Source: a phage. From it: a stretch of DNA of 64,000 bases. Shown here one piece after another: positions 1 through 64,000 of the stretch. Positions within the stretch are counted from its first letter, which is position 1, and each line of letters starts with the position of its first letter. The notes under the pieces were generated by a model that ran no database searches, was not told the DNA's origin, and saw only the letters and a list, made by a program, of their open reading frames with translations. A program made the translations under genes and the position numbers. The stretch lies in sequence record PZ452578.1. One strand, written 5' to 3'.

Positions 1-168
1 GATTGAAACCGTGATACCGTTTTCAAATCGCATATAAACGTAGTTAGGAGTCATATACTGTTCAATTTCGCATACTGATCCATTTTGATGTTTCCAAAGG
101 CAAATAGTATCAATAGAACCTGCAATACCATTAGAAACATATTTACGTTCAAAGTTGATGTAGTTCAT
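1..168 (-). CDS. hypothetical protein, partial (first 56 codons; 3' end beyond window edge)
   Basis: ATG at 168 with GGAGAA SD; reading frame open to position 1 on minus strand; early-promoter-like -35/-10 at 205-234. Confidence 0.4.
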   Translation of the reverse strand, partial: MNYINFERKYVSNGIAGSIDTICLWKHQNGSVCEIEQYMTPNYVYMRFENGITVSI

Positions 169-204
169 TTTATTCTCCAAGATGTTTAATTGCGGTACAG
201 GTAT

Positions 205-234
205 ATAATATCATATCCTGTACCAAAGTAAACA
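205..234 (-). promoter_or_regulatory. T4-type early promoter (-35 GTTTAC, -10 TATTAT) embedded in inverted repeat
   Basis: GTTTAC and TATTAT 17 nt apart; GGTACAGG...CCTGTACC flanks the -10. Confidence 0.5.
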
Positions 235-235
235 A

Positions 236-568
236 TTATTTTACTACTTTCCAATGCTGCATGTCAAGTTTACCAACTTTTTTCATCTTCTCAATTAAGC
301 GTTCTGCACGTTGACGAGCTGTAACATAATGCCATTCGCCTAATTCATTTTGTTCAATTTTTCCAACGATTACTGTATTCAATTCATAAATCCAACCAGT
401 AAAGAAATTATGAACTTGAATTGTAAAGGTGAAATCTGTTCCCATACCTTCTGTTGTTTCTACTTCAATAATATCACCTTCAACTGCCATTAAGAACCAC
501 ATAGTTTCATTATATTTACCATTGAAGCATTTAGTTTTAACTGCAGCGTTCAGATTAATCGTTTTCAT
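236..568 (-). CDS. hypothetical protein (110 aa), T4 gene-30.x-region type
   Basis: Track ORF; AAGGAG SD upstream of ATG 568; early promoter 596-625 upstream. Confidence 0.5.
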   Translation of the reverse strand: MKTINLNAAVKTKCFNGKYNETMWFLMAVEGDIIEVETTEGMGTDFTFTIQVHNFFTGWIYELNTVIVGKIEQNELGEWHYVTARQRAERLIEKMKKVGKLDMQHWKVVK

Positions 569-595
569 TTTATTCTCCTTTGTTTGTGTAAGATA

Positions 596-625
596 ATACT
601 ATCACAAAGGAACCATACTGTAAAC
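596..625 (-). promoter_or_regulatory. T4-type early promoter (-35 GTTTACA, -10 TAGTAT)
   Basis: 17-nt spacer; upstream of ORF 236-568. Confidence 0.55.
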
Positions 626-640
626 AACTTTATGCAATCT

Positions 641-673
641 TTGGAAAATAAAAAAGGACTCCCGAAGGAGTCC
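641..673 (-). terminator. rho-independent terminator (GGACUCC-UUCG-GGAGUCC plus U-run)
   Basis: Perfect 7-bp stem, UUCG loop, UUUUUUAUUUU on minus strand. Confidence 0.7.
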
Positions 674-678
674 TCAAC

Positions 679-855
679 TTATGCTTTCTGCTTACCAAAA
701 CGAGAAGCATCATCTCGAAGAACCGCACGTGCTCGACGCATGATCTTCTCAACAGTTTGATTGATACGAGAGTTCGACCCACGCTTGTAGCCAGCGCGTT
801 TAGAATCACCAACTTTCTTTTCAACTGCTTTCTTTGCTTTAACTTGTTTTGCCAT
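679..855 (-). CDS. small Lys/Arg-rich basic protein (58 aa)
   Basis: Track ORF 679..897; internal ATG at 855 chosen as start (weak GAGA SD-like upstream); followed by terminator 641-673. Confidence 0.4.
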   Translation of the reverse strand: MAKQVKAKKAVEKKVGDSKRAGYKRGSNSRINQTVEKIMRRARAVLRDDASRFGKQKA

Positions 856-1143
856 TATAAATTCTCTTTTAAATGAAAATGCAGGACTTATTGACATTGC
901 CTGCGCAAGCCCTCAAGGGGAACATAGGTTTTTGGATATTTAACGACCAGGATAACCATAAACCCGTCATCATACCACCAAGACTTACACAGATAACACT
1001 TTTCTGACGCATGATAGTAACATTCAAGAGGTACACCGTAAAACTGCCGGGGTCTTAAAACTATAATGATTCGCAAATCATTAATCAGACAGTTCGACGG
1101 CTCCTCGATTTAGCTCACACTAAGGCAGTGAATCTCCAATAAA

Positions 1144-1392
1144 TTACTTCAATGTTACCACAAAGTGACGAACTGCTTTTCGCGCAGCAGAAGCCAAAGG
1201 CTTAGCATATTTAAGTTCATCTTTTTCCTGAAGCTCAGCAGCTAGTGCAGTTTGAGCAGGATTCAGATGTTTGAAATAACGCAGGATTTCAAGAGCTTCG
1301 GCTTCAACATCAATAGATGCGCCATAGTTTTCGTGACCATTATTCCATGCGTTTCGTTGCAGTTCAAGAGCGTGTTGTAATTGTTTAATCAT
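1144..1392 (-). CDS. rIII: rIII lysis-inhibition accessory protein (82 aa)
   Basis: Length and sequence match my memory of T4 rIII; position next to gene 31. Confidence 0.8.
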   Translation of the reverse strand: MIKQLQHALELQRNAWNNGHENYGASIDVEAEALEILRYFKHLNPAQTALAAELQEKDELKYAKPLASAARKAVRHFVVTLK

Positions 1393-1531
1393 TTAAAAAT
1401 TCTCGTTAGAGATTAAAACTCGGTAGTCACGTTCTTCTGAATTTCATCTTCTTTCGACAGATCTCTCAGTTGTAGACTACCACATAGAATTGTTCGGTTA
1501 ACTTATTATTCCGACACCCAATTCATATTAT

Positions 1532-1539
1532 TATTTATA
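1532..1539 (-). promoter_or_regulatory. late promoter TATAAATA upstream of rIII
   Basis: Exact TATAAATA on minus strand. Confidence 0.45.
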
Positions 1540-1875
1540 TCACTTATAAAGACACGGAATAGCTTTATAGTGACAAGTAACGAATTTTTGTTTAATTTCT
1601 TTTGGCTGCTTAAGACCCAGAGCTACAAAAGGATGCGGAACATTTCGAATTTGACCAACTGGAAGAGAAGTCAAATCACCAACTTCGCAGAAACCTTCAG
1701 GAACATCAGGACCGACAGAGTGAACTACACACAGTTCAGGAACTTCACCTTGAACACGTTTACCGATAATAAGTCCTGATTCTGTAACTTCTTCATCACC
1801 GGCTTGTGCAGGTTCAGAAACTAAAATAACATATTCACCGACAGCACGAATTGGTAGCTGTTGTACTTCAGACAT
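1540..1875 (-). CDS. 31: gp31 co-chaperonin (GroES-like, 111 aa)
   Basis: 111 aa, same as T4 gp31; sequence recognised from memory; MotA-box middle promoter upstream. Confidence 0.85.
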
Positions 1876-1905
1876 CGTTTTTCCTTTTTGTTAACAGATG
1901 AATTA

Positions 1906-1932
1906 ATAATAACAAATAATTCTTAAAGCATT
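1906..1932 (-). promoter_or_regulatory. candidate middle promoter (MotA box AATGCTTTA, 12-nt spacer, TATTAT) for gene 31
   Basis: Match to MotA-box consensus about 12 nt upstream of a -10 element. Confidence 0.5.
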
Positions 1933-2240
1933 TATTTACCAATAAATTGGAGCAAATGCTCAACTTTCATACCATTAACGGAAATCAATTTGTCAATAGA
2001 AAAACCTCGCCATGCACCAAGCTCAACATCAAATACTGGAATCATGTCAGTAGATTCTTTCCGAGTAGATTCAGTCAATTTGCCAGTTTGCATGGTTGGC
2101 ATAAAGTCCGCGTCGCGAGTACCTTTCATAACACGAATAGTACCGTCAGACTTTTCAAAAACTACGTTTGAAACACCCATGGACAATTTAGTTTTCAAAA
2201 TTTCACGAATTGCTACTTTCTGCTCAGTTGTCAGTTTCAT
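1932..2240 (-). CDS. hypothetical protein (102 aa)
   Basis: Track ORF between gene 31 and cd, same strand, compact spacing. Confidence 0.45.
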   Translation of the reverse strand: MKLTTEQKVAIREILKTKLSMGVSNVVFEKSDGTIRVMKGTRDADFMPTMQTGKLTESTRKESTDMIPVFDVELGAWRGFSIDKLISVNGMKVEHLLQFIGK

Positions 2241-2244
2241 TTAT

Positions 2245-2484
2245 TTACCATTTACCTATTACAGTTTTAATATGAGTTGTTCCACGTTCTTTAAGGGTGG
2301 AAAGTAATTTTTGGCATTTTTCTAAATCAGATTTCCAACTATATGGTTTATCAATACAAACCCAATTTGTCTTATAATACTGTTTCCATTTAGAGAAAAA
2401 ATATTTCTTATACTCTACAGCAAACGAGATGTTCTCATTAGAATAAGAACTAATTGCTGTGAGCTTTACCAAACGAAATTTCAT
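2245..2484 (-). CDS. hypothetical protein (79 aa)
   Basis: Track ORF abutting cd start; start codon may be an alternative start. Confidence 0.4.
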   Translation of the reverse strand: MKFRLVKLTAISSYSNENISFAVEYKKYFFSKWKQYYKTNWVCIDKPYSWKSDLEKCQKLLSTLKERGTTHIKTVIGKW

Positions 2485-3065
2485 TATTCACCGCAGAATT
2501 CGTTGATATTTTCCCAGTTTAACTTATTCAAGTTTTTCTTAGGAACATTAAACACTTCAATACCTGCATTTCGCAGAATATCATCCCAGCCAGGTTTATT
2601 TTTATCATATGTTTCGCAATAAACCAGCTTTTTAATACCCGATTGAGCTATCGCTTTTGCACAATCTGGACAAGGAGAAAGTGTTACATACATAGTAGCA
2701 CCTTCAATAGAAGAACCATTTCGTGCAGCAAACAAAATTGCATTTAGCTCAGCATGAATTTCATTTTTAGACGACCATTCAGAGTGAGCGCTGCGGTGTT
2801 CTTTCGCCAAGACAAAACGATCAGTTGAACTAAATGATACACATTCGGGCTTATGACCTTGGATGATAGTATGTTTAGGTTTATTTAGCAACCAACCTTG
2901 CTCAGCAGCATAATCACAACAGTTCACACCCCCTGCGGGGGAACCATTATACCCAGTAGAAATAATACGTCCATTCTTTTCAATTACTGCTCCTACCTTC
3001 CAGGAGCAACATTTGGATTCTTGTGATACTAAATATGCAATTTGAAGTACTGTACTCGCTTTCAT
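2484..3065 (-). CDS. cd: dCMP deaminase (193 aa)
   Basis: Zinc-dependent deaminase motifs HAE and PCxxC (SPCPDCAKAI); 193 aa as T4 Cd. Confidence 0.9.
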   Translation of the reverse strand: MKASTVLQIAYLVSQESKCCSWKVGAVIEKNGRIISTGYNGSPAGGVNCCDYAAEQGWLLNKPKHTIIQGHKPECVSFSSTDRFVLAKEHRSAHSEWSSKNEIHAELNAILFAARNGSSIEGATMYVTLSPCPDCAKAIAQSGIKKLVYCETYDKNKPGWDDILRNAGIEVFNVPKKNLNKLNWENINEFCGE

Positions 3066-3400
3066 TTCATAATCACCAGATAAGCAGATTTAGCAGTTTC
3101 AACACGATAAATTTCGTGACGAAGTTTAGTTATACTTTTAATAACAGAACTAATTATATTCTGCCCATCTTTAAAGCGGTTTTTCTTATCAATAAAAACT
3201 GCGCCAACCATCTTTTTGTGAAGCTCAACTGGATACTTCGTCACAATAATAGCATCATACACAGAAGGATGAATACTATTCACCAGAGTATCATTCATTA
3301 AAGTTATTCTAATGAACTGTGCTGTTTCAGAATCAAGCGCTCTATGATCGCCAGTATCATTTTCAAGACAATTATCAATTATATCAGTTAAATTCATCAT
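3062..3400 (-). CDS. hypothetical protein (112 aa)
   Basis: Track ORF, start overlaps upstream gene stop (coupled arrangement). Confidence 0.45.
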   Translation of the reverse strand: MMNLTDIIDNCLENDTGDHRALDSETAQFIRITLMNDTLVNSIHPSVYDAIIVTKYPVELHKKMVGAVFIDKKNRFKDGQNIISSVIKSITKLRHEIYRVETAKSAYLVIMK

Positions 3401-3636
3401 AGTACGCCATACACCCTTTGTGCTTCAACTAATCCATCAAAATCCAGTTTAAGATGCGATATTTGATCGCCATCACCTGGATTTACAATTACTAATACTG
3501 AACGAGGAGTTTCGGTAATAACACGAACCGATGTTTCAGGAAATCGTTCAGAAACCTTATTTACTAATTCCTGTGCAAATAGTTTAACTTTTTCTTGGAA
3601 TTCTTTAACAGTAATTGGTTTTTCACTTAGTAGCAT
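3397..3636 (-). CDS. hypothetical protein (79 aa)
   Basis: Track ORF in overlapping gene chain. Confidence 0.45.
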   Translation of the reverse strand: MLLSEKPITVKEFQEKVKLFAQELVNKVSERFPETSVRVITETPRSVLVIVNPGDGDQISHLKLDFDGLVEAQRVYGVL

Positions 3637-4157
3637 GTTGATCCAAGCTCCTTACTTTCAACGTTTTTAACTAATTTGACAGAAACTAATTCAGCATCTT
3701 GAGTAATCATTACCGGGCCTTCTTCATACTCTTCAAGATATTCTAGAGCTTTCTTTTTAGCTTCTTCCTTCGTATCAGTTTGAGCATAGATATAGAACAT
3801 ACAACCAGTAATACCTACTACTTTCCACTTAATTTCTTTATCAGTTTTAATTTCAAATTTACTTACAGAATCATCTTTTTGAACTTCTTCGAAAAAAGAA
3901 TATTCTAACATATAAGCAATTGAAAATAGCGGGCTAACTTTATAGGATTCACCCATTACATCAACAGCTTTATACCAACAATCATCAATTTCGCGTTTAA
4001 TGCTAATAACATTTTTCGCAGGATCTATTTTTACTTTAAATGAATTTTCCCCAATAAACTGGGCAATTCGTTTATTAGCCCCGCAAGTTTCATTAAAAAT
4101 ATCTTTATATCCAGCTTTAAAGCGATAAACCTTATCTTCTTCAAACCATTCGCTCAT
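3627..4157 (-). CDS. hypothetical protein (176 aa)
   Basis: Track ORF, no recognised motif. Confidence 0.5.
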   Translation of the reverse strand: MSEWFEEDKVYRFKAGYKDIFNETCGANKRIAQFIGENSFKVKIDPAKNVISIKREIDDCWYKAVDVMGESYKVSPLFSIAYMLEYSFFEEVQKDDSVSKFEIKTDKEIKWKVVGITGCMFYIYAQTDTKEEAKKKALEYLEEYEEGPVMITQDAELVSVKLVKNVESKELGSTCY

Positions 4158-4219
4158 TTCAATTTCCTCATTTGTTTTGGTAGAGCTATAATATCATAAC
4201 TCTACCGTAAAGTAAACTA

Positions 4220-4525
4220 TTAAATCGCTTTAAATTCTGACGTCTGTGATTTAAAGCGAATGTCGCCTTTGATAACTAGCTCAGCATCAAGACCAAATAC
4301 AACAATGATATGCGCGGAACCTGGATACAGCGTAATGGCAACAGAATCCACCTGGTCTGGAAGCAAAGTGTTCAATACATGAGTCACTTGAGCATGGATT
4401 CGAAGCTCAGCTGCGTTATCAAGTTTTTCAAACATATTATTAGCGATAATTTGGCTAAACACTACTTCTACGATTTTAGAATAAGTCGGAAACATATTTA
4501 CCTCACATAATTTTCTTCGAGCCAA
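4220..4525 (-). CDS. hypothetical protein (101 aa)
   Basis: Track ORF upstream of pseT. Confidence 0.45.
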   Translation of the reverse strand: MARRKLCEVNMFPTYSKIVEVVFSQIIANNMFEKLDNAAELRIHAQVTHVLNTLLPDQVDSVAITLYPGSAHIIVVFGLDAELVIKGDIRFKSQTSEFKAI

Positions 4526-4558
4526 TTAATAATACCCAAGTTTCATGGTGCAAAGCCA

Positions 4559-5759
<1,201 letters not shown>

Positions 5760-5763
<4 letters not shown>

Positions 5764-5990
5764 TTATTTTTCTCAACCAATGATTGAATATAATCATGCA
5801 GGTCTTTAGATGCTTTACCCCACTTATTTTGATATTCATTTTTGAGATTAGCACGTGATTGAGCTAATAAAACATCATTAGTTGGAGGTAAAGATTCTAA
5901 TCGTTGAATCTGGCGACCATAAATCATCGCTGCCATCTCGGATTCATAAATCAATCCTTTGAGATGTTCAAATTGATGCCATGAAATCAT
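5760..5990 (-). CDS. hypothetical protein (76 aa)
   Basis: Track ORF in coupled chain. Confidence 0.4.
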
Positions 5991-6286
5991 TTACATTTAT
6001 CCTCTTTTAGCTCTTGACGATAATAACATATCATAGTTTTTTGGTCATGTACATATCGTTTTACATCATTAAGCCAAATACGAAATTCCTGAGAATCTTC
6101 AAATGGCATACCAACCCAAGCTTTACCATCAATAACTTTAACTTGCCAAGATAATTTAGCTTCGTCATATGACTTTATTTGTACAGGCCAATTAGGATGA
6201 ACTGTTTCTTTCTTTACTTCTAGAGGCTTTGTCGAACAACCAACTAGAAGACCAATAGATAATATTACTGCTGATAATTTAATCAT
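5987..6286 (-). CDS. putative outer-membrane lipoprotein, o-spanin (Rz1-like) candidate (99 aa)
   Basis: Signal peptide plus lipobox LLVGC-S; position corresponds to T4 pseT.2 as I recall it. Confidence 0.5.
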   Translation of the reverse strand: MIKLSAVILSIGLLVGCSTKPLEVKKETVHPNWPVQIKSYDEAKLSWQVKVIDGKAWVGMPFEDSQEFRIWLNDVKRYVHDQKTMICYYRQELKEDKCK

Positions 6287-6636
6287 TTAGAAAGGTCCTG
6301 GATGTCTTCTGCGAACTTGTTGAAGGAGTTGTTGATTTGTTTTTCAACCAATCCTGGCTTATGAGCCACCACATCCGCCTTCTTTGCATCTTTGCGCAGT
6401 TTTTCATTTTCACGCTCAATAGCAGCAATTGCCTCACGATTTTTATTATTCATCGCATCAATATAATTATACTGAATTCGCAAATTATCTAATGCTAAAG
6501 CGTTTTCATTGGCCGTTTTTGTAATTTCTACAACAGACGTTTCTAATCTTTCAATTTTATTTTTTAAAATTAAAGAAGTTCCGCCTAATGCAATTACAAT
6601 TAATAGCAAACCTGCTGTCGTATTACTTAATTGCAT
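6283..6636 (-). CDS. putative i-spanin (Rz-like) candidate: N-terminal TM segment plus coiled coil (117 aa)
   Basis: Hydrophobic N-terminus LLLIVIALGG followed by charged helical sequence; position corresponds to T4 pseT.3. Confidence 0.5.
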   Translation of the reverse strand: MQLSNTTAGLLLIVIALGGTSLILKNKIERLETSVVEITKTANENALALDNLRIQYNYIDAMNNKNREAIAAIERENEKLRKDAKKADVVAHKPGLVEKQINNSFNKFAEDIQDLSK

Positions 6637-7133
6637 AAAGTTTTAATAACCTCTATAATATCGTCTTGAGAAAGACCGTTAATTAAAATATGATGTTCAG
6701 CTGGAGATTTAGAAATTTTAAAGCATGCCTCAACATCTTCTGCCATATCCGATGCACTACGATTTGGATTACTAATACCAAGGCGGTGTTTTCCCGTCAA
6801 AGGATTAACGATGATATAGCATTTGCAGCTATTGATATGAACATTGGGTTGAGTCTGATTAATGAACACTTCACAATCATACTTAGCGAGTTGATTTTCT
6901 AAAAAGACTTTCATCTCTTCAACCGCATCAGGAAGCATATCACGGGCTTGCTCAAGACGACGATTTCGATATTCTTTAATGGTCGTTTTCCGCTTGACTT
7001 GCTTAGCTAAATCTTTCTTAAGATCGGTGATATATCCAACTCGACGATTTCCTTTGAATACAGAAATCCCATCTGTAGTATCACCGTATGCTTCAACGAC
7101 CATTTCAGTAGTAATAAGCTGCAAATCCATCAT
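6627..7133 (-). CDS. alc: Alc-like protein (168 aa), assigned by position between pseT and 63
   Basis: Length near T4 Alc (167 aa) and map position; sequence not confidently recognised; early promoter 7162-7191 upstream. Confidence 0.45.
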   Translation of the reverse strand: MMDLQLITTEMVVEAYGDTTDGISVFKGNRRVGYITDLKKDLAKQVKRKTTIKEYRNRRLEQARDMLPDAVEEMKVFLENQLAKYDCEVFINQTQPNVHINSCKCYIIVNPLTGKHRLGISNPNRSASDMAEDVEACFKISKSPAEHHILINGLSQDDIIEVIKTLCN

Positions 7134-7161
7134 AAAGTCCTCATGTTATGTCAGTAAGACT

Positions 7162-7191
7162 ACTATAACACAACACGAGGGACTTGTAAAC
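7162..7191 (-). promoter_or_regulatory. T4-type early promoter (-35 GTTTACA, -10 TATAGT)
   Basis: 17-nt spacer, upstream of alc-like ORF. Confidence 0.55.
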
Positions 7192-7194
7192 AAC

Positions 7195-8782
<1,588 letters not shown>

Positions 8783-8810
8783 AATAAAATGGGCCTTGCG
8801 GCCCACTCCT
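8783..8810 (-). promoter_or_regulatory. stem-loop (GGGCC-GCAA-GGCCC) between SD-like GGAG and denA start codon
   Basis: GGAG about 23 nt before ATG with hairpin between; U-rich tail. Confidence 0.4.
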
Positions 8811-9979
8811 TAAAAATATTTTTTAAAACTCATCATAACTTTATCATCAACATCATTATCAATCTGTGCAACAAGGTAAGATGACAGTTCTACTTCTTGC
8901 GGCGCGGATTGAACATTATCAGAATTAAGGTATTCACGAATCCAAGGATATGGATGTTTAACCGGAGCATCGGTAATTGGGCATGGAAGACCACACTGTT
9001 TCATACGAGATACAGTTAAGTAATCAATAAAGCTCCACATGCTATTTGTATTTAATCCAGGAACATCACCATCTTTAAATAAATGAACTGCCCAATCTTT
9101 TTCTTGGCGGTTAACTTCCATGAAAATATCAACTGCTTCTTGTTCACACTCTTGAGCAATTTTAACCCATTCATTGCCATCAATGCCAAGCTGAAGTTGA
9201 CGAATAATATATTGAGTGCCTTTAAGGTGAAGCTGTTCATCACGAGCAATGAACTTCATAATCTTGGCATTACCTTCCATGATTTCCATATTCTTGTGGA
9301 AGTTAAAGGTACATGCAAAAGATACATAAAAACGAATAGCTTCCAATGCGTTGATTACATGGAGGCAAAGATAAAGAGATTTCATCAGCTCTCGTTTGGC
9401 GTATTCAACGACTTTACCAAGTTCATCTTTGCGCCAACCTTCAGACAAAATTCCTTCGTATTCTTCTTTAGCGTTTTCCCATTCACGGGTTTTAACCAAG
9501 ACATCATCGTAATATCGCCCAATGGACTCAGCACGTTTCATAATAGCTTCATCTAATACAATCTCATCAAACACCTTCGATGGATCAGTATAAAGATTTC
9601 GCATGATATGAGTATATGAACGACTGTGAATAGTTTCACTAAAAGTCCATGTAGCAACCCATGTATCAAGGCTTGGGTCTGAAATTAATGACATAAGTAC
9701 AGCAGATGGTGCACGACCCTGAATGCTATCCAAAAGTGATTGATACTTCAGGTTGTTAGTAAAAATATTTTGCTGATACTGAGGAAGCTTATTAAATTGT
9801 GCAGCATCCATCATCAAGTTTACTTCTTCAGGACGCCAGAAAAATGACAATTGCTTTTCGGTTAAATCTTCAAAAACTTTATGACGTTGAATATCATAAC
9901 GTGCAATACCAAGACCTGAACCGAAGAACATAGGTTCTTTTAAAACATCAACTGGATTTGTATTAAAAACTGTGCTCAT
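8810..9979 (-). CDS. nrdB: ribonucleotide reductase small subunit (389 aa), uninterrupted
   Basis: Continuous 389-aa ORF of T4 NrdB length; position next to nrdA. Confidence 0.9.
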   Translation of the reverse strand: MSTVFNTNPVDVLKEPMFFGSGLGIARYDIQRHKVFEDLTEKQLSFFWRPEEVNLMMDAAQFNKLPQYQQNIFTNNLKYQSLLDSIQGRAPSAVLMSLISDPSLDTWVATWTFSETIHSRSYTHIMRNLYTDPSKVFDEIVLDEAIMKRAESIGRYYDDVLVKTREWENAKEEYEGILSEGWRKDELGKVVEYAKRELMKSLYLCLHVINALEAIRFYVSFACTFNFHKNMEIMEGNAKIMKFIARDEQLHLKGTQYIIRQLQLGIDGNEWVKIAQECEQEAVDIFMEVNRQEKDWAVHLFKDGDVPGLNTNSMWSFIDYLTVSRMKQCGLPCPITDAPVKHPYPWIREYLNSDNVQSAPQEVELSSYLVAQIDNDVDDKVMMSFKKYF

Positions 9980-10030
9980 AAATTTTCCACTTAGTTAATA
10001 GATAGTGACTCGTCCGTGAGTCAAATTATA

Positions 10031-12295
10031 TCATAATTTACAGGATGAACAATCTTCAGCTTTTGGAGTTTCTATTTCATAATCATCAGTACCAGAACCA
10101 TCACGGGTATTATGATAATAGAAATTTTTTCCGCCAAAATACCAAAAATACAAAAGGTCATCAATCATTATTGACATTGGAACCTTTCCTTTTGGAAAAA
10201 TCTGTGGGTCATAATATGTATTCGCTGAAGCTGATTGACATACCCATTTCAGCATAATAGCTACCTGCGTAAGATAAGGTTTATTACCTTTCTTAGCTAA
10301 TTTCCATGTATAATCATAGAGGTCTATGTTATGCTCAATATTGGGCACGACTTGATTAAAGGAGCCCTCTTTTGATTCTTTAACAGAGACTGGTCCACGT
10401 GGAGGCTCGATACCGTTTGTACTGTTAGAAACTTGGGAAGATGACTCACATGGCATAAGTGCTGATAATGTGCTATTACGGATGCCAAAGAGCTTAAGGT
10501 CTTCCCGCAGCGACGACCAGTCACAAACGTATTTTGGAGCTGCGATTTGGTCAATCTTTTTATTGTACCAGTCGATAGGTAATTCGCCTCGAGACCAACG
10601 AGTGTCTGAATAATATTCACAAGGTCCTTTTTCTTTGGCGAGCTTAATGGATGCTTTAATGAGTCCATACTGTAATCTCTCAAATAGTTCATGTGTTAAA
10701 TCGTTAGCATCTTCATAAGAAGCAAAGTTACTTGCCAGCCAAGCTGCATAGTTAGTAACACCTACACCGAGGTTACGACGCTTTTTAGCTTTTTCTGCTT
10801 CAGGAACTGGATATCCTTGGTAATCCAAAAGATTATCAAGAGCACGAACTTGGACTTCTGCCAATTCATTAATTTTATCTTGGTCTTGCCAGTCAAAATT
10901 ATCCAGTACGAATGCAGAGAGAGTACACAATCCAATTTCAGCATCAGGACTATTCACATCATTTGTTGGAATAGCAATTTCACAGCACAAGTTACTCTGA
11001 CGAATAGGTGCCTTTTCACGAATAAACGGAGTATAGTTATTCGTATTATCAATGAACTGTACATAAATCCTTGCTGTTCCTGAACGTTCAGTCATGAGCA
11101 ATTCAAATAGTTCACGGGCTTTAATACGCTTTTTACGAATATTAGGGTCTTTTTCTGCTGCTTCATATAATTCACGGAAACGGTCTTGGTCTTTAAAATA
11201 AGAATAATAAAGCTCGCCACCCATTTCATGCGGACTGAACAAAGTAATGTAATCGTTCTTTCCGAATCGTTCCATCATCAAATCATTCAGTTGAACACCA
11301 TAATCCATATGACGAATGCGGTTTTCTTCTACGCCTTTGTTATTTTTCAAAACGAGAAGATTTTCAACTTCCAAATGCCAAATAGGATAATAAGCAGTAG
11401 CAGCGCCGCCACGAATTCCACCCTGTGAGCATGATTTAACAGCAGTCTGAAAATGTTTCCAAAAAGGAATAACACCAGTATGGCGTACTTCACCCATGCC
11501 AATCTTAGAACCTTCGGCACGAATCATACCAACGTTAATACCAATTCCAGCGCGTTTAGAGATATATTCTACAATCGAAGCGGAAGCCTTATTGATAGAC
11601 TTCAATGAATCACCTGCCTCAATAACAACGCATGAACTAAACTGCCGAGTCGGAGTACGGCAACCAGCCATAATAGGAGTTGGCAATGAAATCTGTCGAG
11701 TAGATACTGCTTCATAAAAACGGATAACGTGTTTTAGTCTATCAACAGGTTCATCTTGATGCAATGCCATTCCAATAGTCATAAATGCAAACTGCGGAGT
11801 TTCATAAATTTGACCAGTGGTTTTATCTTTAACTAGATATTTTTCTTTTAATTGCATCGCTCCGGAATAAGTAAATTCCATATCCCGCTCGTGCTTAATT
11901 TTTGATTCTAAAAATGTAATTTCTTCCGCAGAATATTTTGACAATAATTCAGGGTCATATTTACCTTCATTTACACAGTAAGAAATATGGTCAATAAATG
12001 AACGTGGTTCATACTGCCCATAAACATGCTTACGAAGAGCAAACATTAAACAGCGCGCAGCTACGTATTGATAATCAGGCTCTTCAACTGAAATAGAATT
12101 CGCAGCAGCCTTAATTACAATGGTTTGAATATCATCAGTTGTCATTCCATCACGGAGATAAGATTTAATATTTTCATATAATTCATAAGGATCTACTGAT
12201 GTTCCTTCAGCTGCCCAAGACAAAACTTTAATAATTTTTTGCGGGTCAAAGCTCTGAGAAACACCACTACTTTTGATAACATTAATTAATTGCAT
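10031..12295 (-). CDS. nrdA: ribonucleotide reductase large subunit (754 aa)
   Basis: 754 aa as T4 NrdA; class I RNR large subunit. Confidence 0.9.
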   Translation of the reverse strand: MQLINVIKSSGVSQSFDPQKIIKVLSWAAEGTSVDPYELYENIKSYLRDGMTTDDIQTIVIKAAANSISVEEPDYQYVAARCLMFALRKHVYGQYEPRSFIDHISYCVNEGKYDPELLSKYSAEEITFLESKIKHERDMEFTYSGAMQLKEKYLVKDKTTGQIYETPQFAFMTIGMALHQDEPVDRLKHVIRFYEAVSTRQISLPTPIMAGCRTPTRQFSSCVVIEAGDSLKSINKASASIVEYISKRAGIGINVGMIRAEGSKIGMGEVRHTGVIPFWKHFQTAVKSCSQGGIRGGAATAYYPIWHLEVENLLVLKNNKGVEENRIRHMDYGVQLNDLMMERFGKNDYITLFSPHEMGGELYYSYFKDQDRFRELYEAAEKDPNIRKKRIKARELFELLMTERSGTARIYVQFIDNTNNYTPFIREKAPIRQSNLCCEIAIPTNDVNSPDAEIGLCTLSAFVLDNFDWQDQDKINELAEVQVRALDNLLDYQGYPVPEAEKAKKRRNLGVGVTNYAAWLASNFASYEDANDLTHELFERLQYGLIKASIKLAKEKGPCEYYSDTRWSRGELPIDWYNKKIDQIAAPKYVCDWSSLREDLKLFGIRNSTLSALMPCESSSQVSNSTNGIEPPRGPVSVKESKEGSFNQVVPNIEHNIDLYDYTWKLAKKGNKPYLTQVAIMLKWVCQSASANTYYDPQIFPKGKVPMSIMIDDLLYFWYFGGKNFYYHNTRDGSGTDDYEIETPKAEDCSSCKL

Positions 12296-12612
12296 AAGTC
12301 CTCAACTTGAAAATCGTCTTTAAACAATCGGTTAACTATATGAGCTATTATATCACCATGACACGGCTTTGGTTTACATGTGCATCCTAGCCTCATTCCA
12401 CGTAAAGGCTCTAAATGTGCTTTAGTTATTTCTCCGGATTTAATTCGACGTATAAAATCTTTTTTGAATAATTCAATGGCAGCCTCCCGGCTGCCAGCAT
12501 CTTTACCGACGTAATTTCCCCAAAATGTACCACGGTGAATATTAACATCAAAGTCGGATTTATATTTATTCACTACCTGGCATAGACGGCCCGCGCGGTG
12601 ATAATTCGTCAT
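12286..12612 (-). CDS. hypothetical protein (108 aa) with C-terminal Cys/His cluster ([13 protein letters not shown]), DUF4326-like
   Basis: Track ORF; stop overlaps nrdA start; motif resemblance only. Confidence 0.45.
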
Positions 12613-12841
12613 ATTGTTTTTCCGTTAAAACAGTAATATCATAGTAACAATCTGAAGAAGTTTTAACTGTAGAAATTTTATTATCAAAATACTCACGAGT
12701 CATTTTATGAGTATAATATTTTTTGCCATAAATGATAATAGGCTGATTTGGTCCTGGAACTTCTAACTCGCTTGGATTAGGAAGTGTAAAAAGAACGACA
12801 CCAGAAGTATCTTTAAATCGTAAAATCATATATCCTCGCAA
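12566..12841 (-). CDS. hypothetical protein (91 aa)
   Basis: Track ORF between td and nrdA; overlaps neighbour by about 45 nt; start uncertain. Confidence 0.35.
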
Positions 12842-12852
12842 TTAAATTAAAA

Positions 12853-13713
12853 TTATACCGCCATTTTTCCTTTCAAGACACCGTGGGACTGATAATCTTT
12901 GAGAACGAAATCTTTAGGCCTGAGTTTAAGAATGTATTCCAATTGTTCTTTAGTAGAAAGATAGCGGAATTTATAAGGCAATCCGCCTATTACCAGTTCA
13001 CAAAGCTCTTTAGGTTCACGACGCAAAATTTCTTTACACTGTTCTACGTGATTCATATAGATATGAGTATTACCGCCAGAAAATATCAAATCTCCAGGAA
13101 TAAGATTACACATCTTAGCTACAATATGAACTAACGCAGCATATGATGCAATATTAAATGGAAGACCGAGGAAAACATCTACCGAACGTTGATACCACTG
13201 CAAATCTAAATAGCCATTACGCACATTAAACTGATAGAACATATGACAAGGCGGTAATGCCATATATTTAAGTTCAGCTGGATTCCACGCAGAAACAATT
13301 TGACGCCTATCATTTGGCAGTTTTTTAATACGATCAACAACTTCTATAATTTGGTCTACACCGCCAAAATCACGCCACTGTTTTCCATAAATTGGACCAA
13401 GTTCACCGCTATGGTATCCTAAATCTTTTGCCTGATTTTCGTAATTTTCATCCCAGACTGTTTTGCCTTGGATTAACGAATCGTGTTGAATTAATCGTAA
13501 ATCATTAACATTTGTGCTTCCTGATAAAAACCATATTAGCTCAGCAATGCATGCATTCCAGGCGAGCTTTTTAGTTGTTACTGCAGGAAAGCCTTTAGTT
13601 AAATCCCAACGCAATTTAGTACCGAACAGAGCAATTGTTCCTGTGCCCGTTCGGTCATCGGTTTCATAGCCATTTTCAAAAATGTCTTTAATTAAATCTT
13701 GGTATTGTTTCAT
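12853..13713 (-). CDS. td: thymidylate synthase (286 aa), uninterrupted
   Basis: Continuous 286-aa ORF with T4 Td N-terminus MKQYQDLIKDIFENGYET; no intron. Confidence 0.9.
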   Translation of the reverse strand: MKQYQDLIKDIFENGYETDDRTGTGTIALFGTKLRWDLTKGFPAVTTKKLAWNACIAELIWFLSGSTNVNDLRLIQHDSLIQGKTVWDENYENQAKDLGYHSGELGPIYGKQWRDFGGVDQIIEVVDRIKKLPNDRRQIVSAWNPAELKYMALPPCHMFYQFNVRNGYLDLQWYQRSVDVFLGLPFNIASYAALVHIVAKMCNLIPGDLIFSGGNTHIYMNHVEQCKEILRREPKELCELVIGGLPYKFRYLSTKEQLEYILKLRPKDFVLKDYQSHGVLKGKMAV

Positions 13714-13758
13714 TTAGTACCTTATATAAATTATAATACATTTTATGAAGCTAAATAA

Positions 13759-14106
13759 TCAATACGGTTTAGCATCAAATTTTCTCTCAATTTCAGGTGT
13801 GAAATATAATTCTTTACCACGTTTGGAAAAGCGACCAATAATATGATAATTATTCTCATCAAACGTAATATTACCAATATCCATAGCTTTCAACCAAATA
13901 TCGATATTTCTATCCAGCTTTATGTCAAAATTCCAATACAGAGAACTATTACCGAAAATACTGCAAGCGGATTCAGTGAAACAACTGCTATAAATCTTGT
14001 CTTTAGGAACTACTAATTGATAGACACCTTTAATAAACTGAGGACCCTGCCACTTTGGCTGTTTCTCGTCTTTTTCTAATAGAATAGGGTAATAATTAAA
14101 ATTCAT
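13759..14106 (-). CDS. hypothetical protein (115 aa) lying between frd and td
   Basis: Track ORF; no recognised motif. Confidence 0.45.
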   Translation of the reverse strand: MNFNYYPILLEKDEKQPKWQGPQFIKGVYQLVVPKDKIYSSCFTESACSIFGNSSLYWNFDIKLDRNIDIWLKAMDIGNITFDENNYHIIGRFSKRGKELYFTPEIERKFDAKPY

Positions 14107-14125
14107 ATTTCCGCCACGCGTTATT

Positions 14126-14710
<585 letters not shown>

Positions 14711-14965
14711 TCAAAACCCCCTTTCAATAAACCATTCAGTGGCTTTATTAGCATCAAAGAATAATTCTTCATATGTCTTTTCTTTGTTTTCAAAAACTGT
14801 CACACAAACACGTTGACATTCTCCACAGTATTCTTCTGACATACTTAAAGCGTCAGAAAACATTTCTTTAAATTCATTTAAATCAGGATTATGCAATGCG
14901 TTAAAAATTGCATAATCGAATTCATCATTCATAAATTCAAATACAAAAATCATATTACCTCCCAC
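14711..14965 (-). CDS. hypothetical acidic protein (about 80-84 aa)
   Basis: Track ORF upstream of frd; start uncertain. Confidence 0.4.
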   Translation of the reverse strand: MGGNMIFVFEFMNDEFDYAIFNALHNPDLNEFKEMFSDALSMSEEYCGECQRVCVTVFENKEKTYEELFFDANKATEWFIERGF

Positions 14966-15309
14966 TGAAAGGGGCCAGAAGCAAATCCGCTATCTTTAAT
15001 CATTTTAACTAAAGTTACCATTCCTCTGTTAACTGCTTGTGAGATTTCATCAAAAACTTCATCACTATCACCATAAAGATCGCTAAAAAGTTCTAACACG
15101 TTCTTCTGAACTTTTAATTTACAGCCAACAAATTCGCCTACAGTAAATTCGTTTCCGCCAACTCCAGCGTAAAACGTAATTACACCAGTTAATGGTCTTT
15201 CACTAGAACATAGGTCGTGTGATAAATTAATATAAGCCGTCCCGGGTGCAGTTTTAAGTTGGCAACGAATACTTACTCGAGCAATTCCAGCTACACGAAT
15301 GTCAGACAT
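14950..15309 (-). CDS. hypothetical protein (119 aa)
   Basis: Track ORF. Confidence 0.45.
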   Translation of the reverse strand: MSDIRVAGIARVSIRCQLKTAPGTAYINLSHDLCSSERPLTGVITFYAGVGGNEFTVGEFVGCKLKVQKNVLELFSDLYGDSDEVFDEISQAVNRGMVTLVKMIKDSGFASGPFQWEVI

Positions 15310-15319
15310 ATTATTTTCC

Positions 15320-15562
15320 TCAAACAGACTTTTTCACAATTTTCCAATCAGCTTTAAACTGCTCGACGTCAGAATGGTAAATCCAAAATCCTGCGCTTTC
15401 TCCATCCTCATAAAGAGGGCATCCATCACATTCATCTTCCCACCCCATATCGCGTAAAAGGTGTTCAGCTTTTTCAACAAGTTCAGAATCTTTACCGATG
15501 ATATTATAATACCATTTACCTCTAACTTCCGAGTCTTTGATGCTCTGACGTTGTAATCTCAT
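15320..15562 (-). CDS. hypothetical protein (80 aa)
   Basis: Track ORF; early promoter 15589-15618 upstream. Confidence 0.45.
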   Translation of the reverse strand: MRLQRQSIKDSEVRGKWYYNIIGKDSELVEKAEHLLRDMGWEDECDGCPLYEDGESAGFWIYHSDVEQFKADWKIVKKSV

Positions 15563-15588
15563 TTTATTCTCCTCAAGTTGATAAGGCT

Positions 15589-15618
15589 ATAGTATCATTA
15601 CCATAGCCTGTTGTAACA
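15589..15618 (-). promoter_or_regulatory. T4-type early promoter (-35 TGTTACA, -10 TACTAT) within palindrome
   Basis: 17-nt spacer; GGCTAT...ATAGCC inverted repeat. Confidence 0.45.
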
Positions 15619-15619
15619 T

Positions 15620-15847
15620 TTATTTTTGGATTAAGCCCATATAAAATTTAGCATCTTCAGGATACATGCCATCACAATACTCATTGGTCATAAAACTAAT
15701 AAGGTCTTCAAGAGGACCTTGGACCTCAATTTGAATACTAAAGAATTGGGTATCTTTAATGTAAGCCATACTCAAAGAAGGATAACGATTGCGGATAACT
15801 TCGTAAGTGTATTCAAAATCAACAATATCAATATTAACCTTAGCCAT
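15620..15847 (-). CDS. hypothetical protein (75 aa), paralogue of 16334-16564
   Basis: Internal ATG 15847 ([13 protein letters not shown]...) preceded by GAGGAAAATAAA; own early promoter 15877-15907. Confidence 0.5.
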
Positions 15848-15876
15848 TTTATTTTCCTCATGTAGTTGATAGGGTA

Positions 15877-15907
15877 ATAGTATCACACTACTACCCTTAC
15901 TGTAAAC
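15877..15907 (-). promoter_or_regulatory. T4-type early promoter (-35 GTTTACA, -10 TACTAT)
   Basis: Upstream of 75-aa paralogue. Confidence 0.5.
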
Positions 15908-16287
15908 TACTTTTTGAAAGTTTTTCGCAAAAGTTCAATGATTTCATCTACATTGTTTTCATCTACAATGCAGTGAATTTTTGTTACGCCAGAAACCTTG
16001 TCTTTGACTTCAACTTCTTCAGAAGTCGGTTCTTTATACTCACGAAAACAATGAAATTCGTCTTCGCAAATTTCTAAAAGTCTATCTTTGAGGTAAAAAT
16101 GCTTTCCATTTGCGCATTCAATGTGTTTTACTGCTTTATATCCATTAGCGACGGAAACTTCTTTAACTTCAAACCATCCGCCATTATCTCGAATCGCTTT
16201 AACTATTGATGAATTAGAACGTGGGCTATAATTAATAAATGTATCAATAAGTCTTGGAACAAGCTCATACTTTTTACCGGTATACAT
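15907..16287 (-). CDS. hypothetical protein (126 aa)
   Basis: Track ORF; GAGGAAAACGTA SD; stem-loop 16309-16325 just upstream. Confidence 0.5.
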
Positions 16288-16333
16288 TACGTTTTCCTCA
16301 TTTTAATAGGGGCTGTAATAGCCCCCTCGATAA

Positions 16334-16564
16334 TTATTGTTCAATCAGTCCCATGTAAAATTCTGCGTCTTCAGAATCCATGCCATCACAATATTCATTA
16401 GCCATAAAGCGGGTAAGGTCTTCAAGAGGACCTTCAATGACAATAGAAAAATTGCAATAATTGGGATCATCATGAATACTTGTGATACTAAGTTCAGGAT
16501 AACGATTACGAATAATTTCTTCGATATATTCAAAATCAACGATGTCAATATCAACTTTAGCCAT
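16334..16564 (-). CDS. hypothetical protein (76 aa), paralogue of 15620-15847
   Basis: Internal ATG 16564 ([13 protein letters not shown]...) preceded by AAGAGGAAAATAAT; early promoter 16608-16637. Confidence 0.5.
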
Positions 16565-16607
16565 ATTATTTTCCTCTTTAATCATCAGCAGTATTGCCGA
16601 TAGTTGT

Positions 16608-16637
16608 ATAGTACCATGGAAGAACAGGGATGTAAAC
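16608..16637 (-). promoter_or_regulatory. T4-type early promoter (-35 GTTTACA, -10 TACTAT) with A/T-rich UP module
   Basis: 17-nt spacer; part of repeated module. Confidence 0.55.
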
Positions 16638-16654
16638 AGTTTTGTGAAAAAATT

Positions 16655-16687
16655 TTTGAAATAAAAAAGGGGACCCTAGAGGTCCCC
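16655..16687 (-). terminator. rho-independent terminator after gene 32
   Basis: GGGGACC...GGUCCCC stem followed by U-run. Confidence 0.7.
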
Positions 16688-16709
16688 AATTAATTAGTAA
16701 TATAATCTA

Positions 16710-17618
16710 TTAAAGGTCATTCAAAAGGTCATCCAGGTCCGTGTCATCAGCACTAGATGAACTGCCAGAGCTTGAGCTCATAAAATCATCTTCAGTTTTT
16801 GTATTGAAGTCATCAACATTGAATGCATCCAAATCATCAGCAACTTTATCAGCTTTCTTAGCAGCAGTTGCAGCGGCACCGCCCATCACAGCAGTTCCCA
16901 TAACTTGACCGAATTTAGTATTCAGTTCTTCAAACGATTTGAATTTATCTTTAGAAGTCATTTCAGAAAGGTCAACCATTTGTTCGAACAGTTCTTTCTG
17001 GAAAGATTCATCATCAATGTTTGGAATCGCAGATTGATTCAGGAATTTAGATTCGTCGTAGTTACTAAAACCAGAAACTTGTTTAACTTTCAGTACAAAG
17101 TTAGCACCTTCCCATGGACAAGTTACATCAACCGGAGTTTCACCCATTTCAACATCAACCGCAATCATCGCGTTGATTTTATCCCAGATTTTCTTACCGA
17201 AACGGTATTTAAATACTTTACCTTCGTTTTCTGGAGCAGCTGGGTCTTTTACTACAAGAATGTTAGCCCAGTAAGAAGTTTTACGTTTAACAAGACCGTA
17301 CTCTTTATTGTCAGTGTTGTACAAATCATTTTTACTGATGTACTGACATACTGGACAAGAATCGTAATCACCGTGGGTAGATGAACAGTTTTCAATATAC
17401 CATTTACCATTTTTCTTGAAACCGTGATTTACAAGAATTGCGAATGGTGCTTGTTCATCATTTTTAGACGGAAGAAAACGAATTACTGCTTGACCGTTAC
17501 CCGCATTATCGAGTTTCAGTTTCCACTCGCCTTTATCTTCAGAAGAAAAACCACCCTTATTTCCAGCCAGTTTAGCCATTTGTGCAGCGAGTTCAGCAGT
17601 AGATTTACGTTTAAACAT
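16710..17618 (-). CDS. 32: single-stranded DNA-binding protein gp32 (302 aa)
   Basis: N-terminus [17 protein letters not shown] as T4 gp32; known autoregulatory leader upstream. Confidence 0.9.
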
Positions 17619-17649
17619 TTTTATTTCCTTTTAATTTAATTAACAGTTG
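17619..17649 (-). promoter_or_regulatory. gene 32 translational operator (unstructured A/U-rich leader)
   Basis: UUAAUUAAAUUAAAAGGAAAUAAAA immediately 5' of the gene 32 ATG, as in T4. Confidence 0.7.
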
Positions 17650-17684
17650 GTGCTATGACGATGTATGACCTCATAGCTGGTCAG
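17650..17684 (-). ncRNA. gene 32 mRNA leader pseudoknot
   Basis: UGACCAGCUAUGAGGUCAUACAUCGUCAUAGC matches my memory of the T4 gene 32 pseudoknot. Confidence 0.65.
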
Positions 17685-17700
17685 TGAGATAATTATAATC

Positions 17701-17708
17701 TATTTATA
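17701..17708 (-). promoter_or_regulatory. late promoter TATAAATA for gene 32
   Basis: Exact TATAAATA on minus strand upstream of leader. Confidence 0.55.
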
Positions 17709-17716
17709 ATAAGCAA

Positions 17717-18370
17717 TTAATACTTACAAGATTTCACAGTTTCAATGAAAACACTTTTAGCTTTCTGTGAATCAATATTTAAAATTTTTCTATAAGCTTT
17801 TAACTTTATAGAATAATTATTCCAAACTAAATTATCAGTCTGTTCATCATGTTTATCAATTATATTTAAAAACGAATCAAGTAAGATAAATGTCTCAAAC
17901 GAAATTATATTCGATTGAAGCAGTTTAAAAATATAACTTGACTGAACCTTTGGATTATATTCAAAGATTTCTTTAAAAGCAGAAACTTCAACTTTCTTAC
18001 TAAAATAATAAATGTTGCGAATATCTTCTTCAAACTTAAATTTAATTTGCTTTAAGCGTCCGATATATTCACGATAAAACACAAGTGCATCAGCGTCAGA
18101 GATGTCACCAATCCAAGCATCTTGGTTAGCAACAAGATTGCTTATAAAGATTAAAGCAAGTTCCTTTAATTTATATTTTTCTGATAACTTCTGGAAAAAA
18201 TACTTATCCCTTCGCTTTTGATAAGCGGCATCAGACACCCGCATGCACCAATTATACTTAATTACATCATACTTTCCATTCATATGTTGTTTTATCATTA
18301 AGTATAATTTATAAACTGATTTACCATCAATGTATCTTTCACCACCAGCAGGCATGCGGAGTTTAATCAT
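17717..18370 (-). CDS. 59: helicase-loading protein gp59 (217 aa)
   Basis: 217 aa as T4 gp59; position between 32 and 33. Confidence 0.8.
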   Translation of the reverse strand: MIKLRMPAGGERYIDGKSVYKLYLMIKQHMNGKYDVIKYNWCMRVSDAAYQKRRDKYFFQKLSEKYKLKELALIFISNLVANQDAWIGDISDADALVFYREYIGRLKQIKFKFEEDIRNIYYFSKKVEVSAFKEIFEYNPKVQSSYIFKLLQSNIISFETFILLDSFLNIIDKHDEQTDNLVWNNYSIKLKAYRKILNIDSQKAKSVFIETVKSCKY

Positions 18371-18705
18371 AGCAGAAAATCTAATGTATTAGTTTTTTCA
18401 CAACGAACAACAGAAGGACGTAAAAGATTTTCGTCAATGGCTTCTGACTGAATTTTTTCAATTATACCCGAAGGAATAAATTTAGCAAATTGAGTTTCAG
18501 GAATAGAGTTTTCTTCCAAGAATGCTGTCGTAGCTTCAAGATAACTCATTCCAAACTCTTCTACCATTTTTTCAATAATAAATCCATTTTCTTGACGATC
18601 AAGAAGCTTTGCTATTTCATCCTTTTCTTTCTTAATTGAAAGTTCTTTTTCTGAAAGACCGGTCTCATCGACCGGACGAATATCATTTAGAGAAAACTGT
18701 GTCAT
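18367..18705 (-). CDS. 33: late transcription co-activator gp33 (112 aa)
   Basis: ATG 18705 (MTQFSLNDIRPVDE...) gives the T4-length 112-aa protein; the track start at 18714 is a TTG. Confidence 0.7.
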   Translation of the reverse strand: MTQFSLNDIRPVDETGLSEKELSIKKEKDEIAKLLDRQENGFIIEKMVEEFGMSYLEATTAFLEENSIPETQFAKFIPSGIIEKIQSEAIDENLLRPSVVRCEKTNTLDFLL

Positions 18706-18952
18706 AAAGTTCAACTACCTCTTCAGTTTCAGCTTCAAACACATCACGATTATCTTTATGATACAAAGCTAATAGACGATTAAACATCTTACCATCAACG
18801 CCAAGTTCATCTTTGGCACGAATTCGAATATCTTTAATCAGTTCATTATAACCGGAAATTTTCAGTTTATGATCAGATGCTTCTTTAATAAATTTAGCTA
18901 AGTCTTCGCCGTGGATAGCTTCATCAAATTCAACCATTTCTTTTTTAGCCAT
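18683..18952 (-). CDS. dsbA: dsDNA-binding protein DsbA (89 aa)
   Basis: 89 aa, position between rnh and 33 as in T4. Confidence 0.65.
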   Translation of the reverse strand: MAKKEMVEFDEAIHGEDLAKFIKEASDHKLKISGYNELIKDIRIRAKDELGVDGKMFNRLLALYHKDNRDVFEAETEEVVELYDTVFSK

Positions 18953-18960
18953 TATTCACC

Positions 18961-19878
18961 TCAAAATTCATTAATGCTATTAGTTAATTTAGAAAGACCC
19001 GCTTTTACAAAATATGAATAAATTTTGCCACGCGGTGGTAATTTATATGAATTATAGTAATTCACAATGTTTGAAGCAATATTATCAGGAATATAATCAA
19101 AATCAATTAGAACTAAATTTTCTTTATAACGATTATATTCAGATTCTGTGAGAAGCACCTTAGCTTGCTCACGGTCATTAGCAATAGCTTCAACGATTGA
19201 AGTTTTCATTGAAGGAGTTCGTTCACCTTCAACTCTGGTAAACCAAAAGTCAGATCGTACTTTAACTGAAGCAACGTTATCCTTTTTGTCGCCTTTAAGG
19301 ATTTTAGTCATACAGTCAATTTCAGCAGAACCGCTTTTAATTTTAACCCATTTCTTATGCATCGGTGACCATTGCTTAACATTTGGATATTTGTGAAGCT
19401 GTGTAAAGTCACCATCCGATGAAATGATTAAAATCTTGTGTCCTTCTAAAGAGAACTTTTTAACAAGAACAGCAATGTGGTCATCTGCTTCATACTTATC
19501 AATATCCATAACAATGTATGGCATATAAGCTTTTAATTCATCTATAACTTTGTGGCTGGATTCAAAATAACCTTCCCAGTCCCAAGTCGATTCTTCTCGT
19601 GCTTTTCCACGGTTTTTCTTGTAATAATACGCGAAATCACGACGCCAGTATCCAGATTTCGCGTTATCAATACACAGTACAATTTTAGTGTATCCAAGCG
19701 TTTTTGCTTTTTTGACATTAAACTTAATTGAGTTCAATATCAAATGACGAACCATTGATAAATTAATTTTTTCTTTATCTGGGAAGTTTACCAGAGCAGT
19801 TGAAAGCGCAATTTGACTAAAGTCAATAAAGCAAATTCCTTCTTTGTAATCTTCATCCAGCATCATTTCTAAATCCAT
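18961..19878 (-). CDS. rnh: RNase H / 5'-3' exonuclease (305 aa)
   Basis: ATG 19878 (MDLEMMLDEDYK...) gives the 305-aa T4 RNase H length; FEN-family. Confidence 0.85.
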   Translation of the reverse strand: MDLEMMLDEDYKEGICFIDFSQIALSTALVNFPDKEKINLSMVRHLILNSIKFNVKKAKTLGYTKIVLCIDNAKSGYWRRDFAYYYKKNRGKAREESTWDWEGYFESSHKVIDELKAYMPYIVMDIDKYEADDHIAVLVKKFSLEGHKILIISSDGDFTQLHKYPNVKQWSPMHKKWVKIKSGSAEIDCMTKILKGDKKDNVASVKVRSDFWFTRVEGERTPSMKTSIVEAIANDREQAKVLLTESEYNRYKENLVLIDFDYIPDNIASNIVNYYNSYKLPPRGKIYSYFVKAGLSKLTNSINEF

Positions 19879-19907
19879 ATGAACCTCGTTCAATTAGTGA
19901 GATTTCT

Positions 19908-19938
19908 ATTATATACCATCCAAATCTTAAAGTAAACA
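19908..19938 (-). promoter_or_regulatory. T4-type early promoter for rnh (-35 GTTTAC, -10 TATAAT)
   Basis: Overlaps the divergent gene 34 late promoter. Confidence 0.5.
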
Positions 19939-19940
19939 AG

Positions 19941-19948
19941 TATAAATA
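19941..19948 (+). promoter_or_regulatory. late promoter TATAAATA for genes 34-35
   Basis: Exact TATAAATA about 35 nt upstream of gene 34 ATG. Confidence 0.7.
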
Positions 19949-19982
19949 CTTATTATTGAAAACACAATAGGAGCCCGGGAGA

Positions 19983-22900
19983 ATGGCCGAGATTAAAAGA
20001 AAGTTCAGAGCAGAAGATGGTCTGGACGCAGGTGGCGATAAAATAATCAACGTAGCTTTAGCTGATCGTGCCGTAGGAACTGACGGTGTTAACGTTGATT
20101 ACTTAATTCAAGAAAACACAGTTCAACAATACGATCCAACTCGTGGATATTTAAAAGATTTTGTAATCATTTATGATAACCGCTTTTGGGCTGCTATAAA
20201 TGATATTCCAAAACCAGCAGGAGCTTTTAATAGCGTACGCTGGAGAGCGTTACGTACTGATGCAAACTGGACAACTGTTTCATCAGGACCTTATCAATTA
20301 AAATCGGGTGAATCAATTTCAGTTGATACTGCAGCTGGTAATGACATTACATTTACTTTACCATCTACCCCAATTGACGGTGATACTATCGTTCTCCAAG
20401 ATATTGGAGGAAAACCTGGAGTTAATCAAGTTTTAATTACAGCTCCGGTACAAAGCATTGTAAATTTTAGAGGTCAGCAAGTACGTTCAGTACTAATGAC
20501 TCATCCAAAATCACAGATAGTTTTAATTTTTAGTAATCGTCTGTGGCAAATGTATGTCGCTGATTATAGTAGAGAAGCTGTAGTTGTAACGCCTGCGAGT
20601 CTCTATCAGGCTCAATCAAACGATTTTATCGTACGTAGATTTACTTCTGCTTCAGCAATTAATATTAAACTTCCAAGATTTGCCAATCATGGCGATATTA
20701 TTAATTTCGTTGATTTGGATAAATTAAATCCTCTTTATCACACAATTGTTACTACATATGATGAAACAACTTCAGTACAAGAAGTTGGAACTCATTCCAT
20801 TGAAGGTCGTACATCGATTGACGGTTTCTTGATGTTTGATGATAATGAGAAATTGTGGAGATTGTTTGACGGGGATAGTAAAGCACGTTTACGCATTATA
20901 ACAACTAATTCTAATATTCGTCCAAATGAAGAAGTCATGGTATTTGGCGCGAATAATGGAACAACCCAAACAATTGAACTTCAGCTTCCGACTGATATTT
21001 CTGTTGGTGATACTGTCAAAATTTCCATGAATTACATGAGAAAAGGACAAACGGTTAAAATCAAAGCTGCAGGTGAAGATAAAATTGCTTCTTCAGTTCA
21101 ATTGCTGCAATTCCCAAAACGCTCAGAATATCCACTTGAAGCTGAGTGGGTTACAGTTCAAGAATTAGTTTTTAACGGTGAAACTAATTATGTTCCAGTT
21201 TTGGAGCTTGCTTATATTGAAGATTCTGATGGAAAATATTGGGTTGTACAGCAAAACGTTCCAACTGTAGAAAGAGTAGATTCTTTAAATGATTCTACTA
21301 GAGCAAGATTAGGGGTAATTGCTTTAGCTACACAAGCTCAAGCTAATGCTGATTTAGAAAATTCTCCACAAAAAGAATTGGCAATTACTCCAGAAACGTT
21401 AGCTAATCGTACTGCTACAGAAACTCGTAGAGGTATTGCAAGAATAGCAACTACTGCTCAAGTTAACCAGGATACTACATTCTCTTTTGCTGATGATATT
21501 ATCATCACTCCTAAAAAGCTGAATGAAAGAACAGCTACTGAAACTCGCAGAGGTGTTGCTGAAATTGCTACACAGCAAGAAACTAATACAGGAACCGATG
21601 ATACTACAATCATCACTCCTAAAAAGCTTCAAGCTCGACAAGGTTCTGAATCATTATCTGGTATTGTAACTTTTGTATCTACTGCAGGTGCTACTCCAGC
21701 TTCTAGCCGTGAATTAAATGGTACGAATGTTTATAATAAAAACACTAATAATTTAGTTGTTTCACCTAAAGCTTTGGATCAGTATAAAGCTACTCCAACA
21801 CAGCAAGGTGCAGTAATTTTAGCAGTTGAAAGTGAAGTAATTGCTGGACAAAGTCAGGAAGGATGGGCAAATGCGGTTGTAACGCCAGAAACGTTACATA
21901 AAAAGACATCAACTGATGGAAGAATTGGTTTAATTGAAATTGCTACGCAAAGTGAAGTTAATACAGGAACTGATTATACTCGTGCAGTCACTCCTAAAAC
22001 TTTAAATGACCGTAGAGCAACTGAAAGTTTAAGTGGTATAGCTGAAATTGCTACGCAAGTTGAATTCGACGCAGGCGTCGACGATACTCGTATCTCTACA
22101 CCATTAAAAATTAAAACCAGATTTAATAGTACTGATCGTACTTCTGTTGTTGCTCTATCTGGATTAGTTGAATCAGGAACTCTCTGGGACCATTATACCC
22201 TTAATATTCTTGAAGCAAACGAGACACAACGTGGTACACTTCGTGTAGCTACACAGGTCGAAGCTGCTGCAGGAACATTAGATAATGTTTTAATAACTCC
22301 TAAAAAGCTTTTAGGTACTAAATCTACTGAAGCGCAAGAAGGTGTTATTAAAGTTGCAACTCAGTCTGAAACTGTGACTGGAACGTCAACAAATACTGCT
22401 GTATCTCCAAAAAATTTAAAATGGATTGTGCAGAGTGAACCTACTTGGGCAGCAACTACTCTGATAAGAGGTTTTGTTAAAACTTCATCTGGTTCAATTA
22501 CATTCGTTGGTAATGATACGGTAGGTTCAACACAGCCATTAGAATCATATGAGAAAAATAGCTATGCAGTATCACCATATGAATTAAACCGTGTATTAGC
22601 AAATTATCTGCCGTTAAAAGCAAAAGCTGTAGATAGTAATTTATTGGATGGTCTAGATTCATCTCAGTTCATTCGTAGGGATATTGCACAGACGGTTAAT
22701 GGTTCACTAACCTTAACCCAACAAACGAATCTGAGTGCCCCTCTTGTATCATCTAGTACTGCTACGTTTGGTGGTTCAGTTACGGCAAATAGTGTACTAA
22801 CTATTTCTAATACTGGAACAGAAACTCATCTGATTTTTGAGAAAGGACCTCAAACTGGAACTAACCAAGCACAGACGGTGACTATTAGAGTGTGGGGTAA

Positions 22901-23852
22901 TCAATTTAGTGGGGAATCAGATACAACACGTTCTACTGTATTTGAAGTTGGTGATGAAACGTCTAATCACTTTTATTCTCAGCGCAATAAAGCTGGAAAT
23001 ATAACATTTAATATCAATGGTACAGTAACACCTATAAATGTTAATGCTTCAGGAACATTGAATGCAAATGGTGTAGCAACATTTGGTAATTCAGTCACTG
23101 CAACTGGTGAAATTATTTCTCGAAGCGCAAATGCTTTCCGTGCTATTAACGGAAATTATGGTTTCATTGTTCGCAATGATGGATCAGTAACGAATTTTAT
23201 GCTTACTGCATCGGGTGATCAGACTGGTGGATTTAATGGATTACGTCCTTTAGCTATTAATAATGCATCTGGCCAAGTAACGATTGGCGAAAGCTTAATT
23301 ATTGCCAAAGGTGCTACTATAAATTCAGGCGGTTTAACTGTTAACTCGAGAATTCGTTCTCATGGTACTAAAACATCTGATTTATACACCCGCGCGCCAA
23401 CATCTGATACTGTAGGATTCTGGTCAATCGATATTAATGATTCAGCTACTTATAACCAGTTCCCAGGTTATTTTAAGATGGTTGAAAAAACTAATGAAGT
23501 GACTGGACTTCCATACTTAGAACGTGGCGAAGAGGTTAAATCTCCTGGTACATTGACTCAGTTTGGTAACACACTTGATTCGCTTTACCAAGATTGGATT
23601 ACTTATCCAACTACCCCAGAAGCACGCACCACTCGCTGGACACGTACATGGCAGAAAACCAAAAATTCTTGGTCAAGTTTTGTTCAGGTATTTGATGGGG
23701 GTAACCCTCCTCAGCCATCTGATATTGGTGCTTTACCATCTGATAATGCTATAATGGGGAATCTTACTATTCGTGATTTCTTACGAATTGGTAATGTTCG
23801 CATTATTCCTGACCCAGTGAATAAAACGGTTAAATTTGAATGGGTTGAATAA
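19983..23852 (+). CDS. 34: long tail fibre proximal subunit gp34 (1289 aa)
   Basis: 1289 aa as T4 gp34; late promoter TATAAATA 19941-19948; internal approx 40-aa repeats. Confidence 0.9.
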   Translation: MAEIKRKFRAEDGLDAGGDKIINVALADRAVGTDGVNVDYLIQENTVQQYDPTRGYLKDFVIIYDNRFWAAINDIPKPAGAFNSVRWRALRTDANWTTVSSGPYQLKSGESISVDTAAGNDITFTLPSTPIDGDTIVLQDIGGKPGVNQVLITAPVQSIVNFRGQQVRSVLMTHPKSQIVLIFSNRLWQMYVADYSREAVVVTPASLYQAQSNDFIVRRFTSASAINIKLPRFANHGDIINFVDLDKLNPLYHTIVTTYDETTSVQEVGTHSIEGRTSIDGFLMFDDNEKLWRLFDGDSKARLRIITTNSNIRPNEEVMVFGANNGTTQTIELQLPTDISVGDTVKISMNYMRKGQTVKIKAAGEDKIASSVQLLQFPKRSEYPLEAEWVTVQELVFNGETNYVPVLELAYIEDSDGKYWVVQQNVPTVERVDSLNDSTRARLGVIALATQAQANADLENSPQKELAITPETLANRTATETRRGIARIATTAQVNQDTTFSFADDIIITPKKLNERTATETRRGVAEIATQQETNTGTDDTTIITPKKLQARQGSESLSGIVTFVSTAGATPASSRELNGTNVYNKNTNNLVVSPKALDQYKATPTQQGAVILAVESEVIAGQSQEGWANAVVTPETLHKKTSTDGRIGLIEIATQSEVNTGTDYTRAVTPKTLNDRRATESLSGIAEIATQVEFDAGVDDTRISTPLKIKTRFNSTDRTSVVALSGLVESGTLWDHYTLNILEANETQRGTLRVATQVEAAAGTLDNVLITPKKLLGTKSTEAQEGVIKVATQSETVTGTSTNTAVSPKNLKWIVQSEPTWAATTLIRGFVKTSSGSITFVGNDTVGSTQPLESYEKNSYAVSPYELNRVLANYLPLKAKAVDSNLLDGLDSSQFIRRDIAQTVNGSLTLTQQTNLSAPLVSSSTATFGGSVTANSVLTISNTGTETHLIFEKGPQTGTNQAQTVTIRVWGNQFSGESDTTRSTVFEVGDETSNHFYSQRNKAGNITFNINGTVTPINVNASGTLNANGVATFGNSVTATGEIISRSANAFRAINGNYGFIVRNDGSVTNFMLTASGDQTGGFNGLRPLAINNASGQVTIGESLIIAKGATINSGGLTVNSRIRSHGTKTSDLYTRAPTSDTVGFWSIDINDSATYNQFPGYFKMVEKTNEVTGLPYLERGEEVKSPGTLTQFGNTLDSLYQDWITYPTTPEARTTRWTRTWQKTKNSWSSFVQVFDGGNPPQPSDIGALPSDNAIMGNLTIRDFLRIGNVRIIPDPVNKTVKFEWVE
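21291..22430 (+). repeat. tandem approx 40-codon repeats within gene 34
   Basis: About nine copies of TxxRRG(I/V)AxIATQxExNTGTDDTxxITPKKL-like units. Confidence 0.6.
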
Positions 23853-23860
23853 GAGGTATT

Positions 23861-24976
23861 ATGGAAAAATTTATGGCAAAGTTTGGACAAGGATATGTCC
23901 AAACGCCATTTTTATCGGAAAGTAATTCAGTAAGATATAAAATAAGCATAGCGGGTTCTTGCCCGCTTTCTACAGCAGGACCATATGTCAAATTTCAGGA
24001 TAATCCTATTGGAAGTCAAACATTTAGCACAGGACTTCATTTAAGAGTTTTTGACCCTTCTACAGGAGCATTAGTTGATAGTAAGTCATATGCTTTTTCG
24101 ACTTCAAATGATACTACATCAGCTGCTTTTGTTAGTTTCATGAATTCTTTTTCAAACAACAGACTTGTTGCTATATTAACAAGTGGAAAGGTTAATTTTC
24201 CTCCTGAGGTAGTATCTTGGCTAAGATCCGCGGGAACGTCTGCTTTTCCATCTGATTCTATATTGTCAAGATTTGACGTATCATATGCTGCCTTTTATAC
24301 TTCTTCTAAAAGAGCTATTGCATTAGAACATGTTAAACTAAGTAATAGAAAAAGCACAGATGATTATCAAACTATTTTAGATGTTGTATTTGATAGTTTA
24401 GAAGACGTTGGAGCTACCGGGTTTCCAAGAAGAACGTATGAAAGCGTTGAGCAATTTATGTCAGCGGTTGGTGGAACTAATAACGAAATTGCACGTTTAC
24501 CAACTTCATCCGCGATAAGTAAATTATCTGATTATAATTTAATTCCTGGCGATGTTCTTTATCTTAAAGCGCAGCTATATGCTGATGCCGATTTACTTGC
24601 GCTTGGAACTACAAATATATCTATCCGTTTTTATGATGAATCGAATGGATATATTTCTTCAACACATGCTGAGTTTACTGGACAAGCTGAGTCATGGGAA
24701 TTAAAGGAAGACTATGTAGTTGTTCCTGAAAATGCAGTAGGATTTACGATATATGCACAAAGAACTGCACAAGCAGGTCAAGGTGGCATGAGGAATTTAA
24801 GTTTTTCTGAAGTATCAAGAAATGGCGGAATTTCAAAACCTGCAGAATTTGGCGTCAATGGTATTCGAGTTAATTATGTCTGTGAATCTGCTTCACCTCC
24901 AGATATAATGGTACTTCCTACACAAGCATCGTCTAAAACTGGTAAAGTGTTTGGACAAGAATTTAGAGAAGTTTAA
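23861..24976 (+). CDS. 35: long tail fibre hinge protein gp35 (371 aa)
   Basis: Length and position after gene 34; terminator 24981-25007 follows. Confidence 0.85.
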   Translation: MEKFMAKFGQGYVQTPFLSESNSVRYKISIAGSCPLSTAGPYVKFQDNPIGSQTFSTGLHLRVFDPSTGALVDSKSYAFSTSNDTTSAAFVSFMNSFSNNRLVAILTSGKVNFPPEVVSWLRSAGTSAFPSDSILSRFDVSYAAFYTSSKRAIALEHVKLSNRKSTDDYQTILDVVFDSLEDVGATGFPRRTYESVEQFMSAVGGTNNEIARLPTSSAISKLSDYNLIPGDVLYLKAQLYADADLLALGTTNISIRFYDESNGYISSTHAEFTGQAESWELKEDYVVVPENAVGFTIYAQRTAQAGQGGMRNLSFSEVSRNGGISKPAEFGVNGIRVNYVCESASPPDIMVLPTQASSKTGKVFGQEFREV

Positions 24977-24980
24977 ATTG

Positions 24981-25007
24981 AGGGAGCCTTCGGGTTCCCT
25001 TTTTCTT
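24981..25007 (+). terminator. rho-independent terminator after gene 35
   Basis: GGGAGCC-UUCG-GGUUCCC then UUUUUCUUU. Confidence 0.65.
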
Positions 25008-25015
25008 TATAAATA
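25008..25015 (+). promoter_or_regulatory. late promoter TATAAATA for genes 36-37-38-t
   Basis: Exact TATAAATA about 24 nt upstream of gene 36 ATG. Confidence 0.7.
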
Positions 25016-25038
25016 CTATTAAAATAAAGGGGCATACA

Positions 25039-25695
25039 ATGGCTGATTTAAAAGTAGGTTCAACAACCGGAGGCTCTGTCATTTGGCATCAAGGAAATTT
25101 TCCATTGAATCCAGCCGGTGACGATGTACTCTATAAATCATTTAAAATATATTCAGAATATAACAAACCGCAGGCTGCTGATAACGATTTTGTTTCTAAA
25201 GCTAATGGTGGTACTTATTTAAATAAAGTAATTTTTAATAAAGGAATGACTGTTCCTGGCGCAGGGTCAGGCGATAATGGTATTTTTGCTGGTCCTGGTG
25301 ATAGTGCCACGTATGATACTACAAATATGGATATTGTTTCGTGGTATGGTATTGGTTTTAAATCATCACAAGGAACAGCAGGTAGAACTGTAGTAATTAA
25401 CACACGAAATGGAGATATTAGCTCAAAGGGCGTAATTGAAGCATCACAAATCCGTGTAACTTCGTTATCACCAGTAAATAATTATGACCTTACGCGGAAA
25501 GATTATGTTGATGGAGCAATAAATATTGTTACAGCAAACGCAAACTCTAGGGTATTACGCTCTGGAGACACTATGACAGGAAATTTAACTGCGCCAAACC
25601 TTTTTTCACAGAATCCTGCATCTCAACCCTCACATGTTCCACGATTTGATCAAATTGTTATTAAGGATTCTGTTCAAGATTTCGGCTATTATTAA
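25039..25695 (+). CDS. 36: long tail fibre distal connector gp36 (218 aa)
   Basis: N-terminus MADLKVGSTTGGSVIWHQGNF as T4 gp36; late promoter 25008-25015. Confidence 0.85.
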   Translation: MADLKVGSTTGGSVIWHQGNFPLNPAGDDVLYKSFKIYSEYNKPQAADNDFVSKANGGTYLNKVIFNKGMTVPGAGSGDNGIFAGPGDSATYDTTNMDIVSWYGIGFKSSQGTAGRTVVINTRNGDISSKGVIEASQIRVTSLSPVNNYDLTRKDYVDGAINIVTANANSRVLRSGDTMTGNLTAPNLFSQNPASQPSHVPRFDQIVIKDSVQDFGYY

Positions 25696-25703
25696 GAGGA
25701 CTT

Positions 25704-28700
25704 ATGGCTACTTTAAAACAAATACAATTTAAAAGAAGCAAAACTGCAGGAGCACGTCCTGCCGCTTCAGTATTAGCCGAAGGTGAATTGGCTATAAACT
25801 TAAAAGACCGTGTACTTTTTACTAAAGATGACCAAGGAAATATTATTGATTTAGGTTTTGCTAAAGGCGGTAGCATTGACGGGAATGTTATTCATAAAGG
25901 CAATTATAACCAAACTGGTGATTATACTTTAAATGGCACATTCACTCAGACAGGTAATTTTAATTTAACTGGTATTGCTCGAGTAACTCGTGATATTATT
26001 GCCGCCGGGCAGATTATGACTGAAGGCGGAGAACTTATTACAAAAAGTTCAGGTACAGCGCATGTTCGTTTTTTCGATGGCAATAGTCGCGAACGTGGAA
26101 TCATTTATGCCCCGGCTAATGACGGTTTAACTACACAAGTACTTAATATCAGGGTTCAAGACTATGCCGCTGGTAGCGAAAGCACTTATGCATTTTCAGG
26201 CAGTGGCCTATTTACTTCACCTGAAGTATCAGCATGGAAATCTATTTCGTCTCCACAAATTCTGACCGACAAAGTCATTACAGACGGGAAGAAGGCAGGC
26301 GATTATGACATCTATTCATTAGCAAATAACACCCCATTATCTGAAAGCACTACTGCTATTAATCATCTTCGTGTCATGCGTAATGCAGTCGGTTCTGGTA
26401 TTTTCCATGAAGTTAAAGATAATGATGGGATAACCTGGTATGCCGGTGACGGGTTGGAGGCTTATCTTTGGTCGTTTACGTGGTCCGGTGGGTTGAAAGC
26501 GGGTCATTCTATTTCTATAGGTACCCCAGGCGGTCCAAAAGGATATTCTGAATTAGGAACGGCCTCAATTGTTCTTGGGGATAATGATACCGGATTTAAA
26601 TGGCATCAGGACGGATATTATTTCAGCGTTAATAATGGAACAAAAACGTTTTTATTTAGTCCCAGCGAAACAACTAGCCTAAGAAAATTTGTAGCTGGAT
26701 ATTCTACTAATGGAACCGATTTAACTACTCCTCCAACTGAAAATTATGCTCTTGCTACTGTCGTGACATATCACGATAATAACGCGTTTGGAGATGGCCA
26801 GACTCTTTTAGGATATTATCAAGGCGGTAATTATCATCATTATTTCCGCGGTAAGGGTACCACAAACATTAATACTCATGGCGGTTTGTTAGTTACTCCA
26901 GGTAATATTGATGTTATTGGCGGTTCTGTTAATATTGATGGTATAAATAATGCTTCTACCCTGCTATTTAGAGGCAACACAACTGGTAGTAGTTCAGTTG
27001 ATAATATGACAATTTCCGTTTGGGGCAATACGTTTACTAATCCTAGTGTAGGTAATCGTAAAAACGTCATGGAAATTTCTGATGCAACTAGTTGGATGAG
27101 CTATATTCAAAGACTTACAACAGGTGAAGTAGAAATGAACGTTAATGGTTCATTTGAATCATCTGGTGTTACTGCTGGAAATAGAGGAGTTCACACAACA
27201 GGCGAAATTTCATCTGGTGCAGTGAATGCGCTTCGCATTTGGAATGCAGATTATGGAGCCATTTTTAGACGTTCAGAAGGTAGTCTTCATATTATTCCAA
27301 CTGCTTACGGTGAAGGTAAACACGGCGATATCGGTCCACTTCGCCCATTTAGTATGGCTTTAGATACTGGTAAAGTTACTATTCCAGATTTACAATCAAG
27401 TTACAATACGTTCGCTGCTAACGGTTATATTAAATTTGTTGGTCATGGAGCGGGTGCCGGCGGTTATGACATTCAATATGTTCAAGCGGCTCCTATTTTC
27501 CAGGAAATCGATGATGATGCTGTAAGCAAATATTATCCTATTGTTAAACAGAAGTTTCTAAACGGTAAATCCGTTTGGTCTTTAGGTACTGAAATTAATT
27601 CAGGTACATTCGTTATTCATCATCTGAAAGAAGATGGTTCACAAGGCCATACGTCTCGTTTTAATCAAGACGGTACTGTTAACTTCCCAGATAACGTTCA
27701 GGTCGGCGGCGGTGAAGCTACTATTGCTCGTAATGGTAATATTTTCTCAGATATTTGGAAACCGTTTACTTCTGCCGGTGATACTACAAATATTCGCGAT
27801 GCTATTGCGACTCGTGTTTCGAAAGAAGGCGACACGATGACCGGTAAGTTGATTATTAGAAGAGATTCTGACGCTATTAACTTAGCTGCGCCTTCGACAA
27901 CTGATGCAAGTTACCTTCTTTCTACAGGAGCTGGTGAAAATCTATGGTATATTGGTAAAGGCGGCGCTGATAATACTGTATCATTCTACAACTATAAAAC
28001 CAGTGGGGCTGTGCAAATTAACTCTATTGGTGAAATCGCGCTGATTCCACAAGGTGCTGCAACATTTAACTTCAACCGCGATCGTCTCTATATAAATGGG
28101 TCTCAATGGACTGCACATCAAGCTGGTGACTGGGTTAACCAATGGCGTCAAGAAGCTCCTATATTTGTGGATTTTGGTAGTGTCGGCAATGACTGCTATT
28201 ATCCTATTATTAAAGGAAAATCTGTTATTACGAATGAAGGATACGTATCTGGTGTTGATTTCGGTATGCGCCGTATCACTAACCAATGGGCTCAGGCTAT
28301 TATTCGTGTTGGTAACCAGGAAAATGCTAGCGATCCGCAAGCTATCTTCGAATTCCACCATAATGGAAACATGTACGTTCCTGACATGGTTAAAGCTGGA
28401 GTAAGATTATCAGCTGGTGGAGGTGACCCTGCATGGACAGGCGCATGTGTTGTTATTGGTGATAATGACACTGGGTTAGTTCATGGCGGTGACGGTCGTA
28501 TTAACATGGTTGCAAATGGAGTGCATATTGCTTCATGGTCGGCCGCTTACCATCTCCATGAAGGTCTTTGGGATACCACTGGTGCTTTGTGGACTGAACA
28601 AGGAAGAGCTATTATTTCTTTTGGTCATTTAGTCCAACAAAGCGATGCCTATTCCACATTTGTCCGCGATGTTTATGTCCGTTCTGATATTCGTGTTAAA

Positions 28701-29018
28701 AAAGACCTTGTTAAATTTGAAAATGCTTCTGAGAAGCTTTCTAAAATTAACGGTTACACTTATATGCAGAAGCGAGGCCTAGATGAAGAAGGCAATCAGA
28801 AATGGGAACCTAACGCCGGTTTGATAGCTCAAGAAGTTCAAGCTATTTTGCCTGAATTAGTTGAAGGTGACCCTGATGGCGAAGCTTTACTTCGTTTGAA
28901 CTATAACGGTGTAATTGGTTTAAATACAGCTGCAATCAATGAGCATACTGCAGAAATTGCGGAACTTAAATCAGAAATTGAAGAACTTAAAGCATTAGTT
29001 AAATCATTGTTAAAATAA
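25704..29018 (+). CDS. 37: long tail fibre distal subunit gp37 (1104 aa) with C-terminal intramolecular-chaperone-like domain
   Basis: N-terminus [13 protein letters not shown] as T4 gp37; C-terminal SDIRVKK...coiled-coil segment. Confidence 0.9.
28644..29018 (+). other. C-terminal intramolecular-chaperone-like (autoproteolytic) domain of gp37
   Basis: SDIRVKKDL motif around 28683 followed by conserved region and terminal coiled coil. Confidence 0.5.
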
Positions 29019-29023
29019 TAAGA

Positions 29024-29037
29024 GGGGCTTCGGCCCC
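29024..29037 (+). other. stable stem-loop (GGGGC-UUCG-GCCCC) between genes 37 and 38
   Basis: Perfect 5-bp GC stem with UUCG loop, no U-run, just 5' of gene 38 SD. Confidence 0.5.
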
Positions 29038-29049
29038 TTGGAGGTTTAT

Positions 29050-29826
29050 ATGGCAGTAACAGGACCGTGGGTAGGATCGTCTGCAGTAGTTAATACAGGA
29101 CAAAATTGGATGGGTGGCGCGGCCCAACGATTAAGAATGGGTGCTCCATTTTGGATGAGTAATATGATAGGTCGATCTGTTGAAATAATTCACACGCTTG
29201 GAGCAGACCATAACTTCAATGGTCAATGGTTCCGAGATAGATGTTTTGAGGCAGGTAGTGCACCTATAGTGTTTAATATCACTGGAGATTTAGTATCATA
29301 TTCTAAAGATGTTCCTTTATTCTTCATGTATGGAGATACACCGAATGAATATGTTCAGTTGAATATACACGGCGTAACGATGTATGGACGTGGCGGTAAT
29401 GGCGGTAGCAATAGTCCTGGTTCAGCTGGGGGTCATTGTATTCAAAATGATATTGGTGGGAGACTAAGAATTAATAATGGCGGAGCTATTGCTGGAGGTG
29501 GCGGTGGCGGCGGCGGCGGATATTATTCTCCTTTTTCACGAATGAGATTGACTTTTGGCGGGGGCGGCGGGCGTCCGTTTGGCGCACCGGGCGGATCTAT
29601 TGATATGCAATCAGGAGCAACTGCTGGTACTATTTCTGCGCCTGGCGCAGGGTCTGTGAACGGTATCTATAGCGGCGGTGGCGGTGGCGAAGTTGGCTCC
29701 GCAGGAGGTAGATGTAATATTCGTGGTCAAGGATCTGAATACGACGGCGGAGCTGCTGGTTATGCCGTCATAGGGTCTACACCGACATGGCAAAACGTTG
29801 GAGCAATATATGGTCCAAGAGTATAA
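29050..29826 (+). CDS. 38: gp38 receptor-binding adhesin, T2/T6 type with glycine-rich motifs (258 aa)
   Basis: ATG 29050 with GGAGG SD (track start 29038 is TTG); poly-Gly blocks separating variable segments. Confidence 0.8.
29390..29790 (+). repeat. glycine-rich motifs of gp38 separated by short variable segments
   Basis: Runs [34 protein letters not shown]. Confidence 0.6.
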
Positions 29827-29856
29827 TTTGAATAAATATCCTTAAAAGGAGGGTCT

Positions 29857-30513
29857 ATGGCAGCACCTAGAATATCATTTTCGCCCTCTGATATTCTGTT
29901 GGGTGTTCTAGATCGCTTGTTCAAAGATAACGCTACCGGGAAGGTTCTTGCTTCCCGAGTAGCTGTCGTAATTCTTTTATTTATGATGGCGATTGTTTGG
30001 TATAGGGGAGATAGTTTCTTTGAGTACTATAAGCAATCAAAGTATGAAACATACAGTGAAATTATTGAAAAGGAAAGAAATGCACGCTTTGAATCTGTCG
30101 CCCTGGAACAACTCCAGATAGTTCATATATCATCTGAGGCAGACTTTAGTGCGGTGTATTCTTTCCGCCCTAAAAACTTAAACTATTTTGTTGATATTAT
30201 AGCATACGAAGGAAAATTACCTTCAACAATAAGTGAAAAATCACTTGGAGGATATCCTGTTGATAAAACTATGGATGAATATACAGTTCATTTAAATGGA
30301 CGTCATTATTATTCCAACTCAAAATTTGCTTTTTTACCAACTAAAAAGCCTACTCCCGAAATAAACTACATGTACAGTTGTCCATATTTTAATTTGGATA
30401 ATATCTATGCTGGAACGATAACCATGTACTGGTATAGAAATGATCATATAAGTAATGACCGCCTTGAATCAATATGTGCTCAGGCGGCCAGAATATTAGG
30501 AAGGGCTAAATAA
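29857..30513 (+). CDS. t: holin T (218 aa)
   Basis: N-terminus MAAPRISFSPSDILLGVLDRLF and single TM segment as T4 holin; AAGGAGGG SD. Confidence 0.9.
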   Translation: MAAPRISFSPSDILLGVLDRLFKDNATGKVLASRVAVVILLFMMAIVWYRGDSFFEYYKQSKYETYSEIIEKERNARFESVALEQLQIVHISSEADFSAVYSFRPKNLNYFVDIIAYEGKLPSTISEKSLGGYPVDKTMDEYTVHLNGRHYYSNSKFAFLPTKKPTPEINYMYSCPYFNLDNIYAGTITMYWYRNDHISNDRLESICAQAARILGRAK

Positions 30514-30786
30514 TTATTTGTTCGTATACATCTCTAGATATCGATATACACCCTCAAAACCCTCGTTGAATTCGTCGATGAGGGTTTTCTTATCTTCTTG
30601 GGTTAATTCAGAAACAATTTTACGGAATGAATTCTGATTTAACTTTCTACCTTCATGCATTACTCCAATCTCATTCAGAAATGCAATAAAATTAGCACGA
30701 TTCTCAACAATATCTTCTCTGGAAAATTTAATCAAAATAGACGCAATAGTAATAATTTCACGAACTGTATCAATGTTTTTATTCAT
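30514..30786 (-). CDS. asiA: anti-sigma70 factor AsiA (90 aa)
   Basis: Full-length sequence recognised as T4 AsiA; early promoter 30818-30847. Confidence 0.9.
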   Translation of the reverse strand: MNKNIDTVREIITIASILIKFSREDIVENRANFIAFLNEIGVMHEGRKLNQNSFRKIVSELTQEDKKTLIDEFNEGFEGVYRYLEMYTNK

Positions 30787-30798
30787 TAACTATACCAC

Positions 30799-30951
30799 TC
30801 AATTAGTTGACTTTATTATAATATCATCAGACACTTGATTTGTAAACTGGTCTGTGTTATTTTCTTCAAAAATTTTTTCTACGAATTCCTTGAACGACTC
30901 GCGTTCCTGAGCTGCATTATGCTCGATTACCATTTCAAGATTATGACTCAT
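30799..30951 (-). CDS. possible small acidic ORF (50 aa), coupled to arn by ATGA overlap
   Basis: ATG 30951 overlaps arn stop; below track size cutoff; runs through the asiA promoter; no SD checked. Confidence 0.25.
   Translation of the reverse strand: MSHNLEMVIEHNAAQERESFKEFVEKIFEENNTDQFTNQVSDDIIIKSTN
30818..30847 (-). promoter_or_regulatory. T4-type early promoter for asiA
   Basis: GTTTACA, 17-nt spacer, TATTAT. Confidence 0.5.
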
Positions 30952-31226
30952 TCGAAATAATCTTCAATTTCGTAATCATTGACATAAAACATTATAGTTT
31001 TTAATACATCATCAATACTTTTTCCTGGAGCTGGAATTACGTAAAAATATCCTGCTTTTGAGAGGTCTTTATAAGTTCCAATCAAGAAATCATTATTCTC
31101 AAGATGTAGTTCTTCAACTAATTCATTGACAATTGAATGGTATAAATTTGGTAGAAACTTATATAGCTTTTCTAAAATATCAATTTTGATTGTGTATTGA
31201 ACCACGGACTGAGAATCAATAATCAT
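30948..31226 (-). CDS. arn: Arn-like anti-restriction protein (92 aa)
   Basis: 92 aa and position between asiA and motA as T4 Arn; acidic composition. Confidence 0.55.
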   Translation of the reverse strand: MIIDSQSVVQYTIKIDILEKLYKFLPNLYHSIVNELVEELHLENNDFLIGTYKDLSKAGYFYVIPAPGKSIDDVLKTIMFYVNDYEIEDYFE

Positions 31227-31309
31227 AGACCTTCCCCTTATGTTTCTGTTTGCGATTAGATTCTTTAAACGCTTTCTTCTTATCTTTATGGACAGAAGCT
31301 TTATTAAAA

Positions 31310-31528
31310 TTATGCTTTGCGACTAAATTGTTCATAGTGCTGAATTACCTCTCTTAAACATTTGCATGTGAATGAAAACTTTTTAGCTACACCACATTCA
31401 AATATATGTTCTCTTAAATCGCATGTATCGGTATATCCCATCTCAACAATAAAATGCCGTATTAGATTTTTATCTTTATCATTGAGAGAATTAAAATAAT
31501 CAGATTTTGAATTAATTTCCCTGGCCAA
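31310..31528 (-). CDS. hypothetical Cys-containing protein (72 aa)
   Basis: Track ORF. Confidence 0.4.
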   Translation of the reverse strand: MAREINSKSDYFNSLNDKDKNLIRHFIVEMGYTDTCDLREHIFECGVAKKFSFTCKCLREVIQHYEQFSRKA

Positions 31529-31808
31529 ATTGAATCACCTTCAGTTGACGTTTTAATTCTTTTATCATTTCTTCGTTCATCGCAATATAAAGATCGCGTA
31601 AAGCAGGTTTTAACATTCCATTTACTGGAGAACTAAATGGACATACATAATCTTTTCCTACGAGCTTTTTGGTGAATTCCATATCACAGAACTTAAATCC
31701 CGGCTCATTGGTATAAATTCCCCAATTAGTTGACATCATTTTATTAGCATATTCCAGTGCCTGGATTTGATTCATAATTCCATCAATTTGAAACTTTTTA
31801 ATATTCAT
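31512..31808 (-). CDS. hypothetical protein (98 aa)
   Basis: Track ORF. Confidence 0.4.
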   Translation of the reverse strand: MNIKKFQIDGIMNQIQALEYANKMMSTNWGIYTNEPGFKFCDMEFTKKLVGKDYVCPFSSPVNGMLKPALRDLYIAMNEEMIKELKRQLKVIQFGQGN

Positions 31809-32269
31809 TAGTAAAGGTCCTCAGAGTAAAGTTCTTTTTCACTACCACCACGTTCAATACGTACTTGTCCAGCGTAAGTTGCAATAATCATTGCTTCTTC
31901 ACGTGTCCAATAATTACTATATTGGTCAATAAACCCTTGGTCATCATCACAAACTTGTTGAGTAACTAATTGAGGTTTAACTACATCTAAAACTTCTGCC
32001 ATATCTTTAGAATAATGACGAGCACCTGGAATAATAAGAGTTCGTCCATCTTTTAATTTAAAACGGTTGGCTGCACAAACAATTCGTCGTTGATACTTTT
32101 GGTTTTCATCCCAATACGCAGTCTGCCAACAGATTTCAGGAACTTCTTTCAGAATATCTTCTTCTGTGCATTTATAACCATGCGCTTTAAATTTTTCAAC
32201 AAGACTTTCTGGAGTTTCACGAGATAAAGGAACATTCAGCATTTTTAAACGATTGATAAATGGGTTCAT
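31808..32269 (-). CDS. hypothetical protein (153 aa)
   Basis: Track ORF, overlapping-stop chain. Confidence 0.45.
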
Positions 32270-32595
32270 TTAAACCATCCTTTAATACGCTGCCACAAAG
32301 TTTTCTGCTGAGCTTTGTTAACACCAATTGAACGAATAACTGGTTGAGATTCCTGGAATTCTTTATAATCAGCAAGGTAAATTTCGTAAGCTGCATCTGT
32401 AAATGAACTTATCGCTGCCATAAAATTATTGCGAATACCTACTGGAGCATCTTTACTTTCACGAATAATCATGTATTTACCAGTCTTAATCTTTACAATA
32501 GTTCCAAGATAAGCTCCATGATACCAGATGTCCCAACCCTCTTGAGTAGGTTCTGCACAACGACGAAGTTCATTGATAATTTCTAACTTGTTCAT
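32266..32595 (-). CDS. hypothetical protein (109 aa)
   Basis: Track ORF immediately downstream of motA. Confidence 0.45.
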
Positions 32596-32605
32596 TATTT
32601 ATTCC

Positions 32606-33241
32606 TCACAGTTCAGATGCTACAGTGATTACTGCTTCAATGTTTTCTGCCGAGCGTTTAATGTCAAGATACACATTACCGTTTTTAGCGATTTTACATG
32701 ACATTCCGATGTCAGTAAATTTCTGAATATGATGTTCCATCATTTTGTATCCAAAAATTCGCATATTTCCATTGTTGTTAATTTCAAAATTACGAATTCC
32801 GTGAGTACGTTTTTCTAAAATAGCGAGATAGTTACTACGATAAGTTTCAACCTTTTTAAGAACAAATCCATTTTCATCTAAAAGTTTTAACATGAAGTCT
32901 TTATCTTCTTCCATATCAGAAGTAATCTCACGAGCTTTACGAGTTGCTCGTTTTTTCAGTAGTTCCGGAGCATTTTCCTGTGCGTATAAAGTTGCTGCGT
33001 TTGAAATAATATCCTGAGCTTCACCAGTAATGATTAATCCATCACCAGATTTCTCCACCAGGCCTTTTTTAATCAATACCCCAATATTACTATTAACTAC
33101 TGCGTTACCTAAATCTGGATGCACCTCACGAACTTCTGCAGCTGTAATGAAATCTTTCTTAGCAATGGTAATTAAAATCGCAGCAGTTTTTTCATTCAGA
33201 ACATCGTTAGAAGCTTTGATGATGTAAGTTACTTTAGACAT
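32606..33241 (-). CDS. motA: middle-transcription activator MotA (211 aa)
   Basis: Sequence recognised as T4 MotA; early promoter 33283-33312. Confidence 0.9.
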   Translation of the reverse strand: MSKVTYIIKASNDVLNEKTAAILITIAKKDFITAAEVREVHPDLGNAVVNSNIGVLIKKGLVEKSGDGLIITGEAQDIISNAATLYAQENAPELLKKRATRKAREITSDMEEDKDFMLKLLDENGFVLKKVETYRSNYLAILEKRTHGIRNFEINNNGNMRIFGYKMMEHHIQKFTDIGMSCKIAKNGNVYLDIKRSAENIEAVITVASEL

Positions 33242-33282
33242 TTTCTAATCTCCGTAATTCTGTATCAGCAGTTGATAGTTGT

Positions 33283-33312
33283 ATAGTACCACAGTATGCT
33301 TTGGTTGTAAAC
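33283..33312 (-). promoter_or_regulatory. T4-type early promoter for motA
   Basis: GTTTACA, spacer, TACTAT; same module as 16608-16637. Confidence 0.55.
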
Positions 33313-33336
33313 CGTTTTGTGAAAAAAAATTTTTGA

Positions 33337-33365
33337 AATAAAAAAGGGAGAGCCTCGGCTCTCCC
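33337..33365 (-). terminator. rho-independent terminator upstream of motA promoter
   Basis: GGGAGAGC-CGAG-GCUCUCCC plus long U-run. Confidence 0.65.
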
Positions 33366-33370
33366 TAAAA

Positions 33371-33520
33371 TTACTGCATGACTGTGATAACTGTCATGAT
33401 AACACGTTGAATTCCGAACGCAAGAAGACCTCCTGCTACGGCTGGAACAACGCCTAAACCCGCTAGTAAAATGCTACCAGATACTAATGCAGCGCTTGTA
33501 ATACCTATGAATGGACTCAT
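33371..33520 (-). CDS. small hydrophobic membrane protein (49 aa)
   Basis: ATG 33520 overlaps gene 52 stop (ATGA); below track cutoff; terminator follows. Confidence 0.4.
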   Translation of the reverse strand: MSPFIGITSAALVSGSILLAGLGVVPAVAGGLLAFGIQRVIMTVITVMQ

Positions 33521-34845
33521 TTGATTTCCTCTAAATCTTTGGTGTATTCTGTAACTACATCAGTAGTTTTCCAATATTCGTTTTCTTCTTTTTTGGCTTT
33601 AGCTTCTTCAGCAAGTTTCTTCGCTTCATCGGAAGTCATATGAAAAATATTCATTCCAACTAGTTTATCAACATAAGAAGAATACATATCGATTTTCGAA
33701 AGTTCTTCGGTCAGTTCTTTACGAGTTTTACCCTGTACAACGATTTCACCTGAAATTACTTTCTTAATGAAATGTGCCTTGGCAAAGGCTAAACGAAAAG
33801 CTGATTCAGTTTCTTTAATTTTGTTATCAATTCGTTTTTGGACATAAGTTTTACGAACTTCAACAAAGTCTTTAATTAAATCAACTACGTTATCGTAAAC
33901 TTGTAGTTTTCCTTTCTCATTAATAACCGTAATATTCTGAGAACGACGTTCAATCAATCCGAAGTCTTTCATAATTTTTGCATGGCGTTCTTCTTCGTTA
34001 TCGCTCAAAGAGTATTCTTTGCGGAATTTAACTTTGAAGCCAAAACCATGCTCACCACAAGCATCATCCCATGTAATGAAGCCTTTATCTTCAAGCGGGT
34101 CTAAGATTTTACTCACATAAGTTTCACGATCATACTTATACGGAATCTCAGTGATATGCATTTGAGTTCGTGAAGTAAACTTATATGTTCCACGAATTTC
34201 ATATTGACCGTCAATCTCAACGACTTCACCACGAAATTCTGGGAATTCTACCTTTGGTTTAGTTACTTTCTTTCCTTGAAGAGCTTGTAATACAGCTTTC
34301 TTGACAGAAGAAACACTATGAGGAAGAATGTAAGTTGCATAACCAGTTGCAATACCGGAAACGCCATTAAGAAGAACAGTAGGAATAATAGGCAAATAGA
34401 AAGCAGGCGGAATATGTTCTTTATCTTGATGTACCGGAGCATATTCAGTATCTTTATATACGTTATAGAAATTTTTACTTACACGAGCAAAAATATAACG
34501 ACTTGCCGCTGCCTTTTGGACAGTACGAGAACCAAAGTTTCCTTGACCGTCTAACAAAGGAAAGTTATTATTCCAAGTATTAGCCATCAAAGCCCCCGCA
34601 TCTTGTGCAGAGTTTTCACCATGATGATATCCAAGGTCCGCTACACCGCCTGCGATAGAAGCGAGTTTGTGAAACTTATCTTTATTTCCTCGTGCCAAAT
34701 CAAGAGCTCGAGCAATAACAAATCGTTGAACTGGCTTAAATCCGTCAATCATATTTGGGATAGCACGATTTTCAACCGTGTACATAGCATAAGCCAGTGC
34801 TTCATTATCAATGATACTTTTTAAATCGCGATTATTCAGTTGCAT
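33517..34845 (-). CDS. 52: DNA topoisomerase II medium subunit gp52 (442 aa)
   Basis: 442 aa as T4 gp52; GyrA-like. Confidence 0.9.
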   Translation of the reverse strand: MQLNNRDLKSIIDNEALAYAMYTVENRAIPNMIDGFKPVQRFVIARALDLARGNKDKFHKLASIAGGVADLGYHHGENSAQDAGALMANTWNNNFPLLDGQGNFGSRTVQKAAASRYIFARVSKNFYNVYKDTEYAPVHQDKEHIPPAFYLPIIPTVLLNGVSGIATGYATYILPHSVSSVKKAVLQALQGKKVTKPKVEFPEFRGEVVEIDGQYEIRGTYKFTSRTQMHITEIPYKYDRETYVSKILDPLEDKGFITWDDACGEHGFGFKVKFRKEYSLSDNEEERHAKIMKDFGLIERRSQNITVINEKGKLQVYDNVVDLIKDFVEVRKTYVQKRIDNKIKETESAFRLAFAKAHFIKKVISGEIVVQGKTRKELTEELSKIDMYSSYVDKLVGMNIFHMTSDEAKKLAEEAKAKKEENEYWKTTDVVTEYTKDLEEIK

Positions 34846-34982
34846 AAATTTACCATACTAGTGAATGTAGTGCCATAATAACATCAGAAATGAAAAGCAC
34901 GACTTGAATTAATCCGAACATTACTCCATAATATAGTGCTACCAATAAAGTAGCAAGGGCTAATGAATAGCCCAAGATTTTC

Positions 34983-35141
34983 TTAATCATTAGTAGATAA
35001 CAACACAAATGTTAAATATGCACACATACCCTGGGCTAAAGCTTGTGAAAACACACTGCTAGCATCGATACAGATAGTTAAAACACATGCTACTATCCAA
35101 CAAATAAATGAAATAACTCCTAATAATTTTGCGATATTCAT
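34983..35141 (-). CDS. small membrane protein (52 aa), paralogue of the ac-like ORF
   Basis: Internal ATG 35141 with GAGGAG SD (track ORF 34983..35171 starts at TTG); shares SVF-QA-AQG core with the 35152-35307 ORF. Confidence 0.45.
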   Translation of the reverse strand: MNIAKLLGVISFICWIVACVLTICIDASSVFSQALAQGMCAYLTFVLLSTND

Positions 35142-35151
35142 AATATTCTCC

Positions 35152-35307
35152 TCAACTATTTTTAGAACCAATGTACGCGAATAATGATAAAATCGCTAAT
35201 ACGCCCTGAGCTGATGCTTGCAAAAATACTGAAGTTTCTCCAGTTATTACTGTTCCGATGCATAAAAAGAACCAACAGAAAAAGGCTATACCGTGAACAA
35301 ATTTCAT
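35152..35307 (-). CDS. ac: small membrane protein (51 aa), candidate ac
   Basis: 51 aa (length I recall for T4 ac), position next to stp; GAGGAAAAT SD; below track cutoff. Confidence 0.4.
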   Translation of the reverse strand: MKFVHGIAFFCWFFLCIGTVITGETSVFLQASAQGVLAILSLFAYIGSKNS

Positions 35308-35314
35308 ATTTTCC

Positions 35315-35395
35315 TCACTGGCGTCCGAAGACGCCTTTGGTTTTAAGATTGTTACGATAGAACTGCATCACATGTTCGTTATGGAAATTACTCAT
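35315..35395 (-). CDS. stp: Stp peptide (26 aa)
   Basis: Hand translation gives [26 protein letters not shown], matching my memory of T4 Stp; ATG overlaps ndd stop. Confidence 0.7.
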
Positions 35396-35853
35396 TAATA
35401 TGCCTGCAAAACAAATTTAAAGTTATCAGCCAACATACGGTTCATTTCTTCAAGTGTTTGATACTCAGAATGATGATTACGAGTAAACGCCAAAGCTAAC
35501 TGACCTTTTCCAAATCCCGTCGTCAGAGGTTTCATCTTAGAAGCAGGCAGATAAAATACTGTGTATGGAACATTGTTATTTGCAATAGTACGTGCAAGCT
35601 GAGACCGACGTTGACGAATATGACTTAGAACTGCACTGAATCCTTGCTTAGAACGCTGATTACCTACATAAAATCGTGCTGACACACATGGATTACTAAA
35701 TGGACGACCATCTAATTTACTTACTAAAAAGTAAAATCCAGGTTTAGATAAAATATCTTTATGCGGAGTTCCCAAAAACCACTCACCACCCTTGATTGTA
35801 CCAATAACAGTAGCGCCTGCGTTGTTCAGATCAGTAACAGTCATGTATTTCAT
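35395..35853 (-). CDS. ndd: nucleoid disruption protein Ndd (152 aa)
   Basis: From internal ATG 35853 ([15 protein letters not shown]...) with GAGGAAATTAAT SD; track ORF extends to 35907. Confidence 0.75.
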
Positions 35854-35911
35854 ATTAATTTCCTCTAAATTATTTTCTACTCCATGGCCGCATGAATACG
35901 CGGCCATTAAA

Positions 35912-36127
35912 TTAATCGTCGCAGTCGACGCTCAATTCCCAAAACTCTTCTACAGTATAAGTTTCAGTATCATTTTCAATACAGAAACGTTCATTACTGT
36001 TATTTGCTAAAGTAGCATTAACTGTCGGTTTCTCGCTAGTGCTCTTAAGAGGTGAAATACGAATTAACTGATCACCGTTATCTAAACAGAAAATTTCACC
36101 AACTTTTACATCTTTAAAACTTTTCAT
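35912..36127 (-). CDS. hypothetical protein (71 aa)
   Basis: Track ORF with GAGGTGA SD. Confidence 0.45.
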
Positions 36128-36242
36128 AATTCACCTCAAGGAGTATAAAATCCGAATGCAGTTGTTGACCATCCCATCCAATATGGAAAATTTGCACCAA
36201 TGTAAAACATAAGAATATAAAACCAACCGCTCAGCAAATTCA

Positions 36243-36440
36243 TCATTTTACACCGTTCCAAATTGTTTCAACCACAGATTTTAAACCATTTTGATGAATA
36301 TCCATTCCGACTACCGCCATCAAATAAATTCCAACTACAACTGAACCTAAGGCAAAAATCAGCATGAAAATGAATAAAGCCGGAAAAATATTATCGAAAA
36401 ACCATTCAATAAATGTAAAAGCACTGCGTTTACGCTTCAT
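36243..36440 (-). CDS. small membrane protein (65 aa)
   Basis: Internal ATG 36440 with GAGGAAA SD; hydrophobic core. Confidence 0.4.
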   Translation of the reverse strand: MKRKRSAFTFIEWFFDNIFPALFIFMLIFALGSVVVGIYLMAVVGMDIHQNGLKSVVETIWNGVK

Positions 36441-36447
36441 ATTTTCC

Positions 36448-36561
36448 TCACATAAATCCAAAGTAAACGTTTAATACATCAATCATTAAAACGATTGGGA
36501 ATATACTCAAAACTACTAGTATTATAACTACATTCCATATAGCTTTAACAATCTTTTTCAT
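36448..36561 (-). CDS. small membrane peptide (37 aa)
   Basis: Internal ATG 36561 with GGAGGA SD; upstream part of track ORF contains the promoter 36589-36619. Confidence 0.35.
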   Translation of the reverse strand: MKKIVKAIWNVVIILVVLSIFPIVLMIDVLNVYFGFM

Positions 36562-36588
36562 TTTCTGTTCCTCCGTAGTTGATAGTTG

Positions 36589-36619
36589 TATAGTACCACA
36601 GAGGAACAGTCTTGTAAAC
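36589..36619 (-). promoter_or_regulatory. T4-type early promoter in ndd-denB region
   Basis: GTTTACA and TACTAT. Confidence 0.45.
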
Positions 36620-36835
36620 AACTTTTTAAAAATATTCGTAATAAATGTGAATACCAACTACTACCGCTGAAACCTGTGCAACCCACCACGCACAAGCAAT
36701 AAGTACAGAATTCAAAATTTTCATAATAACCTCATCACAAAAGTAAATGTTAAACAAATTAATGGAATACTAATTAACCAAACAAAACACCACCATAATG
36801 AACTCATAGTTCAATCTCAACGATTTTCATTTTAC

Positions 36836-37042
36836 TCAATAATCCGCTAAAAGATCGACGATTGTATCACGAAGACACTTATTCGCAATACGTTTAAGAG
36901 CAATTTCAGTTTCTGGAGCATTTTGAATAATCATTGAATTCAATTCAGCCTCAGCAAACTGAAGTTCTTTAACTAATTCAGCTTTATATTTTCCTTGCCC
37001 TTTCTTAGCTTTTGCTCGTTTTAATTCAGCTGTAGTAAACAT
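36836..37042 (-). CDS. hypothetical protein (68 aa)
   Basis: Internal ATG 37042 with GGAGAA SD; track ORF N-terminus overlaps promoter module. Confidence 0.4.
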   Translation of the reverse strand: MFTTAELKRAKAKKGQGKYKAELVKELQFAEAELNSMIIQNAPETEIALKRIANKCLRDTIVDLLADY

Positions 37043-37074
37043 TTTATTCTCCAAATCCGTATCAGTTGATAATT

Positions 37075-37104
37075 GTATATTACCACAGTCCTTGTGGTAT
37101 GTAA
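37075..37104 (-). promoter_or_regulatory. T4-type early promoter in ndd-denB region
   Basis: GTTTACA and TAATAT plus UP-like module. Confidence 0.45.
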
Positions 37105-37125
37105 ACCGTTTTGTGAAAAAATTTT

Positions 37126-37683
37126 TTAAATGGAAAGATACCATCCATTGTAGTTGCTTTTTCTTACAACCTTACGAAGGTCTTCTCTATCACCGATGAA
37201 TTTCGGAGTGTACTGGATGACACCTGGATGAATTTCTTTAGTGTTGAATATAATTATACAGTCAGCGACTTGATGATTTAGAATGGGCCCTAGATTTATT
37301 CCAGAACCATATGGATATTCTCCGCTGCATCCGGTTGTTACCGAAATCCATCGTGAGTCAGTTTGATGTGTTTTGACTTCTACACGAAGCCCACAGTATT
37401 TTGGATGCGCCAATACATCCCATGCATATGTGTACGGATCATCGACATCTTCTTGACCTTTATTAACATACCCGCTTAACCAATCTGCTACAAAAAACTC
37501 TGCGTACACAGCGATACGACATCTTTCGATAACTTCTGCCTTATCCTGGTTCGGGTTTTGTTTTAAAGAGTATCTTGCTGTATCAGCAATTTTGACTTTC
37601 ATTTCACTAGTCAAGTCACTGTTCGATAGGGTAAATGTCGGAATCTGAAATAGTCTCTGTAGCCCCGGATTCGTTTTCTGCAT
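37126..37683 (-). CDS. denB: endonuclease IV (185 aa)
   Basis: 185 aa as T4 DenB, position adjacent to rIIB. Confidence 0.7.
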   Translation of the reverse strand: MQKTNPGLQRLFQIPTFTLSNSDLTSEMKVKIADTARYSLKQNPNQDKAEVIERCRIAVYAEFFVADWLSGYVNKGQEDVDDPYTYAWDVLAHPKYCGLRVEVKTHQTDSRWISVTTGCSGEYPYGSGINLGPILNHQVADCIIIFNTKEIHPGVIQYTPKFIGDREDLRKVVRKSNYNGWYLSI

Positions 37684-37740
37684 TTAAACTTTCCTTTATG
37701 TCGGAATCACTGATATTCATATAAATCATAATTTCTCTTA

Positions 37741-37759
37741 AAACAAAAGGGCCGAAGCC
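37741..37759 (-). terminator. stem-loop / terminator GGGCUUCGGCCC plus UUUUGUU
   Basis: Identical hairpin also at 37967-37978. Confidence 0.55.
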
Positions 37760-37765
37760 CTTATT

Positions 37766-37960
37766 TTATTTGAATTGCGCAATTCTTTTCTCTAGACATT
37801 CAGCATAAGATTTCATTGAGATGAACTGTGAAAGCAGCAGTTCTTGCTCAACTGCACTAACTGTTAGAAACTTTGCGCTTTCTAAAAATTTACTCAGTGC
37901 ATTAATTTTGAGCATTAATTGATCGTATTCTTCTTTTACTCGTGCTTGATAACCTAACAT
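37766..37960 (-). CDS. hypothetical protein (64 aa) flanked by identical stem-loops
   Basis: Track ORF; AAGGAAAATT SD; hairpins at 37748-37759 and 37967-37978. Confidence 0.45.
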   Translation of the reverse strand: MLGYQARVKEEYDQLMLKINALSKFLESAKFLTVSAVEQELLLSQFISMKSYAECLEKRIAQFK

Positions 37961-37966
37961 AATTTT

Positions 37967-37978
37967 CCTTAGTTAAGG
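37967..37978 (-). other. stem-loop GGGCUUCGGCCC, second copy, after rIIB
   Basis: Same 20-nt sequence as at 37744-37763; no U-run. Confidence 0.5.
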
Positions 37979-37988
37979 GCCGAAGCCC

Positions 37989-38927
37989 TTATTTAAATTG
38001 TTCAGTAACGTCTTCAACTACTTCGTATTGGCAGGTACGCATTTTAGCATCGTTGTAATCAATCGGAATTGATACTACATCACGCGGATGTACTTTAACT
38101 TTTACAACTCGGCTAGTTGAACTGCCAAAGTGACGAATATAAGATTTAGAACACACGTGCAGACCACGAGAACAAGTTTGTGTATCATCGTCATTCACAC
38201 GAGTACGTGGCATTTTAACTACTTTACCAGGACTGTTATCAAAGGTATTTGAGTGGCAGTCAAAGTAATTGCTGCGAACTACTTTCCAAGCATAGAAGTA
38301 ACCATCTTCTGTAATTTCAATATCATTTGCTACCAAGAAATCAAAGAGTCGAGATACCGCTTTTTGGCTTGGGTTTTCCAACAGATTTTCCAAGAACGGA
38401 AAATAAAATTCAAAGTTTTCACCTTTTTCCATCGAGTCAAGAATACGATCAACCAAACCAGACCGCAATTCAATATTTTGATAGAACAAGCTTCCACCTT
38501 CAATTCGAACATCGCCGGAAATATATTTTTCAACAGCGCGACGAACATTAATTTTTTGTGCCGCTTCTTCCAACTTATCTGCTACGAGCAGATTAAGAAT
38601 TTCCTGGAAGTTTGAATGAGTATTAGGAGTTGCGTTATAAGTTACGCCATCAACAGTAATTGAAATGAATTTTTTAGATGCATTCCAAATAATGTCAGAT
38701 TTAGCAACTGGAGCAATAACTGCATCGCTATTAACTTTAACTGTAATATCACCGCTAATAGTAACTTTAGGGTGTTTAGCTTCTTCAGCATTTTTCAAAA
38801 CACGACGGATTGTGTCAACCGATACACCTTGCCAATCAGCCAATTCCTGTTGGGTGTAATTACCACTTGAATACAGTTTAACAATTTCAGCTTGTTCGTT
38901 TTTGGTCAGGCATTTAATATTGTACAT
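37989..38927 (-). CDS. rIIB: rIIB protein (312 aa)
   Basis: 312 aa, N-terminus MYNIKCLTKNEQAEIVKLY as T4 rIIB. Confidence 0.9.
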   Translation of the reverse strand: MYNIKCLTKNEQAEIVKLYSSGNYTQQELADWQGVSVDTIRRVLKNAEEAKHPKVTISGDITVKVNSDAVIAPVAKSDIIWNASKKFISITVDGVTYNATPNTHSNFQEILNLLVADKLEEAAQKINVRRAVEKYISGDVRIEGGSLFYQNIELRSGLVDRILDSMEKGENFEFYFPFLENLLENPSQKAVSRLFDFLVANDIEITEDGYFYAWKVVRSNYFDCHSNTFDNSPGKVVKMPRTRVNDDDTQTCSRGLHVCSKSYIRHFGSSTSRVVKVKVHPRDVVSIPIDYNDAKMRTCQYEVVEDVTEQFK

Positions 38928-38938
38928 AATTTTCCTTA

Positions 38939-41116
38939 TTAGGCCGCAAGGGCCTTCATAGTTTTAGCGATTTGGGAAACTTCATCATCACTTAAAGAGT
39001 TGCGATAACTGATGAAGTCGGAAACAATACGGAATTTCTTGGTAAACTCAGCAACCATTTTATCACTGTTTTTTGAAGCATTATTTGATAATACATCAAA
39101 AAGATTAGTTACTGTCCAGATGTCATGACCGATGGTATCTTTTCCACCATTAAAATATACACCCTGTAATGAACTAACCATATTAGCGAGTCGTGTATAT
39201 TCTTCAGAAACTTCATCTACACTGAAGTACTTCATCATAAAATCTAACTCAGGATACTTGATAATTTTATCAATATATCGTTTAGCTGAACTTGAATAAC
39301 CTACATACTTATCATAATCTACATCATCAAAAGCATCTACATATAAATCACGCAGAGTTTCAAAAATACATTGGCACTGACCAAGTTCTTTTACCTTTTT
39401 CTGTAAAAGCGGACGAATAACATAAAATTCATTAATGCCAATAAGATTAGCCATACGAATCAAAATATTCATAGATGGATGACAAAGAGATGTAGTACCA
39501 TCCATAGAGAAAATATCAGAACGATGCATATACGCTACATAACCAGTAATTTCATCTGCTTCTGATGTGAGCGTAAATAATTCCTCTTTTTCCCAGCGCC
39601 CGTCTTTAATTTCAAACTTAAATGCTGTAGCAGCTTTAGGACGAGGAGCTTTACTTTTAACTACCTTTGGAATATAGCTTTTAACTAAAGCTTCGATTTC
39701 TGACAAATAATGAATGTTAACTTCATCACTTTCAAACATTGCCATAATATCAGGAAGCAAATCAATCTGCGATTCTACTTCCGGATTAATAAACAGAAGA
39801 CGCTCATTGTGATGAATATTCAAAGTGTTATTAAATTCACTATCATCTAACGCGTGTGCTAATCCACGGACAATATTAACACGATTTTTAATATTATCAA
39901 TAACGATATTAATTTTTGTTGTATTAATACCAAACAGACGATAACTTGATGCAACGGCTGAAGTTTCATGACTTTGCTTAATGCGTTTCAGTCGAGGGTC
40001 AAGATTTACTTCATACACCACGCCTGCATTACATAACTTACTGTCAGGTTCAAACATGCTCTGCATCTTTTTATATGACAGATTTTTAGTCGTGAATTTG
40101 ACTGAATTACTAATCATATAATCTCGAGCAGAATACCCCATCTTCATCAATTCACGATATGTGTGACGGGGAGATGTAGATTCTTTAAATCGTTTTACAT
40201 CTTCATTAAATGCTTTCTCACTAAGCTCTTTAACTCGTTCAATAATATTTTTACGAGTACGATCATCCAATGAAAGAGCTTCACGTGATGGAGCAATATC
40301 AAGTGAACCCATTGGAAACTTAATGTAATTCACTTCATTGCGAATGCTTAGCCAGTTACGGTCTCTAATAACACCATCGATAGGATAAACAATACCGCCA
40401 TAGATAGCATATAATCCACCACGATCAGGCCAGTATCTTTCTGGATTTACACCATAATAATCATCAAAATCAGGAAAATAATCAATTTCGCGGTCAAGAC
40501 CATTAATGATAGCCAAATCTTTGAACGGTCGCATGATATAAGAAACTTCATAAGCAAAGTTTCTAAAGTCTTTTTCTTCAACTGGAACTACGATTTCAAT
40601 ACCAGTTTTATCATCTGGACCCATTTCTTTTACGAATGTAGGTTTAATCTGTGGACCATCACCATCCATATAAGCTACATAACCACGAATTTCACCTTTA
40701 TGATACGAAGTAATACTAAACGTATCAGTATAACTAAACGGAGATTTAGAACCTAAACCAAATCCGCCAATGAAATCGTTAGATTCAGCCTTAGATGAAC
40801 TGAAGTATGAATTATACAAACCAGGAGAATTATCATCACCCTGAATATCAAAATCACTCATACCCGGACCAAAATCTCGGCAAACAAATCGTGGATCTAA
40901 ACGTCCAGGAACTTGAATGATAAATTTTTCAGGATTTCCATTGAGAGCATGGGCATCAATCATGTTGGTAATCAATTCACGGACTACTGCGCGAATTTTG
41001 TTTGTATACAAATCAGATGACAGAATTTTAAATACTTTAGGAGATGCTGTGATGCTAAATGCTTTTGATTTAGAACCATTACCAAGAATTGTTTCTTTTT
41101 CAGTGGTGATAATCAT
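38939..41116 (-). CDS. rIIA: rIIA protein (725 aa)
   Basis: 725 aa as T4 rIIA; position. Confidence 0.9.
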
Positions 41117-41126
41117 AATTTCCTCA

Positions 41127-41330
41127 TTAATTCATATTACGCTTAATAACTTCAGCAACTTCTAGTAGTTCATCTTTAGTTGCGGTGTCGGATTGAATTT
41201 TATCTCTAATATCTTTAAAGCGGTTTTTAAATTCTTCGGCTTCTCCCATATCGAAAAAGCGTTGAATGATTCTATATTCTCGATAAACTGCTTTATCAAA
41301 AAGTTCTAAATTTACTCTATATGATTTCAT
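41127..41330 (-). CDS. hypothetical protein (67 aa), rIIA.1 position
   Basis: Track ORF; early promoter 41356-41385. Confidence 0.5.
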
Positions 41331-41355
41331 TTCAATATCCTCATTTGCCCAATTA

Positions 41356-41385
41356 ATTATACCACATCCTTGTGGTAAAGTAAAC
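41356..41385 (-). promoter_or_regulatory. T4-type early promoter upstream of rIIA.1
   Basis: GTTTAC and TATAAT. Confidence 0.45.
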
Positions 41386-43205
41386 TACTGGCTCATCCAT
41401 TCTTTACGAAGGTCAGCATTATCTCCCATGAGCATTTCAAAAAGCTCTTTCCAGTTCTCAGGAAGTTTAACAACATCATATACTGGATTTTGAATCATCT
41501 CACGATATTCAGATTTTTCCAAAGAGCCAAGTCCCTTAATATAACGGATACTATGTTTAGGTAGAGCATCTTTAGCACTCTCATATTCAGCGACTGTATA
41601 AAACCATTCTTGTTTTTTACCGACCTGAGCGATGATTACAGGAGTTTTGACAAAGCGAATTCGTCCTTGCTCAAACAATTCTGGCCAATTACTAAAAAAT
41701 CCGAGCAGAGAAGGATAAATGCTTCCTAAACCATCATGGTCAGCATCAGTCATAATAGCAATATTATGATAATTCAAGTTTTCAGCTTTTTCACCTAGAA
41801 CTAAACCCGTGATTGCGCAAATATCAAACAGTTCTTTGTTTTTAAGCATATCAGCATATGACATACCCCAACTGTTGAGAACTTTACCACGCAATGGATA
41901 ACCACCATGAAGTTCTTTATCACGAACATCAATAAGATATCCGATAGCAGAATCACCCTCAGTCAAGAAAAGAGTAGTGTCAGCATCTTTACCACAAAGA
42001 TTCGCTTTAATATGTTTATGAACCTTAGCTTTAGAAGCCTTTTTAGCTGCTTTAGTTTCTGCTGCTTTTTCTGCTGCCAATTTACGAGCTAATGCTGCTT
42101 CAATAATTGGCATCAAAATTGCTTCATTATTTAGAATAGCGCGTGAAATCTTTTTAGCATCAAGTTGAATATGACTACGGATTTCACCAAATGGAGAAGT
42201 CAAACGCTCTTTAGTTTGAGAATCAAATCGCATGTTTTTCATATCACGAACAAACATAACGATAGTCAAACATTCTTTGACACGTGCTTTAGTTACATCA
42301 ATTTTGAACTTACGTTTGATTTGTGGAATAAGGTCTTCACAAATATCATCCATAACACAGTCAATGTGATGGCCACCATTCTTAGTGTGAATGTTATTCA
42401 CATAAGTTAATTGACGAAATCCATCCGGTGAACGACCAACCGCAATAGAACAATTTTCTTGTTCTTGAACAATAGCATGTTCATCATACTGTCGTGCATA
42501 TTTCTTAAAATTGCCCTGAACCTTTTTACCATTAAAGGTAAATTGAATATCAGGATAAACAACAGCAAGTGTCTGGAGACGATCCAGTGTAATGTCAAGA
42601 TAAACTTGGGACAGCTCATTAGTTTCAAATGACATAAAATCAGGAATGAAAGTAACACGAGTTCCTTTCCATTTTCCAGGAATATCTTCCCATGATTTAT
42701 TTTCCATGCCATTTGAACAACGAACTACAATATTATTTTGACCATCACCAGTTTCACCGACAAACATCACAGAAAAAATGTTTGTCAAACTAGAACCAAC
42801 ACCATTCATACCACCGGTGACGCGTTCTTTATCATCACCGAAGTTACCACCTGCTTTTGGAATAGTCCACGCAGCAACAGGACCAGGAATTTCTTCACCT
42901 GTAGGTGTTTTAACCATCGCCTGTGGAATACCGCGACCGTTATCTTCAACTGTTACCTGATTATTTTTAATAGTAACATTAATTTTATTTGCGAATTTAA
43001 ACTTAGTACGAATACCTTCATCTACTGAGTTATCAATAATTTCATCAATAAGCTTAACAAGACCAGGTACATACTGAACACTTTCCCATTTACCAAACAG
43101 AAAGCGCTCATGCATTTCATTAGCAGAAGAGCCAATATACATGCCGCTACGCTTTTTGATATGTTCAATATCGCTCAGAATTTTAATTTCATTCTTAATC
43201 ATCAC
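41385..43205 (-). CDS. 39: DNA topoisomerase II large subunit, unsplit gp39 (606 aa)
   Basis: Continuous 606-aa GyrB-like ORF covering what T4 encodes as genes 39 plus 60. Confidence 0.9.
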   Translation of the reverse strand: MMIKNEIKILSDIEHIKKRSGMYIGSSANEMHERFLFGKWESVQYVPGLVKLIDEIIDNSVDEGIRTKFKFANKINVTIKNNQVTVEDNGRGIPQAMVKTPTGEEIPGPVAAWTIPKAGGNFGDDKERVTGGMNGVGSSLTNIFSVMFVGETGDGQNNIVVRCSNGMENKSWEDIPGKWKGTRVTFIPDFMSFETNELSQVYLDITLDRLQTLAVVYPDIQFTFNGKKVQGNFKKYARQYDEHAIVQEQENCSIAVGRSPDGFRQLTYVNNIHTKNGGHHIDCVMDDICEDLIPQIKRKFKIDVTKARVKECLTIVMFVRDMKNMRFDSQTKERLTSPFGEIRSHIQLDAKKISRAILNNEAILMPIIEAALARKLAAEKAAETKAAKKASKAKVHKHIKANLCGKDADTTLFLTEGDSAIGYLIDVRDKELHGGYPLRGKVLNSWGMSYADMLKNKELFDICAITGLVLGEKAENLNYHNIAIMTDADHDGLGSIYPSLLGFFSNWPELFEQGRIRFVKTPVIIAQVGKKQEWFYTVAEYESAKDALPKHSIRYIKGLGSLEKSEYREMIQNPVYDVVKLPENWKELFEMLMGDNADLRKEWMSQ

Positions 43206-43255
43206 TTATCCTCGTTTGGTTTCGGGAATATTATACTCCGGTAATCATAAAGCTA

Positions 43256-43271
43256 AAGGCCCGAAGGCCTT
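43256..43271 (-). other. stem-loop AAGGCC-UUCG-GGCCUU between lipoprotein ORF and gene 39
   Basis: Perfect palindrome; T-run lies on the plus-strand side. Confidence 0.45.
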
Positions 43272-43541
43272 TTATTTAAAACGAATAGTTGAATCCTTAA
43301 AGAACAGCCCAGAACATACTGTTCCTTCTACTTTCTGCCCGGTAGGTCCAATAGCACGAAATCCAGTATGCTGGAAATCATTTTCAGAGCAACCGAACCA
43401 ATTATATCCAGTGATTTCAATATTAGTAAAACCACTTGAAGACAAAACTTTAGTTGCATTATCAGCATCAGTACATCCTACTAAAGACACTGCTAATACT
43501 AATGCTGCGATAGAACGATTAATATATTTCATAATTTTCAC
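43272..43541 (-). CDS. putative lipoprotein (89 aa)
   Basis: Signal peptide and lipobox SLVGC; hairpin immediately downstream. Confidence 0.5.
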   Translation of the reverse strand: MKIMKYINRSIAALVLAVSLVGCTDADNATKVLSSSGFTNIEITGYNWFGCSENDFQHTGFRAIGPTGQKVEGTVCSGLFFKDSTIRFK

Positions 43542-43909
43542 TTAAATTTAATGGCTTGAAGAAGACTAATAACTCTCAAGCGACTTCTTTCATCTTTAAC
43601 TGTAAAGGAAAGAGGGTCACCAGATTTCATAGTGATAGTACATGCAAAATCAAAATCTTCTGTGACTTCTTCGAAGAAGTCAAATTCTTCATCATAAATT
43701 AGAACACTACTTTGCAGACTGTGAAGAGTTTTTCCAGCATTTCCAGATGCTGTACCAATCATTGTAACATTATGACCTTTCATATCTTCAACGATAAATT
43801 CACTAGTCAATATTACAGCATTAATAGAACTATTCCTATTACTAGCAGAAAGTAGAAATTTCTGTTCTTCACCTTCGCGAATACGATATTTCTTACCCAT
43901 TTTAAACAT
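43538..43909 (-). CDS. hypothetical protein (123 aa)
   Basis: Track ORF. Confidence 0.45.
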   Translation of the reverse strand: MFKMGKKYRIREGEEQKFLLSASNRNSSINAVILTSEFIVEDMKGHNVTMIGTASGNAGKTLHSLQSSVLIYDEEFDFFEEVTEDFDFACTITMKSGDPLSFTVKDERSRLRVISLLQAIKFK

Positions 43910-43911
43910 AA

Positions 43912-44088
43912 TTATCCCTTAAGTAAGTCGTAAAATCCGCCATTCACATGCTTAGGAGCAGAAGCCCGACGAGTAGACAAACGATGACATTTAGGGCAAA
44001 CATCATTTTCTCGTTCAGAAATCTTTTTAATTTTTTCATATTCATGCCCGCAATCTTCAGATTGGCATTTATAATCATACATTGGCAT
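43912..44088 (-). CDS. small zinc-ribbon protein (58 aa)
   Basis: Hand translation MPMYDYKCQSEDCGHEYEKIKKISERENDVCPKCHRL...; CxxxxC...CxxC; AAGGAA SD; below track cutoff. Confidence 0.45.
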   Translation of the reverse strand: MPMYDYKCQSEDCGHEYEKIKKISERENDVCPKCHRLSTRRASAPKHVNGGFYDLLKG

Positions 44089-44090
44089 AA

Positions 44091-44510
44091 TTATTCCTTA
44101 AAATGTGCTTTCAACATCTGATACAAGGACCATGCCTGTTCATTATTTTCAATAGTAACTTTCATTACCGGGAATTCTGTGAAATCTTCTATTTGTTCTT
44201 GCTCTTCCTGCTCTTGTTCTTTAGCATCCTGATATGGATTTTCAACTTCATCAAAGAACCCAGCTTCGTTAGTAGAAAGCCAGATAAAGTTTTCGTCAAG
44301 GATATCACCATGTGTTGCATATCCAACTGTGCCAGTAGATGTCACAATTTTAGTAGGACGACCAAGATAGTCAACATCTAAAATTTTAAAAGGATGCATA
44401 CCTAAACGGCGTGCATAGATTCCGTTATCAGTATGGTCTTTAATAAAATTTTCTTGAGCCTGTTTATTTTTAAATTGATACCATTTATTAACTTCAAATT
44501 TAATAGCCAT
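44091..44510 (-). CDS. hypothetical protein with acidic EQEQEEQEQ tract (139 aa); goF position
   Basis: Track ORF; naming by position only. Confidence 0.4.
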
Positions 44511-44725
44511 TAATAAATTTCCTTCCAGTAAGTTGTGCCATCTTCAGTAATTTCACGAAATACACCGTAAATTGGTTGTTTATCACCAACCTTTTCATAC
44601 ACATAAACCGAAGTCAAGTGAGTAAACTTGATGGTGTGTTCCTTTTGAACTACTACCAAATCTGGATCGAATAATACATCTTCAAATTCGTCATTAGTGC
44701 AGTTCTGAACAATTTTACGTTTCAT
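44510..44725 (-). CDS. hypothetical protein (71 aa); cef position
   Basis: Track ORF; length equals what I recall for T4 Cef. Confidence 0.4.
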
Positions 44726-44738
44726 TACAATTTCCTCA

Positions 44739-45020
44739 TTAATTGAACAGTGGAGCGATACGTTTCAGAAGAGTAGCAGCACCTTTAGCGAATTTTACAT
44801 CATGAAAAACAGTTTCTTCTTCTGTAACAACTCGAACTTTAATATTTTCGCAATCCCAATTTTTGCGAACAATCTTCAAAAGCTGCAGTAAATCTTTACA
44901 TTCAGCAATATCGATAACACATCCACGAGAATCTTCCATTATCGCACGATAACCGTAAGCTATACCATAATCGTTGAAAGATTGCTCGATGATGATTAAG
45001 TTTTCCATTTTATTCTCCAA
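44739..45020 (-). CDS. hypothetical protein (93 aa)
   Basis: Track ORF with GGAGAATAAA SD. Confidence 0.45.
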   Translation of the reverse strand: MENKMENLIIIEQSFNDYGIAYGYRAIMEDSRGCVIDIAECKDLLQLLKIVRKNWDCENIKVRVVTEEETVFHDVKFAKGAATLLKRIAPLFN

Positions 45021-45105
45021 GTTGTTTTCTATATCAGTAGTTGATATTGATATAGTACCATAATCAACTACTGATGTATATAGTTTTATGAAAAAATTTT
45101 AAACT

Positions 45106-45594
45106 TTATGCATAGAGAGCATTGCTATAGTGTTTAATCCAACTTTCAGGAATGACTTTGTATGTTCCTAAAAATACCACGTTGTACAACTTAACGCCAT
45201 CTTCTACCCATTGATCGGTAATGTATCCACACATAGCGCGAGTATAAACAGCCTTTCCATCATCTTTGATAAATTTAAATTCACAAGGAGCAATGAACTT
45301 AATAGCTTGACCGAGTTTCCACTTAAAGTCTACACCTACATGCGAAGTATCAATCGTTTCAATTCCTTTAGCGGGAACAGCTTTCAAAAACGCAGATTCA
45401 AGAAATTTCGCACGAACATAGCCAAACTGAGGTTTAGACTTTCCATCTTTAGGAATGATACGCACTTTTACTTCAGAATCTTCATCTTTAACACCATGTT
45501 TAAGCTGAATGCTTACAATTTCGACCAATTTTCCTGCTGCTTTAGAACGGGATTTATCAGATACACGAGCAATTTCACCAATATTAATAATCAT
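45106..45594 (-). CDS. motB: MotB-like protein (162 aa)
   Basis: 162 aa and position as T4 MotB; early promoter 45639-45668. Confidence 0.5.
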   Translation of the reverse strand: MIINIGEIARVSDKSRSKAAGKLVEIVSIQLKHGVKDEDSEVKVRIIPKDGKSKPQFGYVRAKFLESAFLKAVPAKGIETIDTSHVGVDFKWKLGQAIKFIAPCEFKFIKDDGKAVYTRAMCGYITDQWVEDGVKLYNVVFLGTYKVIPESWIKHYSNALYA

Positions 45595-45638
45595 AGTTAT
45601 CTCTCACTTGTTAAAAAGATTTTATACTCCACAGGACC

Positions 45639-45668
45639 ATTATACTCTGGCCCCAAGAGTTTGTAAAC
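45639..45668 (-). promoter_or_regulatory. T4-type early promoter for motB
   Basis: GTTTACA, 17-nt spacer, TATAAT. Confidence 0.55.
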
Positions 45669-45670
45669 TA

Positions 45671-46210
45671 TTAATTCAAAATAGCTACCACTGCACTACG
45701 AGGTACTACACTAAAATCGCCTGCATGAACAACATTCAGAAGTTCAACGCCATCTTCAATCCATTGGTCTGTTACCCAACCACAGACCGAAATAAATGGA
45801 GTCTTGATAGCTACCGCATGAGTTAGAAGGTCAGTAGGATCAACTTCTTTGAAGAGGATAAGCTCTGCTTCAAAAACTATAGTTTTAATTACTTCATCAT
45901 TATCTAAACGTTGTACTCGAATCACGTAAGCTTTATTCTTATCATACCAGTTACTTTTTGAAAAGCTTTTAACCACAAACTCGCCTTCACCAAAAGCATT
46001 AGTCAATGCTTTATAACCCAAATTTAGTTCAGTAGTTTTAATTTCAGTTTCAACCAGTTTGTAGGTTTTGCCGATTTCAATAGCGGTAGTCATAGTAGGT
46101 TCCTTAATTTCCAGTGGTTTAACAGGGCATACATAAGTGCTTACAACATCAAAATCAATCAGTTTAGCTACCGGATTTGGTATGTATTCAGGATTATAAT
46201 TAAATTTCAT
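45671..46210 (-). CDS. hypothetical protein (179 aa) sharing C-terminal domain with MotB-like ORF
   Basis: C-terminal CGWVTDQWIEDGVELLNVV aligns with CGYITDQWVEDGVKLYNVV of 45106-45594. Confidence 0.5.
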   Translation of the reverse strand: MKFNYNPEYIPNPVAKLIDFDVVSTYVCPVKPLEIKEPTMTTAIEIGKTYKLVETEIKTTELNLGYKALTNAFGEGEFVVKSFSKSNWYDKNKAYVIRVQRLDNDEVIKTIVFEAELILFKEVDPTDLLTHAVAIKTPFISVCGWVTDQWIEDGVELLNVVHAGDFSVVPRSAVVAILN

Positions 46211-46212
46211 AA

Positions 46213-46713
46213 TTATCTCATTTCAATAAAATCTACGAGTTCAGCATGCGATTTGCGGAACATTACTTGATGCCCACCAATGATAACTTCATCTTCAGGA
46301 ACTTCGTATACAGCGAGATAAAATCCTTTAGAAGATAATTCTTCCCGCTCTTCTCGTGTGAACCATCTCATCATATCATATTCGCTAGCGAAACCAAAAT
46401 GATAAAGAGCTATAAACCATCCTGGAATATGATATTCTACTCCAACATAATCTTTCTTGAACTTAGTATTAATTACTATATTAGCGTTTTTAACTAATAG
46501 TTTATCTTCGTGTGGTAAAGGAATTCTTTTATTATTATCGCTATGATGCATAAAATTAGGTCTGTCATAACCTACGTGTAATAGCCACTCTTCGCTCCAT
46601 GAATCTATTATACTTCTATACGGCGTTATTTGAACACAAAGATTTCGACGTATTGTTATAGCATCTTCATAATTAAGAATACTAAACGATGATTCAACAC
46701 GATAAATTTTCAT
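46213..46713 (-). CDS. hypothetical protein (166 aa)
   Basis: Track ORF; early promoter 46742-46771. Confidence 0.45.
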   Translation of the reverse strand: MKIYRVESSFSILNYEDAITIRRNLCVQITPYRSIIDSWSEEWLLHVGYDRPNFMHHSDNNKRIPLPHEDKLLVKNANIVINTKFKKDYVGVEYHIPGWFIALYHFGFASEYDMMRWFTREEREELSSKGFYLAVYEVPEDEVIIGGHQVMFRKSHAELVDFIEMR

Positions 46714-46741
46714 TTTTATTATCCTCAGTAGCTATGGTGTT

Positions 46742-46771
46742 ATAATACCATAACTAACCGAGGAAGTAAAC
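46742..46771 (-). promoter_or_regulatory. T4-type early promoter upstream of 166-aa ORF
   Basis: GTTTAC and TATTAT. Confidence 0.45.
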
Positions 46772-46777
46772 AACTTT

Positions 46778-47461
46778 TTATCGTTTTGTTGGAAGAGATA
46801 GAGGATCGCATTCTTCCTCTGATGGAGCGTCTTCTAGACCCATAGCATAGCGCAAAGCATACTTCATCATCAGGATGTCTTTTGCACAGTCATGAATGGA
46901 ATCATGCGCAACAAATCCATCTAAAGTTCCCTTTGGAAGTGGGCAAGTGGTCATATCACGAACAAGGAGAAGTGCTTCAATTCTAGTACGAATATCACGC
47001 TGATTCCAGAATTTACATGGTTCTAACTTAAACGTATCAAGCTCATTCTCAGAAACACCATTAAGGCGTTGAATATCACGAATGAGATCGACTAAAATTG
47101 GAAAATCAAACGACATTCCACGGCACCAGCCTTGAGATTTCCAAGGATCGATATTATGTGCATTGATGTAATCATTAAATTTTGCAATACCGTCAATAGT
47201 GCTTACATCTTCATCTGATGGTGCAATATTTTTTCTAGCTTCAGGTGATTGATTTTTCCACCATTCAATAGTGCTTTTAGTAAAAAGACGATGTCCTTTT
47301 TGGCTTTTTAAATCAAATTTGATTTTAATGCCACGTGAAACTAATTCATCAAATGTTTCAACAACTTCTGGGTTAGGGTCAAAGGCAATAACAGCCAAAT
47401 CAATAACCGCTGCTTTTTCACCGCTTCCCATTGTTTCAAAATCTATAATAAAATCAAACAT
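46778..47461 (-). CDS. dexA: exonuclease A (227 aa)
   Basis: 227 aa; DEDD-like N-terminus FDFIIDFETMG; position. Confidence 0.8.
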   Translation of the reverse strand: MFDFIIDFETMGSGEKAAVIDLAVIAFDPNPEVVETFDELVSRGIKIKFDLKSQKGHRLFTKSTIEWWKNQSPEARKNIAPSDEDVSTIDGIAKFNDYINAHNIDPWKSQGWCRGMSFDFPILVDLIRDIQRLNGVSENELDTFKLEPCKFWNQRDIRTRIEALLLVRDMTTCPLPKGTLDGFVAHDSIHDCAKDILMMKYALRYAMGLEDAPSEEECDPLSLPTKR

Positions 47462-47718
47462 TAAATTTTCCTTGCTAAATCGCGAATTTGACCTACAGTA
47501 TAGTCTTGAATATAAACTTTATTAATAGGTTCATCAATAAATTTTGCCATAGATTCAATATCTTTTTGCATCTCTTCAAGACTGTATACTATCTTTAAAG
47601 CTTTTTCGCGAATAGTAATATTTTCAGGACCCTGATTTTCTTCAATGACAGCTTTAACATTTGTCATAAGAGATTTAAATTGGTACCAACTTAATTCAAT
47701 CATTAATAATCGCCTCAT
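47461..47718 (-). CDS. hypothetical protein (85 aa)
   Basis: Track ORF, first of three tandem approx 85-aa ORFs. Confidence 0.45.
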   Translation of the reverse strand: MRRLLMIELSWYQFKSLMTNVKAVIEENQGPENITIREKALKIVYSLEEMQKDIESMAKFIDEPINKVYIQDYTVGQIRDLARKI

Positions 47719-47956
47719 AAAGATAGCTAATTTCGCCTAAAACATAATCATTAATTGTAACAGTTTTCACTTCACCGCAAAAGAATTCTAACGCAATTAA
47801 ATCTCGTTCAATTTCTTCTAATTGAAGCATCAACTTACTAGATTCAATTTTTACAGTTTCACGATTTTTACCATGAGCAATTTCATAAATTTCGCTAACT
47901 TTATCCTGAAGAAGATAAAACTGATCTTTAGTTATTTCCACGAATAGCTTCCTCAA
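47696..47956 (-). CDS. hypothetical protein (86 aa)
   Basis: Track ORF, similar pattern to 47461-47718. Confidence 0.45.
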   Translation of the reverse strand: MRKLFVEITKDQFYLLQDKVSEIYEIAHGKNRETVKIESSKLMLQLEEIERDLIALEFFCGEVKTVTINDYVLGEISYLYEAIIND

Positions 47957-48188
47957 ATTTAATTAGTAATTTACAGACACTTTCATCTAGTGTAATTACC
48001 GTATCTGTATTACTGTGATATGATTGTTTTTCAATTCGTTTAATTGCTAATATAGTATCACTTATAAGATAAAGCTTATGAAGGAGCTCAGCTCCTGTTA
48101 CCATAACATTAAGATTATCTTGCTTATTAGTATGCTTCCTTATACCATCTATTAGACGATTTAAATATTTTGAATTGATGTTAATCAT
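47928..48188 (-). CDS. hypothetical protein (86 aa)
   Basis: Track ORF. Confidence 0.4.
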   Translation of the reverse strand: MININSKYLNRLIDGIRKHTNKQDNLNVMVTGAELLHKLYLISDTILAIKRIEKQSYHSNTDTVITLDESVCKLLIKFEEAIRGNN

Positions 48189-48194
48189 ATAGCC

Positions 48195-49514
48195 TCACAC
48201 ATAAAACACATCATAACGACCACGGGTAACACCAACATAAAGAAGTTGTTGGGCCAATTCAGCATCTGCATAATGAATACAAGGCGTATAAATGAAAGCA
48301 CGGTCTACAGACATACCCTGAGCTTTATGGAATGTTGATGCAGGAAGTGCTTTCACTTTACTAAACTGTGATTTAGCATCCCAAAAATCACTCCATGGAG
48401 CTTTTCCGCCTTTGTTCCAATTTTTATAAGTTTCTGCCGTTTTACCTAAAAATAGGTTAAACTTATATAGCTCTTCATCAGATGAAATTATTTTAATCTT
48501 TTCACGATAATATTCATCATCGCCATAAGTTTCTACTGTTAAATCCCAATGACGAATTAGATATTCTCCAGGAACACCACGAGCTTTAACAAACGTTGAT
48601 GTATACTCTGCTTCTATAATACGAACTAATTGTCCGTTATTAAAAATAATTTCTGACACAGGCTTTCCATCAATTTTATATGTTTTAATTAATGGTTCCT
48701 GCATTACAATAATTTCACCGACAATAAAATCTTTATCAGTTTCAAAAATCTTTTTACGAATAATGCTATTTAACTTGTCAACAGATTTATTCGTAAATGC
48801 CATTACGCGATTTTCAAACAAATCATCTAGAGATTTGACGATTGAAAAATAATTTACCATAAAATCGCGTAAAGCGGTATCACCAGTAAATCCACGTACT
48901 CCATGCCCGTCAACAACTTTATCATAAATCCACTTACCGTTACGAACGTCAGTAGCTACATCAATAATAGGAGCATTACTACGTTTAACTTCAGTGAGTT
49001 CACACTGATAAAAATCTTTATGTGTAAAGAATGGACTGATATAAGCAGTGTTTTCTCCTGGGTCAACAGGTCTAATTTGCTTATTATCACCTATTCCAAT
49101 TATAGTACACCACGGCGGGATAGTTGAAAGCAGAATTTTAAATAGCTTTCTATCATACATTGACACTTCGTCGCAGATTAATACCCTACATTTAGCTAAA
49201 TCTGGTACTTCCTTCTGCTCAAAGAGGACATTTTCTTCATATGTTACTGGGTTAATTTTAAGAATACTATGAATAGTACTCGCTTCTTTCCCCGACAGTT
49301 TTGAAAGAATCTTTTTAGCTGCATGTGTAGGAGCTGCTAAAATAATACCAGTTTCACCCGTAGATATTAAAGCTTCAATGATGAATTTAGTAAGAGTAGT
49401 CTTACCGGTACCAGCAGGTCCATTAATAGTTACATGATGTTTCTTTTCTTTAATAGCCTTCATAACAATGTTAAAGGCATTTTTCTGGCCTTCGGTCAAA
49501 TCATCAAATGTCAT
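48195..49514 (-). CDS. dda: DNA helicase Dda (439 aa)
   Basis: 439 aa; Walker A GPAGTGKT; SF1B helicase. Confidence 0.9.
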   Translation of the reverse strand: MTFDDLTEGQKNAFNIVMKAIKEKKHHVTINGPAGTGKTTLTKFIIEALISTGETGIILAAPTHAAKKILSKLSGKEASTIHSILKINPVTYEENVLFEQKEVPDLAKCRVLICDEVSMYDRKLFKILLSTIPPWCTIIGIGDNKQIRPVDPGENTAYISPFFTHKDFYQCELTEVKRSNAPIIDVATDVRNGKWIYDKVVDGHGVRGFTGDTALRDFMVNYFSIVKSLDDLFENRVMAFTNKSVDKLNSIIRKKIFETDKDFIVGEIIVMQEPLIKTYKIDGKPVSEIIFNNGQLVRIIEAEYTSTFVKARGVPGEYLIRHWDLTVETYGDDEYYREKIKIISSDEELYKFNLFLGKTAETYKNWNKGGKAPWSDFWDAKSQFSKVKALPASTFHKAQGMSVDRAFIYTPCIHYADAELAQQLLYVGVTRGRYDVFYV

Positions 49515-49822
49515 CGTAAATTCCCTGCAATTGGTATACTAACAATACGCCCAGTATCTAAAATTCGCTGATATAATCTTTGTGTGTCTACGTCAGGCTT
49601 AACATGTTTAACTTCTATTTTATTAAACCAAAATTTACGTGGAGTCTCAACTAATCTTGGAATTCCCTTACCTAAAGCTAGTCGATACTGCTCTTTAAGA
49701 GTAGTAAATACTTTATCAGCAATATTCCATTCAAAAAATACAGCAGGACGATGTTCATCAAGTGGAACTGGCGCTGTAAATCCGTCTTTGTCTCGGTAAA
49801 CTATCGCATATACATAAACCAT
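49511..49822 (-). CDS. hypothetical protein (103 aa)
   Basis: Track ORF. Confidence 0.45.
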   Translation of the reverse strand: MVYVYAIVYRDKDGFTAPVPLDEHRPAVFFEWNIADKVFTTLKEQYRLALGKGIPRLVETPRKFWFNKIEVKHVKPDVDTQRLYQRILDTGRIVSIPIAGNLR

Positions 49823-49823
49823 A

Positions 49824-50570
49824 TTATCCTCGGATAAGTTTAAAAATTGAACAATTCAGCGGATATCCTCTTTTCAGTTTAAGTTTATCAATAAAAGACA
49901 AGTTTTGATACCGCTCTACACCTTGAATAATTTTATCACACATATCATATTGCATTTCTGCTTCTGACAACTTTTTCACAGTTTTCCAATCCGAGCCTTT
50001 AAGAAGAACGTTCAATTTAACAACTTCAGCGCCTTCTGCTATACGAGAACCATCAATACGAGCTTTAAGTGCTATAATTCTTAGCTTAATGTCAGAGGTC
50101 TGTTTTGATTTAGAAAGCTGAGAAATGTGTTCAATTCGGTTTTCACGTTTTTTCTGTATAGCTTTAATTTGATTATAAGTCTTTTTGATTTTAGCCCATT
50201 TCTTTTCATCTAAATTTAGTTTATGAACTTTTTTCGCAGATGAACGACCAATTCGCAAAGCAAACAAATCACGTTTTTCAATTAACTCCTCTAAAGTATA
50301 ATCAGAACGAAATGTATTATACTTTTTCTTTACTGCAATAACATTCCCTTTAATGTATCCAACGTTATTATCAAAACGTTCTAATGATAATTTCTCTCCT
50401 TCAATACGATTATCAAAAGGTTCTCCCGAGTAAGCACAAACTTTCTGATCTAAAATGTTCTTAATGTAATTGAAGTCTAAGTTAAAATCTTTAGAACGTC
50501 TTTTTGCAGATGCCTGAGTATGCTCTAAACGACGTTTAATTTTACGAATTTGGTTATTAGACAGCTTCAT
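49824..50570 (-). CDS. srd: Srd-like protein (248 aa), assigned by position
   Basis: Size and location between dda and modA; contains CAYSG...LERFDNNVGYIKGN motif; early promoter 50607-50636. Confidence 0.45.
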   Translation of the reverse strand: MKLSNNQIRKIKRRLEHTQASAKRRSKDFNLDFNYIKNILDQKVCAYSGEPFDNRIEGEKLSLERFDNNVGYIKGNVIAVKKKYNTFRSDYTLEELIEKRDLFALRIGRSSAKKVHKLNLDEKKWAKIKKTYNQIKAIQKKRENRIEHISQLSKSKQTSDIKLRIIALKARIDGSRIAEGAEVVKLNVLLKGSDWKTVKKLSEAEMQYDMCDKIIQGVERYQNLSFIDKLKLKRGYPLNCSIFKLIRG

Positions 50571-50606
50571 ATTTTTCTCACATCTTACGGACGGTTAACT
50601 ACTTAT

Positions 50607-50636
50607 ACTATAACATTTTTACTTTAACTTGTAAAC
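50607..50636 (-). promoter_or_regulatory. T4-type early promoter upstream of srd-like ORF
   Basis: GTTTACA, 17-nt spacer, TATAGT. Confidence 0.5.
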
Positions 50637-50693
50637 AACTTTATGTAAAAATGCTTTAAAAATTTCATGGTATAATGAATCTAAGTCCTTCCA

Positions 50694-51296
50694 TTATAGA
50701 TTAAATCCTTCAAAATCAAGAGTATAGATAGTGTATGTTGAATACTTTTTGTACTCATATCTATCTGCAATTCTAAATACACTTCCAGCTGGTATCATTA
50801 CTTCTTGTTCATCTGAAACTAATTCCATATTACGATAACGATGGCTATCCGGAAACTTAAAGTTTGGATTGTATTCTTTACAGCGTAGAGCTTTTATAGC
50901 ATACTCCTGGAAATTGAATACCATAGGAGCTTTGAATTCAAAAATAACTTGTGTGTTATACTCTAAACCGGAAGCAAAATGTAGAGCTATATTTTTATCA
51001 TATGAAGCTGATACTACTTTATCAAATGTAATAATATCAATTCCTTGATTTAATATTTGTTTAGTCTCAACTGGAACACCTCTCCAAAGAGGTTTATCGT
51101 TTGGAACCAAACGAGATTTGATTATTTCATTTAACCAAGTATGGTCATCTGGTTTGTTGGTAATACAATGAATTAAAAGTTCAATTTCAGATAAATTAAA
51201 CCCTTCAGAAAGTAATTCTTCACGAATAGAAGCACGCACCGATGCATCCATTGATTTTATTTTAAAATCTTTTAGTTGCATTACTGAGTATTTCAT
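50694..51296 (-). CDS. modA: ADP-ribosyltransferase ModA (200 aa)
   Basis: 200 aa; R / S-x-S / E-x-E triad (WRG, SAS, EQEVMIP). Confidence 0.75.
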   Translation of the reverse strand: MKYSVMQLKDFKIKSMDASVRASIREELLSEGFNLSEIELLIHCITNKPDDHTWLNEIIKSRLVPNDKPLWRGVPVETKQILNQGIDIITFDKVVSASYDKNIALHFASGLEYNTQVIFEFKAPMVFNFQEYAIKALRCKEYNPNFKFPDSHRYRNMELVSDEQEVMIPAGSVFRIADRYEYKKYSTYTIYTLDFEGFNL

Positions 51297-51916
51297 TCAA
51301 CTACCTCAATATCATAAACTTTAAATGTTCCAAATGAATCGTGTAATTTTTCTTTTGAAATAGAAGTTATTTTATACTTTCCAATTGGAATCATCCATTC
51401 TTGTTCATGCACAATCATCATTAAGTTATCAGTACGCTCTGAATCTAATCCATCAGTATCTTCATACGTGTACTTAAACTCAGTATTAGGAGAAGAAAGT
51501 ATAATATCGCTGATATGGTCAGAGTAATTAAAAGCTTTATCAGTTTTTAAACGAAATATTGTTTCAGTGAAATATTCAGCATAAGAAAAAGAACACGCTG
51601 TATGCAAACTAGTAGTAAATGAATCTACCCTGTTCGTTGAAAACACTTCTCCAACCTGTAAATCTTTAATAAGTTCTTTTGTCGATTTTGATATACCACG
51701 ATATAACTGATATGGCGATTTAGTTAAATGCTTTTTAATGATTTCATTTAAATGCTTATGAAGAGCTTCATTCTTTTTAGCTTCCATACATTGCCAAAGA
51801 ACAGACTGTTCAAAGTCAGTAAATTTTTCACAGACCTTTTTATACATATCATATTGAAAATCAACGCTTTCAGCTTTTATAGATAACTGTTCAACATCTG
51901 CAGGATTAATAATCAT
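51293..51916 (-). CDS. modB: ADP-ribosyltransferase ModB (207 aa)
   Basis: 207 aa; YRG, STN, EQEWMIP motifs; tandem with modA. Confidence 0.75.
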   Translation of the reverse strand: MIINPADVEQLSIKAESVDFQYDMYKKVCEKFTDFEQSVLWQCMEAKKNEALHKHLNEIIKKHLTKSPYQLYRGISKSTKELIKDLQVGEVFSTNRVDSFTTSLHTACSFSYAEYFTETIFRLKTDKAFNYSDHISDIILSSPNTEFKYTYEDTDGLDSERTDNLMMIVHEQEWMIPIGKYKITSISKEKLHDSFGTFKVYDIEVVE

Positions 51917-51942
51917 GATAGCCTCCGTATACTTCAGAAGCT

Positions 51943-51972
51943 ATCATATCATCGTTAGAAAGGAAAGTAAAC
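51943..51972 (-). promoter_or_regulatory. T4-type early promoter for modB-modA
   Basis: GTTTAC and TATGAT. Confidence 0.45.
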
Positions 51973-51983
51973 AACTTTTTGAA

Positions 51984-52166
51984 TTATTTTGCCCAGGGAG
52001 CCCAAGGCGGAGGGTCAAGATGGTATGAAGCTAGTTCTTCTAGAAGAGCATCTGGGGCTTCAATTCCATAATTCTGTAATACTATACGGTACTCTTTCTT
52101 ATAATCACTAGAATCATTCTGGATATTCGTAGAATGATTATCTTCTAACATCTCAAATAAATCCAT
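51984..52166 (-). CDS. hypothetical protein (60 aa)
   Basis: Track ORF. Confidence 0.4.
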   Translation of the reverse strand: MDLFEMLEDNHSTNIQNDSSDYKKEYRIVLQNYGIEAPDALLEELASYHLDPPPWAPWAK

Positions 52167-52174
52167 ATTAATTC

Positions 52175-52645
52175 CTAGCGATAAAAACCAAAGTGACGAT
52201 TAGCTTCAACAATCTTTCTTTCTTCTTCAGACATTCTCCAGCGTAGTCCAACATCAAAATGAGCCCAGACCATCCTAACAAATGCATTTATATCTTTAAT
52301 ATCTTCAATAATGAATGTTTTACTTTTAGAAGGTTGACTCGCTAATTTAACTTTATCGTCTTCAAATAGGTCAAAAAGACCATATTCATGAGCTCTTTTA
52401 TAGCCTTTAATAGTTAAAGCTTCAGAAGAAGAAAATGGTGAATCTGTATTCTGCAAAATATCTTCAGTATGCTTTATAATTAGAATAATATTTTCTGGAT
52501 ATTTTCTTTCTTTTATATCTTTAATTAAAATATCAGGATTTTCTGCTAAAGGAATAATTAACGAGCAATTTTTATCAAGTGTATTTACTGATTTACCTTC
52601 TTTAGACATAAATCCTATTGAATACAGTTTTGCTACTTCAATCAT
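52175..52645 (-). CDS. hypothetical protein (156 aa)
   Basis: Track ORF. Confidence 0.45.
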
Positions 52646-52798
52646 GTGATTTCCTCTTGCCTACTAATGGACCATCAGGAATTTTGTTTTCCTGAATGTA
52701 TTTCTCATTTTCTTCCATCATTTTACTACCGATTTTAAGAAGCAAATCTAAGGCTTCATTTGCTTTAGCTTTAGCCTCTTCTAACGTCATGTTCTTGT

Positions 52799-53002
52799 TC
52801 ATGATTTATCCCCATAGATGTCTCTCATCAATTTGAGCGCTGAGCGTTCTAATTTCTTTTCTTTCTCAGCACTAATCATTGATTTCATCCATTCTTCCGA
52901 TTCGTTCTGCATTTCTTTATTTGCTTGTTCAACCCAACCATCATCAATGTACATTGAGTTTGGTCTATTGAACCATTCAAGAATCTTCTTGAGAGCTTTC
53001 AT
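52799..53002 (-). CDS. hypothetical protein (67 aa)
   Basis: Track ORF. Confidence 0.4.
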
Positions 53003-53474
53003 TTATTTTACCTAAAACAATAGTAGGAGCATCGTCAAATTCATGAATTTTTAGCAATTTTGGATTTAAATTATTCCATACATAATAAATAAAGTATGAT
53101 AAAGCATCTTCACTCGCAATTATAAATTTATTTCCTTCATTTATTTTCCAATCATATACTGAATCATACGAATAAAAAGATAAAGGATTACCATTATATT
53201 GTTCTGCGCTAACATTAATGTATTCGGATTTAGTAAATGCTTCAATTGCTCTAAACGGACTATTTGGCACAGTTTCAATAATTCCGATCTTTTTAAGTTT
53301 TATTTTAACATCTTCTGGAACTGGCATTGAAACGAAATTTTCTACGAGATACATAGGGTTACAATAACCCTTATCAATCACTACGGCTACAGTAATTGGA
53401 ACATCTTTAGCAAACGACATGCTATTACTGCTAATATACATTTCAAACAAAATTGCTTCCATAATTTTCCTCAA
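52977..53474 (-). CDS. hypothetical protein (165 aa)
   Basis: Track ORF. Confidence 0.45.
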
Positions 53475-53803
53475 TCACAAGATGTAGATGAACAGCTAGA
53501 ATCACAAGAACTTCCGCATGAATCACCTGCCCATACATGAACAGGGACATTTGTATCATATGAAGAATTAGAACTTTTAACTTCGTTAGAAGATGTAGGT
53601 GTTGACCAGCGCCAGGGATTTTTATAATATTCCTGGGCTTCTTCATAAGTCATAGTAACTGCTTCTACTGTTCCATCTCCCATATAAACATACTCAACTA
53701 CAGTTAAAGGAAGGTAGTCATTTGAAATAGGAACTACACCTTCTCCAGGAGTCGTAGAGAAAAAATCTGTAAAGAAACTTTTAAACCAATTAAAGATAAA
53801 CAT
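53471..53803 (-). CDS. hypothetical protein (110 aa) with Cys/Ser-rich C-terminal tail
   Basis: Track ORF; C-terminus [18 protein letters not shown]. Confidence 0.45.
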
Positions 53804-54009
53804 TACAAAAAGCCTCTCTTAAATTCGACTTGCTTCTCGCCATAATCATATCGAATCTCTGCATTAAATTCGACAGAACCATCTGCGTACATCATAAATG
53901 AATGCACAACAACTTCTGTAGACCATGGCTGTAGTTCATATTTCTTCATTACATGTCGTGAAATGATAATATCTAAATCTTCATTTGGTTTAATCCAGCG
54001 ATTTAACAT
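53803..54009 (-). CDS. hypothetical protein (68 aa)
   Basis: Track ORF; early promoter 54036-54065. Confidence 0.45.
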   Translation of the reverse strand: MLNRWIKPNEDLDIIISRHVMKKYELQPWSTEVVVHSFMMYADGSVEFNAEIRYDYGEKQVEFKRGFL

Positions 54010-54035
54010 AGTGCTCTCCTCTATAAGATAATTCT

Positions 54036-54065
54036 ATTATACCATACTCATTTTGGAAAGTAAAC
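54036..54065 (-). promoter_or_regulatory. T4-type early promoter downstream of soc terminator
   Basis: GTTTAC and TATAAT. Confidence 0.45.
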
Positions 54066-54070
54066 CATTT

Positions 54071-54099
54071 AAATGAAAAAAGGACTCCCGAAGGAGTCC
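54071..54099 (-). terminator. rho-independent terminator after soc (same sequence as 641-673)
   Basis: GGACUCC-UUCG-GGAGUCC plus UUUUUUCAUUU. Confidence 0.7.
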
Positions 54100-54105
54100 T
54101 TGAAT

Positions 54106-54351
54106 TTATTCACCAGTTACTTTCCACAAATCTTCATTTGCAGCAATCCATTCAGTACGTTGATTTTCTTCATATACTGTAGAATATGCTGCTTTTTCTG
54201 AAGGGAATGTCTGATAATGAGCACCAGAAATTTTGTGAACGTCAGAATAAAGAGGGAAAGCTACAGAAATTTCCTTTCCTTCAATTTTCTTATTTCCATC
54301 TAATTTCTGCTCAAATGTTTTGATATTAACATAACCGCGAGTACTAGCCAT
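54106..54351 (-). CDS. soc: small outer capsid protein Soc (81 aa)
   Basis: Sequence MASTRGYVNIKTFEQKLDGNKKIEG recognised as T4 Soc; late promoter and terminator flank it. Confidence 0.9.
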   Translation of the reverse strand: MASTRGYVNIKTFEQKLDGNKKIEGKEISVAFPLYSDVHKISGAHYQTFPSEKAAYSTVYEENQRTEWIAANEDLWKVTGE

Positions 54352-54367
54352 GTAATTCTCCTTTTAT

Positions 54368-54577
54368 TTAAATTACATGATTATTTATAATAAATTCTCG
54401 CGGAACGTTAAAATACCCAATTTTAGTTAATATAACAATATCGCCGTTAATAATTACCGGAGAATAATCGGCTGGAGCATTAAATTTCCAATGGGCTCTA
54501 ATATTATATCCATCAGAACCAAATGCTCGACTAGCCGGTCTCCCGGCTTTTTGCCATGCATAAAAATCAAATTTCAT
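54368..54577 (-). CDS. hypothetical protein (69 aa)
   Basis: Track ORF. Confidence 0.4.
   Translation of the reverse strand: MKFDFYAWQKAGRPASRAFGSDGYNIRAHWKFNAPADYSPVIINGDIVILTKIGYFNVPREFIINNHVI
54382..54389 (-). promoter_or_regulatory. late promoter TATAAATA for soc
   Basis: Exact TATAAATA about 30 nt upstream of soc ATG. Confidence 0.65.
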
Positions 54578-54777
54578 TTTGAATGCTCTATAATTAATTT
54601 TAAGGCTTCTTCACGCACCAACTTGTCTAATGGTATATGCCCAGTTTTAATTGTGTAAGCTTTGTGGAGCTGATTAGATAAGAGCTCGTATGTGAGCTCT
54701 TTGTCATAATCTTTAAATAGCTGGTCAATACGTTTCTTGCGGGCTTTCTTAAGCTGGCGTTTATTTAAACGAGCCAT
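54574..54777 (-). CDS. hypothetical basic protein (67 aa)
   Basis: Track ORF. Confidence 0.4.
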   Translation of the reverse strand: MARLNKRQLKKARKKRIDQLFKDYDKELTYELLSNQLHKAYTIKTGHIPLDKLVREEALKLIIEHSK

Positions 54778-55295
54778 TAATATCCTCTGTCTTGACGAGC
54801 GAAGTTTTCAGCATTTTTCAGATAATAAAGTTTAAATATTTCTTCAGCTGACATTCCAAGAGCAATGAATTTATTCATGAAAAAGTGAAATTGATCAATC
54901 AGTTCAAATTTAATTTCAAGTTGATCTTCAGGAGATAAATCTTGAATTTTCTTGGATTGCATTTCAGAATAACGTTTCTTCCAAGGTTTCCATACAGCAG
55001 AAGCTTCTTTTTCACCATTACTCATACCACCAAGAGAAGTATATAGCTCGCGAGTTTCGTCTGCGATATAATCGTCTTGGTTTCGCAACCAAGCAAGAAC
55101 TTCTCCTGCAGTTTCAAGTGAATCGGGATGACGATTTGTTTCTGGTTTATCATTAGCCAAACGAATCTGTAAATGCCGCTGCATGTCAAGCATAACCTGC
55201 AGTGGGTCAATATTGTGCATAATATTCTCAGCATATGCACGATTTGCTTTATCAACACCTTCGATCAAATGAGCGCATTCATTAAAGTAAGCCAT
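54777..55295 (-). CDS. 56: dCTPase-dUTPase gp56 (172 aa, MazG-like)
   Basis: ATG 55295 (MAYFNECAHLIEG...) with AAGGAAAAATA SD; track ORF extends to 55388. Confidence 0.75.
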   Translation of the reverse strand: MAYFNECAHLIEGVDKANRAYAENIMHNIDPLQVMLDMQRHLQIRLANDKPETNRHPDSLETAGEVLAWLRNQDDYIADETRELYTSLGGMSNGEKEASAVWKPWKKRYSEMQSKKIQDLSPEDQLEIKFELIDQFHFFMNKFIALGMSAEEIFKLYYLKNAENFARQDRGY

Positions 55296-55329
55296 TATTT
55301 TTCCTTTCAATTCGTGGGTTAGTAGATTA

Positions 55330-55355
55330 ATTATACAATAAATATATAAAGCAAT
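55330..55355 (-). promoter_or_regulatory. candidate middle promoter for gene 56 (MotA box ATTGCTTTA, 11-nt spacer, TATAAT)
   Basis: Consensus-like MotA box and -10; overlaps the SD of the plus-strand ORF. Confidence 0.45.
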
Positions 55356-55366
55356 AAGGAGGACAT

Positions 55367-55567
55367 ATGGTACAAAAATTAATGGCACTTGTTAATGCCA
55401 TCAAAGGTAATAAAAAACGTATAGCTTTTACTATTTCTGCTATGGTAGGAATTTTACTCTGGAACTTTATTTTATCACCTGTTGCAATTGCACATGGTAT
55501 TAATATTCCAGTAGTTACTCTTGATACATTTGTAGATTTAGCATTTGCTTTAGTTGGGTTAATTTAA
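55367..55567 (+). CDS. candidate small membrane protein (66 aa) on the opposite strand
   Basis: AAGGAGG 4 nt before ATG 55367; hydrophobic; stop overlaps gene 61 stop convergently. Confidence 0.35.
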   Translation: MVQKLMALVNAIKGNKKRIAFTISAMVGILLWNFILSPVAIAHGINIPVVTLDTFVDLAFALVGLI

Positions 55568-56592
55568 ATCTTAGCATATTTAGATAGCCGCATTTTAGCC
55601 ATCAACCCCTGTGCAATATTATTTTTCATATATTCCATAATTTGTTCAGGGGTTGCACCTTCCTTTCTAATCATATCATTAACATCTTTTGATTTCCAGG
55701 GAGATTTATCCCAAAACATAACCCTTTCTCCTGCATCAACTAATTTAGTCATTCGTTTGATAGTGTCAGGGTGACGAGGTTCATTATCTAAAACCCACAC
55801 TCGTCTATCTTTAAATGGAACAACTTCTAAGTCTAATTGACCACCCGTAATAGCTATACCATTTTCAATAAAAAGTGAATCTATAGGTCCTTCTAGAACA
55901 TATACATCACCATCTTTAACCCGTTCGACACCATAGATTTTTGTTGCTTCAGGATAAGCTTTGATAGTGATATATTTTTGGGGAGCATCTTTCTTTAATG
56001 CACGTCCTTGAAAAGACTCGGCTTTTCCATTAGCATTATAAATTGGAATAACAAGACGAGGCTCAGGTATTTCCTTTTTATATGTTCCCGGTGCTATGCT
56101 ATTAACCAATTTAGGCCATTCGGTTGTAAACCAAAGATATTTCCATTTATCCTTTGGAATACAACGAGCTTTTACATATTTTATAATTGGATGGTCTTCC
56201 GCCAGTTTATCTAATCGAACACATGACGGAAGAGATTTAATTATTTTCTTCTCAGGTTGTTTAGGAAGTTCTTTAGGTTTTTCTACTGGACGACTTTTAC
56301 CTTTTTCTTTTCTTATTTCAAAGATATACTCACGATATAAATCAGGTTCAAACTCCTTTAAATATATTCCGATTGGTGCATGATAGTTACAGTTATAACA
56401 ATGAATATTTCCTTCATTATTATCACCATAATACCATCCACGAGCTTTATTCTGGTCGGTTTTTGAATCTCCACAAACAGGGCATCTAAACCGCAATTTA
56501 AAAGTTGAACTATTATTTACTTGTGTGAATTTAGGTAAATGAGCTAATGCACGATACGCAAACTCATTATCAATCCAAGGTATTGATGACAT
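55564..56592 (-). CDS. 61: DNA primase gp61 (342 aa)
   Basis: 342 aa; zinc finger CPVCGDS...CYNC and TOPRIM region. Confidence 0.9.
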   Translation of the reverse strand: MSSIPWIDNEFAYRALAHLPKFTQVNNSSTFKLRFRCPVCGDSKTDQNKARGWYYGDNNEGNIHCYNCNYHAPIGIYLKEFEPDLYREYIFEIRKEKGKSRPVEKPKELPKQPEKKIIKSLPSCVRLDKLAEDHPIIKYVKARCIPKDKWKYLWFTTEWPKLVNSIAPGTYKKEIPEPRLVIPIYNANGKAESFQGRALKKDAPQKYITIKAYPEATKIYGVERVKDGDVYVLEGPIDSLFIENGIAITGGQLDLEVVPFKDRRVWVLDNEPRHPDTIKRMTKLVDAGERVMFWDKSPWKSKDVNDMIRKEGATPEQIMEYMKNNIAQGLMAKMRLSKYAKI

Positions 56593-56594
56593 TT

Positions 56595-56759
56595 TTAATC
56601 TTCTTTTTCTTTAGATTCCTCTTTTTTCTTTTTAGGAATCTGTTCAGGACCTTTATTTACTACAGCGCCTGACGTTGTTCCAGTAGAGATATTTTCAGGA
56701 TTACCACCTGAATCTCCAGCGACCATATCTTCTTTAATAAATTCTTTATATGTTTTCAT
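56595..56759 (-). CDS. possible small hydrophilic protein (54 aa)
   Basis: ATG 56759 preceded by the same upstream sequence as the 118-aa ORF; below track cutoff. Confidence 0.35.
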   Translation of the reverse strand: MKTYKEFIKEDMVAGDSGGNPENISTGTTSGAVVNKGPEQIPKKKKEESKEKED

Positions 56760-56804
56760 ATTAACCTCTATTCATAAAAGCATTAAAAATTTGGTCATCA
56801 ATAG
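56757..56804 (-). repeat. 48-bp direct repeat, copy 1
   Basis: 47 of 48 nt shared with 57115-57161; one mismatch and one 1-nt indel. Confidence 0.75.
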
Positions 56805-57117
56805 ATGGAATAGCAACCTTTTCGGCATCATTTAGCAAATCATTAATTTCATCGGATAGCATAACACATGTACCTTTATTTCCTGTAATTGTTACTGCGC
56901 AATTACGAACGTTTTCTTTATTAAATTTTAGGTTAATATTTTCGTAATGAAAATCCTTTAATGCTGAATATATTTTTAAAATAAAATTGTCTTTTACTAC
57001 AATAAACCCAACCTCACTATTAAAACGCGGTTCATGGAAACTGTAATAAACCTTTTCATCTATAAAATCGTATGAAATTTTTTCCATTTTTAAATATGAA
57101 AATTCAGAACTATACAT
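56761..57117 (-). CDS. hypothetical protein (118 aa) flanked by 48-bp direct repeats
   Basis: Track ORF; C-terminus shares SIDDQI with the 204-aa ORF. Confidence 0.5.
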   Translation of the reverse strand: MYSSEFSYLKMEKISYDFIDEKVYYSFHEPRFNSEVGFIVVKDNFILKIYSALKDFHYENINLKFNKENVRNCAVTITGNKGTCVMLSDEINDLLNDAEKVAIPSIDDQIFNAFMNRG

Positions 57118-57161
57118 ATTAACCTTTATTCATAAAAGCATTAAAATTTGGTCATCAATAG
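57115..57161 (-). repeat. 47-bp direct repeat, copy 2
   Basis: Pairs with 56757-56804. Confidence 0.75.
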
Positions 57162-57744
57162 AAACATTTACTTTAGACTGTTTTTCTGATGGTAATTCAT
57201 ATCCACATATTACAATTTTGTGATCAATATCAAAATACACAGAAGCAATATGATTAATGATATTTTCAGTGAAGTCTAAATCAACATCAATATCTTTTTG
57301 ACCAAAGCCCAAAGGATAAATAATGCGAGTAATTCGATTATCTTTAACAAAGATTCCACCGACATACTCTGTACTGCGTTTAAAGTCTACACGCCGACGA
57401 AATGAAAAATATTCAGGCTCTTTATGAGCTCGGCTCATAGGACACAACGAGTAACTAGAATAAGAGATGTCAAATCCTACGCCTTCGATATGAGCCAAAG
57501 TGTCATGATTAAACCAATTATAATCGTACGCCAAATCCATTAGATTATAATATGTAAAAGGCACCGGATTAACATCATTAGTCACAAGCATGTAATTAGC
57601 AACTGCTATAATTTCATTGTTTTTAACGAATACAAACCGTGATTGATGCGAATGACCTGGACCCGCGTTTTCACGATTAATGATATAACACTGGGCACCT
57701 TTATATTTGTATGTATCTTTGCACTTGTGCATTTGATAGAGCAT
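57130..57744 (-). CDS. hypothetical protein (204 aa), 61.2 position
   Basis: Track ORF; any equivalence to T4 61.2 is positional only. Confidence 0.45.
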   Translation of the reverse strand: MLYQMHKCKDTYKYKGAQCYIINRENAGPGHSHQSRFVFVKNNEIIAVANYMLVTNDVNPVPFTYYNLMDLAYDYNWFNHDTLAHIEGVGFDISYSSYSLCPMSRAHKEPEYFSFRRRVDFKRSTEYVGGIFVKDNRITRIIYPLGFGQKDIDVDLDFTENIINHIASVYFDIDHKIVICGYELPSEKQSKVNVSIDDQILMLL

Positions 57745-58037
57745 TATTCACCTACCACTTCAGCGATGATATTTTTGTTATTAAAGTTTTTATCGCAATA
57801 CAGAACATAATTATACTGCATTACACCACCAGACTTAAGCTGTTTTTGCACTTCAGCTTTCATTTCAGGACGATCGCGCTCAACGATATTCATAATATCT
57901 GCTTCAATTTGAGTTTCAACCTCAGTCTGATCCGCAGTCATAGACCATTCGCACAAATCTTTATCATAACCTGCCACAGCAGGCTGAGCAGCACAAGAAG
58001 CTAAAGCAAAAATTGTGGCAAAGATAAATTTTTTCAT
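57744..58037 (-). CDS. sp: Spackle periplasmic superinfection-exclusion protein (97 aa)
   Basis: Signal peptide MKKFIFATIFALASCAAQPAVAG; 97 aa; early promoter 58066-58095. Confidence 0.65.
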   Translation of the reverse strand: MKKFIFATIFALASCAAQPAVAGYDKDLCEWSMTADQTEVETQIEADIMNIVERDRPEMKAEVQKQLKSGGVMQYNYVLYCDKNFNNKNIIAEVVGE

Positions 58038-58065
58038 GATAATCTCCTCAGTAGTTTATGTTTAT

Positions 58066-58095
58066 ATAGTATCTCAATTTCCAACAAAAGTAAAC
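58066..58095 (-). promoter_or_regulatory. T4-type early promoter for sp
   Basis: GTTTAC and TACTAT. Confidence 0.45.
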
Positions 58096-58097
58096 AG

Positions 58098-58355
58098 TTA
58101 TTTTAAAACTTCTGCGTAATCACATGTTACAAACTGTTTCTCTAGCTTGACGATTTTACGAAAGTATCTTTTGCATTGGCGAATCTGCCGCTTCGTAGGG
58201 CGAACAGCAAACTTAATAAATTCCACTCGACCAAATGGAGGGCTTTCTTCTGCTGGAATATCTAACACCAATTCCCACGTATCTGCAATAAGTGCTTTGA
58301 ATTGCGTATTTTTCCTGACGTTATACGGAGTAGGTTTAAATAAAACAATATGCAT
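58098..58355 (-). CDS. hypothetical protein (85 aa), 61.4 / tifA position
   Basis: Internal ATG 58355 lies 1 nt after the dmd stop; track ORF from 58397 would overlap dmd. Confidence 0.4.
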   Translation of the reverse strand: MHIVLFKPTPYNVRKNTQFKALIADTWELVLDIPAEESPPFGRVEFIKFAVRPTKRQIRQCKRYFRKIVKLEKQFVTCDYAEVLK

Positions 58356-58356
58356 A

Positions 58357-58539
58357 TTATCCTCGGCAATCCACTTCACATACTTTCTTGTCATCAATGA
58401 AAGCTTTAACTAATGCTTTATTAACTTCAGCATACTGAGTAGTAGCCCATTGAACGTCATCTTTCATCATTGTGGTTTCTTTAGTAAACATGCTTTCATT
58501 CTTAAACCACCCCATAAAAACTACCTTTACCAATTCCAT
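58357..58539 (-). CDS. dmd: Dmd-like antitoxin (60 aa)
   Basis: 60 aa and position upstream of the 61.x cluster; GAGGAG SD; early promoter 58579-58608. Confidence 0.55.
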   Translation of the reverse strand: MELVKVVFMGWFKNESMFTKETTMMKDDVQWATTQYAEVNKALVKAFIDDKKVCEVDCRG

Positions 58540-58578
58540 AACAATCTCCTCATTTAACCAACAAGACTACTATACCAT

Positions 58579-58608
58579 AGTCTCGTCAGCTTGTAAACTA
58601 AAATTTTA
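58579..58608 (-). promoter_or_regulatory. T4-type early promoter for dmd cluster
   Basis: GTTTACA, 17-nt spacer, TATAGT; overlaps 3' end of gene 41. Confidence 0.5.
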
Positions 58609-60025
58609 ATTCATTCGCCAAAGCATCTAACTGAGCTCGAGTGGATTCATTTCTTTGATAGCGATTCTGTTCAGCCTGAATCTGCTGTGAACCTGCTACT
58701 TCACTCACTTCAGTTGGAGTAGAATCTTGTTCAATTTCTACCCATTTCTGATTTCCCTTTTGAACACCCATCAAAAACTTATTCCATTTGTTCTTATCGC
58801 CATATCGTGATTTGATTTGCTTAATGAGTTGTTGTTCAGCAGCTGCTAGCTCCTCGGTTTCAATGACCGCAAGCATAAAATCAGCTGTTGCTGGAAGACC
58901 GGCAGATTCTGCGATATCACTCATGTTAACATCAGAAGAATCCCAAGCTTGTTTACCAACCTGTGCTGCAGTCCAAAGAACAGTTTCGGTTTCAACAGCC
59001 AGAGCACGCAATTCCTCTGCAATAGCTTTAACAGTTGTGTAACTATTTTCTGAATAAACTCTAATGCGGCAAGATTTACAAATACCTAGATAATCGACAA
59101 TAATGATTGTTGGAACAAAATTCTTCTTGAGCTTCAATTCGTTTAAAAGTGATCGAAATGTATTAGCATCTGCTCCACCAGTAGGATACTGTTTAACGAT
59201 TAAACGACCAAGAGTAGATTTCTCACGCCATTTTTCCATTTTTCCTTTATACTCAGCGTAAGAAATATGCCCATCATCAATGTCATCAAGAGAAACATCG
59301 AGCATATTAGCGTCAATACGTTTAGCACAGACTTCTTCTGCCATTTCCATGGAGATATAAAGAACGTTATGTCCGAGCTGTAAATAATCTGCTGCTAATG
59401 AACAAAGTCCTAATGATTTACCAACGTTAACGCCAGCCATTAAAACGTTCAGTGTTCCAGTCTCAGCTCCGCCTTTAGTAATTTTGTTTAGAATTCTGAG
59501 TTTAAATGGAACCTTACGAGCTTTATTCATATAAGATAGCCAACGTGCTTCATAGTCATCCATCCAATCATGGCCAACGTAGCTATCAAATGAAATTGAT
59601 AATGCTTGGCGCATGATGTCAGGAATAGCACCTACATCTGGCATTTTCTTATTTCGTTTTTCTGGAGGAAGCTCAGCATTAGTTTGAATTTCGATTATTT
59701 TAGACGTAGCATTAAACATCGCCCTTTGCTGAACATATTTTTCTGTTTCTTTTACTAACCAGCTGTGGTCTTCTGGAGAATCAGCCAGTTTTGAAATAAG
59801 TGTTTTTACACCAGAATATTCTGTTTCAGTAAATGAACTATTTTCTAATGCAACATTTAACGCATTAATAGATGGAACGCTATGATACTCATTGACATGA
59901 GATTTAATTAATTTGAATGTATTTTTAGCTGGACCACTTTCAAAATATTCTGAATCCATATATGGCCAAACTTTTGAAAAATAAGCTTGATCAAATATGA
60001 GATGAGAAAGAATAATTTCTACCAC
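58598..60025 (-). CDS. 41: replicative helicase gp41 (475 aa)
   Basis: 475 aa; DnaB-family Walker A GVNVGKS. Confidence 0.9.
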   Translation of the reverse strand: MVEIILSHLIFDQAYFSKVWPYMDSEYFESGPAKNTFKLIKSHVNEYHSVPSINALNVALENSSFTETEYSGVKTLISKLADSPEDHSWLVKETEKYVQQRAMFNATSKIIEIQTNAELPPEKRNKKMPDVGAIPDIMRQALSISFDSYVGHDWMDDYEARWLSYMNKARKVPFKLRILNKITKGGAETGTLNVLMAGVNVGKSLGLCSLAADYLQLGHNVLYISMEMAEEVCAKRIDANMLDVSLDDIDDGHISYAEYKGKMEKWREKSTLGRLIVKQYPTGGADANTFRSLLNELKLKKNFVPTIIIVDYLGICKSCRIRVYSENSYTTVKAIAEELRALAVETETVLWTAAQVGKQAWDSSDVNMSDIAESAGLPATADFMLAVIETEELAAAEQQLIKQIKSRYGDKNKWNKFLMGVQKGNQKWVEIEQDSTPTEVSEVAGSQQIQAEQNRYQRNESTRAQLDALANELKF

Positions 60026-60034
60026 ACTTACTCC

Positions 60035-60397
60035 TTAAAAGAATTTAAATTTTTTCTTTGACCTTTTATTAAATGCATCTTGTAGTTGCATTGTAATACA
60101 TTTTTCTACATGAGGAGCTAACTCAGCTTTTCTTTCTTGGTCAAGAACAGCAAAGTCCATTACAACCTTTCCATCAACCCAATCTAATTTTGTCACATAC
60201 ACTATATGTGTAGAACCATCTTCTAGTTTAATGATAATCTCCTGGATAACATTTTCCATAGCGGATTTAATTATCTTAAGAGATTCATTAAAAAGACGTT
60301 CTTTTCTTTCTTCTTCCCCCTCCGAAGAGGGGGATTCATCGATAATTTCTAGGTCTAAATCTAAATCATCTTTATTCATTAAATTCTTCCATATCAC
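60035..60397 (-). CDS. 40: gp40 head-assembly protein (120 aa)
   Basis: Size and position between uvsX and 41. Confidence 0.65.
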   Translation of the reverse strand: MIWKNLMNKDDLDLDLEIIDESPSSEGEEERKERLFNESLKIIKSAMENVIQEIIIKLEDGSTHIVYVTKLDWVDGKVVMDFAVLDQERKAELAPHVEKCITMQLQDAFNKRSKKKFKFF

Positions 60398-61553
60398 TTA
60401 ACTGTTCTAGGTCAGTTTCTAAATCAGCAGCTGATTTACTTTTACTTTCTGGAGATTTAAATTTTTCAACCTTTGAGTTAATTAATTCATCGACTTCAGC
60501 TTCAACAATTTCATTACTATCAATAGCACCTAACTGATAAGCACGTTTAATAGCATCTCGGAATGGTTGATGCTTAAATAAAGGACCCCAGAATGTAGTG
60601 CAGTTGGTATCTTTTGCACGCCAAGATTTTTCTTCGCGAATCATCTCGCCGGTTTCTTCATCAAGAAATTCACGAGCATACCAGCCATTTTTAGGTTTTA
60701 CAACAAATCCTAATTCTAGAGCCATATCTAACAATCCAGAATAAGGATCGATACCACCGTCAAATTTAACATCAATAAAGAATTTACTTTTTTCTTTAAC
60801 GGTACGAGATTTTTCTACATTTAGAACAAATTGATACCCCTGAAGATCAGAACCATCTTTAATCTGGCGTTTACCGATAATGAATACAGTATCAGCCGAA
60901 TACATTACGCCTGTACCACCTGTCATCACGGTTTTACTAAACATTTCAATTGTTTCAATTGTATGGTTAACCGCAACACATGGAATATTTTTAATGCTAA
61001 AATAAGGAGTAACAATACGGAATAATGACTTCAGTGATTTAGCACGAGTCATATCTGCCACAGATTTTTCATTCAAGGCATCTTCCGTTTCTTTCTTAGA
61101 AGCCATATTACCGATTGAGTCGATGAATACAATAACCTTTTCACCACGCTCAATAGCTTCAAGCTGGTTCACCATATCAATTTTCAGCTGTTCAACTGAC
61201 TGGATTGGCGTATGAATTACACGTTCCGGGTCAACTCCCATGGATCGCAAATAAGCTGGAGTAATACCAAATTCGCTATCATAGAATAGACAAACCGCGT
61301 CAGGATATTTGTTTAAATATGCCGCAACCATAGTCAAAGACATATTTGATTTAAAGTGTTTAGAAGGCCCTGCGAAAATAGTTAAACCAGACTGCATGCC
61401 GCCATCAATCGCACCAGAAATAGCAATATTAAGCATTGGGATTTTTGTACGGATTACATCCTTTTCATTAAAGAATTTAGATGTAGTCAGTTCAGCAGTC
61501 ATTTTAGAAGTGGAAGCTTTAATCAAACGGGATTTTAAATCTGCAATAGACAT
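60372..61553 (-). CDS. uvsX: recombinase UvsX (393 aa, RecA-like)
   Basis: Sequence recognised as T4 UvsX; Walker A GPSKHFKS. Confidence 0.9.
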   Translation of the reverse strand: MSIADLKSRLIKASTSKMTAELTTSKFFNEKDVIRTKIPMLNIAISGAIDGGMQSGLTIFAGPSKHFKSNMSLTMVAAYLNKYPDAVCLFYDSEFGITPAYLRSMGVDPERVIHTPIQSVEQLKIDMVNQLEAIERGEKVIVFIDSIGNMASKKETEDALNEKSVADMTRAKSLKSLFRIVTPYFSIKNIPCVAVNHTIETIEMFSKTVMTGGTGVMYSADTVFIIGKRQIKDGSDLQGYQFVLNVEKSRTVKEKSKFFIDVKFDGGIDPYSGLLDMALELGFVVKPKNGWYAREFLDEETGEMIREEKSWRAKDTNCTTFWGPLFKHQPFRDAIKRAYQLGAIDSNEIVEAEVDELINSKVEKFKSPESKSKSAADLETDLEQLSDMEEFNE

Positions 61554-61630
61554 TCATTTTTTCCATAGGCATCATTATATTTTCCTCACTGGTTAAAGAT
61601 AGAGTAATTATAACACAATAAATTTAGGCA

Positions 61631-62383
61631 TTAATCAACTGCTATCGGATGAATAGCATTAAACTTATGAAATGCTTCTGATTTTTCTTTGCGCGAAACA
61701 CACATGCGAAGAACCTTTAATGGCTCGTCTTCTTCACCCAACGATTTTCGTTTTTCAATATTAGAAGTTTTCCAACGAGCTTGCTCTGGAAACTCTCTAT
61801 TGATTTGCTCAAGCGCTCTATTATGTTTAGAATTACTACGAATTGAACTGCACCCGCCAGGAGCTTGTGCTTTTCCAGATACAACCAGATATTTGAACAA
61901 GGCCAAATGCGGATAACCTTGATTAATTAAATTGAGAAATGCATACATATCTTCGCACAAATCAATTTTTCCATACCCAATTTGTTCTGTCGTAAGTTTT
62001 CCAAGGTCATACCATGTATTCGTGAATCCATATGAATTTTCACGATAATTACCCCAAGATGAAGTAATTTTAAAAATTGGTAGACGAGCATGACCGTGAT
62101 AATACCCACAATCCATGGCATCCTCAACATATTGAATCAATTCATAGAACTGTTCACGAGTCAATTGATTGACTTTATCTACGCAACGACGATCATCTCT
62201 TTTTCGCATTGAACTCATACGAATAGTAGTATCATCGTCAATCATCCAGATTCGTTGACCTGCATACATATCAGTAATTGCTTTACGAGTACCGGCAATT
62301 CCGTTTACATCATCAGGAATAGTTACAATTTTAGCTCTAGACCCATAGGCATCATAATAAGCTTTTTCTTCGTGTTCACGCAC
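61631..62383 (-). CDS. putative DNA glycosyltransferase, GT-A fold with DDD motif (250 aa as annotated; GTG start)
   Basis: Occupies the T4 beta-gt locus between uvsX and 42 but is not T4 beta-gt by sequence; IWMIDDDTT DxD-like motif; starts at GTG with no SD. Confidence 0.55.
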   Translation of the reverse strand: MREHEEKAYYDAYGSRAKIVTIPDDVNGIAGTRKAITDMYAGQRIWMIDDDTTIRMSSMRKRDDRRCVDKVNQLTREQFYELIQYVEDAMDCGYYHGHARLPIFKITSSWGNYRENSYGFTNTWYDLGKLTTEQIGYGKIDLCEDMYAFLNLINQGYPHLALFKYLVVSGKAQAPGGCSSIRSNSKHNRALEQINREFPEQARWKTSNIEKRKSLGEEDEPLKVLRMCVSRKEKSEAFHKFNAIHPIAVD

Positions 62384-62472
62384 TACAATATGGGTTCATA
62401 ATCAGTCGGAAACATATCAAGGGCAGAAACTGCCCCAACACGCTGATAACTTGGAATTACGAATTGAATCAT
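62383..62472 (-). pseudogene. 28-codon ORF encoding a GT-A N-terminal motif (MIQFVIPSYQR...), likely frameshifted 5' end of the glycosyltransferase
   Basis: ATG 62472 overlaps gene 42 stop; TAG at 62383-62385 overlaps the GTG of the 250-aa ORF by 1 nt. Confidence 0.45.
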
Positions 62473-63209
62473 TTCCACTCACCTTTATAGTCTTTTTTCA
62501 CAATATGAGTTTCGCCCGTATTCCACCAATGATCAACCAAGTAAAAATGACGAGAATATACATGAAGACTTCCAACATTCCATATAATAGAACCTGCTTT
62601 ATACTGACGAGTTGAATCGCCTGCATTCAAATCAGATACTAATTTATCTAATACGTATTTTTGCCATGCATAATCATTACGGAATCCGAAGACCACGTCA
62701 TTTGAGCGCATGCTTACTACTGCATTGACTTTCTTGTCACGAATCAGATACTGTACGGTATTCGTACACATGAAATCTGACATACCGTCTTTATTATAGT
62801 CAAACTGCATAGATGGACGAGTATAAATCATGATACCACGTCGAGAATCAGGATTTTGACCAAGTTCAGCTAAACACATATCATACTGGGCATAGTTATC
62901 TTCTGACCAGATAGCCCAACCATAATTCGAGTTAATTTCACCTTTAGAAGATGCTACTTGTTGCCAAATCTTCGGTGTTTCACCCGGAATATCTTTAACG
63001 AACAAGCTCTTAGATTTATACCATTCAAGTTCACGCTGAATGTATTCATCATTAAGAGCGCCAAAAATAAACGGTTCATCTGCTACAAATGATGCGCCAA
63101 TAATTTCAATAGTTTTAACACCAGTTTTATCAACTACGAAATCTTTTTCCTTTAATGCAGTTCCCAAATAAAAACGGATTTCTTCAACTGTCATAGAGTC
63201 ATTAATCAT
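62469..63209 (-). CDS. 42: dCMP hydroxymethylase gp42 (246 aa)
   Basis: Sequence recognised as T4 gp42. Confidence 0.9.
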   Translation of the reverse strand: MINDSMTVEEIRFYLGTALKEKDFVVDKTGVKTIEIIGASFVADEPFIFGALNDEYIQRELEWYKSKSLFVKDIPGETPKIWQQVASSKGEINSNYGWAIWSEDNYAQYDMCLAELGQNPDSRRGIMIYTRPSMQFDYNKDGMSDFMCTNTVQYLIRDKKVNAVVSMRSNDVVFGFRNDYAWQKYVLDKLVSDLNAGDSTRQYKAGSIIWNVGSLHVYSRHFYLVDHWWNTGETHIVKKDYKGEWK

Positions 63210-63216
63210 TTAAACC

Positions 63217-63366
63217 TCAATTGATGCATTCATATTTAAATTGTAACAGTAATAAACCCCACCCTATGATAAGAGTTGGAATCATAGCAGGAACTGTTAC
63301 GCTATAGTATATACTTATTATAACCATCAAGATTAAAAGCAACACTGCTATAATTTTGCTTTTCAT
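63217..63366 (-). CDS. small hydrophobic membrane protein (49 aa)
   Basis: ATG 63366 overlaps imm stop (ATGA); stop 7 nt before gene 42 ATG; below track cutoff. Confidence 0.4.
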   Translation of the reverse strand: MKSKIIAVLLLILMVIISIYYSVTVPAMIPTLIIGWGLLLLQFKYECIN

Positions 63367-63614
63367 TCTTTCTCTCTGATGATAATTACCTGATTTGGCT
63401 GTACAGACTTTTTAGTTTCACCTGCAATTGACCAAATAAATGTAATAAACCAACCAATAATTGACCAGTTAAACAGTAAAGACGTGAAAAAGATTCCTAC
63501 TGTCGATTTTGACCCACGCATCAAGGCGATAAACCATGGAAGCATGTATATAATAATAGCCAACACGCCTGAAACTAAAACCATAAAAATTGAACCTGCT
63601 ACTAAAGTTTCCAT
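63363..63614 (-). CDS. imm: immunity (superinfection exclusion) membrane protein Imm (83 aa)
   Basis: 83 aa, two hydrophobic segments, position upstream of 42 as in T4. Confidence 0.75.
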   Translation of the reverse strand: METLVAGSIFMVLVSGVLAIIIYMLPWFIALMRGSKSTVGIFFTSLLFNWSIIGWFITFIWSIAGETKKSVQPNQVIIIREKE

Positions 63615-63621
63615 GTTTTCC

Positions 63622-64000
63622 TCACTTAGTCAAATTTTTTACACATGAATTATAAGAATTCACTACATACTCCATCGGAGCATTTTTACCAGTACGCCAT
63701 TGGTAATTATTAGCCCAATTAGCCCAAATTTCGGCGCAGTAGTTTTCAATTTTTTCTTCGCGTGTAATTACATCAGAATTACGATATGCTTGAGCAGATT
63801 CATCTGGACGAATAGCCTCGTCAAAATTCGCCTGCATTTGTTCTACTGTCTGTTTTGGAGCTTCTTTATAACACTTGACATTAGGATTATAAAACTTGCT
63901 TGAACAGTTTACAATTTTTCCTACATCAGACTGATTTACTACCGGTCCTTGAGCTACACAACCAGTAAGACCTAATGCAATAACTAAAATAGCGATTTTC
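63622..64000 (-). CDS. putative lipoprotein, partial (5' end beyond window)
   Basis: Frame of track ORF 63622..63837 stays open to the window edge and encodes ...KIAILVIALGLTGC lipobox. Confidence 0.45.
   Translation of the reverse strand, partial: KIAILVIALGLTGCVAQGPVVNQSDVGKIVNCSSKFYNPNVKCYKEAPKQTVEQMQANFDEAIRPDESAQAYRNSDVITREEKIENYCAEIWANWANNYQWRTGKNAPMEYVVNSYNSCVKNLTK

Follow-up and report, generated by a model that had tools for sequence, protein, structure and literature searches.

The nrdB-denA junction raises the question of how ribosomes are directed to the denA start codon when the only Shine-Dalgarno (SD)-like element lies far upstream of it, on the other side of a GC-rich hairpin. 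We analyzed this junction in a stretch of phage DNA of 64,000 nt (sequence record PZ452578.1), the whole of which is called the window hereafter. The genes nrdB and denA were identified via their open reading frames (ORFs) and annotated relatives, and the sequence and coordinates of the junction, which is read on the minus strand, matched those given in an earlier note on this DNA. The junction comprises the following features:

8810..9979, minus strand: nrdB CDS, ribonucleotide reductase small subunit, 389 aa, no intron (from the ORF list and 98.6% identical annotated relatives)
8812-8810, minus strand: nrdB stop codon UAA, which also supplies bases 1-3 of the SD element
8806..8812, minus strand: SD element UAAGGAG, with GGAG at 8809-8806, overlapping the nrdB stop
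8805, minus strand: single U between GGAG and the GC stem
8804-8800, minus strand: 5' stem arm GGGCC
8799-8796, minus strand: GNRA tetraloop GCAA, closed by C-G
8795-8791, minus strand: 3' stem arm GGCCC
8790..8805, minus strand: hairpin U-GGGCC-GCAA-GGCCC-A, a G-C core of 5 bp plus an optional U-A pair
8783..8790, minus strand: U-rich spacer AUUUUAUU, from the hairpin to the AUG
8372..8782, minus strand: denA, endonuclease II, GIY-YIG family, 136 aa, AUG at 8782-8780
8804..8806, minus strand: in-frame GUG within the hairpin region, the denA start of the T4 reference (144 aa)

Start codon and SD element of denA

The earlier note described a lone SD-like element approximately 23 nt from the denA ATG, and this description was borne out. 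The distance from the last G of GGAG (8806) to the A of AUG (8782) was 23 nt in the linear sequence, i.e., more than about 15 nt, and an SD-like tetramer between the hairpin and the AUG was found neither in AUUUUAUU nor in the spacer of any relative. Pairing of UAAGGAG with the 16S rRNA 3' terminus can amount to 7 bp (duplex, -7.8 kcal/mol). The spacer itself might serve as the SD-AUG spacer of the folded RNA, as a terminator U-tract, and as a weak pairing partner of GGAGU. Additionally, this AU-rich segment could support S1-dependent, SD-independent initiation.

The T4 reference record and several relatives place the denA start within the hairpin, at a GUG or an AUG. AUG 8782 was the sole start common to 26 lineages, and the frame of the spacer varied among them: an in-frame upstream start (GUG or AUG) at the GUG position was present in only 3 of the 26, and the spacer length was not a multiple of three in 11. 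In addition, the N-terminus M-K-(E/D)-I-A of denA was conserved, and the construct of PDB 2WSH begins with MKEIATEY... A start at GUG 8806 was rejected, given its rarity among lineages and the frequently out-of-frame spacer, and these sequence comparisons suggest that the start in the T4 reference is probably wrong. A different start would have spoken against bridging by the hairpin, and AUG 8782, as assumed in the earlier note, held across the 26 lineages. Gene callers will go on mis-starting such genes because no SD at a normal distance is visible to them.

Stability and conservation of the hairpin

RNA structure prediction, which had been proposed as a check, yielded a stable hairpin. The 30-nt junction folded at -16.4 kcal/mol, compared with -6.2 ± 2.5 kcal/mol in shuffled sequences (z = -4.15, 0/200), the hairpin core accounted for -12.2 kcal/mol, and the stem could be extended to 6 bp via U8805-A8790. 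The hairpin is more stable than expected by chance, and the fold, the shuffles, and the covariation described below confirm a GNRA-looped 5-bp GC hairpin between the SD and the AUG. The minimum-energy fold had a 10-bp stem, in which GGAGU was paired with AUUUU through an extension containing three G.U pairs and worth approximately -4 kcal/mol, and the SD was predicted to be mostly paired in the free window RNA (P unpaired, 0.05). This SD-pairing extension was absent from the earlier note, and such GGAG:UUUU pairing could damp rather than enhance translation. An Rfam scan of the junction returned only L20_leader at 23.4 bits, below the gathering score of 58.7, and a known RNA family was dropped on this basis. 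The stem was also too short (5-7 bp) for an RNase III site.

The comparison set consisted of 27 distinct junction variants from at least 12 genera or unclassified lineages of Tevenvirinae. Six of the seven stem pairs changed on both sides, 89% of the cells were paired, none of 500 shuffles reached the covariation score, and the RNAalifold consensus recovered the hairpin, whose GC stem measured 4-7 bp among relatives. The loop in Tequatrovirus was C(GCAA)G in the window and GUAA in one variant, and that of the other lineages was C(UUCG)G in 20 of 25 variants, with UUAG, UUUG, or CUUG-type loops in the rest; C(GCAA)G belongs to the extra-stable tetraloop class (UNCG or GNRA with a C-G closing pair). 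Because nearly all loops were UUCG or GNRA on the sense strand, selection appears to have favored RNA stability rather than a protein site, and, as judged from these comparisons, the hairpin is selected as sense-strand RNA. A DNA palindrome or protein site is unlikely, given that the UUCG and GNRA loops are confined to the sense strand and that the stem covaries freely.

Across the 27 variants, the spacer from the nrdB stop to the AUG was 24-32 nt (median, 27), the gap between the SD and the stem was 0-3 nt, and the linear SD-AUG distance of 21-28 nt became 6-13 nt (median, 8) upon folding; the segment from the hairpin to the AUG was 6-10 nt in relatives, U-rich, and variable in sequence. UAAGG(A/G) or a close variant (UAAAGGA or UAGGAG) overlapped the nrdB stop in 25 of the variants, whereas Serratia PS2 and a relative had a weak AGAG alone. 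The strength of the SD was low in some lineages (approximately -3.5 kcal/mol for UAAGG and -1.7 kcal/mol for the AGAG of Serratia PS2), and no SD was found 3' of the hairpin in any lineage with a compact spacer. The SD-like UAAGGA, the hairpin, and the hairpin-AUG distance were retained together. In the same genomes, the neighboring denA-rnlA junction varied between an overlap of 38 nt and a gap of 56 nt; therefore, the constant nrdB-denA spacer is not a matter of simple inertia.

Some relatives had other layouts. Krischvirus ECD7 had a 50-nt spacer, in which the hairpin was followed by a separate SD for denA (GAGGAAAGG), and the hairpin was absent from Yersinia phage fHe-Yen9-01 and Shewanella phage Thanatos-2, with ATGA overlaps, and from one further locus (L059), with a TAATG overlap. 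As read from their sequences, these alternative layouts fit the need for an SD at a working distance.

The sequence GGAG is also the core motif of the T4 endoribonuclease RegB, whose cleavage sites (GG^AG) lie within the ribosome binding sites of early genes, and the hairpin might shield the denA GGAG from this enzyme, prolonging denA expression relative to that of other early genes. A strong RegB site requires A-rich sequence on its 3' side (GGAGRAYARAA), and structure protects from cleavage (PMC3014915). At denA, GGAG is followed by UGGGCCGC, with a GC hairpin as its 3' context, and is predicted to be paired, unlike the unpaired GGAG with A-rich context of a RegB target. However, most other genera carry GGA(A/U/C) or GGU and yet keep the hairpin; therefore, shielding from RegB cannot explain the conserved layout and is a highly improbable role for it.

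A candidate split ribosome binding site

We read the nrdB-denA junction as a split ("hairpin-bridged") ribosome binding site, probably with a side role as a weak terminator, at a probability of roughly 0.6. The SD is too distant from the AUG in the linear sequence, a stable stem-loop lies between them, no alternative SD was identified, and the spacing in the folded window RNA, 7 nt with the 6-bp stem and 9 nt with the 5-bp stem, falls within the range taken as functional (about 5-11 nt). The proposal of the earlier note that the hairpin would bring the SD to a normal spacing from denA thus gains support from the start codon, the covariation, the joint conservation, the folded spacing, and the match with T4 genes 38 and 25. 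Use of the bridged SD by ribosomes is suggested by the sequence, fold, covariation, and geometry, the lack of another SD, and the layout of gene 38.

According to the proposed mechanism, denA would be transcribed on read-through RNA from nrdB, apparently without its own promoter, and the extra-stable C(GCAA)G hairpin would fold immediately upon synthesis. The anti-SD of the 30S subunit would pair with the UAAGGAG overlapping the nrdB stop, and looping out of the 14-16 nt hairpin would reduce the SD-AUG distance from 23 nt to 7-9 nt. Initiation at denA could then be de novo, or it could follow directly from termination of the same ribosomes at the nrdB UAA.

In the 64-kb window, denA was the only start with an SD upstream of a hairpin. 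Four other UUCG hairpins had an AUG, taken as a putative gene start, within 20 nt downstream (37991, 37762, and 35335 on the minus strand and 29023 on the plus strand), and each of these had an SD-like motif between the hairpin and the AUG. A scan for the same geometry recovered T4 genes 25 and 38 as positive controls, and a scan of a whole 166-kb Tequatrovirus genome gave just three matches, namely denA, gene 25, and one internal match that is probably false.

The T4 gene 37-38 junction (UAAGGAGAGGGGCUUCGGCCCUUCUAAAUAUG) is a near twin of the nrdB-denA junction and follows the same plan, i.e., an upstream UAA running directly into GGAG, a GC stem capped by an extra-stable tetraloop, 8 U/A-rich nt, and the AUG. 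Its spacer is 26 nt compared with 27 nt at denA, its SD-AUG distance is 22 nt compared with 23 nt, its folded spacing is 10 nt by the measure used for denA (8 nt for gene 25), and its stem too includes part of its GGAG. The loop of gene 38 is UUCG, as in most denA junctions of other genera, in contrast to the GCAA of the window, and gene 38, a late gene, lies on the opposite strand and is limited to T4-type phages, whereas conservation of the denA junction spans many genera. No terminator label was found for the gene 38 hairpin in the literature searched. Hairpins have been reported to shorten the SD distance from 22 to 5 nt for gene 38 and from 27 to 11 nt for gene 25, and mutations destabilizing such structures have been reported to lower initiation (PMC3014915).

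The SD of T4 gene 25 (GAGG; gene 26-25 junction) immediately precedes the hairpin, the hairpin ends 8 nt before the AUG, and there is no other SD; reporter and DMS data have been reported for this gene (Nivinskas 1999; Malys and Nivinskas 2009; both as cited in PMC3014915). The stem of gene 25 is A-U rich (7 bp, 3 of them GC), is weaker (-8.4 kcal/mol in context), and lies inside the upstream CDS, whereas the hairpin of denA is located between the genes, rich in GC, capped by a tetraloop, and far more widely conserved. The split site of gene 25 has been described as limited to close T-even phages (PMC3014915).

In the T4 literature searched, natural split ribosome binding sites were cited for genes 38 and 25 only (PMC3014915), and the denA junction would be the third. 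The kind of mechanism is already known from these genes, and denA would represent an additional case that appears, from the sequences compared, unusually well conserved across many genera. With its natural compensatory mutations, loop-class swaps, and alternative solutions, the junction would provide a comparative data set for hairpin accommodation, and it suggests how the expression of a nuclease degrading host DNA could be tied to the nrd transcription unit. We found nothing specific on the denA initiation region or on a terminator after nrdB in the literature, although an older mention may exist.

The predicted pairing of the window SD with the U-tract in free RNA speaks against bridging, as it would oppose 30S binding. 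The 10-bp helix of the minimum-energy fold might instead hide the SD as a translational damper, which would keep a potentially toxic nuclease at a low level or make its synthesis dependent on ribosomes terminating at nrdB (obligatory coupling). Similar extensions were predicted in Mosigvirus, Jiaodavirus, and three further loci (L033, L054, and L056), a terminating ribosome must open the helix since the stop codon lies within the SD, and RNA structure is known to hide the start regions of other T4 nuclease genes (PMC3014915). However, the extension is weak, with its three G.U pairs, and its pairing is not conserved: it contributed between 0 and -4.2 kcal/mol across lineages, with 0 kcal/mol for at least 8 of them, P unpaired reached up to 0.94, and alignment column 9-26 was paired in only 16 of 27 sequences. 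Moreover, a purine-rich SD and a U-rich tail pair by composition alone, and the SD:anti-SD duplex (-7.8 kcal/mol) outcompetes the extension. A conserved SD-sequestering lower stem was rejected because the pairing was not kept across lineages, and we regard a damper as distinctly unlikely compared with a split ribosome binding site.

Termination and transcription downstream of nrdB

The earlier note had also suggested that the hairpin and the U-tract could act as a partial terminator after nrdB. In the window, the stem UGGGCC-GCAA-GGCCCA is followed by UUUUAUU, a tail with U at 6 of 7 positions, and the classical terminator score was +28. In addition, the hairpin bears a "terminator" feature, as an annotation, in two of the GenBank records inspected, NC_054924 and NC_054943 (Lutter and fPS-2). 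The suggestion is therefore plausible in Tequatrovirus, but it does not extend to the whole set, as the U-tract signature (positive score) was found in only 11 of the 27 lineages; the score was negative in the other 16, and Serratia PS2 has 2 U in 8. A separate consensus terminator scan of the window did not list the nrdB-denA hairpin, probably because of the extension of the stem into the U-tract.

Upstream of denA, the 3' half of nrdB yielded neither a MotA box nor a good sigma-70 promoter, and a MotA-box-like promoter was identified only past denA, at approximately 8371. A promoter of its own, as expected for a gene downstream of a terminator, was thus not found for denA; therefore, denA seems to depend on read-through. 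A denA-specific promoter, which would have made the hairpin a true unit end, was rejected on the same grounds (no MotA box and no convincing sigma-70-type site). As part of the split ribosome binding site, the Tequatrovirus hairpin with its UUUUAUU tail would probably also act as a weak, leaky intrinsic terminator or as a protector of the 3' end of the nrdA-nrdB mRNA, and, with the stem starting only 4-5 nt past the stop codon, a closely following ribosome should suppress termination. When a terminator is located a few bp past a stop codon, ribosomes prevent nearly all termination there (PMC4824070).

Hairpins of the class found at the denA junction were enriched approximately 9-fold in the window (15, compared with 1.7 ± 1.3 in dinucleotide shuffles), and those with UUCG or GNRA loops numbered 11, compared with 0.13 expected. 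The denA hairpin shares its loop classes with the extra-stable C(UUCG)G and C(GNRA)G hairpins of T4 mRNA (Tuerk et al. 1988, as described in PMC4371310). Most such hairpins of the window precede a normal SD or follow a gene end, whereas only that of denA lies between an SD and an AUG.

This abundance at gene ends, together with the GC stem, tetraloop, and positive score of the window hairpin and the annotations in Lutter and fPS-2, would also suit a hairpin that serves mainly as a transcript-end element (an intrinsic terminator, a block to 3' exonucleases, or both, at the end of the nrdA-nrdB message), with denA initiated via S1 or by reinitiation and the SD being incidental. The hairpin of Krischvirus, which follows the upstream gene while denA has its own SD, and the overlapping stop and start codons of the hairpin-less relatives, which are consistent with coupling, point in the same direction. 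A comparable short hairpin in T4 mobE terminates 30-50% of transcripts (PMC2790892); this weak terminator of the nrdA-nrdB-denA unit resembles the denA hairpin in its short stem, its loop of 4 nt, and its short, interrupted U-tract. The mobE hairpin differs in its 9-nt stem, its position within a CDS, and its experimental mapping (PMC2790892), and mobE is absent from the window. However, the lineages with a negative score keep the hairpin, the UAAGG, and the 6-10 nt distance, and an incidental SD would not persist as UAAGG(A) after the stop in 25 of 27 variants. Furthermore, an efficient terminator would silence the promoterless denA, the stem lies where ribosomes repress termination (PMC4824070), and the other terminator-like hairpins of the window precede a normal SD. 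A mainly transcript-end function is accordingly rather doubtful.

The two functions might also be coupled in one hairpin, as a ribosome-gated, attenuator-like switch inside the split ribosome binding site, which we consider unlikely. A ribosome close behind RNA polymerase would block the terminator hairpin and allow transcription into denA, whereas the hairpin would form and the polymerase would terminate when nrdB is untranslated. In the read-through RNA, the refolded hairpin would be needed to bring the stop-containing SD to the AUG. If so, both transcription and translation of denA would be tied to active translation of ribonucleotide reductase.

The nrdB-denA junction and the denA start codon

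The window belongs to a T-even phage of the genus Tequatrovirus; over this region it shares 98.6% identity with phages slur03 and Lutter, and 98.1% with T6. The genes of the locus are as follows.

12295-10031, minus strand: nrdA
9979-8810, minus strand: nrdB, intron-free, mobE absent
8782-8372, minus strand: denA (endonuclease II, 136 aa)
minus strand: rnlA (RNA ligase 1)

The mobE insertion (nrdA-nrdB, 9980-10030) and the group I intron of T4 nrdB (8810-9979) are thus both absent; in the close relative Lutter, a homing endonuclease gene separates nrdA from nrdB. The junction, UAA-GGAG-U-GGGCC-GCAA-GGCCC-AUUUUAUU-AUG, exactly matched the sequence and coordinates reported in the earlier note. 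UAAGGAG, which ends in this GGAG and whose bases 1-3 are the nrdB stop codon, can form 7 bp with the 16S rRNA 3' end (-7.8 kcal/mol). No SD-like motif was found in the 8 bases preceding the denA AUG.

The T4 reference record AF158101.6 (137951) and KJ477684 give denA as 144 aa from a GUG at 8806-8804 (minus), within the hairpin region and 3 nt past the nrdB stop, and Dhakavirus records (MN850621/MN850609) annotate an AUG at the equivalent place. The GUG start was rejected: among 26 lineages, only three have an in-frame start codon at the upstream site and 11 have a spacer whose length is not divisible by three; the DenA protein alignment starts at a conserved M-K-(E/D)-I-A, and the crystal structure of the enzyme (PDB 2WSH) was built on MKEIATEY. 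The denA start is the AUG at 8782 (136 aa), on the strength of the comparative data and PDB 2WSH; the earlier note had named a different start as an argument against its reading. In locus L008 of Enterobacter phage PG7 (NC_023561.1, 1-931), one CDS labelled nrdB spans all of denA, which is probably an annotation artefact; the junction itself shows TAA and a hairpin with a UUCG loop, and the AUG of denA is normal.

Folding and conservation of the hairpin

Structure prediction, one of the checks suggested in the earlier note, gave the 30-nt junction a folding energy of -16.4 kcal/mol, compared with -6.2 +/- 2.5 in shuffles (z -4.15). Tetraloop hairpins of this class (a four-base loop on a stem of 5 or more Watson-Crick pairs, 4 or more of them G-C) numbered 15 in the window against 1.7 +/- 1.3 in dinucleotide shuffles, an approximately 9-fold enrichment, and 11 of the 15 had UUCG or GNRA loops (0.13 expected). 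One hairpin, AGGACTCC-TTCG-GGAGTCCT, was found twice, 53 kb apart (655-674 and 54080-54101 (minus)), and two AAGGGC-TTCG-GCCCTT hairpins, nearly identical, are separated by about 230 nt (37747-37762 and 37974-37991 (minus)). At 8775-8901 (minus), Rfam gave a hit to the L20 ribosomal protein leader that was judged to be chance, with a score below threshold (23.4 bits vs gathering score 58.7, E 0.049).

Junctions gathered from 17 annotated phage genomes and, by DenA profile search, 50 IMG/VR contigs included 27 distinct hairpin-bearing variants, counting the window. These represented Tequatrovirus, Mosigvirus, Dhakavirus, Karamvirus, Kagamiyamavirus, Kanagawavirus, Winklervirus, Jiaodavirus, and Roskildevirus, as well as a record classified as Marfavirus, Providencia and Serratia phages, and others. 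In each of the 27 variants, the stop codon runs directly into SD-like purines (mostly UAAGGA, UAAGGAG, or UAAGG, also UAAAGGA and UAGGAG; Serratia PS2 has a weak UAAGAGAGG), the G-C stem is 4-7 bp long, and 6-10 U-rich bases separate hairpin and AUG; the loop had four bases, except for five in two variants.

Spacing at the 27 junction variants, in nt
Spacer length: range 24-32, median 27, window 27
SD-AUG distance, unfolded: range 21-28, median 24, window 23
SD-AUG distance, hairpin folded: range 6-13, median 8, window 7

The proposal that folding would shorten an SD-AUG distance of about 23 nt to a normal spacing was borne out by computation on the predicted fold (23 to 7 nt). The denA-rnlA junction of the same genomes varies between an overlap of 38 nt and a gap of 56 nt, and therefore the constant nrdB-denA spacer is not simple inertia.

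The stem occurred as GGGCC/GGCCC, GGGAC/GUCCC, GGGGC/GCCCC, AGGGC/GCCCU, and GGGAGAC/GUCUCCC, with six of seven pairs altered on both sides and 89% of cells paired; none of 500 shuffles reached the covariation score, and RNAalifold gave the same helix. The loop is GCAA in Tequatrovirus (GUAA in one variant) and UUCG in most other lineages. These, closed by a C-G pair, represent the two classic classes of extra-stable tetraloop described for T4 mRNA (PMC4371310). Because the junction loops fall into these classes on the sense strand only, the comparison suggests that selection targets a stable sense-strand RNA hairpin rather than any particular sequence.

Proposed initiation at denA and known split ribosome-binding sites

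We propose, with a probability of roughly 0.6, that the 30S subunit binds UAAGGAG with the hairpin looped out, which would put the AUG 7-9 nt from the SD. In the minimum-energy fold, pairing of GGAGU with AUUUU, missed in the earlier note, lengthens the stem, and because of this the SD guanines are predicted to be only 5% unpaired in naked RNA. This pairing would fit the improbable alternative that the hairpin is a damper sequestering the SD. Under looped-out initiation, the hairpin would fold on read-through transcripts and a 30S subunit on UAAGGAG would displace the weak GGAG:UUUU extension, with ribosomes coming from solution or straight from termination at the overlapping UAA. That the hairpin shields the RNA from RegB is very improbable, since the junction departs from the consensus GGAGRAYARAA and GGAG is absent in most genera.

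In T4 genes 38 and 25, the SD is too distant from the AUG (22 and 27 nt), and secondary structure shortens the distance to 5 and 11 nt; destabilising mutations lower initiation, and the gene 25 case is backed by reporter and DMS data (PMC3014915, review). The T4 gene 37-38 junction, UAAGGAGAGGGGCUUCGGCCCUUCUAAAUAUG, is a near twin of that of denA: its stop codon runs into GGAG, and a GC hairpin with a tetraloop and then eight bases precede the AUG, in a spacer of 26 nt (27 nt in the window). This kind of split site is already known, and on its sequence the denA junction may be filed as a new, unusually widely conserved member. No published description of the denA case was found in the literature searched, and older T4 reviews may mention it; the reference annotation starts denA inside the hairpin, suggesting that the arrangement was not taken into account.

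A pattern scan required an SD tetramer at most 3 nt upstream of a hairpin, a hairpin end 4-12 nt before a start codon, and absence of an SD-like tetramer after the hairpin. It recovered both positive controls, T4 genes 25 and 38. The only match in the 64-kb window was denA, and in a complete 166-kb Tequatrovirus genome the matches were limited to denA, gene 25, and an AUG that is probably internal. All four other UUCG hairpins in the window with a putative-start AUG within 20 nt had an SD-like motif between hairpin and AUG. At 29023-29038 (plus), UGGAGGUUUAU-AUG comes after an AGGGGC-TTCG-GCCCCT hairpin and opens an ORF beginning MAVTGP, possibly the T2/T6-type gp38 adhesin; unlike in T4 gene 38, the SD of this start lies past the hairpin.

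Possible termination at the hairpin and alternative junction designs

The earlier note had also suggested a partial terminator. The six-pair stem is followed by UUUUAUU, its d'Aubenton-Carafa type score is +28, and two of the GenBank records inspected place a 'terminator' feature on it; in T4 mobE, 30-50% of transcripts end at a short hairpin comparable to it (PMC2790892). These features would fit the alternative, which we consider unlikely, that the hairpin is a transcript-end element and denA initiation is SD-independent or coupled. However, the hairpin was not listed by an intrinsic-terminator scan of the window, and the score is positive in only 11 of 27 lineages; Serratia phage PS2 (locus L052), with 2 U in 8, has lost the U-tract yet keeps the hairpin and spacing, with its weak SD. 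A search for a denA promoter past the hairpin and over the 3' part of nrdB found none; a promoter with a MotA-like box occurs only after denA. Ribosomes almost completely repress a terminator that lies a few bp past a stop codon (PMC4824070). Because of the silent scan, the lineage scores, the promoter result, and ribosome repression, any termination here should be partial and conditional and not the conserved function; a terminator role is possible but unproven.

Just past the denA stop and upstream of rnlA (~8335-8375, minus), the MotA-box-like ATGCTTC, followed about 15-18 nt on by TACTAT/TATATT, likely forms a middle promoter for RNA ligase 1. Within this putative promoter lies a small inverted repeat, CCACA-TGGAG-TGTGG.

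Some relatives have other designs. Krischvirus ECD7 (loci L060/L062) retains a GAAA-looped hairpin after the upstream gene and has a 50-nt spacer before denA with its own separate SD (GAGGAAAGG), whereas the hairpin is absent from Yersinia phage fHe-Yen9-01 (L048) and Shewanella phage Thanatos-2, which have an ATGA stop/start overlap; the lineage of locus L059 has a TAATG overlap. In no lineage among the collected junctions did a long leader lacking an SD come after a hairpin. Taken together, these designs are what would be expected if denA requires either direct coupling or an SD within working range. In its hairpin-free overlap, fHe-Yen9-01 is unlike its relative at locus L043, whose DenA starts with identical residues.

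Follow-up and report, generated by a model that had tools for sequence, protein, structure and literature searches.

The window that we analysed is a 64,000-nucleotide stretch of phage DNA belonging to a Tequatrovirus genome, whose nearest relatives over 12 kb are AR1 and RB27 (about 97%). Early nucleotide-metabolism genes lie within it in the operon order gene 32 ... frd - td.1 - td - nrdA.2 - nrdA.1 - nrdA. The frd gene, which encodes dihydrofolate reductase (193 aa), was identified from the ORF list and by its Pfam match (DHFR_1, E=3.1e-19) at positions 14126..14707 on the minus strand, and the intronless td gene for thymidylate synthase (286 aa) was identified in the same way (Thymidylat_synt, E=6.4e-94) at 12853..13713, also on the minus strand. 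Between these 2 genes is an ATG-initiated ORF of 348 nt and 115 aa (13759..14106, minus strand), bounded on the frd side by a 19-nt spacer, AATAACGCGTGGCGGAAAT (14107..14125), and on the td side by a 45-nt spacer (13714..13758); both spacers were read on the minus strand from the sequence and the junction strings. The coordinates and ORFs agree with the first-pass annotation, which had placed a 115-aa ORF between the end of frd at 14126 and the start of td at 13713.

Alignment with T4 and inspection of the junction strings revealed a 9-nt direct repeat, TAAATGAAA, on either side of this segment. The left copy (14124..14132, minus strand) extends across the stop codon of frd (TGA at 14128..14126), and the right copy (13708..13716, minus strand) includes the start codon of td (ATG at 13713..13711). 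The sequence also contains a two-codon mini-ORF, ATGAAATAA, that overlaps the frd stop (14121..14129, minus strand); it lies partly within the direct repeat, and its ATGAAA corresponds to codons 1 and 2 of td.

The regions flanking frd and td displayed features of their own. Upstream of frd (14711..15309, minus strand) are ORFs of 84 aa and 119 aa that vary among relatives; the AR1 counterpart of this region (143321..143922) includes AR1_245, annotated as being without a database match, and T4 has a different gene set upstream of frd (frd.1-frd.3). Between td and nrdA (12286..12841, minus strand) are an nrdA.2-like ORF (91 aa from a TTG start; 264 nt as annotated in relatives) and the nrdA.1 ORF (108 aa; DUF4326 in relatives), which overlap by 47 nt, as they also do in T2H, AR1 and AdolfPortmann.

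The 115-aa ORF is td.1, an already catalogued gene whose function is unassigned in databases. Residues 4-111 match PHROG 1928 (E=3.3e-36), and the protein is 100% identical to one from vB_EcoM-UFV13 and 98% identical to T2H Td.1 (ABI48932.1, AY262132.2), the record in which the label td.1 is used. The same ORF is labelled RB32ORF229c in RB32, T6, RB14 and RB51, and AR1_242 in AR1, where it is annotated as a 'conserved hypothetical protein'. T2H Td.1, RB32ORF229c, AR1_242 and PHROG 1928 represent one and the same gene, with the same 348 nt, the same slot, the same spacers and 98-100% amino acid identity; we found no material difference between them, and all are annotated 'hypothetical protein' or 'unknown function'. 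A literature search found no functional study of RB32ORF229c, td.1, PHROG 1928 or AY262132. The earlier description of the ORF as having no recognisable family is accordingly right with respect to Pfam, but not with respect to PHROG 1928.

We measured the distribution of td.1 using several searches. A 701-nt query covering the junction matched 537 phage records, and the match extended over at least 80% of the query, and thus included the ORF, in 353 of these; records with the ORF include T6, RB14, RB51 and RB7. By tblastn, 590 phage records contained a td.1 homologue, 363 of them at 90% or greater amino acid identity (~360 Tequatrovirus). The remaining 227 records were less than 60% identical, and their hosts include Klebsiella, Enterobacter, Pectobacterium, Citrobacter and Kosakonia, among others. 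Searched against the 64-kb window, the td.1 family profile identified the 115-aa ORF (7.9e-41) and no paralogue elsewhere in the window. A scan of genome and metagenome contigs with a narrow td.1 alignment added only close relatives, and when 1.8 billion representatives were searched exhaustively with the profile, about 20 diverse relatives were recovered, 95-119 aa in length and in no case fused to another domain. Two long hits of the profile search (P0021 and P0024) were rejected, being low-complexity repeats and not td.1 relatives.

Td.1 is under purifying selection. Pairwise dN/dS values (Nei-Gojobori) ranged from 0.03 to 0.22 among Tequatroviruses and came to 0.13 between the two relatives that are 63-66% identical (L025 and L026), all of them comparable to the values for frd and td. 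The dS of td.1 was likewise similar to that of frd, whereas its GC content was lower (31.9%, compared to 37-38% for frd and td). In principle, the ORF might be a non-coding spacer or regulatory stretch that is open by chance and not expressed as protein, and we found no direct data on td.1 expression. Against such a view stand the low dN/dS values, a frame that is intact in 587 of the 590 tblastn records (in each of which the match spans at least 80% of the protein), a conserved family with invariant residues and a confident AF2 model, both discussed below. Nor did the region behave like a structured RNA: Rfam gave no meaningful match in it, all scores falling far below the gathering score, and comparison with shuffled sequence detected no significant RNA structure in either spacer, the 19-nt spacer and td.1 initiation region being less structured than shuffled sequence (z-score of +1.9). 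We regard the probability that the ORF is non-coding as practically nil.

Some BASEL annotations instead treat the gene as a free-standing or degenerate homing endonuclease gene, the label 'putative homing endonuclease' being present in AdolfPortmann, TadeuszReichstein, AndreasVesalius and FriedrichMiescher. Such a label has a certain appeal, as td.1 adjoins td, a known homing hotspot (I-TevI), and is present in some and absent from others of a set of otherwise collinear genomes. Td.1 shares with Seg, Mob and I-TevI this presence/absence polymorphism between close relatives, as well as residence in a region rich in such elements. The BASEL methods describe a comparative-genomics approach to locating the intron boundaries that go with putative homing endonucleases, and they name no protein domain on which the label would be based. 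In our Pfam search, an HNH, GIY-YIG, LAGLIDADG or other nuclease domain was found at E<=1 in none of the 24 family members, and neither NCBIfam nor PDB sequences gave a match. The invariant residues of the family are Q, W, G, G, K and G, which include no catalytic set of His, Asp or Glu. Moreover, the gene holds a fixed slot across genera with a divergence that parallels that of Frd, and the similar dS of td.1 and frd gives no sign of a recent sweep. Seg and Mob proteins are longer than 115 aa. Td.1 differs from them in being much smaller, in having neither a nuclease domain nor catalytic residues and in its vertical descent at a fixed position. We consider a homing endonuclease extremely unlikely and reject the label for td.1, in agreement with the earlier opinion that the ORF does not look like one.

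Other features of td itself vary among these phages. The td group I intron with I-TevI is present in T4, the T6 record MH550421, Lutter, a G8-like phage, PYPS2T and a Gelderlandvirus-like contig (loci L002, L004, L006, L011, L024 and L028). Td.1 and the td intron occur together in Lutter, T6 and L011, indicating that they are not mutually exclusive. Td is also strikingly mosaic within Tequatrovirus: compared to AdolfPortmann (L001) and L012, the window Td is only 84% identical with a dS of about 1.0, while the adjacent Frd, Td.1 and NrdA are 98-100% identical. These values suggest that a recombination breakpoint lies at the edge of td or within it, possibly related to pressure from I-TevI.

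The T4 junction is organised differently. In the T4 record (OZ209023, locus L002), frd (1094-1675) and the td CDS (1672-2223) share a 4-nt ATGA overlap, in line with the overlap of a few nucleotides given in the first-pass annotation, and alignment of the frd-td junctions confirmed that the whole segment with the ORF is missing from T4. Relative to T4, the window contains 416 extra nt, which include td.1 and both spacers; this length equals the spacing of the 2 copies of TAAATGAAA. The T4 junction, GTATATAAATGAAACAATACC, has exactly one copy of the repeat. The flanking 3' end of frd and 5' end of td are 96-100% identical between T4 and the window, Frd as a whole is 98% identical, and over its first 40 nt T4 td agrees with the td.1-type allele and not with the orf68-type one described below. 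The 2 junctions also differ in how td is expressed: T4 td is translationally coupled to frd, whereas in the window td lies behind its own spacer, with promoter-like and Shine-Dalgarno-like sequences.

Within Tequatrovirus the frd-td junction exists in 3 allelic forms, containing td.1 only, orf68 only or neither gene. The first, with the td.1a copy alone, is found in this phage, T2, T6, AR1 and RB14/32/51, and in about two thirds of Tequatrovirus genomes. The second accounts for about a quarter of these genomes, examples being REP4 and PYPS2T. The third, empty allele is present in T4, RB55, RB59 and a few dozen others; it is the rarest of the 3, and many of its records are T4 or close derivatives. 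We do not uphold the view, implicit in the first-pass annotation, that an unrecognisable ORF forms an unusual insertion here, since the same ORF occupies the same place in T2H (as td.1) and T6 (as RB32ORF229c), represents the majority allele of the genus and has homologues in the frd-td slot of other genera.

Orf68 encodes a 68-aa protein; in REP4 and PYPS2T its junction with frd is ATGA and that with td is TAATG. At 90% or greater identity it was present in 135 records, and hhalign detected no similarity between it and td.1 (probability of 0.4%). Its coordinates are 1672-1878 in L003, 2672-2878 in L004 and 4670-4879 in L025. Homologues of about 43% identity occur in unrelated Phapecoctavirus phages, and in PYPS2T and vB_EcoM_P8 the gene is mis-annotated as 'flagellar biosynthesis protein'.

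Outside Tequatrovirus, td.1 homologues of 26-45% identity occupy the same frd-td slot in other genera, the family being found there throughout the Tevenvirinae of enterobacteria. The order frd - homologue - td is annotated in Mosugukvirus PM2, Jiaodavirus phiA85 and Moonvirus Merlin, where the stop codon of one gene overlaps the start codon of the next. We scanned 24 loci with the family profile and the window Frd, Td and NrdA. A family member was detected in 21 of them, every time between frd and td, the 3 loci without one being T4, REP4 and PYPS2T. Across genera, Td.1 is 26-43% identical to its window counterpart, in parallel with 42-54% for Frd. Most non-Tequatrovirus genera have a second ORF in the slot, td.1b, which is a diverged paralogue of td.1a as measured by hhalign (probability of 98.7% for PM2 gp192 and 97.4% for the 113-aa ORF of L025) and was found in 126 records. 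The tandem pairs of PM2 (gp191/gp192), Merlin (gp260/gp259), Gelderlandvirus, Karamvirus and others belong to the same family and the same slot as the window td.1. They consist of two paralogues with overlapping stop and start codons, sometimes accompanied by orf68; in contrast, the window possesses only the a copy, set off by short non-coding spacers. The complete array, frd - td.1a - td.1b - orf68 - td, was observed in 2 lineages, one represented by the metagenomic contig L025 and the other by phages L014/L015 (~175 kb). As in the tandem pairs, stop and start codons overlap where these genes meet, orf68 included. The L025 versions of td.1a and orf68 are respectively 63% and 81% identical to those of Tequatrovirus. 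Our analysis shows td.1 to be a genuine, vertically inherited, protein-coding accessory gene of T-even-type phages that is not peculiar to this phage.

Because the full array and homologues in the slot exist in other lineages, the Tequatrovirus alleles look like nested deletions. On the simplest reading, the td.1 array would be old, the 3 alleles would have arisen as nested deletions of it and td.1 in the window would be a retained ancestral gene. We infer that the T4 junction is the remnant of a 416-nt deletion between the 9-nt repeats in a td.1-type ancestor, and that T4 probably represents a derived, deleted state and not the reference state. The similarity of the flanks provides weak evidence on the direction of the change, since recombination is rampant among these phages.

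The opposite direction deserves consideration, because re-insertion into a T4-like junction could have left a target duplication, and the 9-nt repeat, in which a td-like ATGAAA comes just behind the stop of frd, could be read as one. In its stronger form, td.1 would be a recent moron-like insertion into an ancestral T4-type overlap, which duplicated a 9 bp target (TAAATGAAA) and brought a promoter of its own for td. Consistent with this possibility, the direct repeat flanks the extra 416 nt, its left copy keeps the first two td codons as the mini-ORF, the Tequatrovirus td.1 is set off by spacers where the gene overlaps its neighbours in other genera, and its GC content is below that of frd and td. 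A recent arrival is nevertheless at odds with homologues in the same slot of at least 6 other genera at a divergence proportional to that of Frd, with the full arrays of L025 and L014/15 and with the rarity of the T4-type junction. Furthermore, no transposase, integrase or nuclease is present that would make the target duplication. We judge a recent insertion highly unlikely, and prefer deletion in the T4 lineage on the basis of the outgroup synteny and the lack of an enzyme able to make the duplication.

The spacers of the td.1 allele are themselves conserved. The 19-nt spacer is nearly invariant among td.1-bearing Tequatroviruses, and the 45-nt spacer is identical in 7 of the 8 td.1 alleles compared. 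The 45-nt spacer holds the ribosome-binding region of td, and the ACTAA with which it closes is similar to the 3' terminus that orf68 has in other alleles. A consensus scan identified a sigma-70-like pattern, TTGATT-18-TATTAT, at 13762..13733 (minus strand) and no terminator-like site; inspection of the same spacer also revealed AGCTTCA, which resembles a MotA box, followed by TATAAT. The phage Lutter record likewise has a promoter annotated at this position. We treat this promoter-like element as putative, as it is a pattern match only. Judged by the layout of the junction, td is no longer coupled to frd in the td.1 allele. In L010 and L013 (td.1 at 3001-3354 in both), the td.1 alleles end in ...DAKPLII (117 aa) rather than ...DAKPY (115 aa); this ending stems from a small indel immediately ahead of the stop codon, and the same indel makes the spacer to td shorter.

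At the protein level, a 24-sequence family alignment displayed 6 invariant positions (Q16, W19, G27, G91, K95 and G97) and 5 near-invariant ones (L9, Y29, N79, F93 and F102). These are contained in 2 motifs, LLExDxxQ(K/P)KW ... HG(I/V)Y and GN(I/V)xF ... IIGRFxKxG ... F. Family members are aromatic-rich and mostly mildly basic (pI of 7.7-9.4), and Td.1 found no match in Pfam (searched with 24 family members), NCBIfam, PADLOC or PDB sequences. An AF2 model built from the family alignment was confident (pLDDT of 91.9, pTM of 0.84); an earlier model from 4 close sequences was poor (pLDDT of 59) and was set aside. The model contains strands at residues 6-12, 27-34, 62-64, 80-82, 86-96 and 99-104, together with a helix at 68-77, and Td.1 is predicted to be a small beta-rich domain with an OB-like strand order, beta1-beta2-beta3-alpha-beta4-beta5.

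The invariant residues map to the beta1-beta2 loop (K-Q-x-K-W) and the beta4-beta5 hairpin (G-R-F-x-K-x-G). Comparison with solved structures gave no significant match to any of them and no significant superposition on known OB folds. The weak matches were mostly to OB-fold ssDNA binders (RPA14/32, SSB, Stn1-Ten1 and Teb1), in which the order of elements is the same as that predicted for Td.1. In a viral structure library, good matches were restricted to uncharacterised proteins of T4-like phages, including those of Serratia, Erwinia and Aeromonas. The beta1-beta2 loop and the beta4-beta5 hairpin (L12/L45) make up the usual ligand face of OB folds, and in the model the conserved K, R, W, F and Y residues of Td.1 would lie there.

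Our best guess, a tentative one, is that Td.1 may serve as a binding module alongside thymidylate/dNTP synthesis. We arrived at this reading because of the OB-like order of elements in the model and the location of the invariant residues in the beta1-beta2 loop and beta4-beta5 hairpin. Td.1 would be a small, soluble, mildly basic, aromatic-rich, single-domain protein without a catalytic signature, acting as a non-enzymatic module that binds nucleic acid or a partner protein; it would be produced together with Frd and Td, and might tune or tether thymidylate/dNTP synthesis. A tie to the T4-type dNTP synthetase complex (Td, Frd, NrdAB, gp42, gp1 and gp32) would be supported by gene linkage and by the translational coupling of td.1 to frd/td, which is seen in many other genera. 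That complex was defined in T4, which is itself without td.1. Linkage to frd and td could, on the other hand, reflect mere tight packing of early T4-type genes. Since T4 lost td.1, the protein is dispensable under laboratory conditions, and the absence of the gene from T4 and about a third of Tequatroviruses indicates that it plays no essential role in dNTP synthesis.

We likewise questioned whether Td.1 is a host-takeover or anti-defence protein that inhibits a host factor or immune sensor, in which case it would have no tie to Frd or Td, its position would be historical and host-specific selection would account for its gain and loss in this genus. A small, non-enzymatic, phage-only early gene that is dispensable in T4 would fit such a role, as would the variation between td.1, orf68 and empty alleles within a single genus. 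Tandem paralogues and a faster rate than that of the neighbouring genes are, moreover, typical of arms-race genes. In contrast, the frd-td position is kept across many genera, with translational coupling, and selection is strongly purifying, not diversifying. The lack of similarity to PADLOC or other defence-related proteins also speaks against it, albeit as a weak point, given that PADLOC covers defence and not anti-defence proteins. We consider an anti-defence role unlikely, though with some real chance of being correct.

A more specific proposal is that Td.1 and its paralogue adopt an uncharacterised small fold and form an accessory, possibly heterodimeric, subunit of thymidylate/dNTP synthesis that was missed for decades of phage genetics because T4 deleted td.1. 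Td.1 might, for example, bind Td or Frd, or tether both to nucleic acid. We view this proposal as quite unlikely. The overall explanation that we favor, and regard as probable, is that td.1 is an old gene, lost in T4, that would encode a binding module and travel with the nucleotide-synthesis genes.

As a discovery td.1 is of small value: it is already on record as a conserved hypothetical gene, and T2, T6 and hundreds of related phages carry it. T4 is the exception at the frd-td junction, and a difference from T4 is for this reason a poor criterion of novelty. One practical outcome is the removal from td.1 of the misleading 'putative homing endonuclease' label. The value that remains lies in a compact, well-conserved, phage-only family that includes tandem paralogues, is encoded inside the nucleotide-synthesis operon and has a confident predicted model to which no solved structure gave a significant match. 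It is a family that has been invisible to T4 genetics, and its predicted fold is possibly an unclassified one.

Follow-up and report, generated by a model that had tools for sequence, protein, structure and literature searches.

The window analysed here is a stretch of 64,000 nucleotides from sequence record PZ452578.1, which belongs to a T-even phage (Tequatrovirus) and carries the genes of the frd-gene 32 interval on the minus strand. Megablast of positions 14100-17700 matched 926 phage records, and the best matches (92-94% coverage, 93-96% identity) were all Tequatroviruses. The interval holds six small ORFs, as the first-pass annotation of this DNA had counted: an 84-aa ORF, a DUF7247 ORF of 119 aa, DUF5417/frd.1 (80 aa), and three further genes that we refer to as copy A, frd.2 and copy B. 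Copies A and B lie 717 bp apart in direct orientation. Two intergenic elements are called PeSL-A and PeSL-D here; PeSL (promoter-early stem-loop) cassettes of T4-type phages were defined by Arbiol et al. 2010 (PMC2839356) and Comeau et al. 2014 (PMC4122927). The features, all on the minus strand, are as follows.

12853-13713, minus strand: td.
Between td and frd, minus strand: an ORF of 115 aa.
14126-14707, minus strand: frd.
15320-15562, minus strand: frd.1 (DUF5417, 80 aa; PF17438), T4-type in sequence and bordering the insertion slot on its downstream side.
15563-15619, minus strand: PeSL-D, ahead of frd.1, with a stem-loop at 15584-15609 and the -10 box TACTAT.
About 15573-15866, minus strand: approximate extent of the putatively imported donor-type patch (~0.3 kb), made up of the 3' part of PeSL-A, copy A and PeSL-D.
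15620-15847, minus strand: copy A (75 aa plus stop; PF05798, E 5e-36), an frd.3 allele of Gaprivervirus/Dhakavirus type.
15848-15906, minus strand: PeSL-A, comprising a promoter match (15877-15906), a stem-loop (15871-15897), a TATCAA box and the RBS of copy A.
15907-16287, minus strand: frd.2 (126 aa; PF03197 FRD2, E 4e-33), T4-type and unrelated to copies A and B.
16308-16326, minus strand: stem-loop GGGGGCT-ATTAC-AGCCCC between copy B and frd.2 (-12.6 kcal/mol, z -1.9).
16334-16564, minus strand: copy B (76 aa plus stop; PF05798, E 6e-38), the resident Tequatrovirus frd.3 at the canonical site just downstream of gene 32.
16608-16636, minus strand: early (sigma-70) promoter match of copy B, TTTACA-N17-TACTAT, with TG before the -10 box and AT-rich sequence upstream.
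16669-16687, minus strand: intrinsic terminator after gene 32 (GGGGACCTCTAGGGTCCCC, then a T run), from a terminator scan and the sequence; it is the upstream half of a composite terminator/promoter element ahead of copy B.
16710-17618, minus strand: gene 32, followed by 59, 33, dsbA and rnh.

Both copies are full-length members of PF05798 (Phage_FRD3), scoring 123.4 bits (A) and 129.6 bits (B) against a gathering score of 28.1 bits and spanning profile positions 1-75 of 75, and both are proteins of ~75 aa within the frd-gene 32 interval of T4-like phages. BLASTP aligned them with 48 of 76 residues identical (63%, E 2e-34), which bears out the homology of the two ORFs that the first-pass annotation had described as clear paralogues. 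The comparison with T4 frd.1-frd.3 that it had proposed places both in the known Frd3 family and identifies the 126-aa ORF between them, correctly described as unrelated, as frd.2, and hence these are not new genes. Frd3 is a small family: in a set of 1.84 billion proteins it forms 7 representative clusters at the 50% identity level.

The two copies have different affinities. The protein of copy A shares 85-91% identity with the only frd.3 product of Gaprivervirus and Dhakavirus, the donor genera of the discussion below, and 63-68% with those of Tequatrovirus, including its neighbour B. At the DNA level, copy A shares 88-92% identity with frd.3 of VR7, TH57 and JS98 and 74-75% with Tequatrovirus frd.3, while copy B is 97.8% identical to slur04 frd.3 and 90.5% identical to T4 frd.3. 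In a neighbour-joining tree, A is nested inside the Gaprivervirus/Dhakavirus clade and B falls among the Tequatrovirus alleles. Synonymous divergence between A and B (dS = 1.45) compares with 0.94-1.23 for orthologues between genera and 0.26 for A against TH57, and the longest exact stretch common to A and B is 21 nt. Both copies show purifying selection; dN/dS between A and the donor-type genes is 0.11-0.19. Among the Frd3 proteins of phage isolates, only that of VEc74 is 100% identical to copy A, and the two genes show zero amino-acid changes despite about 10% synonymous divergence. None of the sampled donors is more than 92% identical to copy A in DNA or protein, and copy A carries substitutions that are private with respect to the donor-genus phages sampled (I50/S51, N55, Y62/P63 and K67, in helix 2 and the next loop). 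Its donor lineage would therefore be either one outside the sampled phages or the source of a transfer that is not recent.

Promoters were searched with the published T4/PST early consensus, TTTACW-N17-TAYWAT (PMC2839356, PMC4122927), in the form TTTACW-N17/18-TAYWAT. This PeSL consensus was used because a generic sigma-70 scan of the window was not above chance (20 found vs 17 expected). The T4/PST pattern gave 14 matches in the window where 0.5 were expected; 13 of the 14 were on the minus strand, with one upstream of each copy, and the early promoter that the first-pass annotation had assigned to each gene is thus found as a sequence match in both cases (15877-15906 and 16608-16636). The match ahead of copy B has an exact N17 spacer, its hexamers are kept in T4, slur04 and JLBYU24, and it follows the gene 32 terminator without an internal stem. 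That of copy A reads TTTACA-N18-TACTAT in the window; the spacer is N17 in 10 of 10 related contigs, the extra A being specific to the window. Similarly, the -35 box of PeSL-D is GTTACA through a 1-nt deletion specific to the window, and GTTTACA in all relatives. These 1-nt indels could weaken the predicted promoters of the window. The stem-loops of PeSL-A (-15.6 kcal/mol, z -2.2) and PeSL-D (-14.7 kcal/mol, z -3.3) each overlap the -10 box TACTAT. In T4, the frd.3 mRNA ranks among the most abundant primary transcripts with an NAD cap (bioRxiv 10.1101/2024.04.04.588121), which places a transcription start just upstream of frd.3. The pattern search found no match between copy B and frd.2, where there is only the hairpin; since no promoter match precedes it, frd.2 is probably co-transcribed with copy B. 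From the consensus matches and the T4 transcript data, we infer that each copy is transcribed early from its own predicted promoter by the host sigma-70 RNA polymerase. The T4 database records held no annotated promoter features for comparison, and an Rfam scan of 13500-18000 returned only a chance match.

Gene order in this interval is genus-specific. In T4 it is 32 - frd.3 - frd.2 - (138-bp gap) - frd.1 - frd, and slur04 is the same; in Gaprivervirus VR7 and Dhakavirus JS98 it is 32 - frd.2 - orf232 - frd.3 - frd.1. A tblastn survey of 19 loci confirmed the two orders. The window and VEc74 present their union, 32 - B - frd.2 - A - frd.1, in which copy A occupies exactly the frd.3 position of the donor genera, immediately upstream of frd.1. 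Copy B is the phage's own frd.3 at the canonical Tequatrovirus site (32 - frd.3 - frd.2 - frd.1).

Sequence identity along the interval is correspondingly mosaic. The frd.1 gene is 95% identical in DNA to that of T4 and slur04 and 74-76% identical to that of VR7, JS98 and TH57. PeSL-D (15563-15619) has no counterpart in T4 or slur04 and is 94-98% identical to the element of VR7, JS98 and TH57, the same three phages with which copy A shares its higher identity. PeSL-A (15848-15906) is a hybrid, T4-type in its 5' part and Gaprivervirus/donor-type over its 3' ~25-30 nt, and frd.2 is again of Tequatrovirus type (92-98%; slur04 97.9%), with weak or no similarity to Gaprivervirus/Dhakavirus. Measured against the donor genera, frd.1, frd and gene 32 are 22-33% diverged in DNA and copy A only 8-12%. 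The upstream exchange point lies at about 15866-15876, inside PeSL-A, where the T4-type stem-loop (GGGTAGTAGT...ACTATTACCC) passes into donor-type TATCAACTACATGAGGAAAATAAA-ATG; the downstream one, at about 15559-15573, falls in the common RBS and start of frd.1, GGAGAATAAAATGA. Against slur04, the blastn breakpoints put window positions 15574-15844 in place of 65 bp (slur04 locus positions 1962-2026). This replaced stretch makes up the body of a hydrophobic micro-ORF of 22 codons (MFAPYIMAAVMLVCLYLLIKAC), which is unannotated and occurs in T4, slur04 and two IMG/VR contigs (L008 and L009). In JLBYU24 the same slot holds an 86-aa gene with 96.5% aa identity to JS98 orf232. One slot can therefore hold three alternative cargos (micro-ORF, orf232 or frd.3), two of which come from the gene order of the donor genera. 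The crossover points themselves are inferred from these mosaics.

Because its protein is nearer to the donor genera than to copy B and its immediate flanks are of donor type, copy A is, by its sequence affinities, a horizontally acquired allele (a xenologue). During a mixed infection, the donor patch would have entered a Tequatrovirus by one homologous-recombination event, its two crossovers falling within the conserved PeSL element and within the common RBS of frd.1, so that the micro-ORF cassette was swapped for a cassette of frd.3 plus PeSL. The exchange appears to have followed the PeSL-mediated modular shuffling already published for T4-type phages. We regard it as likely, taking the explanation as a whole, that copy A is a Gaprivervirus/Dhakavirus-type frd.3 imported through PeSL/RBS recombination, and that each copy is expressed early.

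Frd3 was found at 734 places in 730 phage records, so that at most 4 records have two copies, and VEc74 is the only one of the 730 with a collinear single-piece match across the junctions, that is, with the layout of the window. The first-pass annotation had named as its own refutation the presence of both copies in all relatives; instead, B is universal in Tequatrovirus and A is rare among sequenced isolates. The layout is already in GenBank (VEc74), although we came across no publication that discusses it. In an index of assembly contigs, the exact A protein occurs in 38 blocks, and 10 of the 10 places listed have the arrangement 32-Frd3-FRD2-Frd3-DUF5417. When these 10 contigs were compared at the DNA level, the junctions were essentially the same, with scattered single-base differences only. 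Copy A was 98.2-99.6% identical to that of the window in this set, which was retrieved by exact A-protein identity and is therefore biased to conservation and silent on protein-level variation. The accompanying B allele was 80%, 89% or 98% identical and frd.2 87-97%, such that at least 3 different B alleles occur alongside copy A, and the td intron, segG and DUF7247 vary in presence. A scan of IMG/VR gave 12 loci, none with two frd.3 copies. A single origin with subsequent spread fits these data, in which the layout is the same, the junctions are essentially the same and A is near-invariant while B varies across contigs; the event probably occurred once, and the cassette would then have spread among Tequatroviruses by ordinary recombination.

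The two-copy state may itself be a substrate for recombination, in which an unequal crossover of B with A would yield a chimeric frd.3 and the loss of frd.2. One protein (P0010), from one contig of one sample, has a B-type N-terminal two-thirds and an A-type C-terminal third, and its contig reads 32 - chimera - frd.1, without frd.2. In the DNA, a T4-type B allele gives way around codons 51-54, at a clean transition, to the A allele carried by Tequatroviruses, and the sequence then continues into PeSL-D and a T4-type frd.1. Unequal crossover between copies spaced 717 bp apart would give just such a product. The k-mer length of Logan assemblies is 31; as the longest exact stretch common to A and B, given above, is shorter than this, the chimera is unlikely to be a k-mer mis-join.

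Frd3 is an 8.9-kDa, strongly acidic protein (copy A, pI 4.27 and net charge about -6; copy B, pI 4.05 and net charge about -15), modelled by AlphaFold2 with a pLDDT of 92.8. The predicted fold is beta-alpha-beta-beta-alpha-alpha, a truncated ferredoxin-like arrangement. Copies A and B differ at 15 of 20 positions in the beta2-loop-beta3 hairpin, with the strand-1 and helix regions conserved, and the same hairpin concentrates the non-synonymous changes among B alleles (pN/pS 0.68-1.8, on very small counts). A PDB sequence search with Frd3 returned only a chance match to BolA (E 1.7), and Foldseek against the PDB with the Frd3 model found nothing at E <= 0.001. BFVD structure searching recovered only other uncharacterised Frd3 proteins, PHROGs only an entry of unknown function, and PADLOC nothing. 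Our literature search found no study of T4 Frd.3 function, the term 'Frd3' being swamped by the Arabidopsis FRD3 gene. Databases often label Frd3 an 'ssDNA-binding protein'. In the T4 CRISPRi-ART screen, frd.3 and frd.1 were classed 'Not Fit' and frd.2 'Fit' (PMC11879866), and frd.3 is thus dispensable in that laboratory knock-down screen (PMC11879866); the frd.2 product has a predicted LSm-like fold (PMC12152347).

As for what a second allele might do, we suggest only tentatively, as a rather unlikely reading, that Frd3 is a binding protein for some macromolecule of host or phage, with its specificity determined by the hypervariable beta2-beta3 hairpin, and that two divergent alleles widen the range of targets or hosts. 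Bolder, and more doubtful, is the proposal that Frd3 is an allele-specific host-interaction or counter-defence factor targeted through the hairpin, that phages which stack two divergent alleles and recombine them into chimeras gain host range, and that the two-copy genome is a living intermediate of the inter-genus move of frd.3 across frd.2. The second copy may conversely be redundant or neutral cargo, since PeSL-flanked cassettes insert harmlessly and recombine easily. The absence of a laboratory fitness effect on knock-down of T4 frd.3, a slot that tolerates three unrelated cargos, the rarity of A among isolates and the natural B::A fusion that reduces the pair to one gene would all suit such cargo. 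We nevertheless hold it to be somewhat unlikely, given the purifying selection on A relative to donor-type genes, the lack of any amino-acid change between the window and VEc74 at the synonymous divergence noted above, and the retention of A with at least 3 B alleles in varied backgrounds, which points to many recombination events, although this last observation comes from the conservation-biased contig set.

The import of copy A has also to be weighed against other origins of the pair. An ancestral pair in the Tevenvirinae of enterobacteria, from which most Tequatroviruses lost the distal copy and Gaprivervirus and Dhakavirus the gene 32-proximal one, would explain why frd.3 lies on opposite sides of frd.2 in the different genera, and it would suit the promoter element and tiny ORF kept in the otherwise empty slot of T4. 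An ancestral copy should, however, match its flanks in divergence, and copy A is 8-12% diverged from the donor genera where frd.1, frd and gene 32 are 22-33% diverged. In addition, A is near-invariant in the 10 contigs (98-99.6% in DNA) in which B and frd.2 vary widely, suggesting recent spread in a set that was picked by the exact A protein. We therefore reject differential loss of an ancestral pair as improbable, chiefly on the mismatch between A and its flanks.

The first-pass annotation had implied a local duplication, which is the part of its account that does not hold. If the resident frd.3, alone or together with frd.2, had been duplicated in tandem and had then diverged at the site, two homologous genes in direct orientation at this spacing in a variable region would result, and JS98 has a putative tandem duplication nearby (frd.2a/frd.2b). 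Duplicates made in situ should be closest to one another, or at least closer than orthologues from other genera, yet A has much higher identity to frd.3 of other genera (85-91% aa) than to B (63%) or any other Tequatrovirus frd.3 (63-68%), and the tree separates the two. The element downstream of A is moreover 94-98% donor-type without a T4 counterpart, and the A-B dS is like an inter-genus distance. Contradicted by both phylogeny and flanks, duplication in place is rejected as very improbable. A chimeric assembly of a sample mixing Tequatrovirus with Gaprivervirus/Dhakavirus could in principle create a short patch (~0.3 kb) between repeated promoter elements, at which an assembler may jump from one template to another, but it is rejected as scarcely credible since the layout recurs, with junctions that are essentially the same, in 11 further independent assemblies (isolate VEc74, two NCBI assemblies and several metagenomes) and the A lineage has substitutions absent from the sampled donor-genus phages.

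Read as the import of a donor-type frd.3, the locus offers a base-resolved example of single-gene exchange between T4-like genera through common promoter/stem-loop elements, and it illustrates how a phage can come to carry neighbouring alleles of one gene after such an import. The two-copy state would explain how gene order changes between genera, by import at a new position and later loss of the old copy, and it may yield further variants such as the B::A chimera without frd.2. The analysis also corrects some database noise in the form of the 'ssDNA-binding protein' label, and it presents Frd3 as a strongly polymorphic, laboratory-dispensable early protein that is worth testing for a host-specific role.

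In relation to known systems, the case is an ordinary instance of known gene shuffling; both genes are of a known family, and there is no new kind of system. Copy B is the orthologue of T4 frd.3 (NP_049853; PF05798, 'uncharacterized 8.8 kDa protein in frd-Gp32 intergenic region'), which it resembles in adjoining gene 32, in its DNA identity, in its promoter hexamers and in its length class; it differs in the sequence of the beta2-beta3 hairpin, where T4 has VQDSKFWSIQIV. Copy A belongs to the same family as T4 frd.3, but it shares only about 68% identity with T4-type Frd3 and is found on the opposite side of frd.2. With the frd.3 of Gaprivervirus (VR7, TH57) and Dhakavirus (JS98, IME08), copy A shares its position upstream of frd.1 and the promoter/stem-loop element downstream. 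In those genera frd.3 is the sole copy and is preceded by frd.2 and orf232, whereas copy A belongs to a Tequatrovirus background, in which it comes immediately after an frd.2 of T4 type and accompanies the resident copy.

The elements flanking copy A are like published PeSLs in being intergenic and in combining a promoter of sigma-70 type, a stem-loop that lies between its boxes or overlaps them (over the -10 in both PeSL-A and PeSL-D), and the RBS and start of the next gene. As with PeSLs, small ORFs stand singly between them in a hyperplastic region, where close relatives differ by insertion, deletion or replacement of whole cassettes ending inside the elements; here one slot takes three cargos, with junctions in PeSL-A and at the frd.1 RBS. 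The promoter match is exact only for copy B, with the longer spacer in PeSL-A and the window-only -35 deletion in the element ahead of frd.1. Unlike the cassettes of Arbiol et al. and Comeau et al., the cargo is a second allele of a gene already present rather than an ORFan, and it thereby creates a direct repeat; the downstream crossover, moreover, is at the RBS and start of frd.1 and not in a second full PeSL. Promoter and terminator activity and excision as mini-circles are features of the published PeSLs; here, recombination of PeSL-A with PeSL-D would give a circle of about 287 bp. A further parallel is the tandem frd.2a/frd.2b of JS98, likewise a pair of small early homologues within the frd-gene 32 interval, which are adjacent to each other, unlike copies A and B.

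The resident Tequatrovirus frd.3 locus (copy B; 16334-16564 in the window, minus strand) is itself mosaic and highly polymorphic, as seen at approximately 3290-3532 of the comparison loci L021, L022, L026 and L028 and at 3291-3518 of L023 and L024. One B allele differs both in its hairpin and in its C-terminal half (ALNDPNCNVSVV...NRLKQFMV...TGFIEQ), and a recombinant B allele joins a T4-type N-terminal half to the C-terminal half of this same allele.

A chimeric Frd3 was found at 3501-3749 of Logan contig SRR29999948_7620 (L031). It follows the T4-type B allele to approximately codon 52 and, beyond that, the Tequatrovirus-borne allele of copy A, the Gaprivervirus/Dhakavirus-type frd.3 (15620-15847 in the window, minus strand). 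PeSL-D, the early promoter/stem-loop element ahead of frd.1, and frd.1 itself come directly after the chimera, and frd.2 is absent. The chimera and the loss of frd.2 are compatible with unequal crossover in a two-copy genome. The arrangement is notable because frd.2 was the sole 'Fit' gene of unknown function in a T4 CRISPRi-ART screen (PMC11879866).

In the window, td (12853-13713) is intron-less, with a continuous reading frame of 286 aa, and segG is not present between genes 32 and 59 (17619-17716). In several contigs with the same copy-A cassette, the I-TevI intron is present, or the T4 segG position is filled by a 210-aa ORF, or both; the frd-32 interval therefore lies between two homing-endonuclease sites known from T4 biology. 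These flanking sites may promote the mosaicism of the interval.

Two single-base indels are peculiar to the window, one in PeSL-D and one in PeSL-A, the corresponding element ahead of copy A.

Window-specific promoter indels
15900-15901 region: extra A in the PeSL-A spacer, making the spacer of the copy-A promoter N18 (N17 in 10/10 related contigs)
15613-15616: T missing from the PeSL-D -35 ahead of frd.1 (GTTTACA to GTTACA)

Both indels may either be genuine and weaken the promoters or be sequencing errors in homopolymers.

Both Frd3 copies match phrog_1764, a profile of 391 positions, with the alignment confined to positions 317-391. This is consistent with a family in which some members far exceed Frd3 in length, such as fusions with gene 32 arising by read-through. 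Such longer members may be the source of the label 'single-stranded DNA-binding protein' that Frd3 bears in several GenBank records; one record labels it 'putative peptidase inhibitor'.

Other small genes
13759-14106, minus strand: 115-aa ORF between td and frd, phrog_1928
14950-15309: DUF7247 gene, 119 aa
T4 NC_000866 (L007), approximately 4016-4084: unannotated hydrophobic micro-ORF of 22 codons in the frd.1-frd.2 gap, MFAPYIMAAVMLVCLYLLIKAC

The 115-aa ORF, for which no Pfam match was obtained, is found in many Tequatroviruses and not in T4, where td abuts frd; its JLBYU24 annotation, 'putative dihydrofolate reductase', is a mislabel. The DUF7247 gene is missing in T4 and VEc74. Its identity is 97.7% to JLBYU24, 87.8% to Gaprivervirus TH57 and only 80% to the slur04 version. 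It may represent a further inter-genus exchange within the frd-32 interval. The micro-ORF, which also occurs in L002 and in the IMG/VR contigs L008 and L009, occupies in T4 the slot of copy A and has its own predicted early promoter/stem-loop element and ribosome-binding site. In JS98, two homologues of frd.2, named frd.2a and frd.2b, lie side by side (L005, 3612-4370). Like copies A and B of the window, they are small early genes of the frd-32 interval that occur as a homologous pair.

Follow-up and report, generated by a model that had tools for sequence, protein, structure and literature searches.

The window, that is, the whole stretch of 64,000 nt that was analysed, carries the genes dsbA, 33, 59, 32 and frd.3, all on the minus strand. 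The gene orders dsbA-33-59-32-frd.3 and 52-motA.1-motA, and also denB, are as in T4, and a 3-kb query around the site called copy A below showed 95-98% identity to hundreds of Tequatrovirus (T4-like) genomes in BLAST. Judged by its sequence, the window is DNA of a Tequatrovirus, a T4-like coliphage; the early genes lie on its minus strand. A repeated block is present between gene 32 and frd.3 (copy A), between motA.1 and motA (copy B) and behind denB (copy C). The features at the three sites are as follows.

16710-17618, minus strand: coding sequence of gene 32, upstream of copy A
16669-16687, minus strand: copy A, predicted terminator hairpin GGGGACC-TCTAG-GGTCCCC (8-bp stem, -15.5 kcal/mol)
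16659-16668, minus strand: copy A, terminator U-tract TTTTTTATTT, from the sequence
16639-16657, minus strand: copy A, UP element AAAAATTTTTTCACAAAAC, with a distal A/T block and a proximal AAAA block
16631-16637, minus strand: copy A, -35 element GTTTACA (hexamer TTTACA at 16631-16636)
16608-16616, minus strand: copy A, TGG and -10 element TACTAT (extended -10), from the sequence
16334-16564, minus strand: frd.3, downstream of copy A
33371-33520, minus strand: motA.1 open reading frame (ORF), upstream of copy B
33346-33365, minus strand: copy B, predicted terminator hairpin GGGAGAGC-CGAG-GCTCTCCC (-17.6 kcal/mol, z = -3.97)
33336-33345, minus strand: copy B, U-tract directly behind the hairpin
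33314-33334, minus strand: copy B, UP element AAAAATTTTTTTTCACAAAAC, from the sequence
33283-33312, minus strand: copy B, core of the motA early promoter (GTTTACA, 17-bp spacer, TGG-TACTAT), from the sequence
32606-33241, minus strand: coding sequence of motA, downstream of copy B
37126-37128, minus strand: stop codon of denB, overlapped by the UP element of copy C
37108-37127, minus strand: copy C, UP element, overlapping the denB stop
37100-37106, minus strand: copy C, -35 element, from the sequence
37077-37082, minus strand: copy C, -10 element TAATAT, from the sequence
37077-37127, minus strand: copy C as a whole, an early promoter without terminator, ahead of the 68-aa ORF
36836-37042, minus strand: 68-aa ORF with no function assigned, downstream of copy C

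Copies A (16631-16687) and B (33306-33365) have the block TGTAAAC(A/C)GTTTTGTGAAAAAA(AA)TTTTTGAAATAAAAAAGGG in common. It is 40-42 nt long, with 1 mismatch and a 2-nt difference in the A-run, and is followed by a GC-rich hairpin, exactly as a sequence-only reading of this DNA had described. On the minus strand, the order in both copies is hairpin (8-9 bp), UUUUUUAUUU, UP element, GTTTACA, 17-bp spacer, TGG, TACTAT and ACAACT-ATCAAC. The hairpin of copy A lies 22 nt past the stop codon of gene 32 and is orthologous to the T4 gene 32 terminator, and that of copy B lies 5 nt past the stop codon of motA.1; each is the top terminator match in its region. The two terminators had been called near-identical. 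This applies to the U-tract and the first G's, which are all that the two share, but not to the hairpins, which differ in sequence.

The site behind denB had been reported as a diverged copy at 37098-37135 with the same order of terminator hairpin, U-run, UP element and GTTTACA. Folds and spacing bear out this order for copies A and B. Copy C shares TGTAAACCGTTTTGTGAAAAAATTTTTT, 28 nt at 37100-37127, beyond which it is diverged, but its fold has neither a GC hairpin nor a U-run; the sole hairpin found there, a weak AU one, does not qualify as an intrinsic terminator. Since copy C lacks a terminator, a module of terminator plus promoter does not describe all copies.

What the copies have in common is a promoter. 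All three contain TTTACA, 17 nt and TACTAT or TAATAT, with a TGn extended -10 (hexamers at 16636, 33311 and 37105). The UP region AAAAATTTTTT(TT)CACAAAAC is placed directly 5' of the -35 element, and the upstream 30 nt are 80-87% A+T. Copies B and C as well as 10 relatives have the UP element of copy A in identical form. The repeated module had been read as the UP and -35 elements, which are indeed both present, but the conserved unit does not end at the -35: TGG-TACTAT (-10) and then roughly 15 transcribed nucleotides (ACAACTATCAACT) belong to it as well, so that it covers the whole promoter. Within this unit the 17-bp spacer is the sole non-conserved part. A Shine-Dalgarno sequence (GAGG or GGAG) and an ATG follow 28-43 nt past the core promoter; counted from the -10, the ATG is 34-43 nt away in the three copies, and for the ribosome site and ATG of copies A and B the distance is 41-43 nt. 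Transcription of copy A probably starts at the A at about 16601 on the minus strand, and the starts of copies B and C are predicted at about 33276 and near 37070 on the same strand. At many early promoters, transcripts are predicted to begin with ATCAAC(T), for example at 16601, 33276, 37070, 36583 and 15864. RB69, WG01 and Karamvirus likewise retain ATCAA at their motA promoters.

Reuse of the module at several loci, as had been claimed, was confirmed by a motif search of the window. The 22-nt core gave three exact matches and one with 3 mismatches (45075-45096), for an expectation of 0.01 from shuffled sequences. In an unbiased repeat search, no direct-repeat family in the window was larger than that of these promoters, whose five copies of 65 nt start at 16594, 33269, 36576, 37063 and 45038. 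Two members of this family from the repeat search are in addition to copies A, B and C.

36576-36640, minus strand: family member D, GTTTAC (36614-36619), N18, TACTAT and start region ACAACTATCAACTA
45038-45102, minus strand: family member downstream of motB, AAAATTTTTTCATAAAACT-ATATACA, N17 and TACTAT

A scan of the whole window against Rfam at gathering thresholds returned no family; thus, no known structured RNA accounts for the repeats. A separate repeat lies in the region of the long tail-fibre gene 34 (21491-22331), where a 52-nt coding repeat (...ATCACTCCTAAAAAGCT...ACTGAA) is present in 4 copies with spacings of 108-375 nt.

Scans of the window for generic sigma-70 hexamers were not enriched over shuffled sequences (24 matches for 21.6 expected, and 36 for 36.6). 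Since such scans stay at the shuffle level in this A/T-rich genome, the promoter call rests on the extended module, the position and orthology. A position-weight matrix built from 7 seeds was over-fitted and missed promoters with other spacers; therefore, regular-expression scans and repeat families were used instead. All three copy sites are also present in T4 and 9 other Tequatroviruses. By sequence and position, copy A is the orthologue of the T4 early promoter between gene 32 and frd.3, copy B of that between motA.1 and motA, and copy C of that downstream of denB. In the public record of Yersinia phage fPS-65, a close relative, A and B are each labelled with both 'terminator' and 'predicted early promoter', and C has just the 'predicted early promoter' label. 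Based on these results, we regard copies A, B and C as strong early promoters of the T4 type with a probability of roughly 0.9, and predict promoter and terminator activity from them. The promoter of copy C is predicted to drive the 68-aa ORF. For annotation of the phage, the copies would mark the starts of three early transcription units and the ends of two upstream units.

An extended consensus of T4 early promoters has long been known; it is credited in later work to Liebig and Ruger (1989). These promoters have been described as 'uber' promoters that combine UP, -35, TGn and -10 with additional consensus regions (Hinton 2010, PMC2988021); their -35 element is GTTTAC at -36 to -31, and 5 of 6 T4-like genomes share a conserved terminator behind gene 32 (PMC1524935). 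The window agrees with them in GTTTAC(A), TGn, TAnnAT, the UP element, a consensus beyond the hexamers and the position 5' of early genes. There is no difference in kind; the alleles proper to the window are the spacer a1 (see below), two extra T's in copy B and TAATAT in copy C. T4 early promoters are also said to have been treated by Wilkens and Ruger in 1996. As for the UP element, a SELEX consensus was reportedly obtained by Estrem et al. in 1998. The arrangement AAAAATTTTTT, a 3-nt gap and AAAA next to the -35 fits the distal and proximal subsites for the alpha C-terminal domains in the E. coli UP consensus. Compared with E. coli UP elements of the rrnB P1 type, the register of the window relative to the -35 is shifted by 1-2 nt from the consensus.

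In copies A and B, the promoter follows 31-32 nt behind a strong intrinsic terminator. Exactly four intrinsic terminators (654-675, 16669-16687, 33345-33366 and 54080-54101) were found on the minus strand across the 64 kb when strict criteria were set: a minimum of 7 pairs, 4 GC pairs and 6 T in 8. All four are followed by GTTTAC-N18-TAnnAT within the next 14-32 nt. On the plus strand, the sole terminator (24980-25001, within the late region of the tail-fibre genes, T4 genes 34-38) has no such promoter behind it. Thus, the composite of terminator and promoter is a regular design on the early strand. Besides copies A and B, folding and the regular-expression scan gave two composites.

596-675, minus strand: composite of hairpin 654-675, U-tract, GTTTAC at 620-625 and TAGTAT at 596-601
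54036-54101, minus strand: composite of hairpin 54080-54101, GTTTAC at 54060-54065 and TATAAT at 54036-54041

The stretches 645-674 and 54071-54100, which are 53 kb apart, contain the same hairpin (AGGACTCCTTCGGGAGTCCT and a T-run) with 93% identity over 30 nt, and a different early promoter is found behind each.

The order of the composite would be stop, U-tract, UP element and restart. Transcripts arriving from the preceding unit (gene 32, or 52/motA.1) would be halted by the terminator, and its T-run would lengthen the A/T-rich upstream region. The UP element would then be contacted by the alpha C-terminal domains of the host sigma-70 RNA polymerase, by which the -35, TGn and -10 elements would also be recognised. 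Transcription would restart from the early promoter at the A of the conserved ATCAAC, about 30-45 nt ahead of the GGAG/GAGG ribosome site. In this way frd.3 and motA would depend on the early promoter alone and be shielded from read-through. Such insulation would restrict motA synthesis to the early period, and some read-through of the hairpin may occur.

The composite matches the promoter-early stem-loop (PeSL) of T4-type phages, defined by Arbiol et al. (2010, PMC2839356) as the pairing of a stem-loop terminator and a strong early promoter. [quoted passage not shown] Comeau et al. (2014, PMC4122927) give TTTACW-N17-TAYWAT as the PeSL consensus of the T4/PST pair and show an example from ndd/denB. 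The window shares with the PeSL the composite of stem-loop terminator, A/T-rich region, early promoter, Shine-Dalgarno sequence and ATG; copies A and B and the composites at 596-675 and 54036-54101 have all of it, and copy C has it in part, without a GC stem-loop. PeSLs are present in many copies per genome; the window has about 18-19 early promoters, 4 upstream terminators and 7 hairpins over the -10, and the PeSL subclasses listed by Arbiol et al. cover both the upstream terminators and the -10 inverted repeats. Between close relatives, genes at PeSLs are inserted, deleted or replaced (T4 versus PST, ndd/denB), and the same was found at copies B and C and at the promoter at the end of frd.2. 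Unlike the cassettes of hyperplastic regions in the PeSL account, however, copies A and B border conserved core genes (32 and motA). From T4 early promoters and PeSLs, this type of element is thus already known, as are the way it works and the part it plays in evolution.

The region from copy A to copy C was compared in T4, fPS-65, VEc74, Sf22, RB68, HY03, JE01, slur14, ECML-134 and YUEEL01. The spacer of copy B is unchanged in 8 of these 10 relatives, and 1-2 of its 18 positions differ in JE01 and ECML-134. At copy A, three unrelated spacer alleles were found: ATCC(C/T)TGT(T/C)CTTCCATGG (a1) in the window and six relatives, AAGCATAAAGCTTTATGG in T4 and slur14, and AACCAAAGCAT(A/G)CTGTGG, which is the motA spacer, in VEc74 and JE01. 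With 17-18/18 identity, the motA spacer, AACCAAAGCATACTGTGG, also sits in the gene 32/frd.3 promoter of VEc74 and JE01 and of 87 records, and copies A and B of VEc74 are identical at 72 of 73 positions. The alleles were counted by BLAST in an isolate-phage collection (about 500 genomes), each query consisting of a spacer joined to the copy-A-specific leader; the three alleles gave 313, 87 and 87 full-length records. Moreover, the a1 spacer was found at other loci in IMG/VR contigs, and the start-region alleles ACAACT and TACCCT are distributed as a mosaic across loci and phages. Among 11 genomes, the promoters ahead of rnh and asiA, taken as controls, show hardly any variation.

The 17-18-nt spacer is not known to make base-specific contacts. 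Identity across such a spacer therefore argues for gene conversion between dispersed promoters and not for convergence, and indicates that segments of early promoters have probably been exchanged between loci by this route. Concerted evolution by frequent short-tract ectopic gene conversion is well supported. It is equally well supported that entire spacers and start regions pass from one locus to another over distances of up to 17 kb; the motA spacer occupies the gene 32/frd.3 promoter in about 18% of about 490 genomes. Near-identical promoter blocks of 45-73 bp in one orientation would serve phage recombination as homology, and recombination at them would lead to short-patch gene conversion as well as swaps, insertions and deletions of the small genes behind. 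A gene 32/frd.3 spacer with three alleles, one of them the motA spacer, is absent from the PeSL accounts of Arbiol et al. (2010), as far as accessible, and Comeau et al. (2014), and the copying of promoter segments between distant loci at the population level goes beyond the T4 and PeSL descriptions in the parts available. These alleles are a clean natural example of gene conversion among dispersed viral regulatory repeats.

Independent convergence alone, in which each promoter was selected separately for contacts with the E. coli polymerase, with no exchange between loci and no role as recombination homology, is decidedly unlikely. The shared upstream block does fit the T4 early consensus, and also the E. 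coli UP consensus (distal AAAWWTWTTTT and proximal AAAA). Selection for contacts could also keep TCACAAAAC-GTTTACA upstream of motA in RB69, whose MotA is just 52% identical, and the same 22-nt block in unrelated uncultivated contigs. However, the motA spacer at the gene 32/frd.3 promoter is a strong argument against this explanation, and the a1 spacer at further loci, the mosaic start regions and the near invariance of the rnh and asiA promoters also oppose it.

The block was followed beyond the Tequatroviruses. Upstream of motA, RB69 has a hairpin, TTTT, TCACAAAACA and GTTTACA, and WG01 has a hairpin, a T-run and GTTTACA; in Gelderlandvirus and Karamvirus, an A/T-rich hairpin is located directly ahead of GTTTACA. 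A pattern scan of IMG/VR gave 16 loci, and the census was made by BLAST instead. The exact 22-nt block TTTTTTCACAAAACNGTTTACA, followed by TGTGGTATAAT, was found in uncultivated low-GC contigs (IMG/VR L005, L018, L019 and L013), and L005 contains four promoters with the block within 2.5 kb. For two non-Tequatrovirus contigs with the block, a megablast search against isolate phages found no relatives.

Inverted repeats bracketing the -10 had been noted at several early promoters, and those at 194-224, 15584-15609 and 15871-15897 proved to be real.

194-224, minus strand: early promoter with inverted repeat GGTACAGGATAT-GATATTAT-ATACCTGTACC enclosing the -10 (-16.1 kcal/mol, 0.5th percentile)
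15584-15609, minus strand: early promoter with inverted repeat AGGCTAT...ATAGCCT over the -10, from the fold
15871-15897, minus strand: early promoter at the end of frd.2 with inverted repeat AGGGTAGTAGT-GTGAT-ACTATTACCCT over the -10, from the fold

Folding energies were compared with those of random 42-nt windows, because counting of contiguous Watson-Crick stems missed imperfect inverted repeats. A hairpin enclosing the -10 had an energy in the lowest 5% at 7 of the 18 predicted early promoters (binomial P about 1.5e-5) and in the lowest 1% at 5 of them (binomial P about 8e-7). The sequences of the arms vary from promoter to promoter. At one promoter with two alleles (AGGCTAT../..ATAGCCT and GGGTAGTAGT../..ACTATTACCC), the pairing is kept in both, and a 10-bp repeat of the same kind is present at the motA promoter of an Aeromonas phage. 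A common operator formed by these inverted repeats was rejected, as their sequences differ between promoters.

It would be speculative to assign an additional signal to the CAC in the UP element, the ATCAAC start and the structure-conserved -10 inverted repeats. That the early promoters of Tequatroviruses evolve in concert and carry a further unrecognised signal, for example for early shut-off, is improbable. It is still less probable that the CAC before the proximal A-block, or ATCAAC, is an operator bound by a regulator that switches the early promoters off. The shut-off of these promoters is incompletely understood according to reviews (PMC3014915, PMC2988021), and the ATCAA at the predicted start is kept across many promoters and genera. 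Nevertheless, known polymerase contacts (UP, -35, TGn and -10) together with the start-site preference explain nearly all of the conserved positions, and the inverted repeats vary in sequence between promoters.

The sequence-only reading had named, as evidence against its view, a restriction of the copies to these loci with identical neighbouring genes in all relatives. Both the neighbouring genes and the promoter segments were found to differ between relatives. Behind copy C, three different ORFs (MFTTA, MKFKF or MKIAE) are present, and the promoter and 5' UTR are conserved. The promoter at the end of frd.2 is followed by one of three different cassettes, depending on the phage. Concerted exchange at these promoters would explain differences in small genes behind them among otherwise near-identical phages.

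The cassette of the window behind the frd.2-end promoter is a tandem paralogue of frd.3 (15620-15847 versus 16334-16564), with the same PHROG, about 80% nucleotide identity and a spacing of 714-717 nt; frd.3 and the paralogue are each preceded by a separate early promoter. Where the paralogue lies in the window, T4 carries a tiny ORF (MFAPY...) that is not annotated. In YUEEL01 (about 6479-6885) and IMG/VR L012, an extra ORF (75 aa, MKFKIENEIVKA...) is located between motA.1 and motA behind copy B, and its junction is inside the conserved start region (ACAACTATCAA|ATAAATG).

The terminator loops also vary. At the gene 32 terminator, the window, fPS-65 and Sf22 have the loop TCTAG and 8 other genomes have CTAGA; at the motA terminator, the loop is CGAG in 7 genomes, and CTCG in Sf22, RB68, ECML-134 and YUEEL01. 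The stems are constant between relatives and each pair of loops is an exact reverse complement, which suggests that the loops may have been flipped repeatedly within the palindrome. Together with the allele census at gene 32/frd.3, the loop inversions in both terminators are small additions to the known picture.

The least probable explanation is that the hairpin and the block form a recombinase target, a mobile or site-specific recombination element whose mobility is primary over transcription. Gene swaps and insertions exactly behind the modules and the inverted hairpin loops would agree with it, and Arbiol et al. (PMC2839356) detected PeSL mini-circles and considered, as a speculation, a protein targeting the stem-loop. 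However, the hairpins differ between the copies and copy C has none; no terminal inverted repeats, target duplications or recombinase gene were noticed in an unsystematic look, in which the adjacent ORFs were annotated or scanned. Moreover, copies A and B flank conserved core genes in an order that is constant among the compared genomes, and T4 general recombination would be sufficient, as homology of less than 50 bp is enough according to work cited in PMC2839356. A transposon or MITE was rejected, as an unsystematic look among the neighbours revealed no terminal repeats, target duplications or transposase.

The hairpin of copy A resembles the T4 gene 32 terminator in being a GC-rich hairpin with a U-tract directly behind the gene 32 stop codon, and its loop TCTAG is the reverse complement of the T4 loop CTAGA. 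The omega interposon of Prentki and Krisch (from 1984) reportedly uses the T4 gene 32 terminator. A literature text search for the omega interposon together with the gene 32 terminator found nothing, and the link to omega draws on background knowledge and the following plasmid matches. A 117-bp fragment of T4 copy A that ends at a HindIII site was found twice each in 3 plasmids at 100% identity. These matches are consistent with use of the gene 32 terminator as a cloning terminator, and the duplicated T4 fragment in marked plasmids would fit its use in the omega interposon. The T4 spacer of copy A (T4 16858-16876, minus strand) contains a perfect 14-nt palindrome, CATAAAGCTTTATG, between the -35 and -10, with a HindIII site. 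In the pCoo plasmid, the T4 gene 32 fragment is located beside an aph(3')-IIIa cassette inserted near cooA.

Follow-up and report, generated by a model that had tools for sequence, protein, structure and literature searches.

The distal subunit of the long tail fibre encoded in this phage DNA, gp37, ends in an intramolecular chaperone domain of the Peptidase S74 family, which retains the catalytic residues and the predicted fold of the family, occupies the C-terminal position in the protein and is accompanied by a cognate gp38 adhesin. We consider it very likely that this domain, residues 994–1104, folds the trimeric fibre tip and then cuts itself off at R993^S994 (^ denotes the scissile bond throughout), opening the site for gp38. 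The analysis thus lends support to a first-pass annotation, made from the DNA letters, that had proposed a self-cleaving chaperone on gp37.

The long tail fibre block

The window, that is, the whole 64-kb stretch of DNA that was analysed, holds a T-even (Tequatrovirus) long-tail-fibre block, in which the gene order 34-35-36-37-38-t-asiA is the same as in the annotation of phage RB27:

19983–23852: gene 34
23861–24976: gene 35
25039–25695: gene 36
25704–29018, plus strand: gene 37, long tail fibre distal subunit precursor, an open reading frame (ORF) of 1104 aa with a calculated mass of 119.0 kDa
29050–29826, plus strand: gene 38, T2/T6-type tail fibre adhesin, 258 aa, glycine-rich, the predicted partner docking on the cleaved gp37 tip
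29857–30513: holin gene t, followed by asiA and further genes

Over its full length, gp37 matches phrog_1699, 'long tail fiber protein distal subunit' (E=0), and the gene is equal in length to the annotated gene 37 of RB27, to which positions 28000–29900 (the 3' end of gene 37, gene 38 and the start of t) are 98.5% identical at the nucleotide level. Across 24.5 kb, the window is about 96% identical to its best match among public phage records, which makes it an ordinary relative of the deposited genomes and not a copy of one.

Residues 450–550 of gp37 (window 27051–27353) match Pfam Gp34_trimer (32.7 bits against a cut-off of 27), and residues 920–1158 of gp34 (window 22740–23456) match the gp37 PHROG (E=3.3e-34), so the proximal and distal half-fibres have a module in common. 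Farther along, the large subunit of topoisomerase II (41385–43205, minus strand) is a single ORF of 606 aa that spans both phrog_543 and phrog_7229, the latter at residues 453–606. Gene 39 therefore appears here in the unsplit form, presumably lacking, by comparison with T4, the gene 39/gene 60 split of the T4 type. A tRNA scan of the 64-kb window yielded no tRNA genes, and no Rfam family reached the gathering threshold in it.

The S74 domain of gp37 and its relatives

The first-pass annotation placed a chaperone-like domain of roughly 120 residues at 28644–29018, an interval that corresponds to gp37 residues 981–1104 plus the stop codon and contains the sequence it had quoted, and proposed an HHpred/Pfam search of residues 980–1104. 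A Pfam search with the 124-aa C-terminal piece detected Peptidase_S74 (PF13884, 'chaperone of endosialidase') at 54.1 bits (E=1.9e-14), and with whole gp37 as the query at 48.5 bits (E=1.1e-12), exceeding the curated gathering score of 22 bits. The match extends over gp37 residues 994–1053 and profile positions 1–57 of 58, with Ser994 in the first position. The domain is thus present but, at 111 aa from S994 (nt 28683), shorter than had been estimated, and the 13 residues that open the flagged interval are part of the mature fibre tip instead. The features of this region are as follows:

28668–28682, plus strand: end of the predicted mature gp37, D989-V-Y-V-R993, from homology with S16, the fPS phages and T2
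Between nt 28682 and 28683, plus strand: predicted scissile bond R993^S994, positioned by homology
28683–29015, plus strand: C-terminal intramolecular chaperone domain (Peptidase_S74), S994–K1104, 111 aa, 12.3 kDa
28683–28685, plus strand: Ser994 codon (tct), predicted nucleophile, residue 1 of the domain and position 1 of the Pfam profile, equivalent to T5 Ser1264
28698–28700, plus strand: Lys999 codon (aaa), predicted general base at Ser +5, from the T5 Ser1264/Lys1269 spacing
28818–28838, plus strand: G1039-L-I-A-Q-E-V motif, the most conserved core of the domain in the alignment of relatives
28902–29012, plus strand: terminal long helix of the AlphaFold2 (AF2) model, residues 1067–1103, with a heptad repeat, a predicted trimeric coiled coil

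Among solved structures, the closest relative by sequence is the gp37 construct of Salmonella phage S16 (PDB 6F45_A; E=1.4e-38 over 152 residues), in which SDRRIKKD is aligned with SDIRVKKD of the present gp37. A single-sequence phmmer search against the PDB matched 6F45, 7DC3 and 8JOV, and no others. A profile built from a small alignment matched the MyRF ICA domain (7DC3; 2.2e-11) and the tail fibre 8JOV (6.9e-10), and additionally 8HQZ (L-shaped tail fibre) and 3GUD (GA-1 neck appendage chaperone); 3GW6 and 4UW8, unmatched by this profile search against the PDB, were reached via fold comparison. Searched exhaustively, 1.84 billion cluster representatives yielded 16,493 matches at E≤0.001, and tblastn found the domain in 1,471 phage records, including T5-like phages (about 41–43% identity) and gene 37 of phage T2. 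These resemblances are far above chance, and gp37 residues 994–1104 are a member of the Peptidase S74 family. A search of the six-frame translation of the whole window with the domain HMM revealed no second copy.

A protein homologue search with the 124-aa piece gave 13 matches, each of at most 210 aa. One of them can be traced to contig ABESBY010000008.1 of NCBI assembly GCA_021537435.1, which is labelled 'Escherichia coli' although the 167-kb contig is a T-even phage genome. Gene 37 of this contig is an intact ORF of 1101 aa (positions 2208–5513 of our locus L003), of which the recorded gene comprises the last 170 aa alone ('tail fiber domain-containing protein'), from an internal Met start. 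Owing to this artefact of annotation, the chaperone domain wrongly seems to be a stand-alone protein, and the other proteins of 170–183 aa from the same search may be similar artefacts.

Conserved residues and predicted fold

The junction in gp37 reads DVYVR993^S994DIRVKK, and S994-D-I-R-V-K999 has the Ser/Lys(+5) arrangement of the family. Conservation was counted among relatives from the exhaustive cluster-representative search. The Ser-Asp pair that had been singled out as conserved proved to be so, with Ser994 a serine in 162 of 164 aligned relatives and the following Asp kept in all 164; Lys999 is likewise a lysine in 164/164. Farther into the domain, G1039, A1042 and Q1043 are kept in 165–166 of 166 relatives and P1050 in all 166, and these columns are invariant in the small profile alignment. 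In gp37, the domain extends to the final residue of the distal subunit, and among the 173 matched domains of relatives, 137 end at most 15 aa from the protein C-terminus.

Upstream of the junction, at 6 and 5 residues from S994, R988 and D989 are common to gp37 here and S16; D989 is the commonest residue among relatives (92 of the 113 with a residue there), and position 988 is N, R or H. In T5 pb1, the residues that sense folding are Arg1250 of the adjacent chain, Asp1239 and Thr1263 (PMC4690869); the pLDDT of our tip model, below 50, is too low to set R988 and D989 as their equivalents.

An AF2 monomer model of residues 933–1104 (172 aa) has a pLDDT of about 90 over 994–1104 and below 50 in the preceding tip, as would be expected of a chain that can fold only as an intertwined trimer. 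The modelled domain consists of two short helices, a beta-hairpin (1017–1040), a further short helix and a 37-residue terminal helix (residues 135–171 of the construct, gp37 1067–1103), in which the heptad a positions are Ile or Val (1071, 1078, 1085, 1092 and 1099) and the d positions Leu (1088, 1095 and 1102). The model contains the parts of the S74 fold: a small alpha/beta portion with a beta-hairpin, and a C-terminal helix predicted to form a trimeric coiled coil. The first-pass annotation had described a short helical region followed by a terminal coiled coil, for which the model shows short helices and the terminal helix, and left the hairpin unmentioned; the likeness it saw to the chaperone domains of endosialidase and the T5 L-shaped fibre is borne out by the Pfam score and by the fold. 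In Foldseek, 7DC3 was the sole match with E≤0.001, and in fold comparison four solved family members match.

The gp38 partner and the gene 37–gene 38 junction

Gene 38 encodes a protein with clear matches to Pfam GP38 (E=9.6e-71) and Gp38_N (E=2e-21) and, in the PDB, to 6F45_D (E=3.3e-52, matched from residue 1) and 9V85 (E=1.6e-80). Its W7, W20 and W35 align with tryptophans of S16 gp38, which in that phage are described as N-terminal prongs inserting into the gp37 tip (PMC7917993), where gp38 is reported to be physically bound on the cleaved gp37 (PMC7917993, PMC12892980). Judged from these sequence matches, gp37 and gp38 here are the predicted components of a T2/T6/S16-type fibre tip, in which a processed gp37 trimer is capped by gp38.

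Gene 37 terminates in tandem stops, TAATAA (29016–29021), immediately 3' of which lies a tetraloop hairpin, GAGGGGC-UUCG-GCCCCUU (29022–29039); the 56-nt fold of this region has an energy of -17.8 kcal/mol and a z of -2.95. The hairpin adjoins the gene 38 Shine-Dalgarno sequence GGAGG (29040–29044), ahead of ATG 29050, which is the gene 38 start in the RB27 annotation; the mechanical ORF list gives TTG 29038, within the hairpin. The hairpin may act on the gene 37 message, as a 3' stabiliser or terminator, or may modulate gp38 translation.

Proposed mechanism and alternatives

From the homologues, we infer a chaperone role, a cleavage with its timing and exact bond, and the docking of gp38, which would proceed as follows. 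The terminal coiled coil, together with the rest of the domain, would bring three gp37 chains into register, and the domain would nucleate the folding of the trimeric tip, starting C-terminally. When the tip is correctly folded, Ser994, activated by Lys999, would attack the R993–S994 bond in each chain, releasing the 12.3-kDa domain and leaving a mature gp37 that ends at R993, with a calculated mass of 106.7 kDa. The new C-terminus (...DVYVR993) would form a flat trimeric platform, on which one gp38 would dock through its tryptophan-bearing N-terminal attachment domain. Autoproteolytic release is reported for the S16, T5 and K1F homologues (PMC7917993, PMC4690869, PMC7289586). In T5 pb1, Ser1264 is responsible for self-cleavage and Lys1269 activates it, and an Arg from the neighbouring chain makes correct folding of the trimer a precondition of cleavage (PMC4690869). 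In K1F, too, an Arg of the adjacent chain is placed beside the scissile bond. S16 gp37 is reported to lose its last 113 residues by autocleavage at DLNVS^SDRRIKK once the trimer has formed, which exposes the docking surface for gp38 (PMC7917993, PMC7289586).

Cleavage of the present gp37 is a prediction, and 24 of the 173 matched domains of relatives are separated by more than 50 residues from the protein C-terminus, so that some copies are not simple terminal leaving groups. Both points would suit a domain that stays on the virion for good, capping the fibre as a trimerisation or coiled-coil element, with gp38 attached elsewhere. We nevertheless regard a retained cap as very improbable because none of the Ser, Asp and Lys(+5) residues has been lost and the N-terminal docking domain of gp38 is conserved with that of S16, which is reported to bind the surface that cleavage exposes; in S16 and T2/T6, moreover, the homologous proteins are reported to be cleaved.

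If the C-terminal piece is removed, the cut might be made not by the domain itself but by a separate protease, of the phage or the host, and the T2/T6 gp37 is described, in the account given in PMC3157838, simply as 'proteolytically cleaved', with the protease unnamed there. Against this stand the T5 pb1 equivalent, in which the Ser-to-Ala substitution S1264A leaves the recombinant protein uncleaved in E. coli (PMC4690869), the description of S16 gp37 as autocleaved (PMC7917993, PMC7289586) and the near-invariance of the Ser-Lys pair among relatives (162/164 and 164/164), such that cleavage by another enzyme seems hardly probable and self-cleavage is the reading we retain. There is also the question of whether a generic amphipathic or coiled-coil C-terminus could mimic the family, given that the protein closes with a low-complexity heptad helix of 37 residues and that this helix elicits a weak match to DivIC (E=0.035, under the cut-off). 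The Pfam match (994–1053), however, lies upstream of the coiled coil and scores more than twice the gathering value, and four solved family members match in fold, which excludes a chance match; with the 6F45_A (E=1.4e-38) and profile matches added, the probability that we assign to chance resemblance is negligible.

Possible module exchange and significance

Across the 1,471 phage records, identity to the domain is bimodal, with 179 records at 95% or higher, 62 at 60–90% and 1,230 below 60%; between 95% and 80% there are almost none. Together with the conserved VY(I/V)R^SDIR(L/V)K junction, this distribution is consistent with swapping of whole gp37-tip/gp38 modules. It is conceivable, but in our estimate improbable, that the chaperone and the gp38 attachment domain form a co-adapted cassette, with the near-invariant (V/I)Y(V/I)R^SDIR junction as the recombination boundary at which T-even phages would exchange entire adhesin modules, or else that the released 12-kDa trimer has a role of its own. 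The bimodal identity and the 37% identity to T2 (see below) fit the cassette idea; a post-cleavage role of the released trimer is speculation. Modular shuffling of gp37 and gp38 has already been published, and the cassette idea largely repeats it (PMC3157838, PMC7917993).

The domain family, the way in which it works and the part it plays in T-even fibres of the gp38 type have all been published. The same inference has appeared in print for near-identical junctions, and there is experimental precedent in S16 and T2; our finding leaves current understanding unaltered. Its use is practical: for annotation, it sets the end of mature gp37 (predicted R993, 106.7 kDa), and for engineering, it names the 111 residues to be retained in recombinant or chimeric fibres for tip folding and gp38 docking.

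Comparison with known systems

The S16 gp37, known from the PDB 6F45 construct (Dunne et al. 2018, as cited in PMC7917993 and PMC7289586), is, like the present protein, a T-even gp37 of the gp38-adhesin type with the domain at the equivalent place. The junctions align as V-x^SD-x-R-x-KKD, and the gp38 attachment domains are homologous, with conserved tryptophans. S16 has Ser before the scissile bond (DLNVS^S), whereas Arg is found here (DVYVR^S), and the S16 chaperone is reported to comprise 113 residues (PMC7917993) compared to 111. The alignment of the two proteins shows visibly greater divergence in the adjoining upstream part, the mature tip, than in the chaperone domain.

In T2, also a Tequatrovirus with the same gene 37–gene 38 arrangement, the junction NVYIR^SDIRLK is near-identical to DVYVR^SDIRVK, but the aligned C-terminal segments of gp37 (about 134 aa here) are only 37% identical, as compared between the 3' end of T2 gene 37 (our locus L002, 299–697) and window positions 28614–29015, and the T2 terminal helix is much shorter. 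The two C-termini are different subtypes of the same module, that of the present gp37 being of the RB27/UP19/HY01 type. The C-terminus of T2/T6 gp37 is reported to be proteolytically processed before capping by gp38 (Drexler, Riede and Henning 1986, cited in PMC3157838). In the fPS phages, T4-like Yersinia phages that also belong to Tequatrovirus, cleavage of gp37 is predicted at DVYIR^SDGRLKI, opening the gp38 site (PMC7917993); this motif is almost the same as DVYVR^SDIRVKK, where cleavage is predicted as well.

The C-terminal intramolecular chaperone of the K1F endosialidase endoNF (PDB 3GW6), the founding peptidase S74 member, is 14% identical to the domain described here, and it serves a tailspike whose stalk is a triple beta-helix, in contrast to a fibre tip to which an adhesin is later added as a cap. 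The domain of T5 pb1 is longer (residues 1263–1396) than the 111 residues here and carries 50-Angstrom tentacles, and the tip of pb1 itself binds the receptor after cleavage, with no separate adhesin added. The MyRF ICA domain (PDB 7DC3) is a eukaryotic member of the family. MyRF is a membrane-bound transcription factor of animals, in which cleavage sets free a fragment that is the transcription factor, and no virion fibre is matured.
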